From Actinomycetota bacterium (lineage in GTDB: Bacteria; Actinomycetota; UBA4738): a DNA stretch of 64,000 nt. Where the stretch lies: contig JBEDUK010000096.1 in NCBI GenBank assembly GCA_040414485.1, forward strand, positions 46,382 to 110,381, read 5' to 3'. Positions 1-64,000 of this stretch are shown here, piece after piece (positions within the stretch are counted from its first letter, which is position 1; every line of letters starts with the position of its first letter). Both the position numbers and the translations under genes were made by a program. The notes below the pieces were generated by a model that did no database searches, was not told the DNA's origin, and saw nothing but the letters and a program-made list of their open reading frames with translations.

Positions 1-1
1 C

Positions 2-985
2 AAGGGCCAGCCCGACCGGAACCTGGCCCTCGAGCTGGTTCGGGTCACCGAGGCCGCGGCGCTCTCGGCGGGCCGCTGGATCGGCAAGGGCCAGAAGGAG
101 AGCGCCGACCAGGCCGCGGTCGACGCCATGCGCCTGATGCTCGACACCGTGGCCATGGCCGGCGTCGTCGTGATCGGCGAGGGTGAGAAGGACGAGGCCC
201 CCATGCTGTTCAACGGCGAGCAGGTAGGGAACGGATCGGGGCCGGCGGTGGACGTCGCGGTCGACCCGCTGGAGGGCACCAGGCTGACCGCGCTCGGCAT
301 GCCGGGCGCGATCGCCGTGGTCGCGGTGGCCGAGGCGGGAACCATGTTCTTCCCCGGCGCGGCCGTGTACATGGACAAGATCGCCGGCGGACCCGAGGTG
401 GCCGACGTGCTCGACATCGAGGCGCCGCCCGGTGAGAACGTCCGACGCGCGGCCAAGGCCAAGGGCATCCGGCCCGAGGACGTGTCGGTGGTCGTCCTCG
501 ACCGCGACCGCCACACGCAGCTGATCGCGGACCTTCGCGAAGCGGGCGCGAAGGTGCATCTGATCACCGACGGCGACGTCGCCCCCACGATCGCGGCCGC
601 CAGGCCGGACACCGGCGTGGACCTGCTGATGGGAGTGGGCGGAACCCCGGAGGGCGTGATCTCGGCAGCGGCGTTGAAGGCGCTCGGGGGCGGGATGCAG
701 GGCAGGCTCTGGCCCCGAAACGACGACGAGAGGCAGAAGCTCGTCGACGCCGGCTACGACGTGGACGAGGTGCTCACCACCGACCGGCTGGTCGGCGGCC
801 ACAACGTGTTCGTCGCGGCCACGGGCGTGACCACGGGCTCCATGCTGAGGGGCGTCCTGTACACCGGCGGCGGCGCCGTCACCGACTCGATCGTCATGCG
901 GTCGAAGTCCGGGACCGTCCGGCGGATCGAGGCCGAGCATGCCCTGGACAAGCTCATGCTCTATTCGAACGTCGCCTACCGCTGA
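2..985 (+). CDS. glpX: Class II fructose-1,6-bisphosphatase (5' end outside window)
   Basis: Frame is open from the window edge: [17 protein letters not shown], then [25 protein letters not shown] and GGTPEGV GlpX motifs. Confidence 0.95.
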
Positions 986-1013
986 CGCGCCGTTCGCGGC
1001 GGGATGAGGCCGG

Positions 1014-3146
1014 CTACGGCGAACCCAGCGCCCGACGAAGGAACTCGACCTGCAGCAGCAGGAGGTTCTCCGCGACCACCTCCTGCGGGGTCATGTGGGT
1101 CACGCCGGAGAGGGGCAGGACCGTGTGCGGCCGGCCCGCGGCGAGCAGTTCGCCGGACAGACGCAGCGTGTGGGCCGCCACCACGTTGTCGTCGGCCAGC
1201 CCGTGGATCAGCATGAGCGGCCGCTGCAGTCGGTGGGCGTCGGCGAGCAGCGAGCTTCGCCGGTAGGCGTCCGGCTGCTCCTCGGGCGTGCCCAGGTAGC
1301 GCTCGGTGTAGTGCGTGTCGTAGAGGCTCCAGTCGGTCACGGGCGCGCCGGCCACGGCAGCATGGAACACGTCCGGCCGGCGGAGCACGGCGAGCGCGGC
1401 AAGGTAGCCACCGAACGACCAGCCGCGGATGGTGACCCGCGTCAGATCCAGCACGCCTTGGTGCGCGTCTGAGACCGCGTGGAGCGCGTCGACCTGATCC
1501 TCGAGCGCGAACGTGGCCAGGTCGAGGTGCACGGCGCGCTCCCAGGCCGGTCCGCGTCCCGGGGTTCCGCGCCCGTCGGCCACGATGACGGCGAAGCCCT
1601 GATCCGCGAACCACTGCGACTGCAGGAACGCGTCGGCCGCCTTGGTCACGCGCGCGTGCTCCGGCCCGCCGTAGGGATCCATGAGGACCGGAAGGGGCCC
1701 GGCATGACGGCGGCCGGATGGAAGGAGCAACGCCGTTCGGAGATTCCGCTCGCCAAGCGCGGCGATCGCGGGCGACGGTCGAACCGACGGCCGTTCGGCT
1801 CTCGAGGCGATCTCGATTATGTCTTTGCGTGCCCCACCGGGCAGGAAGGTCGTAAGGTGACCTGACGAATCGGATTCCTCGTCGCTCAGGCTCGCCGAGG
1901 TGATCAGCGTCGCAGCCCCGCCTCGCGTACCGGTGTGAACACCCGGCGCCGTGGTCAGCCGCGTCAACTCGCCCGACCCGTCGAGATACCAGACGTGCTG
2001 CTCGGTGGGATCGTCCGACGCCGCGAACAGGACGCCGTCGCTGACCGCGAGCACGTCGCGAACCTGCAACCCGGCCGGTGTCACGGGCCTCCCGTCGATC
2101 AGGAGCCGGCGCGTGTCGCCCGAATCGGCGGTCCACACCAGCGCCCCGTCCTTCGTCCATGCGGGCACGCCGGCCACGACATCGAGCCACGCGGCATCGT
2201 CGTCCTCGCGGAGCACGGTCGACGCGCCCGTCGAGGGGTCCGGCGACATGATCCGCATCTGCCGCTGGTCCCGCGACTGCACGAGGAACAGCGGCGGGCC
2301 GCCCTCCGACCAGTGCACCTCGACCAGGTACGGGAATGCCTCGCGGTCCCATTCGACCTCCGTGCGCGCGCCGCCTTCGGTCTCGATGACGAACAGGCGC
2401 ACCTCGGCGTTCGGCGTTCCTGCCGCCGGATAGGCGAGCGTGCGGAAGGCCGCGGCAGGGTCGCTCGGATCGCCGATGTGCCATCGCCGCACGCCCGAGA
2501 TGTCGACGCGTGCCGCCAGGAGCGACCCGCCGTCGGGAGACCACCAGAACCCACGATGGCGGGCCATCTCCTCGGCCGCCACGAACTCGGCAGCGCCCCA
2601 CGAGACATCCGGGTCGTCCTCGCTTGCGACTTCACGGTCAGCCGCGTCGCCGGAGCCCTCAACGCCGCCGGTCAGGTGGATCACGCGGAGCGACCGGTCC
2701 GACAGGTACGCGACCCTGGTGCCCGTGGGGTCCGGCCTCGGATCGAAGACAGGACCGCGCGCGTCCGGCAGTTCGCGTACCGAACCTGCCGCCACGTCCG
2801 CCACGAACAGCCGTCCGCCGATCGCGAACGCGGCGACGGTGAGGGCCGGGTCGGCCGCATACGCCACGATTCCGCCGGCAGCCTCACGCGTCCGCTCGCG
2901 GCGCGCACGTTCGGCGGCGGGGAGGTGTTCCTCATCGCCGCCGAGCAGCGCCCGGGCGTCGGCGATCAGCCGCTCCGAGCCGTCCGTCGCATCGATGACC
3001 CAGAGGTCATTCACTGGATCGTCTCCGGACTCCGATCGAAGGAACGCCAAGCGCGACGCGTCGCCCGCGACGGTGAACGACCGCGGGCGGCCCAGGGTGA
3101 ACCGCCGGGTCGCGGCGAACCGCCGAGGGAACGAGACCTCCGTCAC
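1014..3146 (-). CDS. S9 family dipeptidyl-peptidase IV-like serine peptidase
   Basis: GWSFGG nucleophile motif, HGLADDNV, DTHYTERYLG; N-terminal propeller region with AAEEMARHRGFWWSPDG. Confidence 0.92.
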   Translation of the reverse strand: MTEVSFPRRFAATRRFTLGRPRSFTVAGDASRLAFLRSESGDDPVNDLWVIDATDGSERLIADARALLGGDEEHLPAAERARRERTREAAGGIVAYAADPALTVAAFAIGGRLFVADVAAGSVRELPDARGPVFDPRPDPTGTRVAYLSDRSLRVIHLTGGVEGSGDAADREVASEDDPDVSWGAAEFVAAEEMARHRGFWWSPDGGSLLAARVDISGVRRWHIGDPSDPAAAFRTLAYPAAGTPNAEVRLFVIETEGGARTEVEWDREAFPYLVEVHWSEGGPPLFLVQSRDQRQMRIMSPDPSTGASTVLREDDDAAWLDVVAGVPAWTKDGALVWTADSGDTRRLLIDGRPVTPAGLQVRDVLAVSDGVLFAASDDPTEQHVWYLDGSGELTRLTTAPGVHTGTRGGAATLITSASLSDEESDSSGHLTTFLPGGARKDIIEIASRAERPSVRPSPAIAALGERNLRTALLLPSGRRHAGPLPVLMDPYGGPEHARVTKAADAFLQSQWFADQGFAVIVADGRGTPGRGPAWERAVHLDLATFALEDQVDALHAVSDAHQGVLDLTRVTIRGWSFGGYLAALAVLRRPDVFHAAVAGAPVTDWSLYDTHYTERYLGTPEEQPDAYRRSSLLADAHRLQRPLMLIHGLADDNVVAAHTLRLSGELLAAGRPHTVLPLSGVTHMTPQEVVAENLLLLQVEFLRRALGSP

Positions 3147-3376
3147 GACGCTGCCTCCTCTCCTGGTCCGGTGAGCTCGTACGTCCCGGTCGACACCTTC
3201 CGGACCCGCCCCTCCTTCGACATCGCCGCCAGCGCGGCCAGAACCTGCTTTCGCACGTCGCGGACCTCGAACGGATCGATGTAGCCGTCGCGGAGCGCTC
3301 GGTCCTGGATGACCGTCCAGTGCAGCGGAGCACGATCCTCGGCGAGCACGCGCTCGATGGCCGCGGTCACCTCCAC
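3143..3376 (-). CDS. Small hypothetical protein, winged-helix-like (77 aa)
   Basis: GTG start 5 nt after the upstream stop; its stop overlaps the peptidase start; AIERVLAEDRAPLHW...GRVRKVSTGTYEL resembles a wHTH wing. Confidence 0.6.
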   Translation of the reverse strand: MEVTAAIERVLAEDRAPLHWTVIQDRALRDGYIDPFEVRDVRKQVLAALAAMSKEGRVRKVSTGTYELTGPGEEAAS

Positions 3377-3381
3377 GGCGG

Positions 3382-4386
3382 CTACAGGGCGTGGGCGAAT
3401 GGGATCAGCGTCTCCGCGATGACCTCGACCTCCGACCAGTCGGGCACGACGAACGGCATCGCCGCCGGGCTGACGATAATCTCCTCGACGCCGTTCTCCG
3501 CGAACGCGGCGAGCCGCGACGCGCACACGTCGGGCGGTCCGGTGAGCGTCTCTTCGGCGAAGTCCTCGAGCGTCGTCGCGTTCAGCGAGCCGCCCGGCGA
3601 CCATTCCTGCAACTGCTGGTACCGCGCCTGGAGGTCACGGGCGTCCTCGCCGACCAGCGTGTACAGCCCGATCGACAGTCGAACGCTCGCCGGATCCCGT
3701 CCGACCTCGTCGCAGATCTCGCCGAGCCGGCGCACGCGCGCGGCGTGCTCCGCGGCGTCCATCCGCCAGACGACGTTCCAGCCGGACGCGTGGCGGGCGA
3801 CCAGGCGCAGCATACGATCGCCGCCCTTGCCGCCCACCCAGATCGGCGGCCCGCCGGCCTGCGCCGGACTCGGGCGGTTGTACGCCTCGCGGAGCCGGAC
3901 CGTCGGCGTGTCGAGCGTCGCGGGCCCGCCGGCGAAGAGCGCCGCCACCGCCTCGACCGTGTCCTCGAGCGCACTGAAGCGCTCACCGACCGTCCCGTAC
4001 CGGTACCCGAAGGCGTCGAACTCCTTCTCGTACCAGCCGGCGCCGAGCCCGAGGTCGAAGCGCCCGCCGCTGATCAGGTCGATCGACGTCGCCATCTTCG
4101 CCAGGATCGCCGGATGCCTGAACGCGGCGCACGCGACGAGCGTCCCGAGCCGGACCCGCTCCGTTCGGGCCGCAAGCGCGGCCAGCGAGGTCAACGGCTC
4201 GACCGAGCCCTGTTCGCCCGCACCGCCGTATCTGGAGAGGTCCAGGAAGAAGTGGTCGGAGATCCAGACGCTGTCGAATCCCATGCGTTCGGCCCGAAGG
4301 GTCGCGTCCAACAGCGCGGGCCAGGACAGCGCCTCCCCGTCGGGGAACGAGTGCTCGTAATGGGGCAGGGCGAGTCCCAGGCGCAC
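3382..4386 (-). CDS. LLM class flavin (probably F420)-dependent oxidoreductase
   Basis: GFDSVWISDHF, RVRLGTLV, RHPAILAKMATSIDLISGGRFDLGLGAGW, PPIWVGG motifs. Confidence 0.9.
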   Translation of the reverse strand: MRLGLALPHYEHSFPDGEALSWPALLDATLRAERMGFDSVWISDHFFLDLSRYGGAGEQGSVEPLTSLAALAARTERVRLGTLVACAAFRHPAILAKMATSIDLISGGRFDLGLGAGWYEKEFDAFGYRYGTVGERFSALEDTVEAVAALFAGGPATLDTPTVRLREAYNRPSPAQAGGPPIWVGGKGGDRMLRLVARHASGWNVVWRMDAAEHAARVRRLGEICDEVGRDPASVRLSIGLYTLVGEDARDLQARYQQLQEWSPGGSLNATTLEDFAEETLTGPPDVCASRLAAFAENGVEEIIVSPAAMPFVVPDWSEVEVIAETLIPFAHAL

Positions 4387-4490
4387 TGCCCGGATAGTAC
4401 CCACCCCGGCTCGGCCAGGGCCGGTTCCGGGTTCGTGTCCGGGGCATCCCCGATGGCGAACGCCGAAGAGGCGCGCCATCATGCGGGTCG

Positions 4491-5474
4491 ATGGCGACGA
4501 CGGAGACAAGGGCGGCAGCGGTGGTGGGCGGAGGCGAGACGCCGGCGATCCGCATCGAGGGCCTGACGAAGCGCTTCGGCAACCGGGCGGCGGTCGACGA
4601 CCTGACCCTGGAGGTTCGCCGTGGCGAGGTGTTCGGCTTCCTGGGACCGAACGGCGCCGGGAAGACCACGACCATCCGGCTGCTGCTCGGCCTGATGCGG
4701 CCGGACGCCGGGACCTCGTGCGTGCTCGGTGCACAGGTCCCCGCGCCGGCGACGCTCCCGAACATCGGCGCCATGATCGAGGAGCCGGCGTTCTATCCGT
4801 GGCTCTCCGGCGCGGCGAACCTTCGCGTGCTGGCCGAGACCGGTCCGCGCATCGCGGCCGGCGCGGTGGACGAGGCGCTCGCGATGACGGGGCTCGCCGA
4901 CGTCGCCGGAAGGAAGGTCCGCGGGTACTCGCAGGGGATGCGGCAGCGGCTGGGCCTGGCCGCGGCGCTGATGCGTCGACCGGGCCTGCTGATCCTGGAC
5001 GAGCCCGCGAACGGCCTCGATCCGGCTGGCATCCGCGAGTTCCGCGACCGCTTCCGATCGCTCGGCGACGCCGGGGTGACCGTCTTCATCTCGAGCCACC
5101 TGCTCGGCGAGGTCGCACGCATCTGCGACCGCGTCGGCATCGTCGACCGGGGCCGTCTGGTGGCCGTCGGCACGGTCGACGAACTGTCAAGGCGCGGCGG
5201 CGCCGCCGGAACGACGCAGGTCCGGGTGACGGTGCGGCCCGAGGACCTCGAACCGGCAGTTCGGCTCCTCGAACGGTTCGCGGTGCGGCCCGACGGTCCG
5301 GGCTCACTCATGGTGAAGGCGGCGTCCGGCCGCGACGTCAACGAGGCGCTCGCCCGGGGCGGGATCTTCGCCGAGGGGATCGCCGCGGACGGGGCGGGGC
5401 TCGAAGAGGCGTTCCTGGCGCTCACGCACGCCCCCGAGGAAGGAGCCAAGCCTGATGCGGCTGCTCGCGGCTGA
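4491..5474 (+). CDS. ABC transporter ATP-binding protein (exporter type)
   Basis: Walker A GPNGAGKTT, signature YSQGMRQR, Walker B LILDEP, SSH switch. Confidence 0.95.
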   Translation: MATTETRAAAVVGGGETPAIRIEGLTKRFGNRAAVDDLTLEVRRGEVFGFLGPNGAGKTTTIRLLLGLMRPDAGTSCVLGAQVPAPATLPNIGAMIEEPAFYPWLSGAANLRVLAETGPRIAAGAVDEALAMTGLADVAGRKVRGYSQGMRQRLGLAAALMRRPGLLILDEPANGLDPAGIREFRDRFRSLGDAGVTVFISSHLLGEVARICDRVGIVDRGRLVAVGTVDELSRRGGAAGTTQVRVTVRPEDLEPAVRLLERFAVRPDGPGSLMVKAASGRDVNEALARGGIFAEGIAADGAGLEEAFLALTHAPEEGAKPDAAARG

Positions 5475-6402
5475 ACTTCGCAAGCTCCGCCGGCCCTTGG
5501 CGGTGTGGACGGTGCTCGCCGTCGTCGTGCTGATCGGACTGTTCGCATGGGGCTCGAGCAAACAGGCCTCCAACCAGCTCCGGTTCAAACGGATCATCAC
5601 GTCGAAGGTGCCCACGTGTGGTGAGCTGGGCCTTCAGCCCGGGGCGGCGTGCGACAAGCGGCTCGAGCTGATCCGGAAGAACGGCGAGCGGGCGGCAGCG
5701 GAGCAACTGGCGGACGTCCGGGCCTCCGCGCAGGTCCTGAGCCCGCTCGGCGCCGGGCGGCTGGCCGCGGGCATGATGGCGTCGCTCATGGGCGCCGTCG
5801 TGCTCCTGTTGCTGGCGGGAGGACACGTCGGCCAGGAGTGGAGCGGGCGAACGCTGAAGCAGATCCTTGTGCAGGAGGGCCGTCGCTGGAGGATCCTGGC
5901 CGCGAAGTTCGCCAGCCTGTGGATCGCGGGCATGGCCCTGATCGCCATTGCGTGGCTCGCGCTGGCGGCGATCCTCCCGGTCCTGAACGCGGCGTATCCG
6001 CTGCACATGCCCATCCACGCGGGCTCGGCGCTCGCCGGCTCTCTCGGCGACGTCGCGCGGGCGTCGCTGGTCGTCGCGGCCTTCGCGGCGCTCGGCCTCC
6101 TCGCCGCCGCCATCACCCGGAACACCCTGGGAGCGTTCTTCCTCGCCTTCGCCTTTGTCATCGCGACGATGATCCTGGCCGGCTTCCCCCGCGTGGCGCG
6201 GTTCACGCTCGCGTACTGGGTCGCCGGGTGGATGCGCTTCGGTCAGGGGCTCGCTTCGGTGCAGACCCATATCTGGAGGGACGACTTCTATCCACTGCCG
6301 TTCCCGCACACCTCGGTGGGTCTGATCGGCCTCGTCGCGTTCGGCGCGCTCTGCGCGGTGCTCGCGTGGCTGCGGTTCGAGCGATCCGACGTGAAGGTCT
6401 AA
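5455..6402 (+). CDS. ABC-2 type transporter permease
   Basis: About 6 hydrophobic segments, GQEWSGRTLK..L....RWRIL.AK loop motif, overlaps the ATPase gene. Confidence 0.85.
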   Translation: MRLLAAELRKLRRPLAVWTVLAVVVLIGLFAWGSSKQASNQLRFKRIITSKVPTCGELGLQPGAACDKRLELIRKNGERAAAEQLADVRASAQVLSPLGAGRLAAGMMASLMGAVVLLLLAGGHVGQEWSGRTLKQILVQEGRRWRILAAKFASLWIAGMALIAIAWLALAAILPVLNAAYPLHMPIHAGSALAGSLGDVARASLVVAAFAALGLLAAAITRNTLGAFFLAFAFVIATMILAGFPRVARFTLAYWVAGWMRFGQGLASVQTHIWRDDFYPLPFPHTSVGLIGLVAFGALCAVLAWLRFERSDVKV

Positions 6403-6479
6403 AGAGCGTCCCGCTGCCGCACCCGGACGCCTGACAACATCGCATCCGCCACCGAGGGCTACAGAAAGGGGCATCTCCC

Positions 6480-7523
6480 ATGGAGCCATGGTCGATCGAA
6501 TGGGCCGGCCGGTTCGACGAGCAGACCATCGACAGCGACGCACTGAAAGGCAACGCGCTGGGCGATCCGCACGAACGCCCGCTCTGGATCTACCTGCCGC
6601 CCGGATACGACGCGGACGAGTCTCACCGATATCCTTCGGTCTATGTGATCCAGGGACTCACAGGTCAGGTCGACATGTGGCGGTCGCGGGCGGCGTTTCG
6701 GCAGAATTTCCCCGAATTGATGGACCGGGCCTTCGCCTCCGGCGAATGCCCGCCGGCGATCGTGGTGTTCGTCGATTGCTGGACGAGCCTCGGCGGCTCG
6801 CAGTTCCTGGACTCACCGGGGACGGGCAGGTATCACACCTATCTGTGCGACGAGGTCGTGCCGTCCGTCGACGCCCGGTATCGCACCATCGCTGGACGTG
6901 ACCAGCGCGGCATCGCCGGAAAGTCGAGCGGCGGCTACGGCGCCATGGTCACGCCGATGCTGCGGCCCGACCTGTTCGGCGGCCTCGCCACGCACGCGGG
7001 CGACGCGATGTTCGAGATGTGCTATCTGCCCGAGTGGCGTGAGGCAGTCCGAGCGCTGCGCGATGACTATCAGGGATCGTATGAGAGGTTCTGGGAGTCG
7101 TTCCGCAGCCGGCCCGCCTTTTCGAAGGATTCCGACGGAGTCCTGCTGAACGACTACTGCATGGCTGCCTGCTATTCGGCCGATGAAGATGGAACCGTCA
7201 ACCTGCCGTACGACCTGGCGACCGGTGAGCTCCGGGAGGACGTCTGGAACCGCTGGCTCGCGTGGGATCCGGTCCGGATTGCACGCACCGACGCCGGACG
7301 CGAGGCGCTCCGATCCATGCGCGCGGTCTACATCGACTGCGGCCGCCGAGACCAGTTCTTCCTGGACCTCGGGGCGGAGGCGTTCCGCCGGGAGGTCGAG
7401 GCCGCCGGCGTGCCGGTCGATCGCGTGTTCTTCGAGCTCTTCGACGCGACCCACTCGGCGATCGAATACCGGTATCCGATGGGGCTGAGGTTCCTGATCG
7501 AACGCCTCCAGCCGCAATCGTAG
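6480..7523 (+). CDS. Alpha/beta-hydrolase, enterochelin esterase-like
   Basis: IYLPPGYD, YPSVY, GKSSGG nucleophile elbow, YIDCG, C-terminal His. Confidence 0.85.
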   Translation: MEPWSIEWAGRFDEQTIDSDALKGNALGDPHERPLWIYLPPGYDADESHRYPSVYVIQGLTGQVDMWRSRAAFRQNFPELMDRAFASGECPPAIVVFVDCWTSLGGSQFLDSPGTGRYHTYLCDEVVPSVDARYRTIAGRDQRGIAGKSSGGYGAMVTPMLRPDLFGGLATHAGDAMFEMCYLPEWREAVRALRDDYQGSYERFWESFRSRPAFSKDSDGVLLNDYCMAACYSADEDGTVNLPYDLATGELREDVWNRWLAWDPVRIARTDAGREALRSMRAVYIDCGRRDQFFLDLGAEAFRREVEAAGVPVDRVFFELFDATHSAIEYRYPMGLRFLIERLQPQS

Positions 7524-7561
7524 CGTCGAGAAGGGACGCGGTCCGGGTGCCGGGGCCGCCC

Positions 7562-8584
7562 TCAGGCGCGCAGTTCGACGGGCGTCACGTCCACGACCTG
7601 GGCGCGGCCGCCCCGATGCACGGTCACCGGCAGGGTCCGGCCGATCGCGTTCGCGTCCATGAGCCGCTGCAGGTCGTCCATGCCGTCCACCGGCGCGCCG
7701 TCGATCTCGAGGATCAGGTCCTCCGTGCGAAGCCCCGCACGGGCCGCCGGACTTCCGTCGACGACCTGGACGACCTCCACGCCTCGCTGACGCCCGGTCG
7801 CCGCCGCGATCCGCGGAGGCAGCGGGCGCGGTCCGCCCGCGATGCCCAAGTAGGCCCGCCGCACCCGGCCGTCGCTGATCAGCGCGGTCACGATGCGCCG
7901 CGTCGTGTCGTTCACCGGAACCGCCATGCCCAGTCCCTGGCCTACGCCCGGCCCGATGACGGCGGTGTTGATCCCGATCACGCGAGCGTCCCCGTCCGCG
8001 AGCGCGCCGCCGGAGTTCCCCGGGTGCAACGCCGCATCGGTCTGGATGACGCTTTCCACCAGCCGCGAGACCGCGCCCGACGATGCGGGAAGCGACCGCC
8101 CGACCGCGCTGACCACGCCTGCGGTGACCGTACCGCCGAACCCGAGCGGGTTGCCGATCGCCACCACCAACTGTCCGACGCGCAGCCGCGAGGCGTCGCC
8201 GAGCTCGGCTGCCACCAGTTCGCCACCGCTCGCCCGCACCACGGCAAGGTCGGACAGGGGATCCGAACCGACCACGTCGATGCCCAGCTCAGCGCCGTCC
8301 GCGAAGGCTGCCGAGCCGCGGTCCGTGCCGGCCACGACGTGCGCCGACGTGACCATGAACCCGTCGGCGGAGATCGCCACGGCGCTCCCGCCTCCCTGGG
8401 CGTCCATCCGTCCCGAGCGCTTCCACACGCGGAGGCTTGCCACGCACGGCGTGAGGCGCTCGACCACGGATGTGACGACGCGCGAGTACGCATCCAACGG
8501 CGACTCGTGTCCCTCCGTGCTGCCGGCCGCCGCCTGAACGCGGTCGGGGTCGATGTCGAACGGCCCGGTTCGAAGTCCCGTCAT
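7562..8584 (-). CDS. HtrA/DegP-like trypsin serine protease with PDZ domain, no signal or TM segment
   Basis: VTSAHVV, SDLAVV, IQTDAALHPGNSGG catalytic triad; C-terminal PDZ (YLGI...GSPAARAGL). Confidence 0.92.
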   Translation of the reverse strand: MTGLRTGPFDIDPDRVQAAAGSTEGHESPLDAYSRVVTSVVERLTPCVASLRVWKRSGRMDAQGGGSAVAISADGFMVTSAHVVAGTDRGSAAFADGAELGIDVVGSDPLSDLAVVRASGGELVAAELGDASRLRVGQLVVAIGNPLGFGGTVTAGVVSAVGRSLPASSGAVSRLVESVIQTDAALHPGNSGGALADGDARVIGINTAVIGPGVGQGLGMAVPVNDTTRRIVTALISDGRVRRAYLGIAGGPRPLPPRIAAATGRQRGVEVVQVVDGSPAARAGLRTEDLILEIDGAPVDGMDDLQRLMDANAIGRTLPVTVHRGGRAQVVDVTPVELRA

Positions 8585-8629
8585 GACCGCCTCCTACGGC
8601 TCGAGGCCTCGCCTCCTCGCCGTTCGCCT

Positions 8630-9550
8630 CTATGCCTCGCCCGTCGCCTCCGCGGCGTCGCCCGGGGTGAGCGTCACGGATGCGGTTCGCTCCTCCGTCC
8701 CGCGAACCACCTTCACCTGGAACGACCCACCGGCGTCGACGGTGTCGAGGGCCGACCACAGATCGTCCACGTTCGCGACCGCGGTGCCGGCGACCTCGAC
8801 CAACAGATCGCCCGGCTCGAATCCGGCCCGGCCGGCGGGCGACCCGTCCTCGACGAAACGGATCAGCAGGCCGTCACGCTCCGGCAGGCCCACGGCACTG
8901 CGCAGCCGGCGCGCCACGTGCGCGGGCGCGACCCCGATGCCCAGGCGCGGCCGCGCGGTGGACTCGCCACGGCCGAGAGCGTCCACGCGCTCCCGGAGCG
9001 ACGCTCCCGACGCGATGGCCGCATAGAACCCCTCCCCGAGACGGTTCGTGTTGATGCCGAGGATGTGACCGTCCCCATCGACGATCGGGCTCCCGGACGA
9101 CCCGCGAGCGAGCGGCGCGGTGTGCTCGATGGTCCCTTCGATCTTGCGACCGCGCGGCCCTCGGAACTCACCGACCACGCTCGCGACCAGGCCGAACGTC
9201 ACCTGGACTCCCCGGCCGCCGGGATTCGACACCGCGAAGACGGCCGCCCCGGGCGCCACGCCGCCGTCACCGGCCCACTCAGGGGCCGCGATGCCGCCGG
9301 TGTCCACCGCGACCACGGCCAGATCGCCGTCCGAATCCACGCCGCTGACCGTGGCGTCCGCCACGCGGCCGTCCGCGAAGCGAACCTGCACCTCACCGCC
9401 GTGCAGGTTGTGGGCGTTCGTCAACACGCGTCCCTGGGCGATCACCACACCCGAACCGCGGGCCCACCCGCCGCCGACGCCGACCACCGCGGGTCCGACG
9501 CCGTCCGCCACCTTCCGAACCACCGCTTCGATGTCCTCGAGCGCTCCCAT
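8630..9550 (-). CDS. HtrA-like trypsin serine protease with PDZ domain, no signal or TM segment
   Basis: LTNAHNL, GDLAVV, APLARGSSGSP triad; PDZ (RLGI...GSPAGRAG); GGAG-type RBS upstream of ATG 9550. Confidence 0.88.
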   Translation of the reverse strand: MGALEDIEAVVRKVADGVGPAVVGVGGGWARGSGVVIAQGRVLTNAHNLHGGEVQVRFADGRVADATVSGVDSDGDLAVVAVDTGGIAAPEWAGDGGVAPGAAVFAVSNPGGRGVQVTFGLVASVVGEFRGPRGRKIEGTIEHTAPLARGSSGSPIVDGDGHILGINTNRLGEGFYAAIASGASLRERVDALGRGESTARPRLGIGVAPAHVARRLRSAVGLPERDGLLIRFVEDGSPAGRAGFEPGDLLVEVAGTAVANVDDLWSALDTVDAGGSFQVKVVRGTEERTASVTLTPGDAAEATGEA

Positions 9551-9603
9551 GCCTGACCTCTCCTTCGCGCCACCTGAGGGCGCCTCGCATGGCCCTGGCC
9601 GCA

Positions 9604-9624
9604 TAACTTGCGACTTGCAAGTTA
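9604..9624. promoter_or_regulatory. Perfect inverted repeat TAACTTGC-N5-GCAAGTTA, candidate HxlR-family operator
   Basis: AT-rich 8-bp dyad in the intergenic region between the divergent protease operon and HxlR gene. Confidence 0.65.
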
Positions 9625-9664
9625 CTACGGCCCGATCGGACGCGCAACCTCGGCGTGGCCTACG

Positions 9665-10144
9665 ATGGCCACCGTGGCGAAACCCGAACGGATCGAACAG
9701 GCCGAACGCGGAGAAGCGGGTCCCGCCGTCGACGCGTCACGGGCGCTCGAGGAGGCCCTCCACCGGGTCGGCGACCGGTGGGCGCTCCTGCTGGTGGAGA
9801 CGCTGCTCTCCGGCCCCCGTCGCTTCGGCGAGCTGCAGGAATCCGTGCCCGGCATCGCACCGAACATCCTGTCGGCCCGGCTCAAGCGGCTCGAACGGGA
9901 GAGCCTGGTCATCGCCCGGCCCTACTCGCAGCGCCCGCCCCGATTCGCCTACGAGCTCACGGCCGGCGGCAGGGAACTGGCCGGGGCCATCCGGCTGCTG
10001 GCCGAATGGGGCGCGCGCCGGTCGCCGCACGCGGATCCCGCACGTCACCAGGCGTGCGGCACCCCATTGGAGACGCGCTGGTTCTGCCCCACCTGCGCGC
10101 GACCGGTGGACGAGGGCGAGGCGGACGAGGTGTCGTTCGTCTGA
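9665..10144 (+). CDS. HxlR (DUF24) family winged-helix transcriptional regulator
   Basis: VGDRWALLLV, PRRFGEL, GIAPNILSARLKRLE, YELTAGG; C-terminal H..CG and CPTC. Confidence 0.9.
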   Translation: MATVAKPERIEQAERGEAGPAVDASRALEEALHRVGDRWALLLVETLLSGPRRFGELQESVPGIAPNILSARLKRLERESLVIARPYSQRPPRFAYELTAGGRELAGAIRLLAEWGARRSPHADPARHQACGTPLETRWFCPTCARPVDEGEADEVSFV

Positions 10145-10202
10145 TCGGGCTGATGGGGTCGAAGCCGGTCGGGCCGCCTTGGCGAGACTCCGTCGTGGAG
10201 AA

Positions 10203-10988
10203 CTACGCGGCCGACTGAACCCGTCGTCCGGTCCGGCCCAGCGCCAGCGCCACACCGAGCAGCCCCATGAGCAGGGTCGCGCCGAGAGCAACGGCCCACG
10301 CGCCGGTCGCCTGCCCCGGCGCCGGGGCGGGGATGGGCGCCGCGGGGGGATCGCCGGCCGGTGAGGCTGGGATCGGCCGTTGGGACGCCACGGCCGGTTC
10401 CGTCGCCGGAACGCCGCCGCGCACGAGATCCTGGAAGAACACCGACGTTGCGGGCATCCAGCCGGATCCGACCTCGGCCCCAAGCACCCCGTAACCGGGC
10501 GGCGTGTAGACCCACGGCACCGACGGAAGGCTCTTGAGCGGCCCCGGTCCCCATGGGTAGAGCGCCTGCTCGATCACCTGGGCCCGGCCGGCCACCGCCA
10601 CCGTCCACCGCATCGCGTACTTCGGGCCGAGGTCGCCGCGCGGCGCGCGGTACCCACCGGCCGAGCCGGTCGCCTGCGCGAGGAAGTTCGAATCGTTCGC
10701 CAGCGTCCACACCGCCCCCGACACGCTGCCCAGGTCGCCGGGGAAGCCCTGGCTCTCTCGGCGGAACTCGACGCGCCTGGAGCACGCGAACCGTTGCAGG
10801 AGGAAGCACGACCCCTGCCATGAGGCTGAGATCGGCCGCTCCAGACCCGGCCCCGTGATCGTGACGGCGATGGACGTCGGCCGCAGGTCGCCCTTGGCGA
10901 ACGCTGCCGGGGCCACGCGCACCTCGACCGAAAGGGCAACCGCCAGGGCGGCACCGATTCGCGCGGCCCGGTGGATGTTCCTTCGCAT
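10203..10988 (-). CDS. Hypothetical secreted protein with C-terminal membrane anchor
   Basis: Signal peptide ending AAFA-KG, Pro-rich linker, C-terminal TM helix with basic tail; GAGGAGG RBS. Confidence 0.7.
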   Translation of the reverse strand: MRRNIHRAARIGAALAVALSVEVRVAPAAFAKGDLRPTSIAVTITGPGLERPISASWQGSCFLLQRFACSRRVEFRRESQGFPGDLGSVSGAVWTLANDSNFLAQATGSAGGYRAPRGDLGPKYAMRWTVAVAGRAQVIEQALYPWGPGPLKSLPSVPWVYTPPGYGVLGAEVGSGWMPATSVFFQDLVRGGVPATEPAVASQRPIPASPAGDPPAAPIPAPAPGQATGAWAVALGATLLMGLLGVALALGRTGRRVQSAA

Positions 10989-11047
10989 CGCGACCTCCTC
11001 GTGACCCTTGGGTTCCGTGCCCCCTCGTAGCACCTGGATGGATCTGG

Positions 11048-11074
11048 TACACCGCAACGGCCCTATAGGTTCCC
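11048..11074 (-). promoter_or_regulatory. ECF-type promoter GGGAACC-N12-GCGGTGTA (target copy)
   Basis: Boxes and spacing identical to the copy at 12622-12648 upstream of the ECF sigma gene. Confidence 0.7.
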
Positions 11075-11084
11075 GCGCAGCGGG

Positions 11085-11996
11085 TTACCTCATGGAGCGT
11101 GCGATGGGGAGTGCCCGGTCCAGCGGCATGGCGGTCTCCACGCGGAGCGTCAGATCGCCGTGCTGCCACAGCAGTGCGTTCGCCGAGAGCCGGAGCGAAT
11201 CGGTGATCAGCGACCCGTCCGAAGCGACGTACGCGACCTCGTGCGGCTCGCCGGACACCCACAGGCCGGGGAAGCGCCCGACCTCCATTGGCCTCACCGA
11301 CGTGCCCCGACCGACGAACTTCTGCATGAAGGGCCGGTCGACCCGGCCGACGAACTCCGTGATCAGCGCCCAGACACCCTGCCTGCCAGGCCCAGACGCG
11401 GCCCCGGCCGGCGGGTACACCAGATTGAGTGCACCGCCGGGCACGACCTGTGCAACGTACACCTCGGGTCGGGCCAGTCCCGGCAGCGTCGGTACCTCGA
11501 TGCCGAACCCCAGGCGCGACCGCGCTTCCGCAAGCGTCATGTGCTCGCCGAGGAACAGATCCGAGCCGAGCGGCGGCGCGGCTCCATGCGTTTCCGGGCC
11601 CGTCGGCGCGCCCGTGCGAGCGCTCGTCGGCGGCACGGTCGGAAGGCCCGTCGGCGCCGGTCCGAAGATGAACTGGACGCCTCGGATCGCGAACGTGGCG
11701 GCGGCCGCCGTGGCAGCCAGGAGCACCACGACGGTCACCGCGAGCACGAACGCGCGCCTCGCCGTCGACCACGATCCGGATCGCAGGCGGGCGTCGCGCA
11801 ACAGCCGCAAGATTCGGACCCCTCGTGATGGCGGTTCACCATGCATCGAGCGCTCGATCGCGGCCACGAGCGCGCGATCGAACCCGGGCGCCCGCTCGGC
11901 CGGATACGCGAGGCGGTCGCCCACGTCCGCCAGAGCGGCCACCAGGTCCGCTTCACCGAAGGACGTCGCACGAAGATCGTCAGGCATCGTTACCAT
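11085..11996 (-). CDS. Putative membrane-anchored anti-sigma factor
   Basis: Overlaps the 3' end of the ECF sigma gene; single TM helix and extracytoplasmic domain ending ANALLW....LTLRVE. Confidence 0.7.
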   Translation of the reverse strand: MVTMPDDLRATSFGEADLVAALADVGDRLAYPAERAPGFDRALVAAIERSMHGEPPSRGVRILRLLRDARLRSGSWSTARRAFVLAVTVVVLLAATAAAATFAIRGVQFIFGPAPTGLPTVPPTSARTGAPTGPETHGAAPPLGSDLFLGEHMTLAEARSRLGFGIEVPTLPGLARPEVYVAQVVPGGALNLVYPPAGAASGPGRQGVWALITEFVGRVDRPFMQKFVGRGTSVRPMEVGRFPGLWVSGEPHEVAYVASDGSLITDSLRLSANALLWQHGDLTLRVETAMPLDRALPIARSMR

Positions 11997-12591
11997 CCAC
12001 CAGGATCGCGGTGCCGATGCCGCCGTCGCCGGTCGCGTCCTTCTCCAGCATCGCGCGGAGCCTTCGGAGCGCCCGCGCGGCACGAGACTTCACCGTTCCG
12101 ATCGGCCATCCGAGCACCTGCGCGCACTCGGCGTCGGAGAGTCCGAGCATGAACCGGTACCCCACGACCAGCCGATCGACTTCGCGCAGCCGGTTGACGG
12201 CCGCGAGCAAGGTGGCGCGGTCCGAATCGGCCAGGACCGCCGCCTCGGCCGACGGGGCCGCGTCATCCGACGGGCGGCCCTGGGCGGCGAGCCGAAGCGC
12301 CAGGTTCGTCCTTCGACCCGACGCTCGCCGCGTGTTCGAGGCCTCGTTCGCCACGATCCGCAGGAGCCACGGCCGCAACGGCGCGCCGTCGTTGAACCGC
12401 CCGATCGCCATGTACGCCTTCACGAACGCCTCCTGGACGACGTCCTCCACGTCGGCGGCGCCCCGCGTGGCGATGTAGGCCACGCGCACGGCCATGCCGC
12501 GGTGGCGGCGGACGAGTTCTTCGAACGCGCCGACGTCCCCACGCTTCGCCCGCCCGATGAGTTCGGCGTCATCCAGTGGTCGGCCCTCCAC
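11980..12591 (-). CDS. ECF RNA polymerase sigma factor
   Basis: DVEDVVQEAFVKAY, WLLRIVAN (region 2); ECAQVLGWPIGTVKSR (region 4). Confidence 0.93.
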   Translation of the reverse strand: MEGRPLDDAELIGRAKRGDVGAFEELVRRHRGMAVRVAYIATRGAADVEDVVQEAFVKAYMAIGRFNDGAPLRPWLLRIVANEASNTRRASGRRTNLALRLAAQGRPSDDAAPSAEAAVLADSDRATLLAAVNRLREVDRLVVGYRFMLGLSDAECAQVLGWPIGTVKSRAARALRRLRAMLEKDATGDGGIGTAILVDGNDA

Positions 12592-12621
12592 CGCAGGCGC
12601 TCGCTCCCGGCAATGTCTTGA

Positions 12622-12648
12622 TACACCGCGGAGGGGCGAGCGGTTCCC
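12622..12648 (-). promoter_or_regulatory. ECF-type promoter GGGAACC-N12-GCGGTGTA (putative autoregulatory copy)
   Basis: GGAAC -35 box typical of ECF promoters, about 30 nt upstream of the sigma start; duplicated at 11048-11074. Confidence 0.7.
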
Positions 12649-12708
12649 CGAACGCCGAACGGGTGACGGATGAGCGCCTTGGCGAACCGGCCTCGAGCCG
12701 GAGGTGGG

Positions 12709-13554
12709 TCAGCGGGACGGCGGCGTCGTGATGAGCTGGATCAACCCCGTCAGGACCGTCTGGCCACCGTGGTCCAGGACGACCGCACCCGTCAGCTTCG
12801 ACAGGTCGTTGTTCGGGAAGAACATGGGGTCCGTGGACAGGACGTAATCGCCGTTCGGCGTCTTGACCAGGCTGCCGGCCTTGAGCGCCGGCTCGCTGCC
12901 CTGCTCGAACAGCACCGTGAACGGCCCGTGCAGCGTCGGCGGAATGTTCGCCTGCATCGTGACGAAATCGGGCGTCGCGTCGGGGATGCTCACCACCAGC
13001 AACTCGCCGCTGGCGCCGCCACCCGATGGGGACGTCATCAGCGCGCCGAAGACCTTGGCCCGCTCGGCCGCGGGGACCGCATGGTTGGTGGCGCTGTTCG
13101 CCTGATCGAGCGCCTGCATGCGCCGCTGGAACTGGGAGATGAACACCTGGAGCCGTTCGACGTCCTGCGAACGGCGGGTCACGGCCTGCTTCTGCACCGC
13201 GACCTGACCCCGCATGGCGAGCGCCCAGGTCGAGGTGCCGGCGGCAAGGAGGGCCGCCACGAGCCCTGCGGCCGCGACCAACCGCATGGTCCGCCTCGAG
13301 GTGGTCCGTCGTTTCGAACCCCGACCGCTGCGGGCTTCCTCAACTGCCCGGCCAACGCGGTCGCCCAGGGCCGGGCCAGGTACCTCGGGGGGCAGGGACA
13401 TCGCGATGCGCGCGGCGCTTTCCCTGAACCCGTCCGCCTCGCGTCTGCACCCCGGGCACGTCTCGATGTGCTGTCCGATCTCGCGCGCATCGCTCTCATC
13501 GAGTACGTCGAGCGCGAATTCGGGAAGGAGATCCCGGACGCGAAGGCACGCCAT
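12709..13554 (-). CDS. Zinc-binding (ZAS) membrane anti-sigma factor
   Basis: HIETCPGC = HxxxCxxC motif, TM helix, coiled-coil and C-terminal domain; directly follows the sigma gene. Confidence 0.85.
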   Translation of the reverse strand: MACLRVRDLLPEFALDVLDESDAREIGQHIETCPGCRREADGFRESAARIAMSLPPEVPGPALGDRVGRAVEEARSGRGSKRRTTSRRTMRLVAAAGLVAALLAAGTSTWALAMRGQVAVQKQAVTRRSQDVERLQVFISQFQRRMQALDQANSATNHAVPAAERAKVFGALMTSPSGGGASGELLVVSIPDATPDFVTMQANIPPTLHGPFTVLFEQGSEPALKAGSLVKTPNGDYVLSTDPMFFPNNDLSKLTGAVVLDHGGQTVLTGLIQLITTPPSR

Positions 13555-13556
13555 GC

Positions 13557-14150
13557 TCACGCTTCGGCTCCCATCGCCGCGGCCAAGCGGGCGTTCTCGG
13601 CTTCGTTCTTTCGCAGCCGGATCAGCGCGGACCGGATGCGGGTCTTGACGGTTCCGAGTGGGATCCCCTGCGCCTCGGCGATCTCGCGCGCCGTCCAGCC
13701 GTTGAAATAGGCCAGCCGCAGCAGTTCGCGGTCGGGGGCGGGCAGGCCGTCCATGCAACGGCGTGCCGTCTCCCGATCCAGGAGGTCGTCCTCGACATTG
13801 ATGGGCGGGTCCGGAAGCTCGTCGACCAGCACGAGCGGCGGCATCGACGCGCCGGTCCGGTGCCGCAGGCGGTCGACCGCGAGGTTGTGCCCGATGGCCA
13901 TCAACCACGTGGAGAGCCGACCGCGGGAGGCGTCGAACCGGTCGCCCTTGCGCCACGCGGCGACGAACACGTCCTGGGTGAGCTCCTCGGCCTCCTGGAA
14001 CGAGCCCAGCATGCGCAGCCCAAGGGTGTAGATGGGCCCGCCGAAGCGGGCATAGAGCGCCCTCAGGGCGCGTTCGTCTCCGGCCATGAGCCGCTGCATC
14101 AGCTCCTGCTCCGATTCGGCTGATAGAGGACCTTCGCGCGTGAAGGTCAA
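13557..14150 (-). CDS. ECF sigma factor, SigK-like
   Basis: AEELTQDVFVAAWR..RFDASRG, HNLAVDRLR, EIAEAQGIPLGTVKTRIR; TTG start after GAGGAGG chosen (alternative ATG 14171). Confidence 0.9.
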   Translation of the reverse strand: MTFTREGPLSAESEQELMQRLMAGDERALRALYARFGGPIYTLGLRMLGSFQEAEELTQDVFVAAWRKGDRFDASRGRLSTWLMAIGHNLAVDRLRHRTGASMPPLVLVDELPDPPINVEDDLLDRETARRCMDGLPAPDRELLRLAYFNGWTAREIAEAQGIPLGTVKTRIRSALIRLRKNEAENARLAAAMGAEA

Positions 14151-14269
14151 GCCTGCCTCCTCAACAGTCATACGGACGCCGGGGGCCGGAGGGATTCCGA
14201 ACCTTGGGGCTCATGATCGCATGAGGTTGGCCCACTGGGAAAGGCGGGCATCTCCAGAACGGTGAGATT

Positions 14270-15694
14270 ATGTTGCGCATGGTCAAGCGGCGGGTTGCCG
14301 CGCTTGCGCTCGGCACGATGGTGCTCACCCTCTGTGCCACATGGGCGGTGAGTGCGGCGGGCGCCGACGAGGTCCAGCCCTCGAACACCATTCTCACCAT
14401 GAAGCTGAACGGGGTCGTCGATCCGTTCATGGCGACCTACATCGAACGGGGCATCCAGACGGCGGAGTCGAACGGCAACGTCGGGGTGCTGATCACGATC
14501 GACACGCCCGGCGGGCTGGACTCGTCCATGCGCTCGATCGTCCAGGCGATCCTCGGCTCGACGCTCCCCGTGATCTGCTACACGTTCCCGTCGGGAGCCC
14601 GGGCGGCGTCGGCCGGGACGTTCATCATGATGGGCTGCCCGGTGAACGCCATGGCGCCGGGCACGAACATCGGCGCCGCGCACCCGGTGGGCGTCTCCGG
14701 CGCCATCGAGAGCGAGAAGGTGACGAACGACGCCGTCGCCTATATCAGGTCGCTCGCCGAACGGTGGCACCGCAACGCCAACTGGGCGGAGCGCGCCGTC
14801 CGGAACGCCGAGAGCGCGACCGCGGATGCCGCGCTCGCCCTCCACGTGGTCGATTGGGTGTCCCCCTCCGAGTCGGCGCTGCTGAACGACGTCGGCGGAT
14901 GCGGCGCAGCGCCGCCGCCCGTTCCGTCAACAGGCCTCGGCCGCGTCCCGGCCGTGTGCGGAGCGAACTCGCAGGCGCTGAATCCATCGCTCGCAGAGAG
15001 CCTGTTCCATTCCTTCGCCGATCCGAACATCGCGTTCCTGCTGCTCTCGATCGGATTCCTGGCCCTGATCGCATGGATCTTCCACCCGGGATTCCACGCT
15101 TCGCTCGCCGTCGGTGTGATCTGCATCATCGTGGGGTTCCTGATCCTGGAGACGCTGCCGGTCCGACTGAGCGGTGTGCTCCTGATCGCGATCTCCGCGA
15201 TCCTGTTCGTCGTCGACGTCAAGGCCCAGACGCACGGCGTGCTCACCGCGGCGGCGATCGGCGTGCTCGTGATCGGCGGCCTGTTGCTGTTCAACCCGAG
15301 CATCCCGACCGCCCATGTCTCTATACCGGTGATCGTCCTGATAGCCCTCCTGTTCGAGCTGTTCAGCGTCACGGTGCTGCGCGCGGTCGTCAAGGCCCGC
15401 GATCGCCCGGTGCAAGGCGGTACGGGGGGGCTGATCGGATCGAGTGGGATGTCCATCACCGCGCTGGAACCGGGCGGGCAGGTTCGGGTGCTGGGCGAGA
15501 CCTGGACGGCGCAGGCCGCGTACGGCTGGATCCCCGCCGGGGCCGAGGTTTGGGTGGTTGCCGTCAAGGGCGTGTCATTGATCGTCGAGTCGGCCTCGTA
15601 TTCGATCGCGCCCGTGACTCCCGCGACGCCCGCGGAGGAGGCAGGTGGATTGAGCGCGGCTGGGGCCGCGCCATTCGGAGAAAGAGAGGGCTAG
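14270..15694 (+). CDS. nfeD: NfeD family membrane-bound ClpP-class serine protease
   Basis: IDTPGGL, ARAASAG, MAPGTNIGAAHPV; TM region and C-terminal OB domain (G.V...GETW.A); precedes SPFH gene. Confidence 0.9.
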   Translation: MLRMVKRRVAALALGTMVLTLCATWAVSAAGADEVQPSNTILTMKLNGVVDPFMATYIERGIQTAESNGNVGVLITIDTPGGLDSSMRSIVQAILGSTLPVICYTFPSGARAASAGTFIMMGCPVNAMAPGTNIGAAHPVGVSGAIESEKVTNDAVAYIRSLAERWHRNANWAERAVRNAESATADAALALHVVDWVSPSESALLNDVGGCGAAPPPVPSTGLGRVPAVCGANSQALNPSLAESLFHSFADPNIAFLLLSIGFLALIAWIFHPGFHASLAVGVICIIVGFLILETLPVRLSGVLLIAISAILFVVDVKAQTHGVLTAAAIGVLVIGGLLLFNPSIPTAHVSIPVIVLIALLFELFSVTVLRAVVKARDRPVQGGTGGLIGSSGMSITALEPGGQVRVLGETWTAQAAYGWIPAGAEVWVVAVKGVSLIVESASYSIAPVTPATPAEEAGGLSAAGAAPFGEREG

Positions 15695-15696
15695 AC

Positions 15697-16698
15697 GTGT
15701 ACACGGGATGGATCATCGGGTTTATCGCGCTGATCCTGGTGCTCGCGATCCTGTTCCGCGCGATCAAGATCGTTCGCGAATACCAGCGGGTGGTGGTGTT
15801 CCGGCTCGGACGTTCGATCGGCCTGAAGGGACCCGGGCTGGTGATCATCATCCCGGTCGTCGACCGTGTGGTCTGGGTCGATCTTCGCGAGCTCTACTTG
15901 GAGATCCCGCACCAGACCGCGATCACCGAGGACAACGCGCCGATCTCGATCGACTTCATCATCTTCTACAAGGTCGTGGACGCGACCATGAGCGTCCTGC
16001 AGGTGCAGAACTTCGCGGGCGCCGCGCAGAACATCGCCGCGACCACGCTGCGATCCGTGGTCGGCGACATGTCGCTGGACGACGTGCTGTCCAAGCGCGA
16101 GGAGATGAACACGATCCTGCGGACGAAGCTCGACGACGTCACCGAACGCTGGGGCGTGAAGGTCACCAACGTCGAGGTTCGCGAGATCATCCCGCCGCCC
16201 ACGGTCCAGGAGGCCATGACCCGTCAGATGTCCGCCGAGCGGACGCGACGCGCCGTCGTCACCGAGGCCGAGGGCACGAAGTCCGCAGCGATCACCGTGG
16301 CCGAGGGCAACAAGCAGTCGGCGATCCTCAATGCCGAAGGCGCGAAGCAGGCAGCCATCCTGCTTGCCGAGGGCGAACGGCAGGCGGCGGTCCTTCGTGC
16401 CGAAGGGTTCTCCATGGCGCTGTCGAAGATCTTCGATGTGGCGCAGGGCGTGGACGCGAACACGATGAGCCTCCAATACCTGGAGGCGCTCAAGCAGATC
16501 GGACTGTCGCCGTCGACGAAATGGATCCTGCCGATGGAACTGTCGAACCTACTGTCCAGCGTGGTGGGTCGGACAGCTCACGCCTTCGCGGACGGAGGTT
16601 CGAACGGTTCGTCCGGTGCAACGGATGCCGCGCCTGCTCCCGAGCGGGAGTCGCCGGCCGCGGGATCCGGCTCCGCGGCCGGCGCATCAGAATCGTAA
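15697..16698 (+). CDS. SPFH/stomatin (band 7) domain protein
   Basis: VREYQRVVVFRLGR, GPGL, TTLRSVVG, WGVKVTNVEVREI, RQMSAER, AEG repeats. Confidence 0.95.
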   Translation: MYTGWIIGFIALILVLAILFRAIKIVREYQRVVVFRLGRSIGLKGPGLVIIIPVVDRVVWVDLRELYLEIPHQTAITEDNAPISIDFIIFYKVVDATMSVLQVQNFAGAAQNIAATTLRSVVGDMSLDDVLSKREEMNTILRTKLDDVTERWGVKVTNVEVREIIPPPTVQEAMTRQMSAERTRRAVVTEAEGTKSAAITVAEGNKQSAILNAEGAKQAAILLAEGERQAAVLRAEGFSMALSKIFDVAQGVDANTMSLQYLEALKQIGLSPSTKWILPMELSNLLSSVVGRTAHAFADGGSNGSSGATDAAPAPERESPAAGSGSAAGASES

Positions 16699-17264
16699 GG
16701 CTTCCTTACTTCTTCCGGATCGGCCGGAGGGGCATGCTCTTCGCGCGCGGCAGACCGATCGGAGCGGACGGCAAGGAGGAGCAGGATTCCCGCCGCGATG
16801 GCGAGAGCGCCTGCGGCGACGGCGAGATAGATGCCGGGCCGGAACGAGAAGTCGATCAACGCGCGAAAGCGCACCCGGAGGGCAGGTGCCTGGGCACCGG
16901 CGCTGCGGACCGAACGCTCGATCAGGGCGCCGACCGCGCGGTTCCGTTCCCGAACCAGATCGACCACCGCGAACGCGCCGACGACCAGGCCCGACGCCAC
17001 GCCAGCCACGGTCCATGCTCGCCGCGCGTCTCCGCGGCCGCTCACGATGGCGACGATCCCGGCGACGATCATGAAGCCACCGAGGAACAATCCGATCCTC
17101 GGGTGCCCTGCGGACGCGGTGGCGAGGGACGGCACGTCCGTCGGATAGGTCATCCGGGCCCACCCGAGGAGGCCGCCGATCGCCGCGCAGATCCCGGCCC
17201 CGATGACCAAGCCGCACACCAGCCGGTCCCGCCGCTCGGTTGGAGCCGAATTCGATCGGGGCAT
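16578..17264 (-). CDS. Hypothetical membrane protein (about 4 TM)
   Basis: Four hydrophobic segments with PGIYL; low-complexity tail overlaps the stomatin 3' end. Confidence 0.65.
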   Translation of the reverse strand: MPRSNSAPTERRDRLVCGLVIGAGICAAIGGLLGWARMTYPTDVPSLATASAGHPRIGLFLGGFMIVAGIVAIVSGRGDARRAWTVAGVASGLVVGAFAVVDLVRERNRAVGALIERSVRSAGAQAPALRVRFRALIDFSFRPGIYLAVAAGALAIAAGILLLLAVRSDRSAAREEHAPPADPEEVRKPYDSDAPAAEPDPAAGDSRSGAGAASVAPDEPFEPPSAKA

Positions 17265-17291
17265 GAGGCGAATTGTGCATCAAAATTCGGG

Positions 17292-17320
17292 TTGACAGAA
17301 GACCGAAGCGGGCATAGGGT
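17292..17320 (+). promoter_or_regulatory. Housekeeping sigma70-type promoter TTGACA-N17-TAGGGT
   Basis: Consensus -35, 17-bp spacer, TAnnnT -10 upstream of the CDS at 17400. Confidence 0.75.
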
Positions 17321-17399
17321 GCGCACTCTCGCGCGCGGATTTGCTTGGGATCCGCGCTCACGAGCAAGGCGGGGCGAGAGCCGCCGGAGGGGTGGTCGC

Positions 17400-17942
17400 A
17401 TGAGGAAATACTTCATCTGGCTTGCGCCGGCCGTGCTGGCGATGGCGGTGCTGAGCATCGCCTTTGCGGGCGTTGCGCAGGCCGGAAAGCAGGTCGCGGC
17501 CAGCCCCGTCAAGGGCGCGAAGATTGCGAACCCCGGTTCCATCAACGTCGCCCATAAGCTCCTCAGCACGGCGCTTTCGCCGAACGGGTACAACGGGAAC
17601 GCGGTCGGCGCCGGGTTCCAGCCGGTCGACCCGCCGCAGACCATCACCTGCAAGAAGGCCGTGACGTGCACCGTCAATGCGGTCATGACCGTGCAGTTCG
17701 ACAGCGGGAGCGGGGGGTACACGCCCGGGCCGTGGGCGATCTGCCTGAACGTCGACGGGATCTACAACTCGTGCCCGTACGCCGACGACGGCCACAACAA
17801 CGGGTTCTTCACCGCGGCGACGCTCACGGGGTCCGTCACGGGCCTCGGGGCGGGCGCGCACACGGTGGAGACCTTCCTGTACACGAGCAATGGCACCGGC
17901 ATCTACAACTACGACATCGCCTACCACTCCTACAGCGGCTAG
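17400..17942 (+). CDS. Hypothetical secreted beta-rich protein
   Basis: Signal peptide MRKYFIWL...VAQA, GGAGG RBS, own promoter and terminator, 4 Cys. Confidence 0.8.
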   Translation: MRKYFIWLAPAVLAMAVLSIAFAGVAQAGKQVAASPVKGAKIANPGSINVAHKLLSTALSPNGYNGNAVGAGFQPVDPPQTITCKKAVTCTVNAVMTVQFDSGSGGYTPGPWAICLNVDGIYNSCPYADDGHNNGFFTAATLTGSVTGLGAGAHTVETFLYTSNGTGIYNYDIAYHSYSG

Positions 17943-17956
17943 GCCGTCGTACGTAC

Positions 17957-18000
17957 GAAAGCGAAGGGAGCGGCCGCGCGGCCGCTCCCTTCGCCGTTTC
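17957..18000. terminator. Intrinsic terminator, probably bidirectional
   Basis: 15-bp perfect stem GCGAAGGGAGCGGCC/GGCCGCTCCCTTCGC with GAAA and TTTC flanks, between convergent genes. Confidence 0.8.
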
Positions 18001-18013
18001 ACGAACCACTCGT

Positions 18014-18556
18014 CTACAGAACCGGACCCCGCGAAGTCGCCGCGCCGCCGGAGGCCTGCCCCGGAGGCTCGAGAGGCATCTCCAGTTCGATCTCATCTCG
18101 CAGCGGGATGCCGTAGTTCCCGACCATCGGGATGTCCGGCTTCAGGCCCCGCGCCCCGTTCAGAGCGCGGGGCCGCAAAGCGACCATCCGGAGCCCTCGC
18201 CGCTGGTAGAAGCGGAGCGCGTCGACGTTGTCGTTCGTCGTGACCAACCACAGGCGGTGGCAGCCGGCGCGTCGCGCCTCGGCGGCCGCCGCCTTCATCA
18301 GGGCGGTCCCCACGCCCCGTAACCGAGGGGACGCGGTGAGGGACGTGACCTCGAACGAACCGGGCGGGTTCAACCGGTACGTGAGCAGTCCCGCCGGCAC
18401 GCCGTCTACCCGCGCGACGAACCCGTCGTGCTCGTGCGGGTGGAACAGTTCGCCCGAGACGGCCATGACGTCGCTGCCCCACTGTTCCAGGATGTAGGCA
18501 CGCGCCCACGCGCGATCGGCTTCATTCAGCGGCCCGATCTGGGGCGCAGCCGTCAC
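18014..18556 (-). CDS. GNAT family N-acetyltransferase
   Basis: RLRGVGTALM acetyl-CoA motif, LVTTNDNVDALRFYQRRG, GIPLRDEIELE. Confidence 0.9.
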   Translation of the reverse strand: MTAAPQIGPLNEADRAWARAYILEQWGSDVMAVSGELFHPHEHDGFVARVDGVPAGLLTYRLNPPGSFEVTSLTASPRLRGVGTALMKAAAAEARRAGCHRLWLVTTNDNVDALRFYQRRGLRMVALRPRALNGARGLKPDIPMVGNYGIPLRDEIELEMPLEPPGQASGGAATSRGPVL

Positions 18557-19233
18557 CCGGCCACCACTCGACAGGTCTCGCGCTCGGCGAACGGTGTGAA
18601 CTCGCGGATCTGCAGCGGTGGATCCAGCGCCCCGAGAATCCCTTCCACCAGCCCGCGGTGGAGGGTGCAGACCAGTTCCCGGTGCTCGTCGGCGAGGTCC
18701 TTGAACGGACAGTCGCGGAGGTTGACCTCCACAGCCGTGCCCTCCATGCGCCGGAATCGCGGATCGAAGCCGGCCCTGGCCATCGCCTCCTGCATCAGCG
18801 CCAGCGTGCGCGCGGCGGGCCCCCGCGTGGCGCCCGGCTTCGTCCCCGGCTTCGGCCGCTGCTGCCCCACCAGGTACGCGCCCCACTCGTGGGCCAGCCC
18901 CCGGGCCTGTTCGATCGCGCGCCGGCCGCGGACCAGGACGATCAGCATGTCTGCGAGCAACCGGTAGTCCCGTACGTCCTCGTCCTCGGGTTCGCGAACC
19001 GAATACAGGGTCTGCGGGCGGCCGACCGCGCCCTTCCGCGTCTCGCTCGCCACCAGGCCCGCGTCCTCCAGTCTTCGCAGGTGGGGGCGGACGGTGTTCG
19101 GGTGCAGGTTGAGCCGCCGCGACACCTCACGGACGGAGACCGGCCGGCCGGCCAGTCCGACGAACCGGTACAGGCGATACCGCGTGTCATCCGCCAGGGC
19201 CTTATGGATCTCGAGGGCCGTCGACACAGGCAT
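18553..19233 (-). CDS. ArsR-type HTH regulator with Cys-containing C-terminal domain (SufR-like)
   Basis: LHPNTVRPHLRRLEDAGLV, VGRPQTLY, CPF...LVC.LH.G...C. Confidence 0.85.
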   Translation of the reverse strand: MPVSTALEIHKALADDTRYRLYRFVGLAGRPVSVREVSRRLNLHPNTVRPHLRRLEDAGLVASETRKGAVGRPQTLYSVREPEDEDVRDYRLLADMLIVLVRGRRAIEQARGLAHEWGAYLVGQQRPKPGTKPGATRGPAARTLALMQEAMARAGFDPRFRRMEGTAVEVNLRDCPFKDLADEHRELVCTLHRGLVEGILGALDPPLQIREFTPFAERETCRVVAG

Positions 19234-19315
19234 ACCGCCGTATCATCGGGGAAGATAAACACGGTCACAACCGGTGAAACCATTCGCTGTTCCGACCAGA
19301 CCAACGGAGTCCGTC

Positions 19316-20473
19316 ATGCCCACGAAGGAAGAGGTTCGCGAAGCGCTGCGGAACGTCCTGGACCCGGAGATCGGCAAGCCGATCGAAGACATCGGGATGC
19401 TCAAGGACATCGAGATCGACGGCGGCACCGTTCGCGTCTTCGTCCTGCTGACGATCGACGGCTGCCCATTGCGCGACCGGATCACGAATGACGTGACCCA
19501 GGCCGTCGCGCCGCTCGCGGGCGTCGAGCATGTCGAGGTGATCCTCGGCTCCATGAGCGAACAGCAGCGCGGCGAGCTCGTCACCATGCTGCGGGGCGGC
19601 CGCCCCGAACAACCCGTGTTCTTCACCGACGGCGCCACCTCGGTCATCGCGGTCGCCTCCGGCAAGGGCGGGGTGGGGAAGTCGAGCGTGACGGTGAACC
19701 TGGCCTGCGCGCTGGCGGCGGAGGGTCATCGAGTGGGCGTGGTGGACGTCGACGTCTGGGGGTTCAGCGTCCCGCGGATGATCGGCGCGCACGGCGAGCC
19801 CGTCGGGTTCGACAACATGATCCTGCCGCTGGAGGCCCACGGCGTGAAGGTGATCTCCATGGGGTTCTTCGTCCCCGAGGAGAAGCCCGTGATCTGGCGC
19901 GGGCCCATGCTGCACAAGGCGGTCCAGCAGTTCCTGGGCGACGTCTACTGGGGCGATCTGGACTTCCTGCTGCTCGACCTGCCGCCCGGCACCGGCGACG
20001 TGTCGCTGTCGATGGCGCAGTTTCTTCCCGGAGCTCAGATGCTGGTCGTCACCACGCCGCAGGACGCCGCCCGGAAGGTGGCCGAGCGCGCCGGCCGGAT
20101 GGCCGAGCAGACGCGGCTCCGGTGCATCGGCGTCATCGAGAACATGGCGTACTTCGCCTGCCCCCATTGCGGCGAGGAGACCGCCATCTTCGGCACCGGC
20201 GGCGGGGACGAGGCGGCGCAGACCCTCGGCGTCCCGCTGCTCGGGCGCATCCCGCTGCAGACGTCGCTCCGTGAGGGCGGCGACCAGGGACGTCCGGTCG
20301 TGGTGGCGGAGCCCGAATCTCCGGCGGGAGCCGCGCTGATCGGCGCGGCGCGCGAGCTGGCCAGGGTCAGCCGTTCGGTCGTGCGCAAGCCGCTGTCGCT
20401 TGCCGTGTCGGGCGGCGGTGGTGCGGTCGGGCACGCTGAGCATGCGGGCCACACCCGCGCGCACCAGCACTGA
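19316..20473 (+). CDS. mrp: Mrp/ApbC (NBP35) iron-sulfur cluster carrier ATPase with N-terminal DUF59 domain
   Basis: VLDPEIG, GCPL, SGKGGVGKSS, WRGPMLHKA, DLPPGTGD, ENM...CPHC. Confidence 0.93.
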   Translation: MPTKEEVREALRNVLDPEIGKPIEDIGMLKDIEIDGGTVRVFVLLTIDGCPLRDRITNDVTQAVAPLAGVEHVEVILGSMSEQQRGELVTMLRGGRPEQPVFFTDGATSVIAVASGKGGVGKSSVTVNLACALAAEGHRVGVVDVDVWGFSVPRMIGAHGEPVGFDNMILPLEAHGVKVISMGFFVPEEKPVIWRGPMLHKAVQQFLGDVYWGDLDFLLLDLPPGTGDVSLSMAQFLPGAQMLVVTTPQDAARKVAERAGRMAEQTRLRCIGVIENMAYFACPHCGEETAIFGTGGGDEAAQTLGVPLLGRIPLQTSLREGGDQGRPVVVAEPESPAGAALIGAARELARVSRSVVRKPLSLAVSGGGGAVGHAEHAGHTRAHQH

Positions 20474-20500
20474 CGGCCAAGGCCGATCCCCGGCGTGGCC

Positions 20501-21490
20501 TCATCCGCGCGTATCGGCCTCCTCGGTGTTCGTCGCGGTCGCTTCGACAGCCTCAGGCTCGGTGGTGTGGGGGCGGCGCCGTATCCACCGCAACACGAAC
20601 AGGCACAGCACGATCGCGGCGATGCTCGTCCACTGGCTCCCGGTGAGGCCGAGGAACCGGTTCTCCACCCGAAGGAAGTCCGTGATGACGCGGGCGGCCG
20701 CGTACCAGATCACGAACGTGACGGTGAGCACACCGGTGAGCCGGTCGCGTCGCATCAGCCACAGCAGGAACAGGGTGAGGCCCATCGCGGAGAACCAGTC
20801 GTAAAGCGCCGTCTGGTTCACGCCGATCCCATGCGCGATGACGTGGAACGTGGGCGGACCCGCGAACAGCTTGGCGCCCGCGTGCGTGATCTCCTGACTG
20901 CGCCCGTGGGCGAGCGACGTCGAACACAGGCCGTTCGCGCAGCCGTACCCGGCCAGGTTGCCGCCCCAGTACCTGAACGCAAGGAAGAAGTTCGTCGGCG
21001 TCCCCAGGTGGTCACCGATGATGAGGTCGCCCACCCGGCCGATCGCCACGCCGACCGCGAGCGCCAGCGCCGCGGAGTCGAACGTGAGGAGGGTGCTCAG
21101 GTGGTTGCGCCGAATGATCACCCAAGCCACCAGCACCCACCCGACGATCCCGCCGATCAGGCTGATCCCGCCGCGGTAGACGGCGAGCACGTCCCCGATG
21201 CTGTGGAACTGCGACAGGTGCGTGATCACGTACCCGATCCGTGCGCCGACCATCGCCCCGATCAGGCCCCAGAACACGAGCGAGTTGACGACGCGTTCCG
21301 AGATGCCGCGTTTCGGTCCCTCGTGGGACAGGACGAACGCGCCCGCCAGATAGCCGGCCGCGATCCCCAGGCCGTGCGGGGAGATCGCGAACTGCGACCC
21401 GATGTGGAAGCGGTCGACCACCTTCCAGCCGATGGAGGCCAGGCCGGCCGTATGCAGCGTGAACCATCCGGCAGCGGACATCGGGGTCAC
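20501..21490 (-). CDS. lgt: Prolipoprotein diacylglyceryl transferase (divergent)
   Basis: GARIGYV, YRGGISLIGG, IGRVGDLIIGDHLG, Y...R.ITDFLR, LTGSQW. Confidence 0.75.
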   Translation of the reverse strand: MTPMSAAGWFTLHTAGLASIGWKVVDRFHIGSQFAISPHGLGIAAGYLAGAFVLSHEGPKRGISERVVNSLVFWGLIGAMVGARIGYVITHLSQFHSIGDVLAVYRGGISLIGGIVGWVLVAWVIIRRNHLSTLLTFDSAALALAVGVAIGRVGDLIIGDHLGTPTNFFLAFRYWGGNLAGYGCANGLCSTSLAHGRSQEITHAGAKLFAGPPTFHVIAHGIGVNQTALYDWFSAMGLTLFLLWLMRRDRLTGVLTVTFVIWYAAARVITDFLRVENRFLGLTGSQWTSIAAIVLCLFVLRWIRRRPHTTEPEAVEATATNTEEADTRG

Positions 21491-22113
21491 TCTACCGACG
21501 ACGCCCGCTCCGCGGGGACGGCCGCGACCCACGCGTCCGCCACGGCTCGCCCGAGCAAGAGCCCGCCCGCCACGTCCGACGGATAGTGCACGCCGACGTA
21601 GACGCGCGAGGCGGCGACCGCGCACGCGGTCGCCGCCAGGCCGGCGCGAGCCACGGGCGACAGTCCGAGTCGCCGCGCAGCCACGGTGACGAACGCCAGC
21701 AGCACGGCGGGATGGCTGCTCGGCCACGACGTGCCGCTCGGTTTGCCGATCAGCCGGCGCGACGCGCCGGCGTCGTAGGGACGGGCGCGTCGAACCAGGC
21801 GCTTCAGTCCCTGCCCGAGCAGCCACATGAGCGACGCAGCCGCCAGGGCCTCGGTCGCGGCCCGGCGGCGGCCGCCCACGGCCAGGACCGCAGCAGCGCC
21901 CGCCGCCGCCATGATCGACCCGAGTTCGGTGATGCCCCCCATCGCCGCGTCGCCGGCCGGCCCGCGGTCGCGGTTGACCTCGTCGAAGATCGCGCGGTCC
22001 AGACGCCGGCCTGCGGGGACCGACGACGCGCCGGCCACGGCGAGCGCGCCGGCCGTGAGGAGCCCGGCTCGCGCGACGCCCGCGGCGCGTCGTTGTGAAC
22101 CCACGGATGCCAT
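21487..22113 (-). CDS. PAP2 family phosphatase
   Basis: KRLVRRARP, SWPSSH, SRVYVGVHYPSDV motifs. Confidence 0.9.
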   Translation of the reverse strand: MASVGSQRRAAGVARAGLLTAGALAVAGASSVPAGRRLDRAIFDEVNRDRGPAGDAAMGGITELGSIMAAAGAAAVLAVGGRRRAATEALAAASLMWLLGQGLKRLVRRARPYDAGASRRLIGKPSGTSWPSSHPAVLLAFVTVAARRLGLSPVARAGLAATACAVAASRVYVGVHYPSDVAGGLLLGRAVADAWVAAVPAERASSVE

Positions 22114-22126
22114 GAGCCGGGTTCGC

Positions 22127-22582
22127 CTACTCCGCCTGCGCGGCGATCTCGGCCTGACGCTTCTGCGCGAGGACTCCTCTGCGGAGGAGCGTCCCGGCGC
22201 CCAGGCTTCGGATCGCCTGGGCGGCGAACGCTCCCAGCGGACCGCCCGCGAACCGGTAGTCCACGCGCTGGACCAGATACGTGCGGTTCCGACCGAGCGG
22301 CTCCACGGTGGTCTCGACCACGCCGTCCATCAGCCCCGTGAGCCGGATCTTCGCGTACCGCTCGTCCTCCAGTTCCAGGACGCTCGCGCGGATGTGCGTG
22401 GTCAGGCCCATGAAGTGGATCTCCGTGGTGTACTCGGTCCCCTTCCGCAATCCGTCTCGCGGAATGCCTCGGACCGTCGTGACGTGACGGTCCCACATGG
22501 GCAGGTTTCTCGGGTCGGAGACCACCTGCCAGACGCAATGCGGGGGCGCATCGACCTCGACCTTCTCGGTGACGACCGTCAT
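22127..22582 (-). CDS. SRPBCC (START-like) family protein
   Basis: VEVDAPPHCVWQVVSDPRNLPMW N-terminal pattern. Confidence 0.8.
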   Translation of the reverse strand: MTVVTEKVEVDAPPHCVWQVVSDPRNLPMWDRHVTTVRGIPRDGLRKGTEYTTEIHFMGLTTHIRASVLELEDERYAKIRLTGLMDGVVETTVEPLGRNRTYLVQRVDYRFAGGPLGAFAAQAIRSLGAGTLLRRGVLAQKRQAEIAAQAE

Positions 22583-23601
22583 CGCGCGCTCCCGGCGGCC
22601 GCCCGCTTCGCCGGCCGGCCCGGGCTCGACCGCGCACGGGACGTGGACGGCGGCGTGACCGTTCCGCTCGACCAGCCCTTCCACCAGACGATGCGCGCGG
22701 GAGCGATCCGAAACAGGGCTTCGCCGCTCGAGATCCGGTGCCGAAGCGCCGCGGCGCCCGTTCGCGTCCGACCTCGGACGAACACCTCAGCGTCGCCGCG
22801 GATCAGCAGACCCGTCATGTCGGCCGCGCGCCATGAGGACGAACGGTCCGCCGTCAGCGCCGTTTTCGTCCCGGTGGACGCTCCGGTCAACTCGGCGAAG
22901 GCGACCGGCACGCGGCACAGGAATCGGCTCCGCTCCTCGGACCAGCCCGCCGGCACCACCGTGAGCGTCGGGCCGTCGGGGCCTTCGAGCTGTGTCGACA
23001 GAACCGCCGAGCCGGACGTCGCGACCGCGCTGAGCGTGTCCCCGGGTGGAGCGAGACGGCCGCCATCCGGTGACGGCGGTTCCGCGTACGCTCGCGCCGG
23101 CGTGAGGCTCAGGTCCCAGGGACCCCAGCCGTCGACGATCTTGCCGCCTTCCAGGTCCAGCAGCCGTCCGGCCTCCAGTTCGACGCTGCAGAACACCCTC
23201 CCGGGGGGCGCCCACGCCAGCGGGACCCGGGCCGCGTCGACCGCGTACCCGAAGAAGAAGCGGGCATTCTTGACGGAGAAGCGCATGGCGGCCTTGCCCA
23301 AGCGCGGACTGCGGATCGCGATCGACGGCCACGCGAACGGGTCCAGCGCGTCGTAGGTTCGAATGCGCCCCCGGAACGCGAGCGCCCGCGAGCCGTGGCG
23401 CACCAGGCCCGCGGTCCGCGGATCGCGCCGCCACGCGCGCGCCTTCGCGGATCCTCGCGACGTGGTCATCCACAGCCGGCCGCCGTCGACCGCGAACACC
23501 ACGGGCGTCACGTGCGGACCGAACGAGGTCGCGGCCGCGAGGTGGCACCACTCGCCGCGCGCGAGCACGTCCTTCGCTCCGGGGGGAAGGGCGTCCGTCA
23601 A
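22579..23601 (-). CDS. Pyridoxamine 5'-phosphate oxidase-like (split barrel) protein
   Basis: CHLAA....GPHVTPVVF....LWMTT.RGSAKAR; TTG start coupled to the upstream stop. Confidence 0.7.
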   Translation of the reverse strand: MTDALPPGAKDVLARGEWCHLAAATSFGPHVTPVVFAVDGGRLWMTTSRGSAKARAWRRDPRTAGLVRHGSRALAFRGRIRTYDALDPFAWPSIAIRSPRLGKAAMRFSVKNARFFFGYAVDAARVPLAWAPPGRVFCSVELEAGRLLDLEGGKIVDGWGPWDLSLTPARAYAEPPSPDGGRLAPPGDTLSAVATSGSAVLSTQLEGPDGPTLTVVPAGWSEERSRFLCRVPVAFAELTGASTGTKTALTADRSSSWRAADMTGLLIRGDAEVFVRGRTRTGAAALRHRISSGEALFRIAPARIVWWKGWSSGTVTPPSTSRARSSPGRPAKRAAAGSAR

Positions 23602-24305
23602 GACGCCACCTCGTGCTCCGGGTCCGCGGCCGCCGGGCGTTCGCCGCCGGGCGGCGGGAACGCGACCATCATGCCCGTCCAGACGGCGTGACAGATCACG
23701 CTCGCCAGCACGCCGCCCGACCACGCCGCAAGCAGGCCCCAGACCGCTCCGCCGACGAGCGCCGCGGCCGCGATCGGAAGGCTGAGGCTGACGGCGTTCG
23801 CGGCGACGTAGGCCAGCACCGTCACGATGGCGCCGGTCGCCCGGCCCCATGACTGGGTGAGGTGCTGTTGGAACAGGCCGCGCCAGAACACCTCCTCGCC
23901 CGGTGCCGCGATGCCCATTGCCAGCAGCAGGCCGACGGGGAGGGACATACCGGCGCCGCGGCCATACAGGCTGCTCACGTCCTTCGAGAACGAGGGCCAC
24001 CGTCGGGCGATGATCACGAACACGTAGGTCCCGGCGTACAGGAGCAGGCCCGCGGCCGTTCCGACCGCGACCGCCGCTCCGGCGCCGACCGACGGGGACA
24101 GGGCGAGCCTGCGAGTCAGGAGCGCCGTCACCGCCAGGATGCCGTTCAGGGTGGCGAACACGACCCAGATCGAAGCGCCGCGATGCGAGACGAGGTACCA
24201 GCCCATGCCGGTCGCCACGGCGCCGACCACCATCAGCGCGATCGTCACGGCCTCGCTTCCGCACGGGCAGCCGCTCGCGCCGATGAAGGTCGCGAGCGCG
24301 GTCAA
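23598..24305 (-). CDS. CPBP (Abi/CAAX) intramembrane metalloprotease
   Basis: EEVFWRG and CHAVW motifs, multiple TM segments; start uncertain. Confidence 0.8.
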   Translation of the reverse strand: MTALATFIGASGCPCGSEAVTIALMVVGAVATGMGWYLVSHRGASIWVVFATLNGILAVTALLTRRLALSPSVGAGAAVAVGTAAGLLLYAGTYVFVIIARRWPSFSKDVSSLYGRGAGMSLPVGLLLAMGIAAPGEEVFWRGLFQQHLTQSWGRATGAIVTVLAYVAANAVSLSLPIAAAALVGGAVWGLLAAWSGGVLASVICHAVWTGMMVAFPPPGGERPAAADPEHEVAS

Positions 24306-25102
24306 GGAAGGAACTTCACCTTCGCCGCGAGCTCGGCGGTGAACGCCGTGATGACCGCCAGATAGAAGAAGCCGGTGGCGGACTGGACGGCGGTGGGACG
24401 CTGCCCGCGGAGCGTGGCCTTGATGAAGACCGCGATCAGCGCGGTGGTCCCGACCATGCCGATGGCGATCCACGAGGAGACGCCTGCGTACGTCAGCAGC
24501 GGGCTGAGCGTGGAGTTCGCCGAGCCGCTGGCGTTGGCCGCCGTGCCGCCGTTCGCCATGTGGATGATCACCGCGACGGCCTCGACGCCCACGGCGACGA
24601 TCAGCGCCCACGTCATGCGGTTGATCGGGCCGCGCGGGAGCTTGCGGTCCGTCAGGTACCAGTGGCCGAGGAGCAGCCCGTCCAGGACCGCGCCCGTGAA
24701 CACCGCGCCGGCCAGGAGCTGGAAGAACGCGAGGGGGGTCGACCCGTCCGCGGTCTCGGCGAAGGCCCAGAGCATGACGACGGCCAGAGCGACGGTCGCC
24801 ACGCCCAGCCAGCGGCCGACGGTTCGAAGACCGGAGAGCATCAGGACCAGCCAGAGCGCCGTCGCGCCGGCCAGGGCGAACGCGAGCGTCACGGCCAGGT
24901 GCCCGGAGGGGTCCGAACCGCCCGTCAGCGCCGCCTTCGCCGAACCCGCCGCGCCCAACGCGAGCAGCAGCACGATCGAACCGGTGAGATAGAAGAAGCC
25001 ACGCTTGACCTCGCGCCACAGCGGCGTGAGGAAGAGGAAGCCGGCCGTGCCGGCCGCCGTCTCGGCCAGGACGAGCGCCATGACGCCGGCTGGTCCGGTC
25101 AT
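24302..25102 (-). CDS. Hypothetical multi-pass membrane protein with GHWYL motif
   Basis: About 8 TM segments, LLLGHWYL and AVQSATGFFYLA; GGAGG RBS. Confidence 0.75.
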   Translation of the reverse strand: MTGPAGVMALVLAETAAGTAGFLFLTPLWREVKRGFFYLTGSIVLLLALGAAGSAKAALTGGSDPSGHLAVTLAFALAGATALWLVLMLSGLRTVGRWLGVATVALAVVMLWAFAETADGSTPLAFFQLLAGAVFTGAVLDGLLLGHWYLTDRKLPRGPINRMTWALIVAVGVEAVAVIIHMANGGTAANASGSANSTLSPLLTYAGVSSWIAIGMVGTTALIAVFIKATLRGQRPTAVQSATGFFYLAVITAFTAELAAKVKFLP

Positions 25103-25153
25103 GCTGGCGCCTCCCATGTGAGCCCGGGGTTCACGGTGCCCTAGCCTACGACC

Positions 25154-25666
25154 ATGCCGATGCCCGAACTCCCATCCGTGCGGCCCGATCCCCGCACCGC
25201 GGGGGCCGAGGCGCGTGCCGCGTTCGAGGAGGGTCGCCGTCCCCCTGGTCTGGTCGTAGGCAGCAGCGGGGCGGATATCGGGATGGGCGTGGACCAAGAG
25301 ATGACGGCTCGAAGCGTCGGCTCGGGCGACACCGACGTGCTGGCCACCCCGGTGATCGTCCGGCTCGTCGAGCAGGCCGCCCTCATCGCGCTGCGCGGAT
25401 GGCTCCCACCCGAACTGACCACAGTCGGCACGTCGGTTCAGATGACGCATGCGGCGCCGACCGCTGTTCGGGGGCTGATCGACGTTTCCGTGTGGCTCGA
25501 ACCCGGGACCGATCGGACGTTGCAGTTCGGGTTCGAGGCGGACGATGGCATGGGTGTCGTCGCGCGCGGAACCCACGAGCGGGTGATCGTGGATCGGGCG
25601 ACCTTTCTGGAACGCGCGGAGAGCCGGCGGGCCGCCGCGCACTCGCGCCGCAAGCACGGGCGCTGA
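25154..25666 (+). CDS. Hotdog-fold thioesterase (fluoroacetyl-CoA thioesterase-like)
   Basis: GSG..DVLATP....LVE.AA, TTVGT.V..TH.APT, ARGTHERVIVD. Confidence 0.85.
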   Translation: MPMPELPSVRPDPRTAGAEARAAFEEGRRPPGLVVGSSGADIGMGVDQEMTARSVGSGDTDVLATPVIVRLVEQAALIALRGWLPPELTTVGTSVQMTHAAPTAVRGLIDVSVWLEPGTDRTLQFGFEADDGMGVVARGTHERVIVDRATFLERAESRRAAAHSRRKHGR

Positions 25667-25692
25667 GGAGAAGCCCGGAGGCCGGTGCAGCT

Positions 25693-26064
25693 ATGGATCG
25701 AACGGCACGGAGGGCGTACGGTGGAAGCCTCGTGCTTCGGCGTTCGATCGACGCGCTCGCCCTGCTGGCGTTTCCCGTTTCGGTGGTGATCGCCGGCTGG
25801 CTCTACCCGCGCGCCGATCCGGTCACCGGCGCCAACCCCGACGGACGACTTGCGCTGATGATCGCGATCGTGCTCGTCGGCGCGGCCGCGTCGGTCGCGC
25901 TGGCCATCGTCCGGCGACGCCTGAGACGGCGCGACTCGAACGCCCTCGAGCCTGAGCCGATGGGGTGGCTGGTTACCGGCTGGCCCCTTCCGCTCCCCCG
26001 GTGGCGGTCACGGACGGGGTTCGTTCGCCCACCGCAACGGTCCGCGAGCCCGGCAGGTTCGTAA
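25693..26064 (+). CDS. Hypothetical membrane protein (2 TM)
   Basis: Two hydrophobic helices followed by a basic segment; fills the gap between genes. Confidence 0.45.
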   Translation: MDRTARRAYGGSLVLRRSIDALALLAFPVSVVIAGWLYPRADPVTGANPDGRLALMIAIVLVGAAASVALAIVRRRLRRRDSNALEPEPMGWLVTGWPLPLPRWRSRTGFVRPPQRSASPAGS

Positions 26065-26099
26065 GGCCACATTACGAATCGCAGGGCCGCCGGAGCGGA

Positions 26100-27743
26100 C
26101 TACGCGAGGTAGGACGAACGCCGCATCAACGTGGGATCCACCCGCACGTTGATGCACGCCGCCACGCCGGAGGCGAACGCCCGCTCCAGGGCGGGCCGGA
26201 TCTGGGACGGCTCGGTCACCGCCTCGCCGTAGCCACCGAGCCCCTCCACCATCCGGTGGTAGGGCGCCTCCGGGTTCAGGTCGCTCGCCGGCGCGTTCCC
26301 GGGACCGTACAGCGCCTCCTGGGCGACCTTGATCTGGCCCCACGCGCCGTCGTTGCCGATGATCCCCACGAACGGGATGGCCTGGCGGAGCGCCGATTCG
26401 TACTCCATGGCGTTGAACCCGAACGACCCGTCGCCGTAGACGATCAGCACCTGCTTGTCGGGCTTCGCCAGCTTCGCCGCGATGGCGAACGAGGGCCCCA
26501 CGCCCAGGCAGCCGAACGGGCCGGGATCGAGCCAGTGCCCGGGCTGATAGGCGTGGACGATCGAGGCCGTGATCCCGACGATGTCCCCGCCGTCGCCGAC
26601 GACCACAGCGTCCCGGTCGAGAAAGTCCCGGATCTCCTTCGCGAAGCGCTGAGGGTGGATCGGAACGGCGTCGGACGCCATCCCCGCAGATGCGTCCTCG
26701 GCCTTGCGGCGCTCCAGTTCGCGGACCTCCCCCGTCCACGCCGGCTCCTCGGCGAATCCCGCGCCGGCGGACAGCAACTGCTCCATGACCATGCCCGGGT
26801 CACCCACGATGCCCACGTCCACGGGACGGTTACGGCCGATCTGCACGCCGTCGACGTCCACCTGAACGACCTTCACGTCCGTCATGAAGCCCTTCGTTCC
26901 GAAGCCGAGCCGGAAGTCCCAGTCGACGCCGAGGGCGAGGATCACGTCCGCGTTCCCCAGCGCATGGCGACGGGCTCCGCTGAAGAAGTACGGATCGTCG
27001 GGCGGAAGGCAGCCGCGGGCGAGCGAATTGAGGAACACCGGGACCTTGAGCGCATGGGCCAGTTCGCACAGTTGCTCGTGCGCGTTCGACCATCGGACGC
27101 CCGCGCCCGCGAACACGATGGGACGGGCCGCCTCGCGCAGCAGGCGCGCGGCCTCCTTCACGAGGTCGGGGTCGCCCAGCGGGCGGGCGCGCGTTCGAGA
27201 CAGCGGCACGGGCTGCGCATCCCCCGGCGAGTTGAACTGCACATCGAGGGGAACGTCCAGGAACACGGGGCCGCCGCGTCCGGCGGTCGCGTGGCGGAGT
27301 GCGGTCGCGACGAATTCGGCCAATTTTCGGGGCTCGTAACAGGTCTTCGCCCACTTCGTGATCGACGACACGAGCGTGACCTGGTCCATCTCCTGCAACG
27401 AGCCCATCTCGAATTCGATGACCGGGTTCTTCCCGGAGAGAACCAGCATCGGCGAATCCGCGTATTTGGCGTTCGCGATCCCGGTCACGGCGTCCGTGAG
27501 CCCGGGGCCGGCCGTCACGGCCGCGACGCCCGGCTCGAGCGTGACGCGGGCCCACCCGTCGGCGGCGTGGGCGGCCGCCTGCTCGTGGCGGAAGTCGACG
27601 ACCCGGATCCCCTCGCGGACGCAGCCGTCGTAGATAGGCGCGATGTGTCCGCCGGAAAGCGTGAAGAGATTCCTGACGCCCTCCGCCTTGAGGGCCTTGG
27701 CGATCAGGTGGCCGCCGTGCATTGCGCGTTCGCTCTCGGTCAT
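26100..27743 (-). CDS. Thiamine diphosphate-dependent enzyme, acetolactate synthase-like / 2-hydroxyacyl-CoA lyase-like
   Basis: FTLSGGHI, RHEQAAAHAA, TAGPG, DPGPFGCLGVG, GDGSFGF...GND TPP motif. Confidence 0.88.
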   Translation of the reverse strand: MTESERAMHGGHLIAKALKAEGVRNLFTLSGGHIAPIYDGCVREGIRVVDFRHEQAAAHAADGWARVTLEPGVAAVTAGPGLTDAVTGIANAKYADSPMLVLSGKNPVIEFEMGSLQEMDQVTLVSSITKWAKTCYEPRKLAEFVATALRHATAGRGGPVFLDVPLDVQFNSPGDAQPVPLSRTRARPLGDPDLVKEAARLLREAARPIVFAGAGVRWSNAHEQLCELAHALKVPVFLNSLARGCLPPDDPYFFSGARRHALGNADVILALGVDWDFRLGFGTKGFMTDVKVVQVDVDGVQIGRNRPVDVGIVGDPGMVMEQLLSAGAGFAEEPAWTGEVRELERRKAEDASAGMASDAVPIHPQRFAKEIRDFLDRDAVVVGDGGDIVGITASIVHAYQPGHWLDPGPFGCLGVGPSFAIAAKLAKPDKQVLIVYGDGSFGFNAMEYESALRQAIPFVGIIGNDGAWGQIKVAQEALYGPGNAPASDLNPEAPYHRMVEGLGGYGEAVTEPSQIRPALERAFASGVAACINVRVDPTLMRRSSYLA

Positions 27744-27841
27744 CCCGGTTCGATGCTAGCCGCGGCGGCGACGGTCTGGCGCCGGCATGAAGTTGACACG
27801 GCGCAGCCCATGTGCAGGATCGCCCGGTACGCTGTGGCGCC

Positions 27842-28780
27842 ATGCCACTGTTCAGAAAACGGACCGATCCCGCTTCTCAGCAGGATGCCGCGCGTCCCGC
27901 GCCGCCGGCGCAACCCGCCTCGGCACCGCGCCCGGGTCGGCCCGGCCGGTCGCGCCTCATGCGACCCTCCTCCGAGGAGCGGCCCGATTGGCGTTCGTAC
28001 GACTCGGTGGCCGAGATCTACGTCCGGGTGCACCAGCCCAGGATGGCGCTCGCGGCGGCCGACCTCGTCGCGCTGTCGGAGGTCGCGCCGGGGGCAAGGG
28101 TGCTCGACGTCGGCGCCGGCACGGGGGTGGTCGCCAGGGCCGCCGCGGCCGCCACCGGTCCCACGGGGCTCGTCGCGGGGGTCGACCCGTCGTTCCCCAT
28201 GCTGCGACAGGCCGCGCCGCAGGGCGGCGGCGTTCACTACGCGGCCGCGACGGCTATCGACCTGCCGTTCCGCGACGCGGCGTTCGACGACGTGTTCGCG
28301 GCGTTCGTGCTTCCGCACTTCGCGAAGTACGACACCGCGCTGTTCGACCTGATGCGGGTGCTCAAGCGGGGCGGCCGGCTCGGCGTCACCACGTGGGGAA
28401 CCACCGAGGACGAGTTCTCGAAGGCATGGCGCGACGTGACGTGGGAGTTCGCCGAGCCGGAGATCCTTCGGGACTCGATCGCACGTGCGCTGCCTTGGGA
28501 GGAGCGGTTCCGGGACCCCGAGCGCCTGAAGATGGCGCTGCACGAAGCCGGCCTCCGGGACATCCTGGTCAGCCGGCGCGCGTACCGGTACACGATCTCC
28601 GCCGAGGACTATCTGCAGGGGCGAGAGACAAGCGCGAGCGGCCGGTTCCTCCGGGAGATGCTCGGCGAGGAGCTCTGGCCGCGCCTGCAGGCTCGCGCCC
28701 GAGAGGTGTTCGCGCAGCGATTCGACTCGCAGTTCAACGACTTCCGCGACGTGAACATGGCGGTCGGCTTCAAGGGCTGA
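27842..28780 (+). CDS. Class I SAM-dependent methyltransferase
   Basis: VLDVGAGTG, GVDPS..ML, LPFRDAAFD, RVLKRGG. Confidence 0.88.
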   Translation: MPLFRKRTDPASQQDAARPAPPAQPASAPRPGRPGRSRLMRPSSEERPDWRSYDSVAEIYVRVHQPRMALAAADLVALSEVAPGARVLDVGAGTGVVARAAAAATGPTGLVAGVDPSFPMLRQAAPQGGGVHYAAATAIDLPFRDAAFDDVFAAFVLPHFAKYDTALFDLMRVLKRGGRLGVTTWGTTEDEFSKAWRDVTWEFAEPEILRDSIARALPWEERFRDPERLKMALHEAGLRDILVSRRAYRYTISAEDYLQGRETSASGRFLREMLGEELWPRLQARAREVFAQRFDSQFNDFRDVNMAVGFKG

Positions 28781-28789
28781 GTCGTCGAG

Positions 28790-29542
28790 ATGGCAGAAGG
28801 CGACTGGGCTCCGCTGACGCCGTCGGAGATTGAAGCGGGCGTCGCCGCGATCGATTGGTACCACTCGATCCCGCTCGGGAACGGGATTGTGACGCCGGGG
28901 ATCGACCGTCCCCTCGACCGGCTGGATCGCATGGGGATCCCGGCGAACCTGAGCGGGAAGTCCGTGCTGGACATCGGCGCGTGGGACGGGTTCTTCTCCT
29001 TCGAAGCCGAGCGCCGGGGCGCCGCCAGAGTTGTGGCGACCGATTCGCACGCATGGCGCGACCGCGGGAAGAGCGGGTTCGAATTCGCGCGGGAGGCACT
29101 CGGCTCGAAGGTCGAGGACCGTGACCTCGACGTGATGGACCTTTCCCCATCGACCGTGGGTGTGTTCGACCTGGTGCTCTTCCTCGGCGTTCTGTATCAC
29201 ATGAAGGATCCGTTGGCAGGGCTGGAGCACGTCGCCAGTGTGACCGTCGGCCAGGTCATCGTCGCGACCGCGGTCGACCTGGTGGGCATACGGCGGCCGG
29301 CCGTCGCCTTCTACCCCGGCCGCGAGTTCAGCGACGATCCCACGAACTGGTGGGGGCCCAACCCGCCAGCGGTGCTCGCCATGCTTCGGACGGTCGGCTT
29401 CAGGCGCGCGACCGTGTATGCGTCCCCGATACCAACAATCGGCGGACGGGTGGTTCGGGCGGCCAAACACGCCGTGAAGCGGCGGGATCCGTTCGGGCGG
29501 ATCGTCACCCAGGGTTGGGCCGTTTTCCACGCCTGGAAGTAG
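28790..29542 (+). CDS. Class I SAM-dependent methyltransferase (CmoB/DUF1698-like)
   Basis: WYHSIPLG, VLDIGAWDGFFSFEAERRGA, FDLVLFLGVLYH, NWWGPN. Confidence 0.85.
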   Translation: MAEGDWAPLTPSEIEAGVAAIDWYHSIPLGNGIVTPGIDRPLDRLDRMGIPANLSGKSVLDIGAWDGFFSFEAERRGAARVVATDSHAWRDRGKSGFEFAREALGSKVEDRDLDVMDLSPSTVGVFDLVLFLGVLYHMKDPLAGLEHVASVTVGQVIVATAVDLVGIRRPAVAFYPGREFSDDPTNWWGPNPPAVLAMLRTVGFRRATVYASPIPTIGGRVVRAAKHAVKRRDPFGRIVTQGWAVFHAWK

Positions 29543-29560
29543 CGCGAGGCCGGCGCGGCT

Positions 29561-30319
29561 TCAGCCGAGCTGCAGCACCCGGAACGATTCGGCGTGCTGA
29601 ACGCCGATCCGTTTGCCCGCCTCGACCGCCTCCTTCGGCAGCCATTCCTCGAAGAAGCCGATCTGATGGTCGGCGACCTGGCTCGCATGCAGCCGGAGCG
29701 CTTCGACCTTCCGCTGCATGAAGCCGGTGACGTCCTGATGATGGTTCGGCTCCATCGTCCACCCGAGCCAGATCTCGTTCACGTCCCAGGGCTCCAGCCC
29801 CTCGGCGAGCAGCTCCTCGAAAAAGAGCGGGTTTCCGGCGCCCGGGAAGATCGCGTCCATGGTGCACCAGCCGGCGTTGCGGTGGTCCGAGTGATTGAAG
29901 TACTCGTTGCCGAAGAACACGACGGTCGGATCGCATGACAGGACCATCGCCGGGCGCAAGCGTCTGATCGTCCGCGCGATCTCGATCCGGACGCTCGGCA
30001 CGTTCTCCAGTTCGCCGTCGTGCGTCGCGAGCACCGTGACAGATGTGAGGCCCAGGTACTCGCCGGCCTCCTGCGTCTCGGCCAGCCGGGTCGCGGCCAG
30101 CTCGTCGCGATCGACCGGCTTGGCCGCCCCCCGGTCCCCGTTCGTCAGGACCAGCAGGTGGACATCGCGGCCCTCCGCGCACCAGCGCGCCACGGTCCCG
30201 CCGGCGCAGATCTCCATGTCGTCCGGGTGGGCGAACACGGCGAGCACCGGTCCGCCGGGCTCAGGCGCCGGATGGACGTGCGGCGCGCCTTCGGGAGGCG
30301 GCTCGATCTCGAGCGCCAT
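29561..30319 (-). CDS. PIG-L family deacetylase
   Basis: AHPDD and NHSDH zinc motifs, R..E...A...LG, ALRLHASQ. Confidence 0.9.
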   Translation of the reverse strand: MALEIEPPPEGAPHVHPAPEPGGPVLAVFAHPDDMEICAGGTVARWCAEGRDVHLLVLTNGDRGAAKPVDRDELAATRLAETQEAGEYLGLTSVTVLATHDGELENVPSVRIEIARTIRRLRPAMVLSCDPTVVFFGNEYFNHSDHRNAGWCTMDAIFPGAGNPLFFEELLAEGLEPWDVNEIWLGWTMEPNHHQDVTGFMQRKVEALRLHASQVADHQIGFFEEWLPKEAVEAGKRIGVQHAESFRVLQLG

Positions 30320-30334
30320 CGGACCCGCGATCCG

Positions 30335-31840
30335 TCAGGCGTGGGATTCGATGTAGCGCAGGATCGTCCGGGCCGGCGAGCCCGTCCCGCCGCGCGGCCA
30401 CCAGTCGTTCGAGCCGTCGACGAACGCGGGCCCCGCGACGTCCAGGTGTGCCCACGGCGTGTCGCCGACGAACTCCGCGAGGAACAGCGCCGCGGTGATC
30501 GCGCCGCCGTAACGGTTCCCGACGTTCTTGACGTCCGCGACCGTGGACTCGATGAGCCGGCGGTAGCCCTTCCACAGCGGCAGCTGCCATCCGGGCTCGC
30601 CCTCCGCGTCGCCGGCCGCGAGGAGATCGTCGATCAGCGTCTGGTCGTTGCCCATGACGGCCCACAGGTCGCCGCCGACCGCCACCATCGCCGCGCCGGT
30701 GAGCGTCGCCGAATCGATCAGCACGCGCGGCTTGCGCTCGGCGAGGAACGCCAGCACATCGGCCAGGACCAGCCGGCCCTCGGCGTCGGTGTTCAGCACC
30801 TCGGAGGTCTTGCCTCCCCAGTGGTGCAGCACGTCGCCGGGACGGATCGCCGACCCGCTCGGCATGTTCTCGGCGAACGGGATGGCGGTGATCACGTTGA
30901 CCTTCGGCTTGAGCAGGGTGAGCGCCCGCATGACCGCGAGGGTCGCGGCCGCCCCCGACATGTCGTCCTTCATGGTCTCCATCCAGTCGGCCTGCTTGAT
31001 CGACAGGCCGCCGGAGTCGAACGTGATCCCCTTGCCGGTGATCGCGATCGGCTTCGCGGACGCCCCCGCCCCGGTATAGGTGACCTCGACCATCCGCGGC
31101 TCGTTCGCGCTGCCGGATCCGACCCCCAGGATGCCGCCGAAGCCGCCGCGCTTCAGTTCGGCCTTCGTCCAGACCTTCACCTTCAAGCCGCCCGCCTTGG
31201 CCATCTTCTCGGCCTCACCGGCCAGAAACGCGGGCGTGGCGTCGATCGACGGGGTGTTGACCAGATCGCGCGCCCAGTTCGACGCGTCGGCGTAGACCTG
31301 GCCGCGCTTCATGGCCGCCTTGACGGCGCGCTGCGCGCCGCCCGCGCCCTTGCCGCCGTCCGCCAGCACCAGGACCTTCTTGAGCGACGAGCCCTTCGCG
31401 TTCCCGTCGATCGGGCGCTGCTTGTACTTCGTGAACGCGTACGCGCCCAGCGCCATCCCCTCGGCAAGGGCATGAGCGGACGCGGCGGCGTCGTCGCCCA
31501 CCTGTCCGAGCGTGGTGGCGACGGCGCCGAACTTCGATCCCCGGCTCCCTGCGCGCATGGCGGCCTTGCGAAGCTGCTGCTCGCCCACGCCGGACTTGGG
31601 ACCCAGTCCGACCAGGAGGACGCTGGATGCCGGGATGCGGCCGAGCGTCGGCACCGTCAGCGTGTCCCCGAGCTTGCCGGAGACGTCGTGCGCCTTCGCG
31701 GCCGCCATCAGGTCGCCCCCCAGGGCCTTGCCGACATCGGCGACGCCGGGGCCGGGCTGGCGCCCCTCGAAGAACGGCAGGACGAGCAGGTCGGCACGCG
31801 CTTCGGCTGCGGGCGTGGTCGAGAGATCGAAGGTCGGCAC
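30335..31840 (-). CDS. pepA: Leucyl aminopeptidase (M17)
   Basis: GKGITFDSGG, MKDDMSGAA, NTDAEGRLVLAD, ATLTGA. Confidence 0.95.
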   Translation of the reverse strand: MPTFDLSTTPAAEARADLLVLPFFEGRQPGPGVADVGKALGGDLMAAAKAHDVSGKLGDTLTVPTLGRIPASSVLLVGLGPKSGVGEQQLRKAAMRAGSRGSKFGAVATTLGQVGDDAAASAHALAEGMALGAYAFTKYKQRPIDGNAKGSSLKKVLVLADGGKGAGGAQRAVKAAMKRGQVYADASNWARDLVNTPSIDATPAFLAGEAEKMAKAGGLKVKVWTKAELKRGGFGGILGVGSGSANEPRMVEVTYTGAGASAKPIAITGKGITFDSGGLSIKQADWMETMKDDMSGAAATLAVMRALTLLKPKVNVITAIPFAENMPSGSAIRPGDVLHHWGGKTSEVLNTDAEGRLVLADVLAFLAERKPRVLIDSATLTGAAMVAVGGDLWAVMGNDQTLIDDLLAAGDAEGEPGWQLPLWKGYRRLIESTVADVKNVGNRYGGAITAALFLAEFVGDTPWAHLDVAGPAFVDGSNDWWPRGGTGSPARTILRYIESHA

Positions 31841-32007
31841 GGACGGTCCTCCTCTGGGACGAGCGCTGGACGCCGAACGACGAAACTAGGGCGGCGCCTT
31901 GAACGACGGGTCAGTCTATCCGACGGCGGGAGGCGCATCGGGGCGGCTCCGTCCGCGTGGGCGACGATTGTCGGGCTCAGCAGGCCTTCCGTAGGCTTCG
32001 ACTCATC

Positions 32008-32400
32008 ATGCAGACCCGCAGCCTGAAGGACCTCGTCCACTTCGACCCCGGCGACGTCCGCCGCGAGACGCTGTTCGAGACCGGCAATCTTTTCAGCGAG
32101 GTCCTGTGCTTCGATTCGAAGCAGTTCGTCGGGCCGATGGAGGATCCCGACGCGGACGCGGTGTTCACGGTGCTGGCGGGCGAGGGCCGGTTCAACGTCG
32201 GGCGGCGCAGCAAGACGCTCCGGCAGTGGGGAACGGTGCTCGTGCCGGCGGGCTCGGAGGTCACGGTGATCAACCTGCATGACGAACCGATGGTCGTGTT
32301 GATGGTCGCCTCGCCGCCGCCCCTGGCGATCGATAACGGCGAGAACGACCAGGTGGACGACGCACAGGACGCGGACGGCGACGGACCCGGCGGACCATGA
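32008..32400 (+). CDS. Cupin-like protein
   Basis: Cupin barrel pattern (VLAGEGRF.VG...VLVPAG...V.N); the usual His ligands appear replaced. Confidence 0.7.
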   Translation: MQTRSLKDLVHFDPGDVRRETLFETGNLFSEVLCFDSKQFVGPMEDPDADAVFTVLAGEGRFNVGRRSKTLRQWGTVLVPAGSEVTVINLHDEPMVVLMVASPPPLAIDNGENDQVDDAQDADGDGPGGP

Positions 32401-32753
32401 GGCACCGGCCGGTCGCGACGCTTGCCGGAGTCGCGTTCGCCGCCGCGCTCCTCGCCACCGGGTGCTCGCACACGAAGACCGGGCTCGACGTCGAAATGGT
32501 GAACTACACGTTCAAGCCCGTGCACGTCTCCATCGCCGGCGGCGAGAGCGTCGTGTTCCACAACGGCACGCAGGTCACGCACAACTTCACGCTGCTGAAG
32601 GGCGGATCGGTCACGTTCGACGTGCAGCCCGGCAGCAGCATGACCGCCACCGACCTGGGCACGCTCAAGCCCGGAACGTATCCCTTCGAGTGCAAGTACC
32701 ACTTCAAGCAGGGGATGGTCGGCGTCCTGACCGTCGCCGGGGGAAGCCCGTAA
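32397..32753 (+). CDS. Cupredoxin (type 1 copper) lipoprotein
   Basis: Lipobox LATGC; HNF and C-x2-H-x4-M (CKYHFKQGM) copper ligands. Confidence 0.85.
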   Translation: MRHRPVATLAGVAFAAALLATGCSHTKTGLDVEMVNYTFKPVHVSIAGGESVVFHNGTQVTHNFTLLKGGSVTFDVQPGSSMTATDLGTLKPGTYPFECKYHFKQGMVGVLTVAGGSP

Positions 32754-32769
32754 CGGGCGCGCGGTCGTC

Positions 32770-34206
32770 CTAGCCCTGCTCCGACGGAGCGCGCGCCCGA
32801 AGCCACCGGGTCGACGCCTCCAGCACCAGGTACAGCACGAACGCCGAGGCGAACGCCGGCGCGCTCGCCCCGGCCACCGACCCCGCGAGCGGGAACGGCA
32901 GGTGAAGGCCGCCGTGCAGGACGCGTTCGACCAGCCGCTGCCACCCGGCCGGGCCGGTCGGCACCGCCCACTGATACACGACGAACCCCACCGCCCACGC
33001 GGCGAGCGCGGTCGGCCGAAGGCCCCGGTTCGCTCCTGAGCCGAAGAGCGCAGCCTCGCCGAAGGACCTGCGCCGCAGCGCGAAGTAGTCCGCGAGGAAC
33101 ACGCCGAACAGCGGCACGAAGATCGAGCCGAGCAGGAAGAGGAAGGACTCGAACGTCCCAAGCGCGGTGTCGGGCCGGCCGCCGAGCCACACCGCGAGGA
33201 GCGTGCCGGCCACCGCGACCACGAGGATCGTCCGCCGCTGGCCGAGCCGCTCGCGGAGGTTCTGCGCGGACACCGCCGCGGAGTAGATGTCGGCGAATGC
33301 CTCGTCGGTCTCGCCGGCGAGCAGCGCCAGCAGCACGATCCAGCCGCCGGCGAGCCCGGGGATCGCCACCGCCAAACCCGCGGGTGTCCCGTCGGTGAGG
33401 CCCGCGCCTAGGACGAGCAGTGCCCCCAGCGCATAGAACCACGCGTTGCCGACCGCGTAACCGGCGAACGTGCCGGCCGCCGCCCTTCGCGGATCCTTCG
33501 CGAACCGGTTGTAGTCGGCGACGAGCGGCAACCACGAGACCGGCTGGACGATCACCAGGTCGACGGCGAGCCAGAAGTGCAATCCGCCCTCACCGGGCCG
33601 GTGCCACATCGCCGCCAGCGGCGCGCGGGCGAGGATCCTGTAGGTGATCCACGCGGCGACCGCGACGACCACCCACGCCCCGAAACGTTCGAGCCACCTC
33701 CGGATCACCAGGATCGGGCCGCCGAGCGCGAGCGCGGTGCAGGCCAGGGCGACGACGGCCAGCCACAGGCCGTAGGAGTCGAACCCGAACAGCCGCTCGC
33801 CGACGGTGTTCGCGACCAGCGCCATCGCCCAGAACTCGAACCCCGTCCATCCGACGAGCAGCAGGACGTTCAACACGGATGGGATCGACGAGCCGGCCCG
33901 GCCCAGGACCGGGCGGAAGAGCACCATGGTCGGCACGCCTTCGCGCGCGCCTGCGTAGCCGACCAGGGCCAGCGGGATGCAGCCGATGACGGAGCCGACG
34001 GCGATGGCCGCGAGCGCCGCGGGGAGGCCGAGCGCCGGCACGAGCAGCGCGCCGGTGAGCGCAACCAGGAGCCCCACGGCCAGATCGCCCCAGAGGATCG
34101 CCAGGTCGAAGGCGCCGAGCGTCCGCCGATCGAGCGGGACGGGGCGGATGCCCCTCGTGGGCACCTCGCGCTCGAACGCGCGCTCCAGGCGCTCCGCTGC
34201 GCCCAT
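32770..34206 (-). CDS. cytX: NCS1 purine-cytosine permease family, CytX-like thiamine precursor transporter
   Basis: About 12 TM segments, SWLPLVADYNRF, FADIYS; preceded by a TPP riboswitch. Confidence 0.8.
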   Translation of the reverse strand: MGAAERLERAFEREVPTRGIRPVPLDRRTLGAFDLAILWGDLAVGLLVALTGALLVPALGLPAALAAIAVGSVIGCIPLALVGYAGAREGVPTMVLFRPVLGRAGSSIPSVLNVLLLVGWTGFEFWAMALVANTVGERLFGFDSYGLWLAVVALACTALALGGPILVIRRWLERFGAWVVVAVAAWITYRILARAPLAAMWHRPGEGGLHFWLAVDLVIVQPVSWLPLVADYNRFAKDPRRAAAGTFAGYAVGNAWFYALGALLVLGAGLTDGTPAGLAVAIPGLAGGWIVLLALLAGETDEAFADIYSAAVSAQNLRERLGQRRTILVVAVAGTLLAVWLGGRPDTALGTFESFLFLLGSIFVPLFGVFLADYFALRRRSFGEAALFGSGANRGLRPTALAAWAVGFVVYQWAVPTGPAGWQRLVERVLHGGLHLPFPLAGSVAGASAPAFASAFVLYLVLEASTRWLRARAPSEQG

Positions 34207-34214
34207 CGATCGGC

Positions 34215-34335
34215 TCGCCTCCCTTCGCCGGCATTGCCCGGATCAGGTTCGAAGGGTCGCCGGCTCCCCGTCGGGTCGCATGGACCCGTCCGCCAGCCGG
34301 CCTCTCAGCCCGGTCTCACCGAGCTCCCCCGTTCG
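34215..34335 (-). ncRNA. TPP riboswitch
   Basis: Minus strand GGGGAGC...GGGCTGAGAG...GACCCTTCGAACCTGATCCGGGCAATGCCGGCGAAGGGAG matches the THI-box consensus; RBS abuts the aptamer 3' end. Confidence 0.93.
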
Positions 34336-34340
34336 AGCGA

Positions 34341-34350
34341 AGTGTACCCA
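34341..34350 (-). promoter_or_regulatory. Putative -10 element (TACACT) for the riboswitch-cytX transcript
   Basis: TGGGTACACT on the minus strand about 6 nt upstream of the aptamer. Confidence 0.5.
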
Positions 34351-34410
34351 CTGCGAGGCGCACGCACGGGGCCCTGGATCGCTCCCGGGCAAAATGTCCG
34401 AACTGACCGG

Positions 34411-34439
34411 TTGACGGTCGGTACCGCGGCGGTCAAACT
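34411..34439 (+). promoter_or_regulatory. Putative promoter of the aro leader, TTGACG-N17-CAAACT
   Basis: Near-consensus -35 and 17-bp spacer; the predicted start lies only a few nt before leader ATG 34450. Confidence 0.55.
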
Positions 34440-34449
34440 CCAGGGCACG

Positions 34450-34578
34450 ATGCGGTCCACGGACAGCGCGGTGACGGTCCAGCGCCGATGGCAGGGCGCC
34501 CAGTGGCGCTCCTACGCCTTTGCGTATGCCTTCGGCTATGGCGTCCCCACGCCTTCCGGGGGGGATGCAGCCGGATAG
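34450..34578 (+). CDS. Putative aromatic amino acid attenuator leader peptide (42 aa)
   Basis: MRSTDSAVTVQRRWQGAQWRSYAFAYAFGYGVPTPSGGDAAG: W14, W19, Y22, F24, Y26, F28, Y30; lies before a terminator and the aro operon. Confidence 0.8.
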   Translation: MRSTDSAVTVQRRWQGAQWRSYAFAYAFGYGVPTPSGGDAAG

Positions 34579-34606
34579 CACCACCGGCGACATCCGGGAC
34601 CGCGGG

Positions 34607-34644
34607 AGGCGTGGAGCCGAAGGGCTCCGCGCCTTTTCGTTTTC
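34607..34644 (+). terminator. Attenuator intrinsic terminator
   Basis: 12-bp stem AGGCGTGGAGCC/GGCTCCGCGCCT with GAAG loop followed by TTTCGTTTT, upstream of aroH. Confidence 0.85.
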
Positions 34645-34672
34645 TCGGGGCAAGCGAGGAGGTCGGCGAACG

Positions 34673-35083
34673 ATGGACGAAACCAGACCCTCGGAGGCGA
34701 CGCCTCCGCCGGCGCTCGCGTGCCGGGGGATCCGGGGGGCGACCACGGTGGCGGGCGCGGCACCGGACGACGTCGGCCGGGCCACCGCGGAACTGCTCGC
34801 GGAGCTGCAGCAGGCGAACGGGTTCCAACTGGCCGACGTCGCGGCCGCGACCTTCACGCTCCCCGGCGAACTGACCGGCGCGAACCCCGCGGCCGCGGCA
34901 CGAGCGGCGGGATGGGCGGCGATCCCGCTGATGATGGTTCGCGAGCACGGCGGCGACGCCGGCGTCCCGAACTGCCTCCGCGTCCTCCTGCTGGTCAACA
35001 CCACGACGACACAGTCCGAGATCCGCCACGTCTACCTGCGAGGAGCGGCCGAACTTCGGCCCGACCTCGCTACCCTCTCATGA
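34673..35083 (+). CDS. aroH: AroH-class chorismate mutase
   Basis: RGIRGATTV, PAAAAR, CLRVLL, HVYLRGAAELRPDL; GAGGAGG RBS. Confidence 0.9.
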   Translation: MDETRPSEATPPPALACRGIRGATTVAGAAPDDVGRATAELLAELQQANGFQLADVAAATFTLPGELTGANPAAAARAAGWAAIPLMMVREHGGDAGVPNCLRVLLLVNTTTTQSEIRHVYLRGAAELRPDLATLS

Positions 35084-36162
35084 GCACCGTCCTCGACCGC
35101 CCGACGCTTCGTCCGACGCAGCCCTCGAAGGAGGAACCGATGGTCATCGTCATGCAGGCCCACGCGAGCGAAGAGGAGGTCGCGGGCGTCATCGCCAAGA
35201 TCGAGTCGCTCGGTTTCACGCCCCACGTCTCGCCCGGTTCCGAACGGACGATCATCGGCGTCATCGGCGACGAGCGGCCCGTCGAGCCGATCGTGTTCGA
35301 GGCATTGGCCGGCGTCGACCGCGTGGTGCGGATCCTCGCGCCGTTCAAGCTCGCCAGCCGCGAATTCCATCCCGCCGATCGGGTGATCCAACTGCCGAAC
35401 GGCGTTCGGATCGGCGGCTCGTGCGGCGTCGCGATGATGGCCGGGCCGTGTGCCGTCGAAAACGCCGACCAGCTCGCCGCCGCGGCCGAGGCGGTCCATG
35501 CGGTCGGCGTCCGCGTGCTGCGTGGCGGCGCGTTCAAGCCCAGGACCTCGCCGTACGCGTTCCAGGGGCTCGGCGAGAAAGGACTGCTCCTGCTCCGCGA
35601 GGCGGCCGACCGGCTGGGTATGGCGGTCATCACCGAGGTGGTCACGCCGGAGGACGTGCCGCTGGTCGCCGAGCACGCGGAGATGCTGCAGGTCGGGGCG
35701 CGAAACATGCAGAACTACCGGCTGCTGCGCGCATGCGGCGACGCCGGCCGCCCGGTGCTCCTCAAGCGGGGCCTCGGGTCGACGATCGACGAGCTCCTTC
35801 AAGCGGCCGAGTACATCCTGGCCCACGGGAACGGCGACGTCGCCGTGTGCGAGCGGGGGATCCGGACGTTCGAGACGGCCACGCGGTTCACGCTGGACAT
35901 CAACGCCGTGCCCGTGTTGAAGCACGCCACGTCGCTGCCGGTGATCGTGGACCCGTCGCATGCCGCCGGCCGCGCCGAATTCGTCCCGTCGATCGCGCTC
36001 GCAGCGGTGGCGGCGGGAGCCGACGGGCTGTTGATAGAGGTTCACCCGAACCCGGCCGAAGCGCTCTCCGACGGCGCGCAGTCACTGACGCCGGCGGCGT
36101 TCGCCTCGTTGATGCACGACGTGTCTCGCGTGGCGGCCGCGGTGGGGCGGCCGGCAGGCTGA
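35080..36162 (+). CDS. aroF: DAHP synthase type I-beta with N-terminal regulatory domain (alternative start 35140)
   Basis: AGPCAVE, RGGAFKPRTSPYAFQG, QVGARNMQN, LLKRG, CERGIRTFE, VDPSH; N-terminal MVIVM...RTIIGVIGD. Confidence 0.93.
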   Translation: MSTVLDRPTLRPTQPSKEEPMVIVMQAHASEEEVAGVIAKIESLGFTPHVSPGSERTIIGVIGDERPVEPIVFEALAGVDRVVRILAPFKLASREFHPADRVIQLPNGVRIGGSCGVAMMAGPCAVENADQLAAAAEAVHAVGVRVLRGGAFKPRTSPYAFQGLGEKGLLLLREAADRLGMAVITEVVTPEDVPLVAEHAEMLQVGARNMQNYRLLRACGDAGRPVLLKRGLGSTIDELLQAAEYILAHGNGDVAVCERGIRTFETATRFTLDINAVPVLKHATSLPVIVDPSHAAGRAEFVPSIALAAVAAGADGLLIEVHPNPAEALSDGAQSLTPAAFASLMHDVSRVAAAVGRPAG

Positions 36163-36215
36163 CCTGGGTCGGTGCGCATCGAAGGCGAGCGACCTTCGCG
36201 CGGAGCGCACGAACG

Positions 36216-37184
36216 ATGACGAGCGCTGAGGGTCCGCCCGCCGGGACGCCCGGCACGCCCGGCACGCCCGGAACGCCCGGAACGCGCGCCGGCGCCGTCT
36301 CGATCGTCGGCGCCGGGCAGGTCGGCACCATGCTGGGCCTCGCGCTCATGCGAGATCGGGAGAGGGCGGGACTCGATTCCCTGACGCTGTTCGACCGGGA
36401 CCAGGGCGTCGCGGCCGCCAGCCTCGGGCGCGGAGCCGGCGACGCCGTCGGAGCCGAACTCGCCGCAGCATTCCGCGCCGACACGGTCGTCCTCGCCACA
36501 CCGGTCGACCAGATCGTCAGCTTACTTGACGAATTTGGGACGCTCGTCCGCGAGGGCTCGCTCGTCATCGACACCGGCAGCGCCAAGGGCGCCGTGGTCG
36601 CCGCGATGCGACGGTCGGTGTCGCCCGACGCCCACGCGGTCGGCGGACACCCGATGGCCGGCACCGAGCGTCCCGGGCCGGCCGGCGCCGATCCCGAACG
36701 CCTCCGCGGAGCCACGTTCGTCCTCACGGCGGTGCGCGACGATCCGCCGGGCATGGAGCGCGCCGCGGAGCTCGTCCGCGGCGTTGGGGCGCGGCCGCTC
36801 GAGATGGACGCCGGCGAGCACGACGGGGCGGTCGCCTTCACCAGCCACCTCCCGCACCTCCTGGCGTTCGGGCTCGCCTACGCAACCGTCGCCGCCGCGA
36901 CGGCGGCTCCCGCCGATCCAGGCGACCCGGCCGGCTTCGATGCGGGCCTGGCCGCGCTCATCTCAACCGGGTTCCTGGGTACGTCACGCCTTGCCGAAAG
37001 CGACCCGGCCGCCACGGCCGCGTTCCTCGCTGCGAACGCGGACGCCGTGCAGCGGGCCGCGACCGCGTTCGGCGCCTCGTTCGATTCGCTCGTCCGACTG
37101 CTCAACGACCAGCGGAAGCTCACCGAGGCATTGGCGGCCGCGCGCGCCGCGCGGCGGGCACTCGTGCCCGAGGCCGGCGCGTGA
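36216..37184 (+). CDS. tyrA: Prephenate/arogenate dehydrogenase
   Basis: GAGQVG Rossmann motif, DTGSAK, GGHPMAGTE, HD..VA..SHLPH. Confidence 0.9.
   Translation: MTSAEGPPAGTPGTPGTPGTPGTRAGAVSIVGAGQVGTMLGLALMRDRERAGLDSLTLFDRDQGVAAASLGRGAGDAVGAELAAAFRADTVVLATPVDQIVSLLDEFGTLVREGSLVIDTGSAKGAVVAAMRRSVSPDAHAVGGHPMAGTERPGPAGADPERLRGATFVLTAVRDDPPGMERAAELVRGVGARPLEMDAGEHDGAVAFTSHLPHLLAFGLAYATVAAATAAPADPGDPAGFDAGLAALISTGFLGTSRLAESDPAATAAFLAANADAVQRAATAFGASFDSLVRLLNDQRKLTEALAAARAARRALVPEAGA
36241..36285 (+). repeat. In-frame 9-bp tandem repeat encoding (GTP)x4 in the TyrA N-terminus
   Basis: ggg acg ccc / ggc acg ccc / ggc acg ccc / gga acg ccc / gga acg. Confidence 0.7.
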
Positions 37185-38461
37185 GTCCGCTGTCCGGGGT
37201 TCGACGCGTGCCGGGGGACAAGTCGATCTCCCACCGCGCCGCCATCCTCGGCGCGCTGGCCGACGGACCGAGCGAGGTCCGAGGCTTCTCGCCCGCCGGA
37301 GACTGCACCGGGACGCTCCGCGCCCTGGCCGCGCTCGGCTGCCCGATCGAGCGGCACCATGGCGGGGACATCCTCGTCCAGGGGCCGCTTGACCCTTCGG
37401 CGCGGGACGTGGGCAGGGTCGACTGCGGCCGGGCGGGAACCGCCATGCGCCTGCTGGCGGGCCTGGTCGCCTCGTTCCCGATCAGCGCCCGCCTCACCGG
37501 CGATCCGCAACTGCTCACCAGGCCGATGCGGCGGGTCGCGGAGCCGCTTCGATCCATGGGCGCCCGGGTCGGCCTCGCCGACGGCGATCACCCGCCGATC
37601 CACGTGACGGGCGGGCGCCTGCGCGGGATCGACTACGAGCTTCCGGTGGCGAGCGCGCAGGTCAAGAGCGCGATCCTGATCGCCGCGCTGCGGGCCGACG
37701 GTGAGACGACGGTCCGCGAACCGTGGCGGTCGCGCGACCACACCGAACGGATGCTCGGCGCGATGGGCGCGGACCTCCAGGCGAAGGACGGCTGGGTTCG
37801 GATCGAACCTTCGACCCTCCGGCCCGTCGATGTCACCATGCCCGGCGACCCGTCGTCCGCGGCATTCCTCTGGGCCGCCGGTGCCATGGTGCCGGGTTCG
37901 GACGTCACGGTCGAGGCGGTCGGATTGAATCCGACGCGCACCGGCTTCCTGGACGTCCTTCGCGCGATGGGCGCCGACGTGGAGGTCGCACAGACCGGCG
38001 AGGAGGCCGGCGAACCTGTCGGGCGCGTTCGCGTTCGCCACGCCGGACTGTCGGCGACATCGGTCGAGCCGGCGGCCGTGCCCTCGCTGATCGACGAGCT
38101 GCCGCTGGTCGGGCTGCTCGCCACCCAGGCGGAGGGCACCACCGAGGTCCGCGGCGCGGAGGAGCTCCGCGTCAAGGAGAGCGACCGCATCACCGGCCTG
38201 GTCGAGGGCCTGCGCATGCTCGGCGCGGATGCCGAAGCGCTGTCCGACGGGTTCATCGTGCGCGGTCCTGTTCGGCTCCACGGCGGTGAGGTCGACGGCC
38301 TGCGCGACCATCGGCTCGCGATGACCTTCGCCGTGGCCGGCCTGGTGGTCTCGGATCCCGTCGCTGATCCCGTTCGGGTGGAGGGGCTGGCATTCGCCTC
38401 CGACTCCTTCCCCGGCTTCGCCGACACCCTCCGGTCCCTGGCGCGCGAGGACGCCGTGTGA
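37181..38461 (+). CDS. aroA: EPSP synthase
   Basis: PGDKSISHRA, GTAMRL, RPMRRV, ASAQVKSA, RDHTERML, LRVKESDRI, DHRLAM. Confidence 0.96.
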   Translation: MSPLSGVRRVPGDKSISHRAAILGALADGPSEVRGFSPAGDCTGTLRALAALGCPIERHHGGDILVQGPLDPSARDVGRVDCGRAGTAMRLLAGLVASFPISARLTGDPQLLTRPMRRVAEPLRSMGARVGLADGDHPPIHVTGGRLRGIDYELPVASAQVKSAILIAALRADGETTVREPWRSRDHTERMLGAMGADLQAKDGWVRIEPSTLRPVDVTMPGDPSSAAFLWAAGAMVPGSDVTVEAVGLNPTRTGFLDVLRAMGADVEVAQTGEEAGEPVGRVRVRHAGLSATSVEPAAVPSLIDELPLVGLLATQAEGTTEVRGAEELRVKESDRITGLVEGLRMLGADAEALSDGFIVRGPVRLHGGEVDGLRDHRLAMTFAVAGLVVSDPVADPVRVEGLAFASDSFPGFADTLRSLAREDAV

Positions 38462-39351
38462 GCTCGCGCGTCCTGCTGATCGGCGACCCGGTGGCGCACA
38501 GCGTCTCACCCGCCATGCAGAACGCGGCGTTCCGGGCGGCGGATCTGGACTGGACATACGAAGCGGTCACCGTCGCGCGCGACGGTCTGGCCGGCGCGTG
38601 GACATCGATCGAAACCGACCCGTCGGTCGTTGGGTTGAACGTGACGATCCCGCTCAAGGAGGCCGTGGTGCCTCACCTCGCACGGGTGGAGACGCACGAC
38701 GGCTCGGTGAACACGATCGTCTTCGAAGTCTTCGATGTCTTCGACGCCGATGCGCGGGGCGCCGGTGGGTCGGGTCGGGTCGCCGTGGGCCACTCCACCG
38801 ACGGCGTGGGGTTTCTGGCGGCGCTGCGCCGCGTGGATGGGCGGCCGCGGCGGCGCGCCGTGGTGCTTGGAACCGGCGGGGCCGCCCGCGCAGCCGCGGC
38901 CGCCCTTCGCGGTGATGGCTCCGAGGTCACCGTTCTCGGCAGGAACCACGAGCGCGGCCGGCGGCTGGCCTCGGATCTCGGCGTCGGGTTCGAACTGTGG
39001 GAACGGGACGCCCCAGGCGCAGCCGAACTGCTCGAACGGCACCTGGACGGCGCCGACCTGCTGGCGAACGCCACCCCGGTCGGGACCGGCGATGCGGGCG
39101 CGAGCCCGCTTCCCGGCGGGGTGCGTCTGCCCGCGGAGGTCACGGTCTTCGACCTCGTGTACCGTCCTCGCCGGACGGCGCTCCTCCGGCAGGCGGCGGA
39201 GCAGGGGTGCCGAACGGTCGAGGGGATCGAGATGCTGATCGAACAGGGCGCGCGTTCGTTCTCCCTGTGGACGGGACGCGCCGCGCCGACTGACGTGATG
39301 CGCGACGCCGCGTACGCAGCGCTCGGCACGGCGCCCGAAGCGGAGGTCTGA
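38458..39351 (+). CDS. aroE: Shikimate dehydrogenase
   Basis: GDPVAHSVSPAMQN, NVTIPLK, SVNT, STDG, GTGGAARA, DLVY, MLIEQG. Confidence 0.93.
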   Translation: MSSRVLLIGDPVAHSVSPAMQNAAFRAADLDWTYEAVTVARDGLAGAWTSIETDPSVVGLNVTIPLKEAVVPHLARVETHDGSVNTIVFEVFDVFDADARGAGGSGRVAVGHSTDGVGFLAALRRVDGRPRRRAVVLGTGGAARAAAAALRGDGSEVTVLGRNHERGRRLASDLGVGFELWERDAPGAAELLERHLDGADLLANATPVGTGDAGASPLPGGVRLPAEVTVFDLVYRPRRTALLRQAAEQGCRTVEGIEMLIEQGARSFSLWTGRAAPTDVMRDAAYAALGTAPEAEV

Positions 39352-39355
39352 GGCG

Positions 39356-40570
39356 GTGCGCTTCCTCACCGCCGGCGAGTCCCACGGGCCGGAGCTCGTG
39401 GTCATCGTCGAAGGGCTGCCGGCAGGTGTCTCCGTCCGCCAGGAGGCGCTCGACGAGGATCTGGCTCGGCGGCAGCGTGGCTACGGACGAGGCGCGCGCT
39501 CCACGCGGATCGAACGCGACCATGCGGAGGTCGTCGCGGGCATCGCCGGCGGAACGACCACCGGGGCGCCGGTGGCGATCCGGATCGTGAATCGGGACTT
39601 CGCGAACCAACCGGCCCAACCGAAGTCGTTGACGGCGCCGCGGCCGGGACACGCCGATCTGGCCGGCGGCATGAAGTACGGGCTCGACGACTTCCGGCTC
39701 GTCCGCGAGCGGGCCAGCGCGCGCGAGACGGCCGCGCGCGTGGCCGCCGGCGCGCTGGCCCGCTCGCTCCTGGCACATTTCGGCGCCGAGATCGGCTCGT
39801 TCGTCGTCGCCATCGGCGACCGTCGAATGGATCCCGCCGCGAACGTCTCCGAGATGGACGCCTCGGCCCTGTGGGCGCTCGCCGGGCGCGCCGAGGACGA
39901 CCCGGTTCGCTGTCCGGACCCCGACGCTTCGGCCCGGATGACCGCGGCGATCGACGCCGCGAAGGAGGCCGGCGAGACGCTCGGCGGCGTGTTCGTCGTC
40001 TTCGCGACCGGCGTTCCGGCCGGGCTCGGCAGCCACGTCCACTGGGACCGTCGGCTGGACGGCCGGCTGATCGGCGCGCTGGGCTCGATCCACGCTGTCA
40101 AGGGGGCCGAGGTCGGCGACGCGTTCGCCCTCGCAGAGCTGCCCGGGACCGGCGCGGTCGACTCGATCGTCCGGACGGCGGAGGGGAGCGGTCTGGGCCG
40201 GCCGACGAACCGGGCGGGCGGCCTCGAGGGAGGGATGACGAACGGCCGTCCGGTCGTGCTCCGCGCCGCGATGAAGCCCTTGTCGTCCGTGCGCCGAGAG
40301 GTCGAATCGATCGACCTGCGCACCGGCGCGCCGGTGGATCCCGCCTATGTGCGCTCCGACGTGTGCGCGGTTCCTGCGGCCGCGGTCGTCGGCGAGGCCA
40401 TGGTGGCCTGGGTCCTGGCCGACGCGCTCACCGAGCGGTTCGGCGCGGACCGGCTCGACGCCATGCTCGCCGCATTCGACGCGGTCCGGGCGGACGCTCG
40501 CTGGACGCCTCCGGCCGCGGGTGCGACGGATGTCATGGACGCCGCGATCGACGTGGACGCCGAACGATGA
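39356..40570 (+). CDS. aroC: Chorismate synthase
   Basis: TAGESHG, RPGHAD, ERASARETAARVAAG, NRAGGLEGGMTNG, RSDVCAVP. Confidence 0.97.
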   Translation: MRFLTAGESHGPELVVIVEGLPAGVSVRQEALDEDLARRQRGYGRGARSTRIERDHAEVVAGIAGGTTTGAPVAIRIVNRDFANQPAQPKSLTAPRPGHADLAGGMKYGLDDFRLVRERASARETAARVAAGALARSLLAHFGAEIGSFVVAIGDRRMDPAANVSEMDASALWALAGRAEDDPVRCPDPDASARMTAAIDAAKEAGETLGGVFVVFATGVPAGLGSHVHWDRRLDGRLIGALGSIHAVKGAEVGDAFALAELPGTGAVDSIVRTAEGSGLGRPTNRAGGLEGGMTNGRPVVLRAAMKPLSSVRREVESIDLRTGAPVDPAYVRSDVCAVPAAAVVGEAMVAWVLADALTERFGADRLDAMLAAFDAVRADARWTPPAAGATDVMDAAIDVDAER

Positions 40571-42243
40571 CCATGCCAGAGATCGCACCGACCTTCCTTC
40601 CGGCGCCGGACCTCATGCCGGGGAGGCCGAACCTGGTGGTCACCGGCTTCATGGGGACCGGCAAGACCACGGCCGGAAAGGAGGCAGCGCGCCTCCTCGG
40701 ACTTCCATTCGTCGACCTGGACCGGCTGATCGAACAGCGCACCGGCCGGACGGTCCAGGACCTCTTCGATCAGGAGGGCGAGGGCGGTTTCCGCGCGCTG
40801 GAACAGGCCGCGCTGAGGGATGCCGCTCGCCTGTCCGGAACGGTGATCTCCACCGGCGGCGGCGCCGTGCTGCACGATCAGGAGTTCGCGGACCTCAAGC
40901 GGACCGCGGAGGTAATGGTCCTCACCGCCGATCCGGCCGTCATGGTCGCCCGTGTTCGTGCCGGAGAGGGGCGGCCCCTCCTGCGCGACGAACGGTCGGT
41001 CGAGGATCGGATGCGCGACCTGTTCGCCGAACGGGCGGACCGCTACGCGGCGGCCGGCACGCCCATCGACACCTCGCACGGCATCCGGAAGTCGGCCGCC
41101 CGCGAGGCGGTCGCGCGGTACCGGCAGAGCGTCGGCGCGGAGGCGTCGTTCGCACGGTTCGAGGTCCCAACCCCCGGAGGGCAAGGGTCGTCGGTACTGG
41201 TCGGCCGCGGGTCGACGGGCCGGATCGCGGAGGAACTGTGTGCCGCGCTTCCCCGATCAGCGCTGGCCGTCGTGGCGGCGGAGGATGTCGTCGGGGGTCC
41301 CGGCGGCCAGGCGGAACGGGTCTCGGCGTCGCTGGCCGCAGCCGGCATCCGCAGCGTCCGTGTGGCGGTGGCGGGGGGCGAACGGCGAAAGGACCTCGCC
41401 ACGGCGACCTCGCTCTGGGACGCGTTCCGTGAGGCCGGCCTGTCACGGACGGATGCCGTGGTTGCGGTCGGGGGCGGCGCCACGCTCGACGCGATCGGGT
41501 TCGCGGCGGCCACGTACGCCAGGGGCGTTCCGCTCGTCAACGTGCCGACCACGCTGCTCGCGATGGTCGACGCGAGCCTGGGCGGCAAGGTCGCCATCGA
41601 TCACGGCGATGCGAAGAACCTCGTCGGCGCGTTCCATCATCCGGCGGTGGTGATCGCGGACCCGGACGCGCTGGCCACACTTCCCCCGGCGATCGTCCGG
41701 CACGGCCTGGCGGAGGCTGTCAAGGCGGCCGTCCTCGCCTCGCCCGCGATGCTCGACATCCTCGATGCCGACCCGTTCGATGCGAACGGACTTCCCTCGC
41801 GCATCGAATGGATCGTCGAACAGGCGGTGCGGATCAAGGCCGCGTACGTCGCCGCCGACGCGGCCGACCTGGGTCTTCGACACTCACTCAACCTCGGGCA
41901 CACCTTCGCCCATGCGATCGAATCGGCGTCCGGATACGCGGTCGCGCATGGCGACGCCGTGGCCATCGGTACCGTCGCAGCCGCGCGGCTGGGCGAACGG
42001 TTCGGCATGACCCGGACCGGAACGGCCGTGCGTCTCCGGGCCACCTTCGAGCGTCTCGGGCTGCCGACGGACACGCCGGCGGAACTCGATCCGGACGCCA
42101 TGGCGGCGGCGATGGGCGCAGACAAGAAGCGCCGGGCCGGCCGGTCGGTGTTCGTCGTCCCGGTCGACGGCGGCGCCGCACTATTGGAGGGCATCGAACC
42201 GGCGGAGGCCGTCCTGGCGCTCACCGGGAAGGGGGAGGCGTGA
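40567..42243 (+). CDS. aroKB: Bifunctional shikimate kinase / 3-dehydroquinate synthase fusion
   Basis: N-terminal GFMGTGKTT, GE.GFR, STGGG, RPLL; C-terminal GGG..LD, PTTLLAMVDASLGGK, KNLVGAF, LNLGHTFAHAIE, HGDAV. Confidence 0.92.
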   Translation: MTMPEIAPTFLPAPDLMPGRPNLVVTGFMGTGKTTAGKEAARLLGLPFVDLDRLIEQRTGRTVQDLFDQEGEGGFRALEQAALRDAARLSGTVISTGGGAVLHDQEFADLKRTAEVMVLTADPAVMVARVRAGEGRPLLRDERSVEDRMRDLFAERADRYAAAGTPIDTSHGIRKSAAREAVARYRQSVGAEASFARFEVPTPGGQGSSVLVGRGSTGRIAEELCAALPRSALAVVAAEDVVGGPGGQAERVSASLAAAGIRSVRVAVAGGERRKDLATATSLWDAFREAGLSRTDAVVAVGGGATLDAIGFAAATYARGVPLVNVPTTLLAMVDASLGGKVAIDHGDAKNLVGAFHHPAVVIADPDALATLPPAIVRHGLAEAVKAAVLASPAMLDILDADPFDANGLPSRIEWIVEQAVRIKAAYVAADAADLGLRHSLNLGHTFAHAIESASGYAVAHGDAVAIGTVAAARLGERFGMTRTGTAVRLRATFERLGLPTDTPAELDPDAMAAAMGADKKRRAGRSVFVVPVDGGAALLEGIEPAEAVLALTGKGEA

Positions 42244-42689
42244 ACGTCCTGATCCTGCACGGCCCGAACCTCAACCTCCTCGGCGAGCGGGAGCCGGACG
42301 TCTACGGCACCATGACGCTCGCCGAACTGGACGGGATGTTGGCCGAGCACGCGGCGGCCCTCGCAATCACGGTCCAGTCGCGGCAGTCGAACTCCGAGGG
42401 CGAACTGGTCGACCTCATCCAGGGCGCCCGTGGATGGGCGGACGCCATCGTGATCAATCCGGGCGGCTATTCGCACACGAGCGTGGCCATCCGGGACGCG
42501 CTGGCGGGCGTCGCGCTGCCCGCGATCGAGGTGCATCTCTCCAATCCCAACGCGCGCGAGTGGTTCCGGCGCGAGGACCTGGTCGCCGGCGCCTGCACGG
42601 GCGTGATCGCCGGGTTCGGCGCGCGTTCCTACACGATGGCGTTGGACGCGCTGGCCGGGGCGGCGGACCGGGACGGGGGAACTCTGTGA
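42240..42689 (+). CDS. aroQ: Type II 3-dehydroquinate dehydratase
   Basis: LHGPNLNLLGEREP.VYG, QSNSEG, INPGGYSHTS, EVHLSN..ARE.FR. Confidence 0.95.
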   Translation: MNVLILHGPNLNLLGEREPDVYGTMTLAELDGMLAEHAAALAITVQSRQSNSEGELVDLIQGARGWADAIVINPGGYSHTSVAIRDALAGVALPAIEVHLSNPNAREWFRREDLVAGACTGVIAGFGARSYTMALDALAGAADRDGGTL

Positions 42690-44308
42690 CGAACCGGCCG
42701 GCCGGCGACGAAGCCGAACGTCGCCCGCGACGGACGCCTGCCGGCGACCGCTTCGGCTGGCATCCGGACCCGGATCTGATCGGGCACGACGACCTCGAGG
42801 CGCTGGCCGCCGTCGGCGCGCTCGGCGACGACGCGTGGGGTGCGGCGATGGACTGGCTTCGTGACGAGGCCTCCAGGCGGCCCGTCGCCGGCCTTCCGTA
42901 CGAGCAGATGCGGTCGGCGTTCTACGGCACGGAAGGCGGACCGCCGCCGGCGCCCGCGGGCCCGACGCCGTGGTCTGCGATCCTTGCGGAGATCCGCGAG
43001 CGGCTCCTGCCGTACCAGTACGCCGCGCAGCATCCGGCGCAGTTCGCGTACTTCACGCCGCCCCCGCTCCCGGTCGCCGCCGCCGCGGAGTCGCTCGCCG
43101 CGTGGCTGAACCAGGGCGTGGACGTGTGGGCCTGCAGTCCCTCGTCGGCGTTCGTCGAAGAGGAGGTCGTGACCTGGCTGCGCAGCCTGGTCGGGTTCGA
43201 CGAGAGCGGATGGGGCGTCCTGACGTCCGGCGGTGTGATGGCGAACTTCATGGCGCTCGCCGTGGCGCGGGACGTCCACCTGCGGCGTCTCCGCGGACTC
43301 GACGCGCCTCCGCGCGGCGGCGCGCTCGACGGGGTGCGCGCCTACGCGAGCGACCAGGCGCACTTCTCGATCGCGCGCAGCCTGTCCTGGCTTGGATTCC
43401 CGCCGGAGACGCTTCGCATCGTTCCGTCCGACGACCGGTTCCGCCTTCGCGGTGACGCGCTGCGGGAGGCCGTGGAACAGGACCGCGCCGACGGGCTCCT
43501 TCCGTGGTGCGTCGCGGCGGTGAGCGGTTCGACGAACACAGGGTCGGTCGATGCCGTCGCCGAGTTGGCCGACGTGTGCGCCGCCGACGGCATGTGGTTC
43601 CACGTCGACGCGGCGTACGGAGGGGCGGTTCGGCTCTCGGAGCGGGATGCGTGGCGGGTACCGGACCTCGAACGCGCTGACTCGGTCACCATCGATCCGC
43701 ACAAGTGGTTCTTCCAGCCGTACGACATCGGCGCCCTGATGGTAAAGCAACATGACGATCTGCTGATGACGTTCCACGGCGCGCCCGAGTACTACCGGCA
43801 CCCGCGCCCGGACGAGGAGCCGCTCCATTGGTACCGGTACTCCTTCGAAGGAACCCGCCGCTTCCGCGCGCTCAAGCTCTGGGTTTCGTGGAAGCACCTT
43901 GGCACCAGCGGTTTCGGCCGGCTGATCGAATCGAACCTCGAGGTCGCGCAGCACCTCGCGCGGCGGTGCGCCGAGAGTGATGACTTCGAGGCGTGCCCCG
44001 CGGAACCCGAACTCTCGGTCGTGTGCTTCCGGCACCTCCCAGGCGGAGCCGAGGCGGCCGCGCGGATGGAGCCGGCCGCGCTGGACGCGCATCAGGACCT
44101 GCTGCAGCGGAGGCTCGAAGCCAGCGGTGAGGGGTGGGTCTCGACCACGACGTTGCGCGGCCGCACGTACCTTCGGGCCGGCGTCGTGAACTACCTCTCC
44201 ACGCCCGAGGACGCGGATCACGTGCTGGCCACGCTTCGACGCATCGCGGGCGAGGAGGCCTTGGGCGGTGGGATGGAGGCGGCGACTACGGAGCCGTCAC
44301 CTTCGTGA
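42686..44308 (+). CDS. Group II PLP-dependent decarboxylase (aromatic amino acid / glutamate decarboxylase family)
   Basis: TSGGVMAN, AHFSI, GSTNTGSVD, HVDAAYGG, DSVTIDPHKW (PLP Lys), RRFRALKLW; GTGA overlap with aroQ. Confidence 0.9.
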   Translation: MTNRPAGDEAERRPRRTPAGDRFGWHPDPDLIGHDDLEALAAVGALGDDAWGAAMDWLRDEASRRPVAGLPYEQMRSAFYGTEGGPPPAPAGPTPWSAILAEIRERLLPYQYAAQHPAQFAYFTPPPLPVAAAAESLAAWLNQGVDVWACSPSSAFVEEEVVTWLRSLVGFDESGWGVLTSGGVMANFMALAVARDVHLRRLRGLDAPPRGGALDGVRAYASDQAHFSIARSLSWLGFPPETLRIVPSDDRFRLRGDALREAVEQDRADGLLPWCVAAVSGSTNTGSVDAVAELADVCAADGMWFHVDAAYGGAVRLSERDAWRVPDLERADSVTIDPHKWFFQPYDIGALMVKQHDDLLMTFHGAPEYYRHPRPDEEPLHWYRYSFEGTRRFRALKLWVSWKHLGTSGFGRLIESNLEVAQHLARRCAESDDFEACPAEPELSVVCFRHLPGGAEAAARMEPAALDAHQDLLQRRLEASGEGWVSTTTLRGRTYLRAGVVNYLSTPEDADHVLATLRRIAGEEALGGGMEAATTEPSPS

Positions 44309-44922
44309 ACGCCGGCCTGGTGGCGAGCGCCTTCGGACTCGGCGCCACGCTCGGCCTGCTCCCCGGACCCGTGCAGTTCATCCTGCTCACGGAGGCGACC
44401 AGGGGCGGCGTGCGGCGAGGGTTCGCGGCGATGGCCGGCGCGAACGGGACGTTCGGCCTCTTGCTGTTCAGCCTGGCGGCGGGGCTCGCGCTGCTCGCGC
44501 CGGAGGAGGGGCTGCTTCGAGCGCTGAAACTGGCCGGCGGCGCGTTCCTGCTCTACCTGGCGATCGACGCCTTCCTGGTGTGGCGGCGCGGGGGCGCCTC
44601 CGAGGAATCCGGGGCGTCCTCGGGTACGCCCTTCGTGCGGGGAGTCTTCGCCGTGCTGCTCAACCCGGGCGCGTGGATCTTCCTGGCCACCACCGCATCG
44701 GCCCTCTTCGCGTCGGCGGCGGACTCGGGGGGCCGGCCGTTCGCGATGCTCACCGCGGTGGCGATGCTCGCAGGCGTGTCGCTGGTCGACGGTTCCATGG
44801 TGCTGCTCGGCGGCGGCGTCAGGCGGTTCGAGTTGCGCGTGGCGCACTGGCTGACGCCGATCCTGGCCGCGGGCCTGGCGGTGTTCGGCGTGCTGCTGGT
44901 CGTTGCCGGCATCCGCGGCTGA
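44305..44922 (+). CDS. LysE/RhtB family exporter
   Basis: PGP near the N-terminus, GG.FLLYLA, LLNP motif; GTGA overlap with the decarboxylase. Confidence 0.85.
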   Translation: MNAGLVASAFGLGATLGLLPGPVQFILLTEATRGGVRRGFAAMAGANGTFGLLLFSLAAGLALLAPEEGLLRALKLAGGAFLLYLAIDAFLVWRRGGASEESGASSGTPFVRGVFAVLLNPGAWIFLATTASALFASAADSGGRPFAMLTAVAMLAGVSLVDGSMVLLGGGVRRFELRVAHWLTPILAAGLAVFGVLLVVAGIRG

Positions 44923-44958
44923 CTCGCTGCGGGCAGGCCGGCCGCCGTCCCGATCGGC

Positions 44959-45570
44959 TCAGCGGAGCGCGCGAGGGATCACGAGCTTCTGCGCGGTGTG
45001 CGTCTGCGACCACCTGGCCACCTTGACGTCGACCAGCCCGGCGTCCTTCGCCGCGGCCATGACGTCGATGTCGCGGATCGAACGATCGCCCTTCGGAAAC
45101 ACCACCCAGATGCCGCCGTCCGAGACGAGCGATGCCTTCAAGCGTTCGAGCCGACGCAGGTCGGCGATCGAATCGGCGCGGTACAGGATCAGATCGGAGC
45201 CCCGAACGGTCCTCCCGGCCGACACCTCCGCCCCGCGGGCCTCGAGTTCGTCACGGAGCCACTCGTCGGGGAGGCGGACGACCGAGACGCGCATCCCGGC
45301 CTTCACGCCAAGCTTGTCCATCAACGACCGCGGGTTCCTGATCCGTTCGGCCCACGTCTGGGCCTGCGGACCGAGTTCGAGCTCGATGCTCTCGTCGCCC
45401 CACACGAGCCTTAGCCAGCCGTCGTGGGGCTCCGCGGTGGACACGCCCGAGATCGGCACCTGGACGCGCATGCCGGTCGCGCGGAACAGCACCGCATCCG
45501 TCTCGAGCTGCGCCCGGCCGTCCACCGTCCGGCCCTCGTACCGCGCTCGGCACCCCGACTCCCTGCCCAC
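44959..45570 (-). CDS. Hypothetical protein (DUF3052-like C-terminal domain)
   Basis: LMDKLGVKAG, GGIWVVFPK, AGLVDVKVA pattern. Confidence 0.7.
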   Translation of the reverse strand: MGRESGCRARYEGRTVDGRAQLETDAVLFRATGMRVQVPISGVSTAEPHDGWLRLVWGDESIELELGPQAQTWAERIRNPRSLMDKLGVKAGMRVSVVRLPDEWLRDELEARGAEVSAGRTVRGSDLILYRADSIADLRRLERLKASLVSDGGIWVVFPKGDRSIRDIDVMAAAKDAGLVDVKVARWSQTHTAQKLVIPRALR

Positions 45571-45650
45571 GACCGTGCGATGCTACGCGCGAACCCGGAC
45601 ACGCGCGTCGGATCGACGTGTCCGACCACGGCGAGAGGACGGAGCCGCAG

Positions 45651-46445
45651 ATGGCGTACGAGCAGCTGATCCTCGACCGCGACGGCGCCGTTGCGACCGT
45701 CCGGATGAACAACCCCGCGAAGCTGAACGCGCTGTCGGACACGCTGACCAGGGAACTGACCGAAACGATGGCGGCGCTGCAGGACGACGCGACCTGCCGC
45801 GCCATCGTGGTCACGGGCGAAGGGCGCGGCTTCTGCGTGGGCGCGGACCTCGCCGCGCTCCAGCCGCTCTACGCGGCGGGCGAGCGGCCGAAGCTGAGCA
45901 GGTTCCTGCGCGGCGGCTACAACAACCTGATCCCGCTTTTCACGGAGAATCCGAAGCCCGTCATCGCGGCGGTCAACGGCGTCGCGGCCGGTGCCGGCTT
46001 GTCGTTGGCGCTCGCCTGCGACATCCGCATCGGGTCCGAGGATTCGTCCTACCTGATGGCGTTCGTTCGGATCGGGCTGGTCCCGGACTCGGGTGCGGCG
46101 TACCTGCTGCCGCGGGCCGTCGGGCACGGTGAGGCGCTTCGGCTTTCGATCACGGGCGAGCGGGTCGACGCGGCGGAGGCGCTTCGGATCGGCCTCGTCT
46201 CGAAGGTCGTGCCGCGGGATCGGTGCCTCGCGGAGGCACAGGAGCTCGCCGCGCGGTTGGCGGCCCTGCCGACGGTGGCGATCGGACTCACCAAGCGCCT
46301 GTTCACTCAGGCGAGCGGCGCCACCCTGCCGGAGGCGCTCGAGCTGGAGGCGCACGCGCAGGACGAGGCCGGCGCGACCGACGACCACATCGAGGGCGTC
46401 ATGGCGTTCATGGAGAAGCGCGAGGCGACCTTCACGGGGCGATGA
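45651..46445 (+). CDS. Enoyl-CoA hydratase/isomerase (PaaG-like)
   Basis: KLNAL, TGEGRGFCVGADL, KPVIAAVNGVAAGAG, IGLVPDSG, EGVMAFMEKR. Confidence 0.9.
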   Translation: MAYEQLILDRDGAVATVRMNNPAKLNALSDTLTRELTETMAALQDDATCRAIVVTGEGRGFCVGADLAALQPLYAAGERPKLSRFLRGGYNNLIPLFTENPKPVIAAVNGVAAGAGLSLALACDIRIGSEDSSYLMAFVRIGLVPDSGAAYLLPRAVGHGEALRLSITGERVDAAEALRIGLVSKVVPRDRCLAEAQELAARLAALPTVAIGLTKRLFTQASGATLPEALELEAHAQDEAGATDDHIEGVMAFMEKREATFTGR

Positions 46446-46524
46446 ACGCGATCCCGATGCGGACGGAGTGGCAGCGGCAGTGAATCCCTCACCCGTCTGG
46501 GGGTTCGACGCCGTTCGCGCCGCC

Positions 46525-46758
46525 ATGCGCAGTGAGGGGACCACCGTGCCGCTGGTCACGCTGGTTCTGGGGCTCGTGTTCCTGATTCCGGGCATCCTGT
46601 GGCGAGCGCCGGTGATGGTGCTCGTGGGGTCCTTCCTCATAGTGCTGTGGATCGTCTGGACGGCCGGGCGGATGCGATCGGTCCGCCGGGCGCGACGGCT
46701 GTCGGCCCGCTCTCAGCACGAGGACGGGGACGCGGGCAACGCCCGAAGCACCGGCTGA
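46525..46758 (+). CDS. Small hypothetical membrane protein
   Basis: Two hydrophobic helices and a basic tail; start uncertain. Confidence 0.45.
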   Translation: MRSEGTTVPLVTLVLGLVFLIPGILWRAPVMVLVGSFLIVLWIVWTAGRMRSVRRARRLSARSQHEDGDAGNARSTG

Positions 46759-46792
46759 ACGTCGCTGCCGGATCTCCCCGAGAAGCGCTTCG

Positions 46793-48121
46793 CTATTCGA
46801 CCTCGAACAGACGCCATTGACCGGGCACGCCCTTCAGGTCGTAGAGGCCCCGGTCCTCGAACTGGATACCGGACCCGGCGACGAGATCCTTGACCGTGCT
46901 GGAGACGAGCACCTGCCCGGGACCGGCCTTCGACACCACCCGCGCCCCGATGTGCACCGCGATGCCTCCCACATCGCCGGCCATCAGTTCGCATTCGCCG
47001 GTGTGCAGGCCCGCCCAGATCTGAATGCCGAGGTCAGTGACATGGTCGCGCGCCGCTGTTGCACACCGGATCCCCCGGGCGGGGCCGTCGAAGGTGGCGA
47101 GGAAGCCGTCGCCGGTGGTCTTGACCTCCTGCCCGCGGAAGCGGCGCAATGCGTCCCGGATCATCGCGTTGTGGCCGGTCAGCAGGTCCCGCCACCGATG
47201 ATCTCCGAGTTCGATGGCGCGCTCCGTCGAGCCGACGATGTCGGTGAACATCACGGTGGCGAGCACCCGATCGGGCTCGGGACCCGGCCGCACGCCGGTG
47301 AGGAACTCCTCAACCTCGTCGAGGATGGCGTCCTGGTCGCCGGCCCACGGGAAGTGATCGTCTCCGTCCAGTTCGACGAACCTGGCTCCCGGGATGCGGG
47401 CGGCCAGGTAGCGGCCCTCTTCGATCGAAGAGTCGCGATCTCCCGTTCGGTGCAGGACGAGCGTCGGCACCGCGATCACGGGAACGACCTCGCGGACGTC
47501 GATCTGGCCGTTCATCCGGCGCAGGGCCATCGCCGCGGCCGGGCTCGCACCCATGCGCTCCACCCGCCCGTACCACCGCCGGAAGCGCTCGTCGCCCGCC
47601 AGGCTCGGCGCGAGCTCGTCGACGGAGTCACCGTGCCCCCAGATCTCCGGGATCGACTCGATGATGCGTTCGCGCGCGTCCGCGTCCATCGCCCACGGAT
47701 AGTCGGGCCGTCTGATCGTGCTGGCGAACGTGTCGCAGAGGATCAGCGCGATGGTCCGTTTGGGGTAGGTGGCCGCGAACACCGCGCTCATCGGCCCTCC
47801 TTCGGAGAAGCCCATGATCGCGGCGCGCTCCGAGCCGGCGGCGTCCATCACGGCCCGAACGTCGTCCATCCGCTGCTCGAGCGTGGGCAATTCGCTCGAG
47901 GGAACCCGGTCCGAGAGTCCGGTCCCCCGCTTGTCGAACAGGATCAACCGCGAGAACGAGGCCAGCCGGTCAAGGAAGCGCTCGACCAGCGGTTCCTCCC
48001 AATACACCTCGAGGTGGGACACGAACGGCGGGACGAGCACGAGGTCGAACGGTCCGTCGCCGACCACCTGATAGGCGATATGGACGTCTCCGCTTCTCGC
48101 ATAGCGGATCTCCGCATCCAT
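46793..48121 (-). CDS. Alpha/beta-hydrolase fused to class III adenylate/guanylate cyclase (LipJ-like)
   Basis: FDKRGTGLSD, GFSEGG; cyclase motifs FTDIVGST, TGDGFLATF, GLHTGE, AVHIGARV. Confidence 0.92.
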   Translation of the reverse strand: MDAEIRYARSGDVHIAYQVVGDGPFDLVLVPPFVSHLEVYWEEPLVERFLDRLASFSRLILFDKRGTGLSDRVPSSELPTLEQRMDDVRAVMDAAGSERAAIMGFSEGGPMSAVFAATYPKRTIALILCDTFASTIRRPDYPWAMDADARERIIESIPEIWGHGDSVDELAPSLAGDERFRRWYGRVERMGASPAAAMALRRMNGQIDVREVVPVIAVPTLVLHRTGDRDSSIEEGRYLAARIPGARFVELDGDDHFPWAGDQDAILDEVEEFLTGVRPGPEPDRVLATVMFTDIVGSTERAIELGDHRWRDLLTGHNAMIRDALRRFRGQEVKTTGDGFLATFDGPARGIRCATAARDHVTDLGIQIWAGLHTGECELMAGDVGGIAVHIGARVVSKAGPGQVLVSSTVKDLVAGSGIQFEDRGLYDLKGVPGQWRLFEVE

Positions 48122-48315
48122 CCGGGCTCCTCAACGCGTTCGGTGCTCCAGCAGCGACAACGGCTGCTCGCCCGGTCGGGGCGAGCGTGCGCCCCGAATT
48201 CCACCATAGACCGGGGGGATCCGGGCTCCGTCCGCGAAACCCAACCGCATCCCGTCCGCGGCACGACGATGGACTCGAAGCCGCGCGCGGGGGGCGCGCT
48301 AGAGTGGCCGCTTCC

Positions 48316-49458
48316 ATGTCCACGGTCCCGGAGATCCCGAACGCCCGCGACGCGCGCGCCGACGTCGTCGGCAGCATGCTGCGGCCCGCCGAGCTGCTGG
48401 CCGCCCGGCAGAGACAGGAGAAGGGCGAGCTCGCGCCGGCCGCGTTCAAGCGGATCGAGGACGCCGCGGTCGACGCGGCCCTTCGGCTCCAGGAGGAGTC
48501 CGGGATCGACGTCGTCACCGACGGCGAGCAGCGGCGCCTGTCGTTCCAGGCCGGCCTGCCGGCGGCGGTGGAGGGCTTCGGCGAATGGGACCTCGACGCG
48601 TTCCTGTGGGGGGACTGGCGGAGCGAATCGGTCGGCGACCTGCGGATCGAACGCCCGCCGATCGGCGTGGTGGGCCCCCTCCGCCGAAGGCGCGGGATCG
48701 CCACCGAGGAGTTCGTCTACACCCGCGGCCGGACCGACCGGATCGTCAAGGTCACGCTCCCCAGCCCGAGCCTGTTCGCCAACTTCTACGACCCGGAGCG
48801 TTCGCGGGAGGCCTACCCGACGCTGGAGGACTTCCTGCGCGACGTGGCGGCGATCCTGGCGGAGGAGGTCGACGAGCTGATCCGCCTCGGCGCGATCTAC
48901 ATCCAGCTCGATGCGCCGCACTACCCGCTGCTGATCGACCCGCAGTTCCGCGATTTCTACGAGAGCCGGGGCTGGCCCGCCGAGCGGTGGATCGAGCTCG
49001 GCACCGAGCTGGACAACGTGGTGTTCGGCGATCACGACGTCAGCGATCCGGGGGTCACGTTCGCGTTCCATCTCTGTCGCGGGAACCAGCTCTCCCGCTG
49101 GCTGGTCTCCGGCGGGTACGACTGGCTGGCCGAGCGCCTGTTCCCCAGGGTGAACGCGCACCGGCTGATGCTCGAATACGACGACGAGCGCTCGGGCGGG
49201 TTCGAACCGCTGAGGTCGTTCCCCGAGGAGAAGGTCGCGGTGCTCGGCCTGGTGACAACGAAGACGCCGCGCAAGGAGACCGTGGCCGATCTCTCGGCGC
49301 GGATCATGGAGGCGTCCGCGTTCGTCCCGCTCGATCGCCTGGCGCTGTCGCCGCAGTGCGGGTTCGCCACCTCCGTCGAGGGCAACGCGATCACCGTGGA
49401 GGACGAGCGCTACAAGCTGCGCACGATCGCCGAGACCGCCGAAGCCGTCTGGGGCTAG
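48316..49458 (+). CDS. Cobalamin-independent methionine synthase II-like protein (single barrel)
   Basis: DVVGSMLRP, VTDGEQRR, YIQLDAP, HLCRGN, LEYD, LSPQCGFA zinc ligands. Confidence 0.88.
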   Translation: MSTVPEIPNARDARADVVGSMLRPAELLAARQRQEKGELAPAAFKRIEDAAVDAALRLQEESGIDVVTDGEQRRLSFQAGLPAAVEGFGEWDLDAFLWGDWRSESVGDLRIERPPIGVVGPLRRRRGIATEEFVYTRGRTDRIVKVTLPSPSLFANFYDPERSREAYPTLEDFLRDVAAILAEEVDELIRLGAIYIQLDAPHYPLLIDPQFRDFYESRGWPAERWIELGTELDNVVFGDHDVSDPGVTFAFHLCRGNQLSRWLVSGGYDWLAERLFPRVNAHRLMLEYDDERSGGFEPLRSFPEEKVAVLGLVTTKTPRKETVADLSARIMEASAFVPLDRLALSPQCGFATSVEGNAITVEDERYKLRTIAETAEAVWG

Positions 49459-49472
49459 CGGGACGCCGCGTC

Positions 49473-50135
49473 GTGGCCGGGACGCTGCTTCCTGGGGACG
49501 TGCTGGACCTGCTCGACTGGAAGCGGCGGATCCTCGAGCTCTACGCAATGGTAAGGCAGGCTGACGAACCGACGGCGGCGTGGCTCTCGTGGCGCCGAGC
49601 CCGCGACGAACTGTTCGCCCGGCATCCGCAGTCGCCGATCCCGGCTGCCCGGCGGGACGCGTTTGGGACCCTGCCCTACTTCGACTACGACCCCGGGTTC
49701 CGCGTCCAGGCGAACGTGAAGCCGGCCGAGCCGGTCCGCATCGACCTGGCGGCGAGCGGCGACGACGCGGGCGCGGCGGTCGCCTTAACGCGGTTCGCCA
49801 CGGCGACGTTCGACCTGGCAGGCGACCCCGCCTCGCTCGAGCTGTTCTGGCTGGACGCGTACGGCGGCGGGCTGTTCCTGCCGTTCCGGGATGCGACCAG
49901 CGGCGGCGAGACGTACGGAGCGGGGCGCTACCTGCTGGACACGGTGAAGGGCTCCGACCTCGGCGTCACCGATCGCGGTCAACTCGTGCTGGACTTCAAC
50001 TTCGCGCACAACCCCTCGTGCTCGTACGACCCGCGATGGGTCTGCCCGCTGGCGCCGCCGGGGAACCGGGTGAGCGTCCCGGTCAGGGCGGGTGAACGCC
50101 ATCCGTGGGACCCGGCAGCGAAGCCACGGCCGTGA
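49473..50135 (+). CDS. DUF1684 family protein
   Basis: HPQSP, LFLPFRDATSG.ETYGAGRYL, LDFNFAHNPSCSY...CPL.P. Confidence 0.88.
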   Translation: MAGTLLPGDVLDLLDWKRRILELYAMVRQADEPTAAWLSWRRARDELFARHPQSPIPAARRDAFGTLPYFDYDPGFRVQANVKPAEPVRIDLAASGDDAGAAVALTRFATATFDLAGDPASLELFWLDAYGGGLFLPFRDATSGGETYGAGRYLLDTVKGSDLGVTDRGQLVLDFNFAHNPSCSYDPRWVCPLAPPGNRVSVPVRAGERHPWDPAAKPRP

Positions 50136-51577
50136 GCGTCGTCGTCTCCGGCTCGGACCTGACCATCGACGAGGTGGTCCGCGTGTCCCGGCAGGCGGAG
50201 CACGTGGACCTGTCCGACGAGGCCGTCCGGCGAATGCAGGCCTCGCGGGATGTGGTCGAACGCGCGCTGGTCGAAGGCACGGAGGTCTACGGCCTGTCCA
50301 CCGGCGTCGGCGTCCTGAAGCGGGACCCCGCGCCCTCCGACGGGGCGGCGCTCTCCGAGTTCAACCGACGGATGGTCGAGATGCACCGGACCGCCCAGGG
50401 CCCGCCGGTCCCCGACGACGTGGTGCGCGCGGCCATGCTGCGCTTGGCGAACCACTTCGCGTTGGGTGCGCCCGGCGTACGGCACGAGCTCGCCCGCCTG
50501 CTGGTCGACGCTCTGAACGACGGCCCGACGCCCGCCGTACGGATGCTGGGCTCGGTCGGCCAGTCGGACCTGATGATGACCGCCGATCTCGCTCACGATC
50601 TGCTGCACCGGACCGGGTTCGCCCTGGCCGCCGGCGAGGCGCTCGCGCTGCTGAACAACAACGCGGTCTCGACCGGTTGGGCCGCCCTCGCCATGCACGA
50701 CGCCCGGCGGGTGGCGGAGGCGATGGAGGTCGCCGGCGCGCTGTCTCTGGAGGCCTTCGCGGCGAACCTGTCGTTGCTGCACGGTGCCATCGCGGACCTG
50801 CGTCCCTACCCGGGGCTGCGCGCGTCGCTGGCGCGGATCCGGTCGCTGCTGGACGGGAGCGGGCTGTGGGAGCCGGGCGCAGCCCGGAACCTGCAGGACC
50901 CGCTGACGTTTCGAAGTCTGCCGCAGCTGCAGGGGGCCCTCAGGGACGCGCTCGCGTTCGCCGAGGACCGGCTCGACATCGAACTGAACGCCTCCCAGGG
51001 CAATCCGATCGTCGTGCCCGAAGAAGGCCGGGTCGTCTCGGTGGCCAACTTCGAGGTGGCGCCGCTGGCGCAGGCGCTCGACCTGGTCCGCATCGCCCTG
51101 GCGCCCGCGCTCACCTCGGCCGGAGAGCGCGTGGTCAAGCTCCTGGAGCGGCCGTGGTCGGGGCTGCCCACGGGACTGGTCGACGAGTCGGTGTCAGGTT
51201 CGGGCGACGCGGGCCTCGGCTACCTGGGCATCGCGATGCAGTCCATCGTGGCCGAGGCGCGGCTGCTGGCGCAGCCCGTGTCCTTCGAGATGGCCTCGAG
51301 CGCCCACGCCGAGGGGATCGAGGATAGGGCCACGATGGCCCCGCTCGCGGCACGGCGGCTGGCGGAGATGGTGGCGCTCGCCGAGCGCGTCGTGGCGATC
51401 GAACTCGTCGTCGGCACCCAGGCGGCGGACCTTCGGGGTGGAACCCTCGGGCGCGGAACGTCCGACGCACGCGCTCGCGTCCGCGAGAGCGTGCCGTTCC
51501 TGGCGGCCGGCGCCCTGGTCGCGCCCGACCTCGAGCCGCTCGTGGCGATCGTTCGAGCCGGCATACCGACCGACTGA
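50132..51577 (+). CDS. Aromatic amino acid ammonia-lyase family protein lacking the ASG (MIO) tripeptide
   Basis: VYGLSTGVG, EALALLN, LQDPLTFR, ELNA..GNP, ANF, SGLP, EDRATM; GSVGQSDL in place of GSVGASGDL. Confidence 0.85.
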   Translation: MSVVVSGSDLTIDEVVRVSRQAEHVDLSDEAVRRMQASRDVVERALVEGTEVYGLSTGVGVLKRDPAPSDGAALSEFNRRMVEMHRTAQGPPVPDDVVRAAMLRLANHFALGAPGVRHELARLLVDALNDGPTPAVRMLGSVGQSDLMMTADLAHDLLHRTGFALAAGEALALLNNNAVSTGWAALAMHDARRVAEAMEVAGALSLEAFAANLSLLHGAIADLRPYPGLRASLARIRSLLDGSGLWEPGAARNLQDPLTFRSLPQLQGALRDALAFAEDRLDIELNASQGNPIVVPEEGRVVSVANFEVAPLAQALDLVRIALAPALTSAGERVVKLLERPWSGLPTGLVDESVSGSGDAGLGYLGIAMQSIVAEARLLAQPVSFEMASSAHAEGIEDRATMAPLAARRLAEMVALAERVVAIELVVGTQAADLRGGTLGRGTSDARARVRESVPFLAAGALVAPDLEPLVAIVRAGIPTD

Positions 51578-51671
51578 GGGTCGAAACCGTCAACGAGAAC
51601 TCAACAGATTTGCTGGTCGAACGGCCCTTCGCAGCGTGACAAGTGGGCATTCGGCATGCATCATGCGCGCC

Positions 51672-52187
51672 ATGGCACTGGTGCGGGTCGAGGATGCGGC
51701 GATCTACGCCACGCCCCCCTTTCACCGGCTGGTGCCTGTGAAGGCCGGCTATCAGACGGCGCCGATCCTCGAAGCGTTCAACTGGAGCTACACGCTCGCG
51801 GACATCGAGCAGGGACGTTGGTACCTGATCGTGTTCCGTTCGATGCGCCGGCACGACGTCGACGACGAGCTCCTCGGCGACCACGACGACATGGCCTTCG
51901 CCGAGGCGATGTCGAGCGGCGGCCTGCTGCGCTACTACAAGGGCGCGATGGACCGCGAGCGCAGGTGCCTGTCGCTCTGCGTCTGGGAGAAGCGGAAGCA
52001 GGCCGAGGTCGCGACCGACCTTCCGCAGCATCGGGATGCGGCGCAGCTCACGAACCGCTTCTACGTCTGGTACGACGTGGAGCGCTACATCCTGCGCAAG
52101 CGCAGGGGCTTCGACGAGCCCGAGGTGGTCCCCACGGGCGGCTACCGCCACAGCCCGTCCACCAAATTCGAGGCCGCACCCAGCTAG
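51672..52187 (+). CDS. Hypothetical protein, resembles fungal UPF0643 family as I recall it
   Basis: Y.TAP..EAFNWS, WY.IVFRS, EAM.SGGLLRYY, CVW pattern. Confidence 0.65.
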   Translation: MALVRVEDAAIYATPPFHRLVPVKAGYQTAPILEAFNWSYTLADIEQGRWYLIVFRSMRRHDVDDELLGDHDDMAFAEAMSSGGLLRYYKGAMDRERRCLSLCVWEKRKQAEVATDLPQHRDAAQLTNRFYVWYDVERYILRKRRGFDEPEVVPTGGYRHSPSTKFEAAPS

Positions 52188-52205
52188 CGACCCGCCGGTC
52201 GTGCG

Positions 52206-53339
52206 TCAGCCGATGACGGCGACCGTGCGACCGCCGACCCGCCCGTCGTGCATTCGGTCGAACGCCTCCTGGATGCCGTCCAGGTCCGTCTCCGCGGCGA
52301 TCGAGTCCGCAAGCGGGAACCGTCCGGTCGCCACCAGTTCGGCGAGGCGCGGGATCTCAGCCGCCGGATTCCCCGAGCCGTAGTACGACCCCTTGATCCC
52401 CTTCTGCGACAGCAGGTCCAGTGCGGGGAGCGCGACATCGACGCCGCGAGGCGCGATGCCGACCACGACGGCCGTCGCGCCGGGGCGAAGAACGTCCCAC
52501 GCGTGACGGATCGTGGCGGCCGAACCCACCACCTCGAAGGCATGGTCGACGCCGCCGTCGGAGAGCAGGAGCACCTCGTGCACGACGTCGCGCGTCGCTG
52601 CGTCGACGGCATGCGTGGCGCCGCGCGCGAGCGCCGCCTCCAGCTTCTCCCAACCGCGATCTACCGCGATGATCTGCGAAGCGCCCGCGAGCCGCGCGGC
52701 GGCGATCACCTGCAGTCCGACGCCACCGCATCCGATCACGCAGACGGTGTCGCCGATCCGCACGCCGGCGGCGTTGCGCACCGCACCGACGCCCGTGACG
52801 ACCGCGCATCCAAGGAGCGCGGCCTCCTTCATGGAAAGGGTGGGCGGGATCGCGATGGCCGACCCGGCGGGCACGACGCACGCTTCCGCGAAGCACGACA
52901 CGAAGTTGAAATGCAGGAGCGGCTGGCCCGTCGCCGCCCGCCTCAGTCGGGTTCGGCCATCCAGCATGGTGCCCTTCCACGCGAACGAGCCCGCCGTCTG
53001 GCAGAGGTTCGGCCGTCCGCCCCGGCACATGGGGCAGTCGCCGCATGCCGGCGCGAAGTTGAAGGCCACGTGGTCGCCCGGCCGCACGTGCCCGACGTCG
53101 GAGCCCGCTCGCTCGACGATGCCGGCGCCCTCGTGGCCCAGCACGATCGGTACTCGCTCGTGGCCAAGGTGTCCCCGCGCCAGGTGCAGGTCCGAATGGC
53201 AGACGCCCGCGGCGCACACGCGAACGAGCACCTCCTTCGGTCCCGGGGGATCGAGCAGCACGTCCTCGACCGCCAGTGGTGCGCCGATCTCGGGGAGAAC
53301 CGCGGCCCTCACCCGGATCGAGCCGTCGCCGGGCGTCAT
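52206..53339 (-). CDS. Zn-dependent alcohol dehydrogenase
   Basis: GVCHSD, LGHEGAG, CGDCPMC...C, GCAVVTG, GCGGVG. Confidence 0.92.
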   Translation of the reverse strand: MTPGDGSIRVRAAVLPEIGAPLAVEDVLLDPPGPKEVLVRVCAAGVCHSDLHLARGHLGHERVPIVLGHEGAGIVERAGSDVGHVRPGDHVAFNFAPACGDCPMCRGGRPNLCQTAGSFAWKGTMLDGRTRLRRAATGQPLLHFNFVSCFAEACVVPAGSAIAIPPTLSMKEAALLGCAVVTGVGAVRNAAGVRIGDTVCVIGCGGVGLQVIAAARLAGASQIIAVDRGWEKLEAALARGATHAVDAATRDVVHEVLLLSDGGVDHAFEVVGSAATIRHAWDVLRPGATAVVVGIAPRGVDVALPALDLLSQKGIKGSYYGSGNPAAEIPRLAELVATGRFPLADSIAAETDLDGIQEAFDRMHDGRVGGRTVAVIG

Positions 53340-54445
53340 CCGACGCGGTAGGGCTCGAGCGCCGGCAGGTCCAGCTCGATCCCCAGACCGGGACCGTCAG
53401 GTATCTTTACCATTCCGTCGGCGCCGATCTCCACGGGGGACGGGAGCAGCCAGTCGCGGCGTTCGGCCGACCACGCGGGCGGGTCGAACGGCACCTCGAC
53501 GAACGGCACCGATGAGACGGCCATGGCCAGGTGCACGTTCGCCAGCAGACCCAGCCCGTTGGTCCAGGTGTGCGGCGAAAATCCGCGCCCGCACAGATCG
53601 GCCAGGGCCGCGACGCGGCGGCAGCCGCCGAAGCCGCCGGAGAGCACGGCGTCCGGCTGGATGACGTCGACGCCTCCGCGAAGGATCAGCTCGCGCGCCT
53701 CGTGCAGGTCCCGAACCATCTCGCCGGCCGCGATCCGAAGCGACGTCCGGGATCGGAGCAGCGCGTAACCATCCACGTCCACGGTCGGCAGCGGCTCCTC
53801 CAGCCAGTAGACATCCAGCGGCTCGAGCGCGCGGGCGCACTGCGTGGCGGCCGCGACGTCCCACGGCACGCCCCGGTCCCCCGCCATTCGCCAGCCGTGG
53901 TTCGCGTCGACGAACAGATCCATGGTGGAACCCACTGCATCCCGGACGCGTTCGACCACCTCGACATCCCGGCGCCAGTCGGGATCGTGAAAACGGACCT
54001 TCACGGCCCGGATGCCACGCTCGCGCATGGCGAGCGTCCGGCGCACCCGTTCGTCGGGATCGACCCGTTCGCCGGTGGACGCGTACGCGGTCAATTCGGG
54101 CGAACGGCCCCCGAGCAGCTTCCAGAGGGGAATGTTCAGCGCTCGGCCGATCAGGTCCCACACCGCGACCTCGGCCGCCCACGGACGGCCGCCGTGGAAG
54201 TCCACGGTCTCGCAGATGCGGCGGACCACCTCGGTTCGGAGCGGATCCACCCCCTTCAGCAGGCGCTCCAGTGCCTCGGCGTCCGGCAACGGCGCGCCGG
54301 AGGCGTATCCGCTGAGGCCGTCGTCCGAGTGGACGATCGTGACGGTCTCCTCGATCCGGTCGCGCGGCAGCGGATCCCATGCCGCGACGAACGGCGGATC
54401 GAGCGGGACGACGTACCTCCGGGTCTCGATCCGTTCGATGCGCAT
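53336..54445 (-). CDS. Mandelate racemase / muconate lactonizing enzyme family protein
   Basis: WDLIGR, KVRFH, VDAN, WLEEP, AAGE, QPD, SPHTW. Confidence 0.9.
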   Translation of the reverse strand: MRIERIETRRYVVPLDPPFVAAWDPLPRDRIEETVTIVHSDDGLSGYASGAPLPDAEALERLLKGVDPLRTEVVRRICETVDFHGGRPWAAEVAVWDLIGRALNIPLWKLLGGRSPELTAYASTGERVDPDERVRRTLAMRERGIRAVKVRFHDPDWRRDVEVVERVRDAVGSTMDLFVDANHGWRMAGDRGVPWDVAAATQCARALEPLDVYWLEEPLPTVDVDGYALLRSRTSLRIAAGEMVRDLHEARELILRGGVDVIQPDAVLSGGFGGCRRVAALADLCGRGFSPHTWTNGLGLLANVHLAMAVSSVPFVEVPFDPPAWSAERRDWLLPSPVEIGADGMVKIPDGPGLGIELDLPALEPYRVG

Positions 54446-54477
54446 GACGGCTCCGTGCCTCGTCCTTCCGCTCCCGG

Positions 54478-55005
54478 TCAGTCGCCGGTGTAGTAGGCGT
54501 TCGCGGCCGCGTCGCGCGAGACCACGAGGACGTCGACATCGGCACGGTCGTGGGACCGGACTGCGTCCTCGACGGCGGCTCGCGTCGCTGCCCGGTTGGC
54601 GCGCTTGACCGCGGTCTCGTCGTGCGCTTCGGGGTCCACCCAGACGGCGATCAGCACGACGATCTCGTCCACCTGCTCGGCGTCCAAGATGTCGTCGGCG
54701 ACGGCGTCCAGCATGCCCTGCGCGATCCCGATCTGCGCGGCGCCCCACGTGATCCGGTCCAGGGTTTCGTTCGAACCCACCGGCGACTTGTTGACCACGA
54801 TCGTCACCGGCCGAACCAGAGAGCCGGGCGACAGGCATGCCAGGAAGGGAAGGATGCCCGGACGAGGGGACGCCAGCGCGCCGACGGCGGCCGCCGCGGT
54901 CGCCGAGCCCCGGCGGGCGAGCACGACGTTGATGTGCGAGCCGTTCGGGACGTCGCCGGACCAGGCCTCGCCGATGCGGCCGTCGAGGTCGTCGAGCGGG
55001 ATCAC
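54478..55005 (-). CDS. Formaldehyde-activating enzyme (Fae)-like protein
   Basis: IGEAW.G...N.SHINVV, RPVTIVVNK, WGAAQ.GIA, N..AT..A follows the Fae fold pattern. Confidence 0.8.
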   Translation of the reverse strand: MIPLDDLDGRIGEAWSGDVPNGSHINVVLARRGSATAAAAVGALASPRPGILPFLACLSPGSLVRPVTIVVNKSPVGSNETLDRITWGAAQIGIAQGMLDAVADDILDAEQVDEIVVLIAVWVDPEAHDETAVKRANRAATRAAVEDAVRSHDRADVDVLVVSRDAAANAYYTGD

Positions 55006-56132
55006 GCGGCGGCGCCCTCGCCGCCGTCCAGGTGCAGCACCGCCCGCACGGCTTGGCCGTTTCGGACCAGGTCCATCCCCTGCGGCGCCTGTTCGAGCGT
55101 CATCCGGTGCGAGATCAGGCGATCCAGCGGCAGGCGGCCGTCGGCGTGCAGGCGCAGGATCGCGGCGAAGTCGCGTTCGGGCCGGACGGACCCGTAGGCC
55201 GAACCCATGATCCGGCGCTCCATGCGCGGGATCGACAGCGCCGGCAGCGGGATCACCGCGTCGGGCCGCGAGATCCCGATGAGGACCGCGGCGCCGCGCC
55301 GGCGGGTCGAGAGGAACGCGGCGAGCATCGCCTCCGGCCGGCCGGTCGCCTCGAACGCGTAGTCCACGCCGCCGCCGGTGGCGTCGCGGATCGCGCCGGC
55401 CGTGTCCTCCGGGGTCTCGCGCCAGCCGATGGCCTCGGTGGCGCCGAGGTCCTTGGCGAACGCGAGCTTCGACTCGCTGACGTCCACGGCGACGACCGGC
55501 GCCGCGCCGACCGATTGCGCGCCCAGCAACGCCGCCAGCCCGACGCCGCCGCAGCCGAACACCGCGACGCGATCGCTGGGACGGACGCCGGCGGTGCGCC
55601 ATACAGCACCGACCCCCGTGGACACGGCGCACCCGACCAGGGCGGCCACGTCGAACGGGGCGTCGGACGGGATGGCCACCACGCAGCGTTCGGGGACCAC
55701 CGCGGCCTCCGCGAAGGCCGACAGGAACGAGTAGTGATAGACGGGCTCGCCGTCCAAAGACAGGCGCGGCGTGCCGTCCAGCAGGCCCCCGTGGCCCATC
55801 GCCGTCCAGGCCTCACGGCACAGGTGCGACAGGTCGCGGAGGCATTCCTCACACCGGCCGCAGGAGGGCATCCACGACAGCGCCACGTGATCGCCCGGCC
55901 GGACGGTCCGAACCCCCTCGCCGACCAGTTCGACCACGCCGGCGCCCTCGTGGCCCAGCACGGTCGGGCAGCGGGTCTCCGCCGTGCCGTCGACGGCGTT
56001 CAGATCCGAATGGCAGACGCCGGCCGCGCGGAGCCGAACCAGCACCTCACCCGCGCGGGGCTCTTCGAGATCGATCTCCTTCACGACGACGTCCGCACCG
56101 GTCGCCGGCAGGACGGCGGCCCGGACCTTCAC
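55002..56132 (-). CDS. Zn-dependent alcohol/aldehyde dehydrogenase
   Basis: GVCHSD, LGHEGAG, CGRCEEC...C, GCAVSTG, GCGGVG. Confidence 0.92.
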   Translation of the reverse strand: MKVRAAVLPATGADVVVKEIDLEEPRAGEVLVRLRAAGVCHSDLNAVDGTAETRCPTVLGHEGAGVVELVGEGVRTVRPGDHVALSWMPSCGRCEECLRDLSHLCREAWTAMGHGGLLDGTPRLSLDGEPVYHYSFLSAFAEAAVVPERCVVAIPSDAPFDVAALVGCAVSTGVGAVWRTAGVRPSDRVAVFGCGGVGLAALLGAQSVGAAPVVAVDVSESKLAFAKDLGATEAIGWRETPEDTAGAIRDATGGGVDYAFEATGRPEAMLAAFLSTRRRGAAVLIGISRPDAVIPLPALSIPRMERRIMGSAYGSVRPERDFAAILRLHADGRLPLDRLISHRMTLEQAPQGMDLVRNGQAVRAVLHLDGGEGAAA

Positions 56133-58276
56133 GACGGCTCACCGCTTCCGTTCGCATCGCCCGATCCCGTTGGAGGCGTCTCCTTCGACTGCATGGCTCG
56201 CAGCTCCTCGATCGGGATGTGGCAGCGCATGAGGTGACCGGGTTCGGCCTCCGCCAGCGGCGGCTCCTGGTTCACGCAGATCTCGCCGAGGAATCGCGGG
56301 CATCTGGTGTGGAACACGCAACCGGACGGCGGCGAGGCGGCGCTCGGAACCTCGCCCTCCAGGCGGATGCGCGGCCCGCGTTCGCCCTCCAGGATCGGCG
56401 CGGCTGAGAGCAGCGCCTCCGTGTACGGGTGGTGCGGCCCGCCGAAGACCACGTCGGCGTCGCCCACCTCCATCACGCGGCCCAGATACAGCACCGCGAT
56501 CCGATCGGAGATGTAGCGAACGACGCCCAGATCGTGGGAGATGAACAGGTAGGCGACCTTCTCCTCGCGTTGGAGGCTGACCAGGAGGTTCAGGATCGCG
56601 GCCTGGACCGATACGTCGAGGGCCGAGGTGGGTTCGTCGCACAGCACCAGGCGCGGGTCGCCGGCGAACGCCCGCGCGATCGCCACGCGCTGCTTCAGGC
56701 CGCCGGACAGCTGTGCCGGGCGCGCGTCGAGGGCCGGGCGGTCGAGCCGAACGGAACGGGTCAGCGTGTAGATGCGCTCCTGGCGCTGCTCGCCGCGCAT
56801 GCCGACGAGCTTCGTCAGCGCCCGCCCGACGATCCGCCGGACGGTGTGGCGCCGGTTGAGCGACGAATCCGGGCTCTGGAAGACGATCTGCAGCGCCCGG
56901 ATCTGCTCCGGTGTCCGTTGGGCGATCTTCATCGGCAGCGGATGGCCCTCGAACTCGACGACCGAACCGCCGTCCGGGGTGGTGATGCCGAGGAGCGTGC
57001 GGGCGAGGGTCGTCTTGCCGCTTCCGGACTCGCCCACCAGGCCGAGCGTCTCCCCCGGCCTGATCACGATCGAGATGTCGGCCAGCGCCCGGATCTCGTG
57101 GCCCTCCTGGCGGAAGGTCTTGTTCACGGACTCCAGGCGGATCAGCGGCTCCTCGTCCGCGCCGGCCGGCGCGCCTTCATTCGATCCGGCGGTCCCGGCC
57201 CCGGTCCCCGTGCCCGCGGCCGGGGGCTCCGCCCGCGGCAGGTCCTGAGCACGGTCGTGGAAGTGGCAGCGCGCCCGATGGTCCTCGCCCACGTCGAACA
57301 GGTCGGGCTCCGTCGTTCGGCAGATGTCCTGGACCAGGCCGCACCGGTCGGCGAACACGCATGCCGCGATGGCCGCGCCCACCGCGGGCGGGAACCCGGG
57401 GATCGTGTCCAACGGTCCGTCGGCCTTTCGCGAGCCCCACTTCGGGATGCATCGGAGCAACCCGACGGTGTACGGATGGCGCGGGTTTCGGAACAGTTCG
57501 TCCGTGGGCGACTCCTCGACCATGCGTCCCGCGTACAGGACCCCCACCCGGTCGCAGACGCGCGCGACGACGCCCAGGTTGTGCGAGATGAACAGCACGC
57601 TCGTTCGGAACTCGCGCCGGAGTGAGGACACCAGGTCCAGCACCTCGGCCTCGACCGTCGCGTCGAGGCCCGTGGTGGGCTCGTCCATGATCAGCAGCGT
57701 CGGGTCCTTCGCCAGCGCCATGGCGATCACCACGCGCTGCTGCATCCCGCCGGAGAGCTGGTGCGGGTAGCGCTGCATGACGCGGTCTGGATCGGAGATC
57801 TGGACCTTGGCCAGCATCTCCCTCGCGCGGCGCTCGGACTCGGCGCGGTCGACGCCCAGGATCTGGAACGCTTCGGACACCTGATCGCCCACCCGGATCG
57901 AGGGGTTCAGCGACGAGCCGGGGTTCTGGTAGACCATCGACAGAGCGGTCTGCCGGAGCGTGCGCAGCTCGCTCTCCCGCATCGCGAGGAGGTCGCGGCC
58001 CGCGAGCCGGATCGAACCGCCGACGATCCTGGCGTTGCGGGCCAGATAGCGCATGACGGCGAACGCGACCGTGGACTTGCCGCAGCCGGACTCGCCCACG
58101 AGACCGTACGACTCGCCCTCGTCGATACGGATGCTGACGCCGCGGATGGCCTCACGTTGAATGCCTCGCACCTCGAAGTTCAGGCGAAGGTCGTCGATCA
58201 CGAGCGCCGGCGGGCCTGCGGTCGCCGTTGCGCCGGCGCCGGACGCGCCGGTGGTCGGGCGCTCAGCCGCGCTCAT
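56129..58276 (-). CDS. Dipeptide/oligopeptide-type ABC transporter, fused double ATPase
   Basis: Two GESG.GK Walker A motifs, two LSGG signatures, HPYT and Cys-rich C-terminal motifs. Confidence 0.93.
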   Translation of the reverse strand: MSAAERPTTGASGAGATATAGPPALVIDDLRLNFEVRGIQREAIRGVSIRIDEGESYGLVGESGCGKSTVAFAVMRYLARNARIVGGSIRLAGRDLLAMRESELRTLRQTALSMVYQNPGSSLNPSIRVGDQVSEAFQILGVDRAESERRAREMLAKVQISDPDRVMQRYPHQLSGGMQQRVVIAMALAKDPTLLIMDEPTTGLDATVEAEVLDLVSSLRREFRTSVLFISHNLGVVARVCDRVGVLYAGRMVEESPTDELFRNPRHPYTVGLLRCIPKWGSRKADGPLDTIPGFPPAVGAAIAACVFADRCGLVQDICRTTEPDLFDVGEDHRARCHFHDRAQDLPRAEPPAAGTGTGAGTAGSNEGAPAGADEEPLIRLESVNKTFRQEGHEIRALADISIVIRPGETLGLVGESGSGKTTLARTLLGITTPDGGSVVEFEGHPLPMKIAQRTPEQIRALQIVFQSPDSSLNRRHTVRRIVGRALTKLVGMRGEQRQERIYTLTRSVRLDRPALDARPAQLSGGLKQRVAIARAFAGDPRLVLCDEPTSALDVSVQAAILNLLVSLQREEKVAYLFISHDLGVVRYISDRIAVLYLGRVMEVGDADVVFGGPHHPYTEALLSAAPILEGERGPRIRLEGEVPSAASPPSGCVFHTRCPRFLGEICVNQEPPLAEAEPGHLMRCHIPIEELRAMQSKETPPTGSGDANGSGEPS

Positions 58277-59217
58277 CGTTCGAACACCCGAGCCAGGCCG
58301 TCCGAGACCAGGTTCACCGCCACCACCAGTGAGGCGATGGCGAGCGCCGGGAACAGCGTCGGCCACCAGATATGCCCGGAGAGGTAGATGTACTGGGAGG
58401 CGATCTGGAGCCCCCAGTCCGGCGCCGGGGGTTGGATGCCGAATCCCAGGAACGTCAGGGTCACGATCGCGAAGATCGCGTAGCCGACGCGGACGGTGAA
58501 CTCGACGAGGATCGGCCCGCTCACGTTCGGCAGGATCTCGACGAACATCACGTACGACCGTCGCTCGTGGCGAAGCTCGGCCGCGGCGACGTACTCCTGC
58601 TCCCGTTCGGGCAGGACCGCCGCGCGGACCGTGCGGGCGATGATCGGCGTGAACACGAAGCCGATGACCAGGATGACGGTGACAGACGAGGGCCCGAGCG
58701 CGACGAGCGCCAGGACTCCGAGGATGACGACGGGGATCGCCAGGAAGGCATCCAGGATCCGGCTCACGACCTCGTCGAGCCAGCCTCCGACATAGCCGGT
58801 CGCCAGGCCGATGGCGGTGCCGGCGACTGTCCCGAGTGCGGTGGCGAGCAGCGCGACGACCAGGATGCCGCGGGAGCCCACGATGACTCGCGACAGCACG
58901 TCTCGGCCGAGGTCGTCCGTGCCGAACCAGTGCTGTGACGACGGCGGCTCCAGCTTGTGCAGGATGCTGCCCGGCTCGCCCAGGTAGTTGTACGGGGCGA
59001 TCTGCTTGCCGAAGATCGCGCAGAAGATCCAGAACAGCACCACGAGCGTGCCGATGATGAATGTCGGCGACCGGAGCAGGAGCCGGAACCGCTCGCGGCG
59101 GGCCGTCGAGCGGCTGCCATCGCCCGAGTCGTGCTGGCCCTCGACTCCGAAGGCCTGAAGGACCGGATCGACCCCGGCCTCGGTGCCGACGTCCTCGGGT
59201 CGCGGTCTGCTGATCAT
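58273..59217 (-). CDS. ABC transporter permease (DppC/OppC type)
   Basis: HWFGTDDLGRDVLSR, EILPN, FLGFGIQPPAPDWG. Confidence 0.93.
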   Translation of the reverse strand: MISRPRPEDVGTEAGVDPVLQAFGVEGQHDSGDGSRSTARRERFRLLLRSPTFIIGTLVVLFWIFCAIFGKQIAPYNYLGEPGSILHKLEPPSSQHWFGTDDLGRDVLSRVIVGSRGILVVALLATALGTVAGTAIGLATGYVGGWLDEVVSRILDAFLAIPVVILGVLALVALGPSSVTVILVIGFVFTPIIARTVRAAVLPEREQEYVAAAELRHERRSYVMFVEILPNVSGPILVEFTVRVGYAIFAIVTLTFLGFGIQPPAPDWGLQIASQYIYLSGHIWWPTLFPALAIASLVVAVNLVSDGLARVFER

Positions 59218-60167
59218 TCGGCCGTCCCGTACCGGATCCGGGGATTCAGGAGCGAGTAGATGACGTCGGCGATGACGGTCGCGATCAGATAGACGACGCC
59301 GACCACCAGGACGCATGCCTCCAGGACCGGGAGGTCCTTCTTCTGCGCCGAGATGAACAGCAGGTGCCCGATGCCCTGGTAGTTGAACAGCACCTCGATG
59401 GCCACGAGCCCACCGATGAGGTATCCGGTCTGGGTGGCCACGACCGCGATGGTAGGAAGCAGGGCGTTGCGCAGGACGTGACGCCGGACCACCGTTCTCT
59501 GGGGGAGGCCCTTCAGGGTCGCCGTGCGCGTGTAGTCCGCGTCGAGGGCCTCGATCATGCCGGCCCGAGTGATCCGGGCGATGTAGCCGAACAGCACGAA
59601 GACGAGCGCGATGGCTGGGAGCAGGAGATAGTGCAACTGCGTGAGCAGGCTGCTGCCGGGTGGCGCCTGTGCCGTGACGGGGAACCAGTTCAGATTCACC
59701 GCGAAGATCACGATCAGCACGATCCCCGTCACGAATTCCGGAACGGCGACGGATGAGAGGCCCGTGATGGTGATCGCGCGGTCGGTGAAACGGTCCCTGT
59801 TGAGCGCGGAGACGATGCCGCCGAGGATCCCCAGCGGGACGACGATGACGAACGCCACCAACGCGAGCTTCAGCGAGTTGAGGAGCGCCGGGAACAGCAG
59901 TGAGGACACCGACTGCTGGAATGCGAGCGACGTGCCCAGATCTCCCCTGAACACGCCACTCACCCACGTCCAGTACTGAACGATCAGCGGCTTGTCGGCG
60001 CCCAGTTGCTTGTCGAGCTCGGCCACGGCGCGGGCGTCCGCGAACGGACCGAGGATCACGCGACCCACGTCGCCGGGAAGCACATGCGTGCCGAAGAACA
60101 CGATGAGCGACAGCAGGATCAGCGTGAGGATCGCGAGCCCGAGGCGGCGGAGGAGGAAGCGCCCCAT
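59214..60167 (-). CDS. ABC transporter permease (DppB/OppB type)
   Basis: PGD, GDLGTS, DYTRTATLKGL, HVLRNALLP, YSLLNPRIR. Confidence 0.93.
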   Translation of the reverse strand: MGRFLLRRLGLAILTLILLSLIVFFGTHVLPGDVGRVILGPFADARAVAELDKQLGADKPLIVQYWTWVSGVFRGDLGTSLAFQQSVSSLLFPALLNSLKLALVAFVIVVPLGILGGIVSALNRDRFTDRAITITGLSSVAVPEFVTGIVLIVIFAVNLNWFPVTAQAPPGSSLLTQLHYLLLPAIALVFVLFGYIARITRAGMIEALDADYTRTATLKGLPQRTVVRRHVLRNALLPTIAVVATQTGYLIGGLVAIEVLFNYQGIGHLLFISAQKKDLPVLEACVLVVGVVYLIATVIADVIYSLLNPRIRYGTAE

Positions 60168-60207
60168 CGCTTCCTCCTCCGGGCCTTCGCTTCCGCTCGG
60201 CGCTCGA

Positions 60208-61905
60208 TCAGGCGGTCAGTCCCGCCTTGGTCAGCCGGATGTGGCCCATGCCCGTGAACTCGGCGCCGGCGATCGTCGGCTTGGACGCGGACATGTGGTT
60301 GTAGAAGTACGGGAACACGATCGGCGTGTCGTCCAGCAGCATCGTCTCGATCTGCTTGGCGACCGCCCGCTGCGCGTCCAGATCGACGGCTGCCACGTAC
60401 TGACCCACCAGCGTGTCGTACGCCGGGTTCTTGTAGTGCGCGGCGTTCCACGTGCCGGTCGACAACAGGGGCGCGGCGAGGAACACGTTCGGCACGCCGC
60501 GGTGACCGTAGTCGGTGATGCCCATGGGCGAGTTGAGCCAGTACTTGCTGTAGTAGGTGTTGGCGTCCTGGACCTGCAGCTTGATGGTGATCTTGATCTG
60601 GGCGGCCGCCTGCTGGATCAGCTGGGCCAGCTGCGGGATCTCGTATCCGTTCCACGTGTACAGCGTGACGTTGAACCCGTTCGCCGCGCCGCCCTGGGAC
60701 ATCAGCTGCTGAGCCTGCGAAATGTTCTGCGCGCGCTGCGGCACGGACGTGTCCGTCTGTGGGAAGGCCGGGGCGAAGGGCGAGTCGTTGCCCAGGTCCG
60801 CCTTTCCGTTCATCAATCCGCTGACCAGGTCCGGCCGGTTGAGCGACAGCGCGAGCGCCTGCCTGATCTCCTTCTTGTCGAACGGCGCCTGGTCCGTTCG
60901 CATGTGGACCTGGCGGTGCGCGCTCGACTTGGTCGCGTAGACGGTGATGGCCGAATCGTTGAGCAGCGCCTGCCCCGTGGCCGCGGAGAACTGCGCGATG
61001 ACGTCGATGGAGCCCTGCTGGAGTCCGAGCACCTGAGGCTGCTGATCGGCGAAATACTTCAGCGAGAAGCCGTCCAGGTACGGCAGGCCCTGCTGCCAGT
61101 AACTGGGACTCTTCACGTAGGTCACGCCGGTCTGGCTGTTGAAGTTCGACATCTTCCAGGGGCCGGTTCCGATGAACGACTTCGTGTAGTCGCCGCCGTA
61201 GTCGTAGGACGCCGGAAGGATGATCACGTTGTAGTTGTCGGAGCTCACCAGGTACGGGAACGAGCCGTTCGGCGCCTTGAGCGTGCACACCACGGTGTCC
61301 GAACCCTGCGCCGCCACGCCGTCCGGCTCGAGGACGCCGGTGAACGCCGACAGCGCATTCCCCTTGTTCGCGGGGTCGCTGTGTGCCTTCAGCGTCGCGA
61401 CGACGTCGTCGGCCGTCAGCTGGGTCGAGCCGTCGTTGTACGTGACGCCCTGGCGGATCTTGAACGTCCACACCGAACCGTCCGTGTTGGGCGACCAGCT
61501 CTCCGCGATGACGGGCTCGAGCTGAAGCTTGTCGTTCGACCACGTGAGGTACTGACCCGCCTGGCCGAGGGTCGCCAAGCCGCCCTCATCCGCCACGGTC
61601 AGGGGGTTGACCGCGCCCGCCGGGCTGATCTCCGAGACCGTGATCGTCCCGCCGGCCTTCACGGAACCGCCGCCCGGCGTGGGGCTTCCGCCGACGGTCG
61701 CGGTTGGGCTCGGGGCGCCGCTGTTGTTGTTGCCGCATGCCGCGGCGATGAAGGCCACCAGCGAGAAACTCATCCCGACGACGGTCCCCCGACGCATGAA
61801 CTCGCGGCGGGAGATCTTGCCCGCGCGCAGCTCGTCGATCAGGTGGTTCTCGACGTCCGAACGCTGACGCCGGATGTCGTCCAGCTGTTCCTGCGGATCC
61901 TTCAT
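60208..61905 (-). CDS. ABC transporter substrate-binding lipoprotein (family 5) with Tat-like signal
   Basis: SRREFM twin-arginine, AAAC lipobox, WTFKIRQGV, IGTGPW, PFD...RQAL. Confidence 0.92.
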   Translation of the reverse strand: MKDPQEQLDDIRRQRSDVENHLIDELRAGKISRREFMRRGTVVGMSFSLVAFIAAACGNNNSGAPSPTATVGGSPTPGGGSVKAGGTITVSEISPAGAVNPLTVADEGGLATLGQAGQYLTWSNDKLQLEPVIAESWSPNTDGSVWTFKIRQGVTYNDGSTQLTADDVVATLKAHSDPANKGNALSAFTGVLEPDGVAAQGSDTVVCTLKAPNGSFPYLVSSDNYNVIILPASYDYGGDYTKSFIGTGPWKMSNFNSQTGVTYVKSPSYWQQGLPYLDGFSLKYFADQQPQVLGLQQGSIDVIAQFSAATGQALLNDSAITVYATKSSAHRQVHMRTDQAPFDKKEIRQALALSLNRPDLVSGLMNGKADLGNDSPFAPAFPQTDTSVPQRAQNISQAQQLMSQGGAANGFNVTLYTWNGYEIPQLAQLIQQAAAQIKITIKLQVQDANTYYSKYWLNSPMGITDYGHRGVPNVFLAAPLLSTGTWNAAHYKNPAYDTLVGQYVAAVDLDAQRAVAKQIETMLLDDTPIVFPYFYNHMSASKPTIAGAEFTGMGHIRLTKAGLTA

Positions 61906-62078
61906 GCCCGTCCCCCTCTCGCCGCCATCGCGCGCGGCGTTCCGCCGGCAGATCACCGGTCAAGCGGTCGTCGTATCACGGATGCTCGCACCCGTCAAAC
62001 GGATAGGTGTACGAGCGCGTCGAACGCCCGAGTTTGCCCTTGACAGCCACACGGCGGCGGATCGACACTTCGTTCGTC

Positions 62079-62921
62079 ATGAGGGACGTCGTTCCGCAAG
62101 CGGAACAGCAGCGGATTGCCGGTTCGCCCGGGGTCCACACGTCCCTTTCGGTGATGGAGGCCGTGGCCGCGGACGGGCCGCTGACGCTGGCGGATCTCGC
62201 GGGCCGGCTGCACACCCCGAAGAGCTCGCTGCATCGCGTCTGCGCGGTCCTGGTGGAGAGGGACTGGCTGGTGCGGCGGCCGCACGGCCGGTTCGACCTC
62301 GGCATCCGTGCCATCGGTCTGACGCAGCGATCGCTGGAGTTGCCGATCGTGACCGCGTTCCGAAGCGTCTCCGCGAACCTGCTCACCCTGCACGACGAGA
62401 CGGTGTGCCTGGCGGTGCTCGACGGCGAAGACTCGGTGTTCGTCGCCCTCGAGGAGACCTCGCAGCCCGTCCGCCTCATGACGCGGGTGGGAAGCCGAAC
62501 ACCGGCGTTCGCCTCCGCCAGCGGCCGGGTGATCCTGGCCGACCGCTCGCCGGCGGTGGTGGCCGCCCAGTACGCCGGACGAACGCTCGTGACGCCCACC
62601 GGGCGGCGACTCCGCGGGGTCGAAGAACTGCTGGAGATCCTGTCCGAGGTGCGCGAACGCGGGTTCGGCGAGAACGACCAGGAGACGGCAGTGGGGCTGT
62701 ACACCGCGAGCGTGCCGGTGAGGGGCGCGAGCGACGCCGTCGTCGCGGCCATGACCGTCTGCATCCCGACCTCGCGGCTCACCGGAGAGCGGCGCGGGCG
62801 AATCATCGCCGACCTCGTCGCGGCCGGCCTCCGGCTTTCGGAGAGCGTGTCCTGGCTCCCGGCGTGGAACGCCACGCGCGCGGAGGTGCATCGCCCCGGC
62901 GACCGGACGCGCGTCCGCTAG
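62079..62921 (+). CDS. IclR family transcriptional regulator
   Basis: TPKSSLHRV HTH, ETVCLAVLDG, PAFASASGRV, VRERGF. Confidence 0.92.
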   Translation: MRDVVPQAEQQRIAGSPGVHTSLSVMEAVAADGPLTLADLAGRLHTPKSSLHRVCAVLVERDWLVRRPHGRFDLGIRAIGLTQRSLELPIVTAFRSVSANLLTLHDETVCLAVLDGEDSVFVALEETSQPVRLMTRVGSRTPAFASASGRVILADRSPAVVAAQYAGRTLVTPTGRRLRGVEELLEILSEVRERGFGENDQETAVGLYTASVPVRGASDAVVAAMTVCIPTSRLTGERRGRIIADLVAAGLRLSESVSWLPAWNATRAEVHRPGDRTRVR

Positions 62922-62923
62922 CG

Positions 62924-64000
62924 TCACCGCCGTCCCGCGGCCTGCCGACCCGTCGCCGGCCGATCCGTCGCCGGCCGATCCGTCGCCCCAGACCCGGATC
63001 CCTCGCGGCCGGCCTCGGCGCGGGCCAGGACGCCCGCCACCGCCGCCCGCGATGAGACGCCGAGCTTCGCGAAGATGCTCGCCAGGTGGGACTCGACCGT
63101 CTTGTCGCTGACGAACAGCTCCCGGGCGATCTCCCGGTTCGTCCTTCCCTCGCCGACGAGGTGGGCGACTTCCAGCTCCCGTCGGCTGAGGCCGAGCACG
63201 TCGGATGCGCCCCGTCGCTCCTGGGCCACCCCGACGCCACGGCGGCCGAGCGAGCGCAGCCTTAGCGCCGCCACCTGCTTGAGGCGCTCCGCGCCACAGT
63301 CGGCAAACGTCGCCATCGCGCGTTCGATCTCGACGACCGCATCAGTTCGCCGGTCGAGCGCGGCAAGGCACTCGCCGGACACGACCAAGGCGCGCGCGGC
63401 GTCGAGCCGATCATCGACCTCGAGGAACGCTTCCACCGCCGAGCGCGCCCGCTCCAGCGCCGCCCTGACCCGCGCGCGCCCACCTTTTGACGCCGCATCG
63501 GCCTGTGCCCGAGCCAAGAGGCCGAACGCCCGCCGTCCGACCAGTTCGAGCGGCAAGGCGGACGCCTCGGCACGGGCGGCCCAGTCGTTGGCGGCGTCTG
63601 GACAGCCACGCTCGACCTCGGCGCGGGCGAGCACCTCGTACCAGTCCGGCCGTGACGCCGGATCGAAGCCCGGCAACTCAACCCCGCCGCCGGCGGTGAG
63701 CACGGCATCCACGCAGCCCGCCGCGTCGCCTGCCGCCAGCCGCGCCTGCCCGAGAATCGCGAGGGCGAGCGTCGAGAACCAGTCGCGAACGCTGCCGGCC
63801 GTCTCGACCGCGCGCTTCCCCATGTCGAGCGCGGTTCCCAGGTCGCCGCGCCACGTGGCGATCCGGCACAGCATCGCCAGCGACATCGTGTGGAGCTCAT
63901 CGCTCCCTGTCTGCAGCGCCGCCTCGCGGGCGTCGTTGAAGCATTCGGCCGCGGCCGGCAGGTCGCCCTGCCACTTCAGCACGCTTCCCAGCCCGACCAG
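62924..64000 (-). CDS. LuxR-family regulator with TPR-like helical region (5' part outside window)
   Basis: LSRRELEVAHLV.EG.TNREIARELFVSDKTVESHL..IFAKLGV..R. Confidence 0.9.
   Translation of the reverse strand: MVGLGSVLKWQGDLPAAAECFNDAREAALQTGSDELHTMSLAMLCRIATWRGDLGTALDMGKRAVETAGSVRDWFSTLALAILGQARLAAGDAAGCVDAVLTAGGGVELPGFDPASRPDWYEVLARAEVERGCPDAANDWAARAEASALPLELVGRRAFGLLARAQADAASKGGRARVRAALERARSAVEAFLEVDDRLDAARALVVSGECLAALDRRTDAVVEIERAMATFADCGAERLKQVAALRLRSLGRRGVGVAQERRGASDVLGLSRRELEVAHLVGEGRTNREIARELFVSDKTVESHLASIFAKLGVSSRAAVAGVLARAEAGREGSGSGATDRPATDRPATGRQAAGRR

What the first reader, a model, noticed from the sequence alone, without database searches (positions are those of the whole stretch)
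34450..34644. Candidate Trp/Tyr/Phe triple-sensing ribosome-dependent attenuator controlling a whole shikimate operon
Seen: an unannotated 42-aa uORF has 7 aromatic codons within 17 (W14, W19, Y22, F24, Y26, F28, Y30, including AT-rich TTT and TAT codons) and none elsewhere. It is followed by a 12-bp terminator stem with a U-rich tail (34607-34644). CCACGCCTTCCG (34547-58) is complementary over 12 bp, with one G-U pair, to CGGGAGGCGTGG (34603-14), which includes the terminator 5' arm, so it can act as an antiterminator. Competing helices (34531-48 with 34561-75, or GGCGT/ACGCC at 34540-53) can sequester it. Known: classical trp and pheA attenuators use this architecture, mostly with one aromatic amino acid. 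Inference: one near-leaderless uORF integrates all three end products of the common aromatic pathway. I know of no described example for a complete aro operon in this kind of organism, but I cannot search to confirm novelty.
Basis: partly seen in the sequence, partly recalled or inferred. Interest (0 to 1): 0.9.

Follow-up and report, generated by a model that had tools for sequence, protein, structure and literature searches.

The report
Aromatic leader-peptide attenuator of shikimate operon
A short upstream reading frame packed with tryptophan, tyrosine and phenylalanine codons, followed by a terminator hairpin and a competing helix, is conserved in front of the aromatic amino acid operon in a group of uncultured actinobacteria and most likely switches the whole pathway on when these amino acids run short.

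Summary
The 42-codon uORF (34450-34578) has 7 Trp/Tyr/Phe codons within 17. A 15-bp terminator with a U-rich tail follows it (34604-34645). A 12-bp alternative helix (34547-58 with 34603-14) would disrupt that terminator.

The element sits in front of nine tightly packed genes: aroH chorismate mutase, DAHP synthase, tyrA, aroA, aroE, aroC, aroK-aroB, aroQ and a PLP decarboxylase.

A covariance model found the same element in 22 genomes of three Actinomycetota families. Two of these genomes are unpublished. It lies upstream of aroH in 20; one contig ends too soon and one copy looks like a remnant.

Among the 20 published leaders:
- Tyr codons occur in 20, Phe in 17, Trp in 14, and all three in 11.
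- 34 of 43 Tyr codons are the rare TAT.
- The start codon lies 35-39 nt after a conserved TTGAC box, so the mRNA is probably leaderless.
- The antiterminator helix shows compensatory changes.

I read it as a classical ribosome-mediated attenuator (about 0.8). Triple sensing is plausible but unproven. The concept is already known from the aroR-aroF attenuator of Corynebacterium glutamicum and an aroF uORF motif in Acholeplasma. This is therefore a new member of a known kind, with moderate interest.

The parts
34411..34439 (+). Putative promoter: -35 TTGACG (34411-16), 17-nt spacer, -10-like CAAACT (34434-39). The ATG follows 10 nt after the -10 box, so the 5' UTR would be only a few nucleotides at most (leaderless or near-leaderless).
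   Evidence: Read. A TTGAC-type box lies 35-39 nt before the leader ATG in the 18 leaders and the 4, each followed after 16-18 nt by a CAnnnT/TAnnnT hexamer (my reading of the printed strings). The generic promoter scan did not call it (0 sites). No transcription start data.
34450..34578 (+). Leader ORF of 42 codons plus TAG stop (P0001).
   Evidence: An in-frame ORF with a conserved ATG and a stop at a fixed in-frame distance from the antiterminator strand is present in 22 genomes.
34489..34539 (+). Regulatory codon cluster: W14, W19, Y22, F24, Y26, F28, Y30. Two of three Tyr codons are TAT and one of two Phe codons is TTT.
   Evidence: Genome-wide, TAT is 13.4% of Tyr codons and TTT is 2.3% of Phe codons.
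34547..34558 (+). Antiterminator 5' strand (segment B). It lies inside the leader ORF and encodes the conserved Thr/Ala-Pro-Ser.
   Evidence: 12-bp duplex with 34603-14, -23.2 kcal/mol. 89.6% of cells paired in 16 sequences against 38-54% for slid controls; 4 pairs carry compensatory changes.
34570..34588 (+). Small hairpin (5 bp in this genome) with the leader stop codon (34576-78) in its loop.
   Evidence: Per-sequence folds show a hairpin around the stop codon in 9 of 10 family-f1 leaders. Its function is not established.
34603..34645 (+). Intrinsic terminator: 5' arm 34604-18 (its first part, 34603-14, is also the antiterminator 3' strand), loop, 3' arm 34623-37, U-rich tail to 34645.
   Evidence: 15 pairs, 9 GC. 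96.5% paired in 10 sequences and 97.9% paired in the 17 rows of alignment A3, one of which is a reverse-strand partial match. -28.9 kcal/mol.
34656..35083 (+). Shine-Dalgarno-like GAGGAGG (34656-62) and aroH, an AroH-class chorismate mutase (ATG 34673; 136 aa).
   Evidence: Pfam CM_1, 3e-33. Sequence.
35080..36162 (+). DAHP synthase, type I-beta, with an N-terminal ferredoxin-like regulatory domain. Its start overlaps the aroH stop.
   Evidence: Pfam DAHP_synth_1 1.7e-74 and DAHP_snth_FXD 3.1e-24.
36216..37184 (+). tyrA, prephenate dehydrogenase.
   Evidence: Pfam PDH_N and PDH_C. Start.
37181..38461 (+). aroA, EPSP synthase.
   Evidence: Pfam EPSP_synthase 6.7e-100.
38458..39351 (+). aroE, shikimate dehydrogenase.
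   Evidence: Pfam Shikimate_dh_N and SDH_C.
39356..40570 (+). aroC, chorismate synthase.
   Evidence: Pfam Chorismate_synt 2.7e-106.
40567..42243 (+). aroK-aroB fusion: shikimate kinase plus 3-dehydroquinate synthase.
   Evidence: Pfam SKI, DHQ_synthase and DHQS_C. Start.
42240..42689 (+). aroQ, type II 3-dehydroquinase.
   Evidence: Pfam DHquinase_II 1.7e-54.
42686..44308 (+). PLP-dependent (group II) decarboxylase. Its GTG start overlaps the aroQ stop, so it is probably the last gene of the operon.
   Evidence: Pfam Pyridoxal_deC 7e-68. Start candidates.

Best explanation
This is a ribosome-mediated (leader-peptide) transcription attenuator.

Proposed mechanism:
1. Transcription starts a few nucleotides before, or at, the leader ATG. 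The leader is therefore probably translated as a leaderless ORF as soon as its 5' end emerges.
2. When charged tRNA-Tyr, tRNA-Phe and probably tRNA-Trp are plentiful, the ribosome runs through the aromatic codons and over segment B (34547-58). It reaches the stop codon 17 nt further on.
3. A ribosome at the stop sits between B and its partner 34603-14, so that partner instead pairs with 34623-37. The terminator forms and transcription ends near 34640.
4. When a charged aromatic tRNA is scarce, the ribosome stalls within 34489-34539. B stays free and pairs with 34603-14 as soon as that strand is made.
5. The terminator stem is then cut down to its top 4-5 pairs, far from the U tract, and RNA polymerase reads on into aroH, DAHP synthase, tyrA, aroA, aroE, aroC, aroKB, aroQ and the decarboxylase.
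6. The strong preference for the rare TAT codon probably makes the switch especially sensitive to tRNA-Tyr charging.

Shown here: the sequence features, their conservation, the covariation, the codon bias and the gene content.
Inferred, not shown: translation of the leader, the transcription start, termination at the hairpin, and the response to amino acid supply.
For: Anatomy.

Distribution:
- Of the 12 family-f1 aroH loci, 10 carry the leader, one contig ends before it, and one (L005) lacks it.
- Covariance model R1 finds full-length, high-scoring copies in 11 of 27 f1 genomes, 7 of 27 f8 genomes (two of the seven, G049 and G065, are unpublished) and 4 of 86 f9 genomes.
- 20 of the 22 copies lie directly upstream of an aroH-like ORF.

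Coding signal in the 20 published leaders:
- 98 of 597 in-frame codons are aromatic, against 20 and 37 of 597 in the other two frames.
- Tyr occurs in 20 of 20, Phe in 17 and Trp in 14.
- 34 of 43 Tyr codons are TAT, against 13.4% genome-wide in this genome.
- The assembly holds one tRNA gene each for Tyr (GTA), Phe (GAA) and Trp (CCA).
- The gap between B and the stop codon is 17, 14, 11 or 8 nt, so it is always in frame.

RNA signal:
- Antiterminator: 89.6% of cells paired against 38-54% for slid partners, 4 pairs and 7 cells with double changes, and 0 of 500 shuffles reach the covariation score.
- One antiterminator position switches A-U to G-C in three genera. This turns the encoded Thr into Ala, so the constraint is on the RNA rather than the peptide.
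- Terminator: 97.9% paired.

Promoter: a TTGAC box lies 35-39 nt before the ATG in all 22 copies.

Simulated stalls: with the ribosome footprint masked, the antiterminator (at least 8 bp) is the MFE of the nascent transcript in 60 of 81 stalls over 16 leaders.

Context: the same genome has a second leader of the same build upstream of trpE. It has the TTGACG-17-CAGGAT-9-ATG arrangement, 23 codons with three Trp codons, and then a GC-rich hairpin.

Precedent:
- Leaderless leader-peptide attenuators in Streptomyces lividans (PMC8079986, passages).
- The aroR-aroF attenuator in C. glutamicum (PMC11802643 and PMC4046766, passages).
Against: - There are no expression data of any kind. The genome is a metagenome-assembled genome, and the sequencing-run tool could not be reached in five tries.
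- At equilibrium the full-length RNA always prefers the terminator, by about 10 kcal/mol, with or without a masked ribosome. The model therefore depends on co-transcriptional kinetics.
- There is no conserved anti-antiterminator. Without any ribosome the antiterminator forms in 12 of 16 nascent transcripts. This differs from the E. coli trp paradigm.
- MFE results are fragile. For the window's own leader, shifting the transcript ends by one nucleotide changed the outcome for F24 (versus 64). W14 never gave the antiterminator.
- A ribosome at the stop codon does not cover B directly in family f1; its footprint ends about 2-3 nt after B. The block is a steric inference.
- One member (G004) has the hairpin without a U tract.
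- One f1 genome has aroH without the element. Most aroH loci examined elsewhere in the order and phylum lack it.
- The generic promoter scan called nothing.
- In C. glutamicum, according to the review read, only Phe limitation and not Tyr affected aroR-aroF. Mixed codons therefore need not mean mixed sensing.
Confidence: 0.8

Rival explanations
1. It is an attenuator of the same build, but it senses only tyrosine, or tyrosine plus phenylalanine. The Trp codons are incidental or too far upstream to matter.
For: - Tyr is the only residue present in all 20 published leaders; Trp is missing from 6 and Phe from 3.
- The codon bias concerns Tyr: TAT is 34 of 43 Tyr codons.
- In the window's own leader the two Trp codons lie 43-58 nt before segment B. 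A simulated stall at W14 did not give the antiterminator.
- trpE has its own Trp-only leader.
- In C. glutamicum the Phe-Tyr-Phe leader responded to one amino acid only, according to the review read.
Against: - Trp codons occur in 14 of 20 leaders, although TGG makes up only 1.5% of codons in this genome.
- In most leaders they sit inside the Tyr/Phe cluster, directly before B.
- A simulated stall at W19 does give the antiterminator.
Confidence: 0.3
2. The conserved RNA is a switch that does not depend on translation, such as a riboswitch or a protein- or tRNA-binding leader. The ORF is then a by-product of high G+C, where stop codons are rare.
For: - Open frames of 25-42 codons are common by chance at 70% G+C; the same frame stays open for 333 codons upstream.
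- The best-conserved stretches are the RNA helices, not the peptide.
Against: - No Rfam family matches on this strand, even at E up to 10 or at gathering score over the window.
- Aromatic codons are enriched only in the leader frame: 98 against 20 and 37 of 597. Their positions shuffle between genomes while their number is kept.
- The ATG is invariant at a fixed distance from the promoter.
- Length differences between B and the stop codon come in multiples of three.
- The part upstream of the codon cluster is not conserved as RNA.
Confidence: 0.07
3. The leader peptide acts as a nascent-chain arrest sensor in the manner of TnaC, or as a small protein in trans. Its conserved C-terminal part would be the functional feature.
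For: The C-terminal Thr/Ala-Pro-Ser ... Gly-stop pattern recurs in most leaders.
Against: - The Thr/Ala alternation follows the compensatory change in the RNA helix.
- The residues after it vary in sequence and length in families f8 and f9.
- The final Gly codon is part of the small hairpin stem.
- Pfam was not searched with the leader peptide itself.
Confidence: 0.05
4. It is a chance aromatic-rich frame next to an ordinary or constitutive terminator, with no regulatory role.
For: 111 comparably aromatic-rich windows exist in the genome.
Against: - The whole arrangement is conserved in 22 genomes of three families at the same place, with covariation.
- The neighbouring gene is divergent, so no upstream gene needs this terminator.
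Confidence: 0.02

Closest known systems
aroR-aroF attenuator of Corynebacterium glutamicum (Neshat et al. 2014). The paper itself was not read; it is known here from passages of PMC11802643, PMC4046766 and PMC7356990.
   Same: An actinobacterial leader-peptide attenuator with mixed aromatic codons (Phe-Tyr-Phe) in front of a DAHP synthase gene.
   Different: - Here the leader carries 3-7 aromatic codons, usually including Trp.
- The first gene is an AroH-class chorismate mutase, followed by a type I-beta DAHP synthase and all the other shikimate genes plus tyrA.
- The hosts are uncultured lineages.
- Sequence relatedness to aroR could not be tested, because no C. glutamicum sequence was available to me.
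- aroR is reported to respond to Phe but not Tyr limitation (review).
Classical trp, pheA and ilv attenuators of proteobacteria (Yanofsky model; recalled textbook knowledge, mentioned).
   Same: A leader ORF rich in the regulatory codons, mutually exclusive antiterminator and terminator helices, and a ribosome position that decides between them. Sensing of several amino acids by one leader is known from the ilv and thr leaders (recalled).
   Different: - No Shine-Dalgarno sequence; a leaderless-type start.
- No conserved 1:2 (anti-antiterminator or pause) hairpin.
- The antiterminator strand lies wholly inside the ORF, 8-17 nt before the stop codon.
- No match to any Rfam leader family.
Leaderless leader peptides of Streptomyces lividans (leuL, trpL, ilvL, alaL, metL, thrL; PMC8079986, passages).
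   Same: High-G+C actinobacteria, leader peptides transcribed without a 5' UTR, followed by hairpins and U stretches. The trpE leader in the window's genome resembles their trpL1 in build.
   Different: That study lists no leader for the common aromatic pathway. Its leaders have 1-6 regulatory codons, mostly of one amino acid.
uORFC-13-1 motif upstream of aroF in Acholeplasma (PMC8632094, passage).
   Same: A predicted uORF with promoter boxes directly before an intrinsic terminator, found only upstream of the DAHP synthase gene.
   Different: A low-G+C Mollicutes lineage, with an RBS present and a run of U coding for Phe. There is no mixed Trp/Tyr/Phe cluster and no whole-pathway operon.
Polycysteine leaderless short ORFs of mycobacteria (bioRxiv 10.1101/834739; search listing and start of abstract only).
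   Same: Leaderless short ORFs, enriched in one amino acid's codons, that act as attenuators of downstream operon genes in actinobacteria.
   Different: Cysteine instead of aromatic residues. I did not read the mechanism, so it is not compared.

Membership tests
Ribosome-mediated (leader-peptide) transcription attenuator | Short ORF upstream of a biosynthetic operon, enriched in codons for that pathway's end products | tested here: met
   7 of 42 codons in the window. 98 of 597 codons in 20 published leaders, against 20 and 37 of 597 in the other frames. The operon content was confirmed by Pfam.
Ribosome-mediated (leader-peptide) transcription attenuator | Intrinsic terminator between the leader ORF and the first structural gene | tested here: met
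   15-bp stem plus U-rich tail. Conserved, 97.9% paired. One member lacks the U tract.
Ribosome-mediated (leader-peptide) transcription attenuator | Antiterminator helix mutually exclusive with the terminator, with its 5' strand placed where ribosome position controls it | tested here: met
   12 bp in the window. 89.6% paired with compensatory changes in 16 sequences. The 5' strand lies 7 nt after the last aromatic codon and 17 nt before the stop.
Ribosome-mediated (leader-peptide) transcription attenuator | Anti-antiterminator or pause hairpin (1:2) that enforces termination when the leader is not translated | tested here: not met
   In nascent-transcript folds without a ribosome, segment B pairs upstream in only 4 of 16 leaders. 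The antiterminator forms in the other 12. This feature belongs to the E. coli trp paradigm and is not required of every attenuator.
Ribosome-mediated (leader-peptide) transcription attenuator | The leader is translated, and read-through rises when the cognate charged tRNA is limiting | not testable with these tools
   No culture and no expression data. The look-up of sequencing runs could not be reached.
aroR-aroF attenuator of Corynebacterium | Sequence or structure homology to the aroR leader; position upstream of aroF (cg1129) | not tested
   No C. glutamicum sequence was fetched. The gene order differs (aroH is first here), and the published leader motif is Phe-Tyr-Phe. I treat the two as analogous and do not claim membership.
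Rfam leader, riboswitch and T-box families | A match to a curated covariance model | tested here: not met
   No match on the + strand of 33800-35200 at E up to 10. No match at gathering score in the whole window.

The most novel reading that the evidence does not exclude
A two-tier attenuation hierarchy, based on leaderless leaders, governs aromatic amino acid synthesis in these uncultured actinobacteria.

- Tier one: a mixed Trp/Tyr/Phe leader acts as the single master switch for all seven shikimate steps plus chorismate mutase, prephenate dehydrogenase and an aromatic-type decarboxylase. It is tuned by an almost exclusive use of the rare TAT codon. It works without any anti-antiterminator, so read-through is the default and termination needs a ribosome that finishes the leader.
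- Tier two: a separate Trp-only leader of the same build gates the tryptophan branch at trpE.
Probability: 0.35. Interest if true: 0.6.

Novelty: new member of a known kind. Interest (0 to 1): 0.42.

Why it matters
If the reading is right, it adds a well-defined RNA element that Rfam does not hold (22 copies, a covariance model, covariation) to the small set of attenuators controlling the common aromatic pathway.

It is a clean natural case of one leader placed to integrate the three end products over a complete nine-gene operon. It also shows that leaderless leader-peptide attenuation extends to deep, uncultured branches of Actinomycetota.

The strong TAT bias is a testable example of rare-codon tuning of an attenuator.

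For annotation, the element marks the true 5' end of the aro operon in these metagenome-assembled genomes.

It does not change the concept of attenuation. Multivalent leaders and an aromatic leader at a DAHP synthase gene are already described.

Tried and rejected
Searches that excluded other element types:
- Rfam found nothing on the + strand. A riboswitch or T-box of a known family is therefore rejected.

Covariance model hits that were not the element:
- In the family search, the hits at or below 29.5 bits were mostly not the element. Nine loci were inspected; eight were ordinary terminators, a tRNA region or coding sequence, and only L048 was real.
- In the order search, 12 loci were inspected. 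Seven were f8 leaders. L069, L072, L073, L075 and L076 were not leaders.
- Not inspected: L070, L071, L074, L077 and L078, and L082 and L083. Each matched only the terminator half of the model, so I did not count them.
- The class search drew only genomes of the same order and added nothing.

aroH loci without the element:
- Of the 27 aroH loci, my tblastn step placed the gene in 23. L020, L024, L025 and L027 were dropped and never examined.
- The 10 examined loci from families other than f1 and f8 (L014-L019, L021-L023, L026) showed no aromatic-rich leader.
- Across the phylum, 165 of 301 genomes have an AroH match (that tally includes ten unpublished genomes). I fetched 40 upstream regions, all from published genomes outside the order. 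Only one (L084) had the element.

Other checks in the window's own genome:
- pheA upstream showed no leader.
- The promoter scan found nothing at its threshold.

Tools not used: no protein-structure, complex or atlas tool, because the question is about RNA and codons.

Supplements of the papers were closed. Leader-peptide tables in the supplements of Neshat 2014 or PMC4046766 might list further aromatic leaders that I could not see.

Literature searches behind the statement that no such whole-operon Trp/Tyr/Phe leader is in print. These cover the open-access library only, and Neshat 2014 itself is not in it.
Full report
**What is there**

The window is 69.8% G+C in its genome. It belongs to a metagenome-assembled genome of 115 contigs, 90.9% complete. 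The nearest titled relative of its AroH protein is labelled only as an Actinomycetota bacterium (62% identity).

Positions 34207-34672 form a divergent intergenic region.
- To the left, on the minus strand, lies an NCS1-family permease gene (32770-34206). A TPP-riboswitch-like sequence precedes it (34204-34340; 46.1 bits, below the gathering score of 54.3; E 1.6e-7).
- To the right, on the plus strand, lies the reported element, followed by nine tightly packed genes.

Pfam identifies these genes as follows:
- an AroH-class chorismate mutase
- a type I-beta DAHP synthase with a ferredoxin-like regulatory domain
- prephenate dehydrogenase
- EPSP synthase
- shikimate dehydrogenase
- chorismate synthase
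- a shikimate kinase / dehydroquinate synthase fusion
- type II dehydroquinase
- a group II PLP decarboxylase

Five of the eight gene junctions overlap by four bases, one has a 4-nt gap and one (DAHP synthase to tyrA) a 53-nt gap. 'A whole shikimate operon' is therefore a fair description.

**The observation**

The terminator is a 15-pair stem (34604-34637) with a U-rich tail. Segment 34547-58 can form a 12-bp helix with 34603-14 at -23.2 kcal/mol. The region folds better than all 200 shuffles (z = -3.64).

Genome-wide, windows this rich in aromatic residues are rare: 111 clusters in six frames of 3.58 Mb. Judging from the 40 listed, many look like membrane-protein stretches.

**Comparative evidence**

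I collected aroH loci from 40 relatives.
- Of the 12 loci from the window's own family (f1), 10 carry a short ORF with an aromatic cluster followed by the same hairpin. One contig ends before the region. One genome (L005) has aroH without the element.
- Four of the 27 loci were dropped because my tblastn step did not place the gene.
- The 10 examined loci of other families, apart from one f8 locus, had no such ORF.

From the ten f1 sequences I built alignments A1 and A2 and a covariance model, R1. Searching with R1 gave these results:
- Family f1: 11 of 27 genomes. The eleventh is G041.
- Sister family f8: 7 of 27 genomes. Two of the seven, G049 and G065, are unpublished.
- The large family f5: nothing convincing.
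- Family f9 elsewhere in the phylum: 4 of 86 genomes, in two genera. I found these after screening 40 aroH upstream regions across the phylum.

In 20 of the 22 genomes an aroH-like ORF follows directly. In G063 the contig ends too soon to tell. In G041 the element sits after trpA and before what looks like the last 77 codons of tyrA, which suggests a remnant or an assembly problem.

**Evidence that the ORF is read**

In the 20 published leaders:
- The ATG is invariant.
- 98 of 597 in-frame codons are aromatic, against 20 and 37 of 597 in the other two frames.
- The positions of the individual Trp, Tyr and Phe codons shuffle from genome to genome, while the cluster is kept.
- Tyr is present in 20 of 20, Phe in 17, Trp in 14, and all three in 11.
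- 34 of 43 Tyr codons are TAT. In the window's genome TAT makes up only 13.4% of Tyr codons, and the assembly has a single tRNA-Tyr gene with anticodon GTA.

The distance from segment B to the stop codon is 17 nt throughout f1, and 17, 14, 11 or 8 nt in f8. It is therefore always in frame. The stretch before the cluster varies in length and sequence.

**Evidence for the RNA switch**

On the model-based alignment of 16 published sequences, which was fitted to the terminator and not to the antiterminator:
- The antiterminator helix is paired in 89.6% of cells, against 38-54% when partners are slid. Four pairs and seven cells show changes on both sides, and no shuffle of 500 reaches its covariation score.
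- The terminator is paired in 97.9% of cells.
- One antiterminator pair is A-U in 11 sequences, G-C in 3 and G-U in 2. The G-C form changes the encoded Thr to Ala. The recurring Thr/Ala-Pro-Ser in the peptides is thus explained by the RNA.

These genomes are related to one another, so the counts are not independent events.

**Transcription start**

A TTGAC-type box lies 35-39 nt before the ATG in all 22 copies. It is followed after 16-18 nt by a CAnnnT or TAnnnT hexamer, and then by 7-10 nt before the ATG (strings printed).

With the usual spacing this puts the start at, or a few bases before, the ATG. No Shine-Dalgarno sequence precedes the leader, whereas aroH has GAGGAGG 10 nt before its ATG.

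The generic promoter scan did not call the site, and there are no transcript data. 'Leaderless' is therefore an inference. It matches what is reported for the eight leader peptides of Streptomyces lividans (PMC8079986, passages read).

**How it most likely works**

I propose the classical logic without the first hairpin.
- A ribosome that completes the leader ends up at a stop codon 8-17 nt past segment B. It then stands between B and its partner, so the partner pairs downstream and the terminator forms.
- A ribosome stalled at an aromatic codon leaves B free to capture the partner as soon as it is transcribed.

I folded nascent transcripts with the stalled ribosome's footprint masked.
- The antiterminator appears in 60 of 81 simulated stalls over 16 leaders.
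- For the window itself it appears for W19 through F28, weakly for Y30 and not for W14. One result changed when the transcript ends were shifted by a base, so these folds are only indicative.
- Without any ribosome the antiterminator also forms in 12 of 16 leaders. I find no conserved anti-antiterminator.
- The full-length RNA at equilibrium always prefers the terminator, by about 10 kcal/mol. The choice must therefore be kinetic.
- A small hairpin with the stop codon in its loop recurs in 9 of 10 f1 leaders. I cannot say what it does.

**Is it triple sensing?**

The design fits this reading. The genome has a second leader of the same build in front of trpE, with three Trp codons among 23 and then a GC-rich hairpin. 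The branch would then have its own Trp switch, while the common pathway carries codons for all three products.

The evidence is still only codon content.
- Tyr is the one universal and codon-biased signal.
- Six of 20 leaders lack Trp.
- In the one experimentally studied analogue, according to the review I read, only Phe limitation had an effect.

I put triple sensing in this genome at roughly even odds, and attenuation by at least Tyr/Phe at about 0.8.

**Comparison with what is known**

- The closest described system is aroR-aroF of Corynebacterium glutamicum. It has a Phe-Tyr-Phe leader before a DAHP synthase gene. I read passages in PMC4046766, PMC11802643 and PMC7356990. The original 2014 paper is not in the library.
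- A uORF motif before aroF was predicted in Acholeplasma (PMC8632094, passage).
- An early survey of Actinobacteria found no conserved RNA structures upstream of Phe or Tyr operons (PMC1262725, passage).
- Five full-text searches turned up no Trp/Tyr/Phe leader in front of a complete aro operon.
- Rfam has no matching family.

I therefore file this as a new member of a known kind. It is a new sequence family of leader-peptide attenuator in uncultured Actinomycetota, working like the known ones. Its own features are a leaderless start, an antiterminator strand inside the ORF, no first hairpin, and a rare-codon bias.

**Verdict**

The finding is real and its core interpretation holds. Its novelty was overstated, and triple sensing remains to be shown. 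Interest is moderate (0.42).

Noticed in passing
window 34204-34340 (minus strand), with the gene at 32770-34206 (minus): A TPP-riboswitch-like sequence lies directly upstream of an NCS1-family permease (Pfam Transp_cyt_pur, 1e-36). It covers the full length of the Rfam model, at 46.1 bits (below the gathering score of 54.3) and E 1.6e-7. This is probably a thiamine or thiamine-precursor transporter under riboswitch control. It shares the intergenic region with the aro leader.
   Followed up: partly
own genome G000, contig C73, minus strand, about 19107-19178, upstream of the anthranilate synthase gene whose Pfam match lies at C73:17525-18298: A second leader of the same build: TTGACG, 17 nt, CAGGAT, 9 nt, then an ATG opening a 23-codon ORF with Trp at positions 8, 10 and 11. 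A 9-bp GC hairpin with only a weak T run follows. It is probably a Trp attenuator for trpE. Its conservation was not examined.
   Followed up: partly
window 42686-44308 (+): A group II PLP-dependent decarboxylase gene (Pfam Pyridoxal_deC, 7e-68). Its GTG start overlaps the aroQ stop, so it seems to belong to the aro operon. This would tie production of an aromatic amine, or a similar product, to the same switch. I did not check whether relatives keep this gene.
   Followed up: no
L048 (G041:C69), element at locus positions about 1461-1621: In this f1 genome the leader has Trp and Tyr codons but no Phe. Leader and terminator lie downstream of a trpA-like gene. They are followed not by aroH but by an open frame resembling only the last 77 residues of prephenate dehydrogenase, and then by convergent unrelated genes. 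This could be a remnant, a rearrangement or an assembly artefact. The trpA and tyrA likenesses are my reading of the translations and were not searched.
   Followed up: partly
G359, G476, G477 (genus g202) and G507 (genus g273), family f9; loci L124-L127: Only 4 of 86 genomes of this distant family carry the element. The AroH of G359 is 56% identical to the window's, against about 40% for other f9 members. This suggests that the operon moved between lineages together with its leader. No tree was built.
   Followed up: no
L045 (G004:C15:229-354): This copy keeps the leader, the antiterminator strand and a strong hairpin (-31.3 kcal/mol), but the stem is followed by CCTCCTC instead of a T run. 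It may not terminate in the usual way.
   Followed up: no
window 34570-34588 and the same place in relatives: A small hairpin of 4-8 bp holds the leader's stop codon in its loop in 9 of 10 f1 leaders, with different stem sequences. No explanation was tested.
   Followed up: partly
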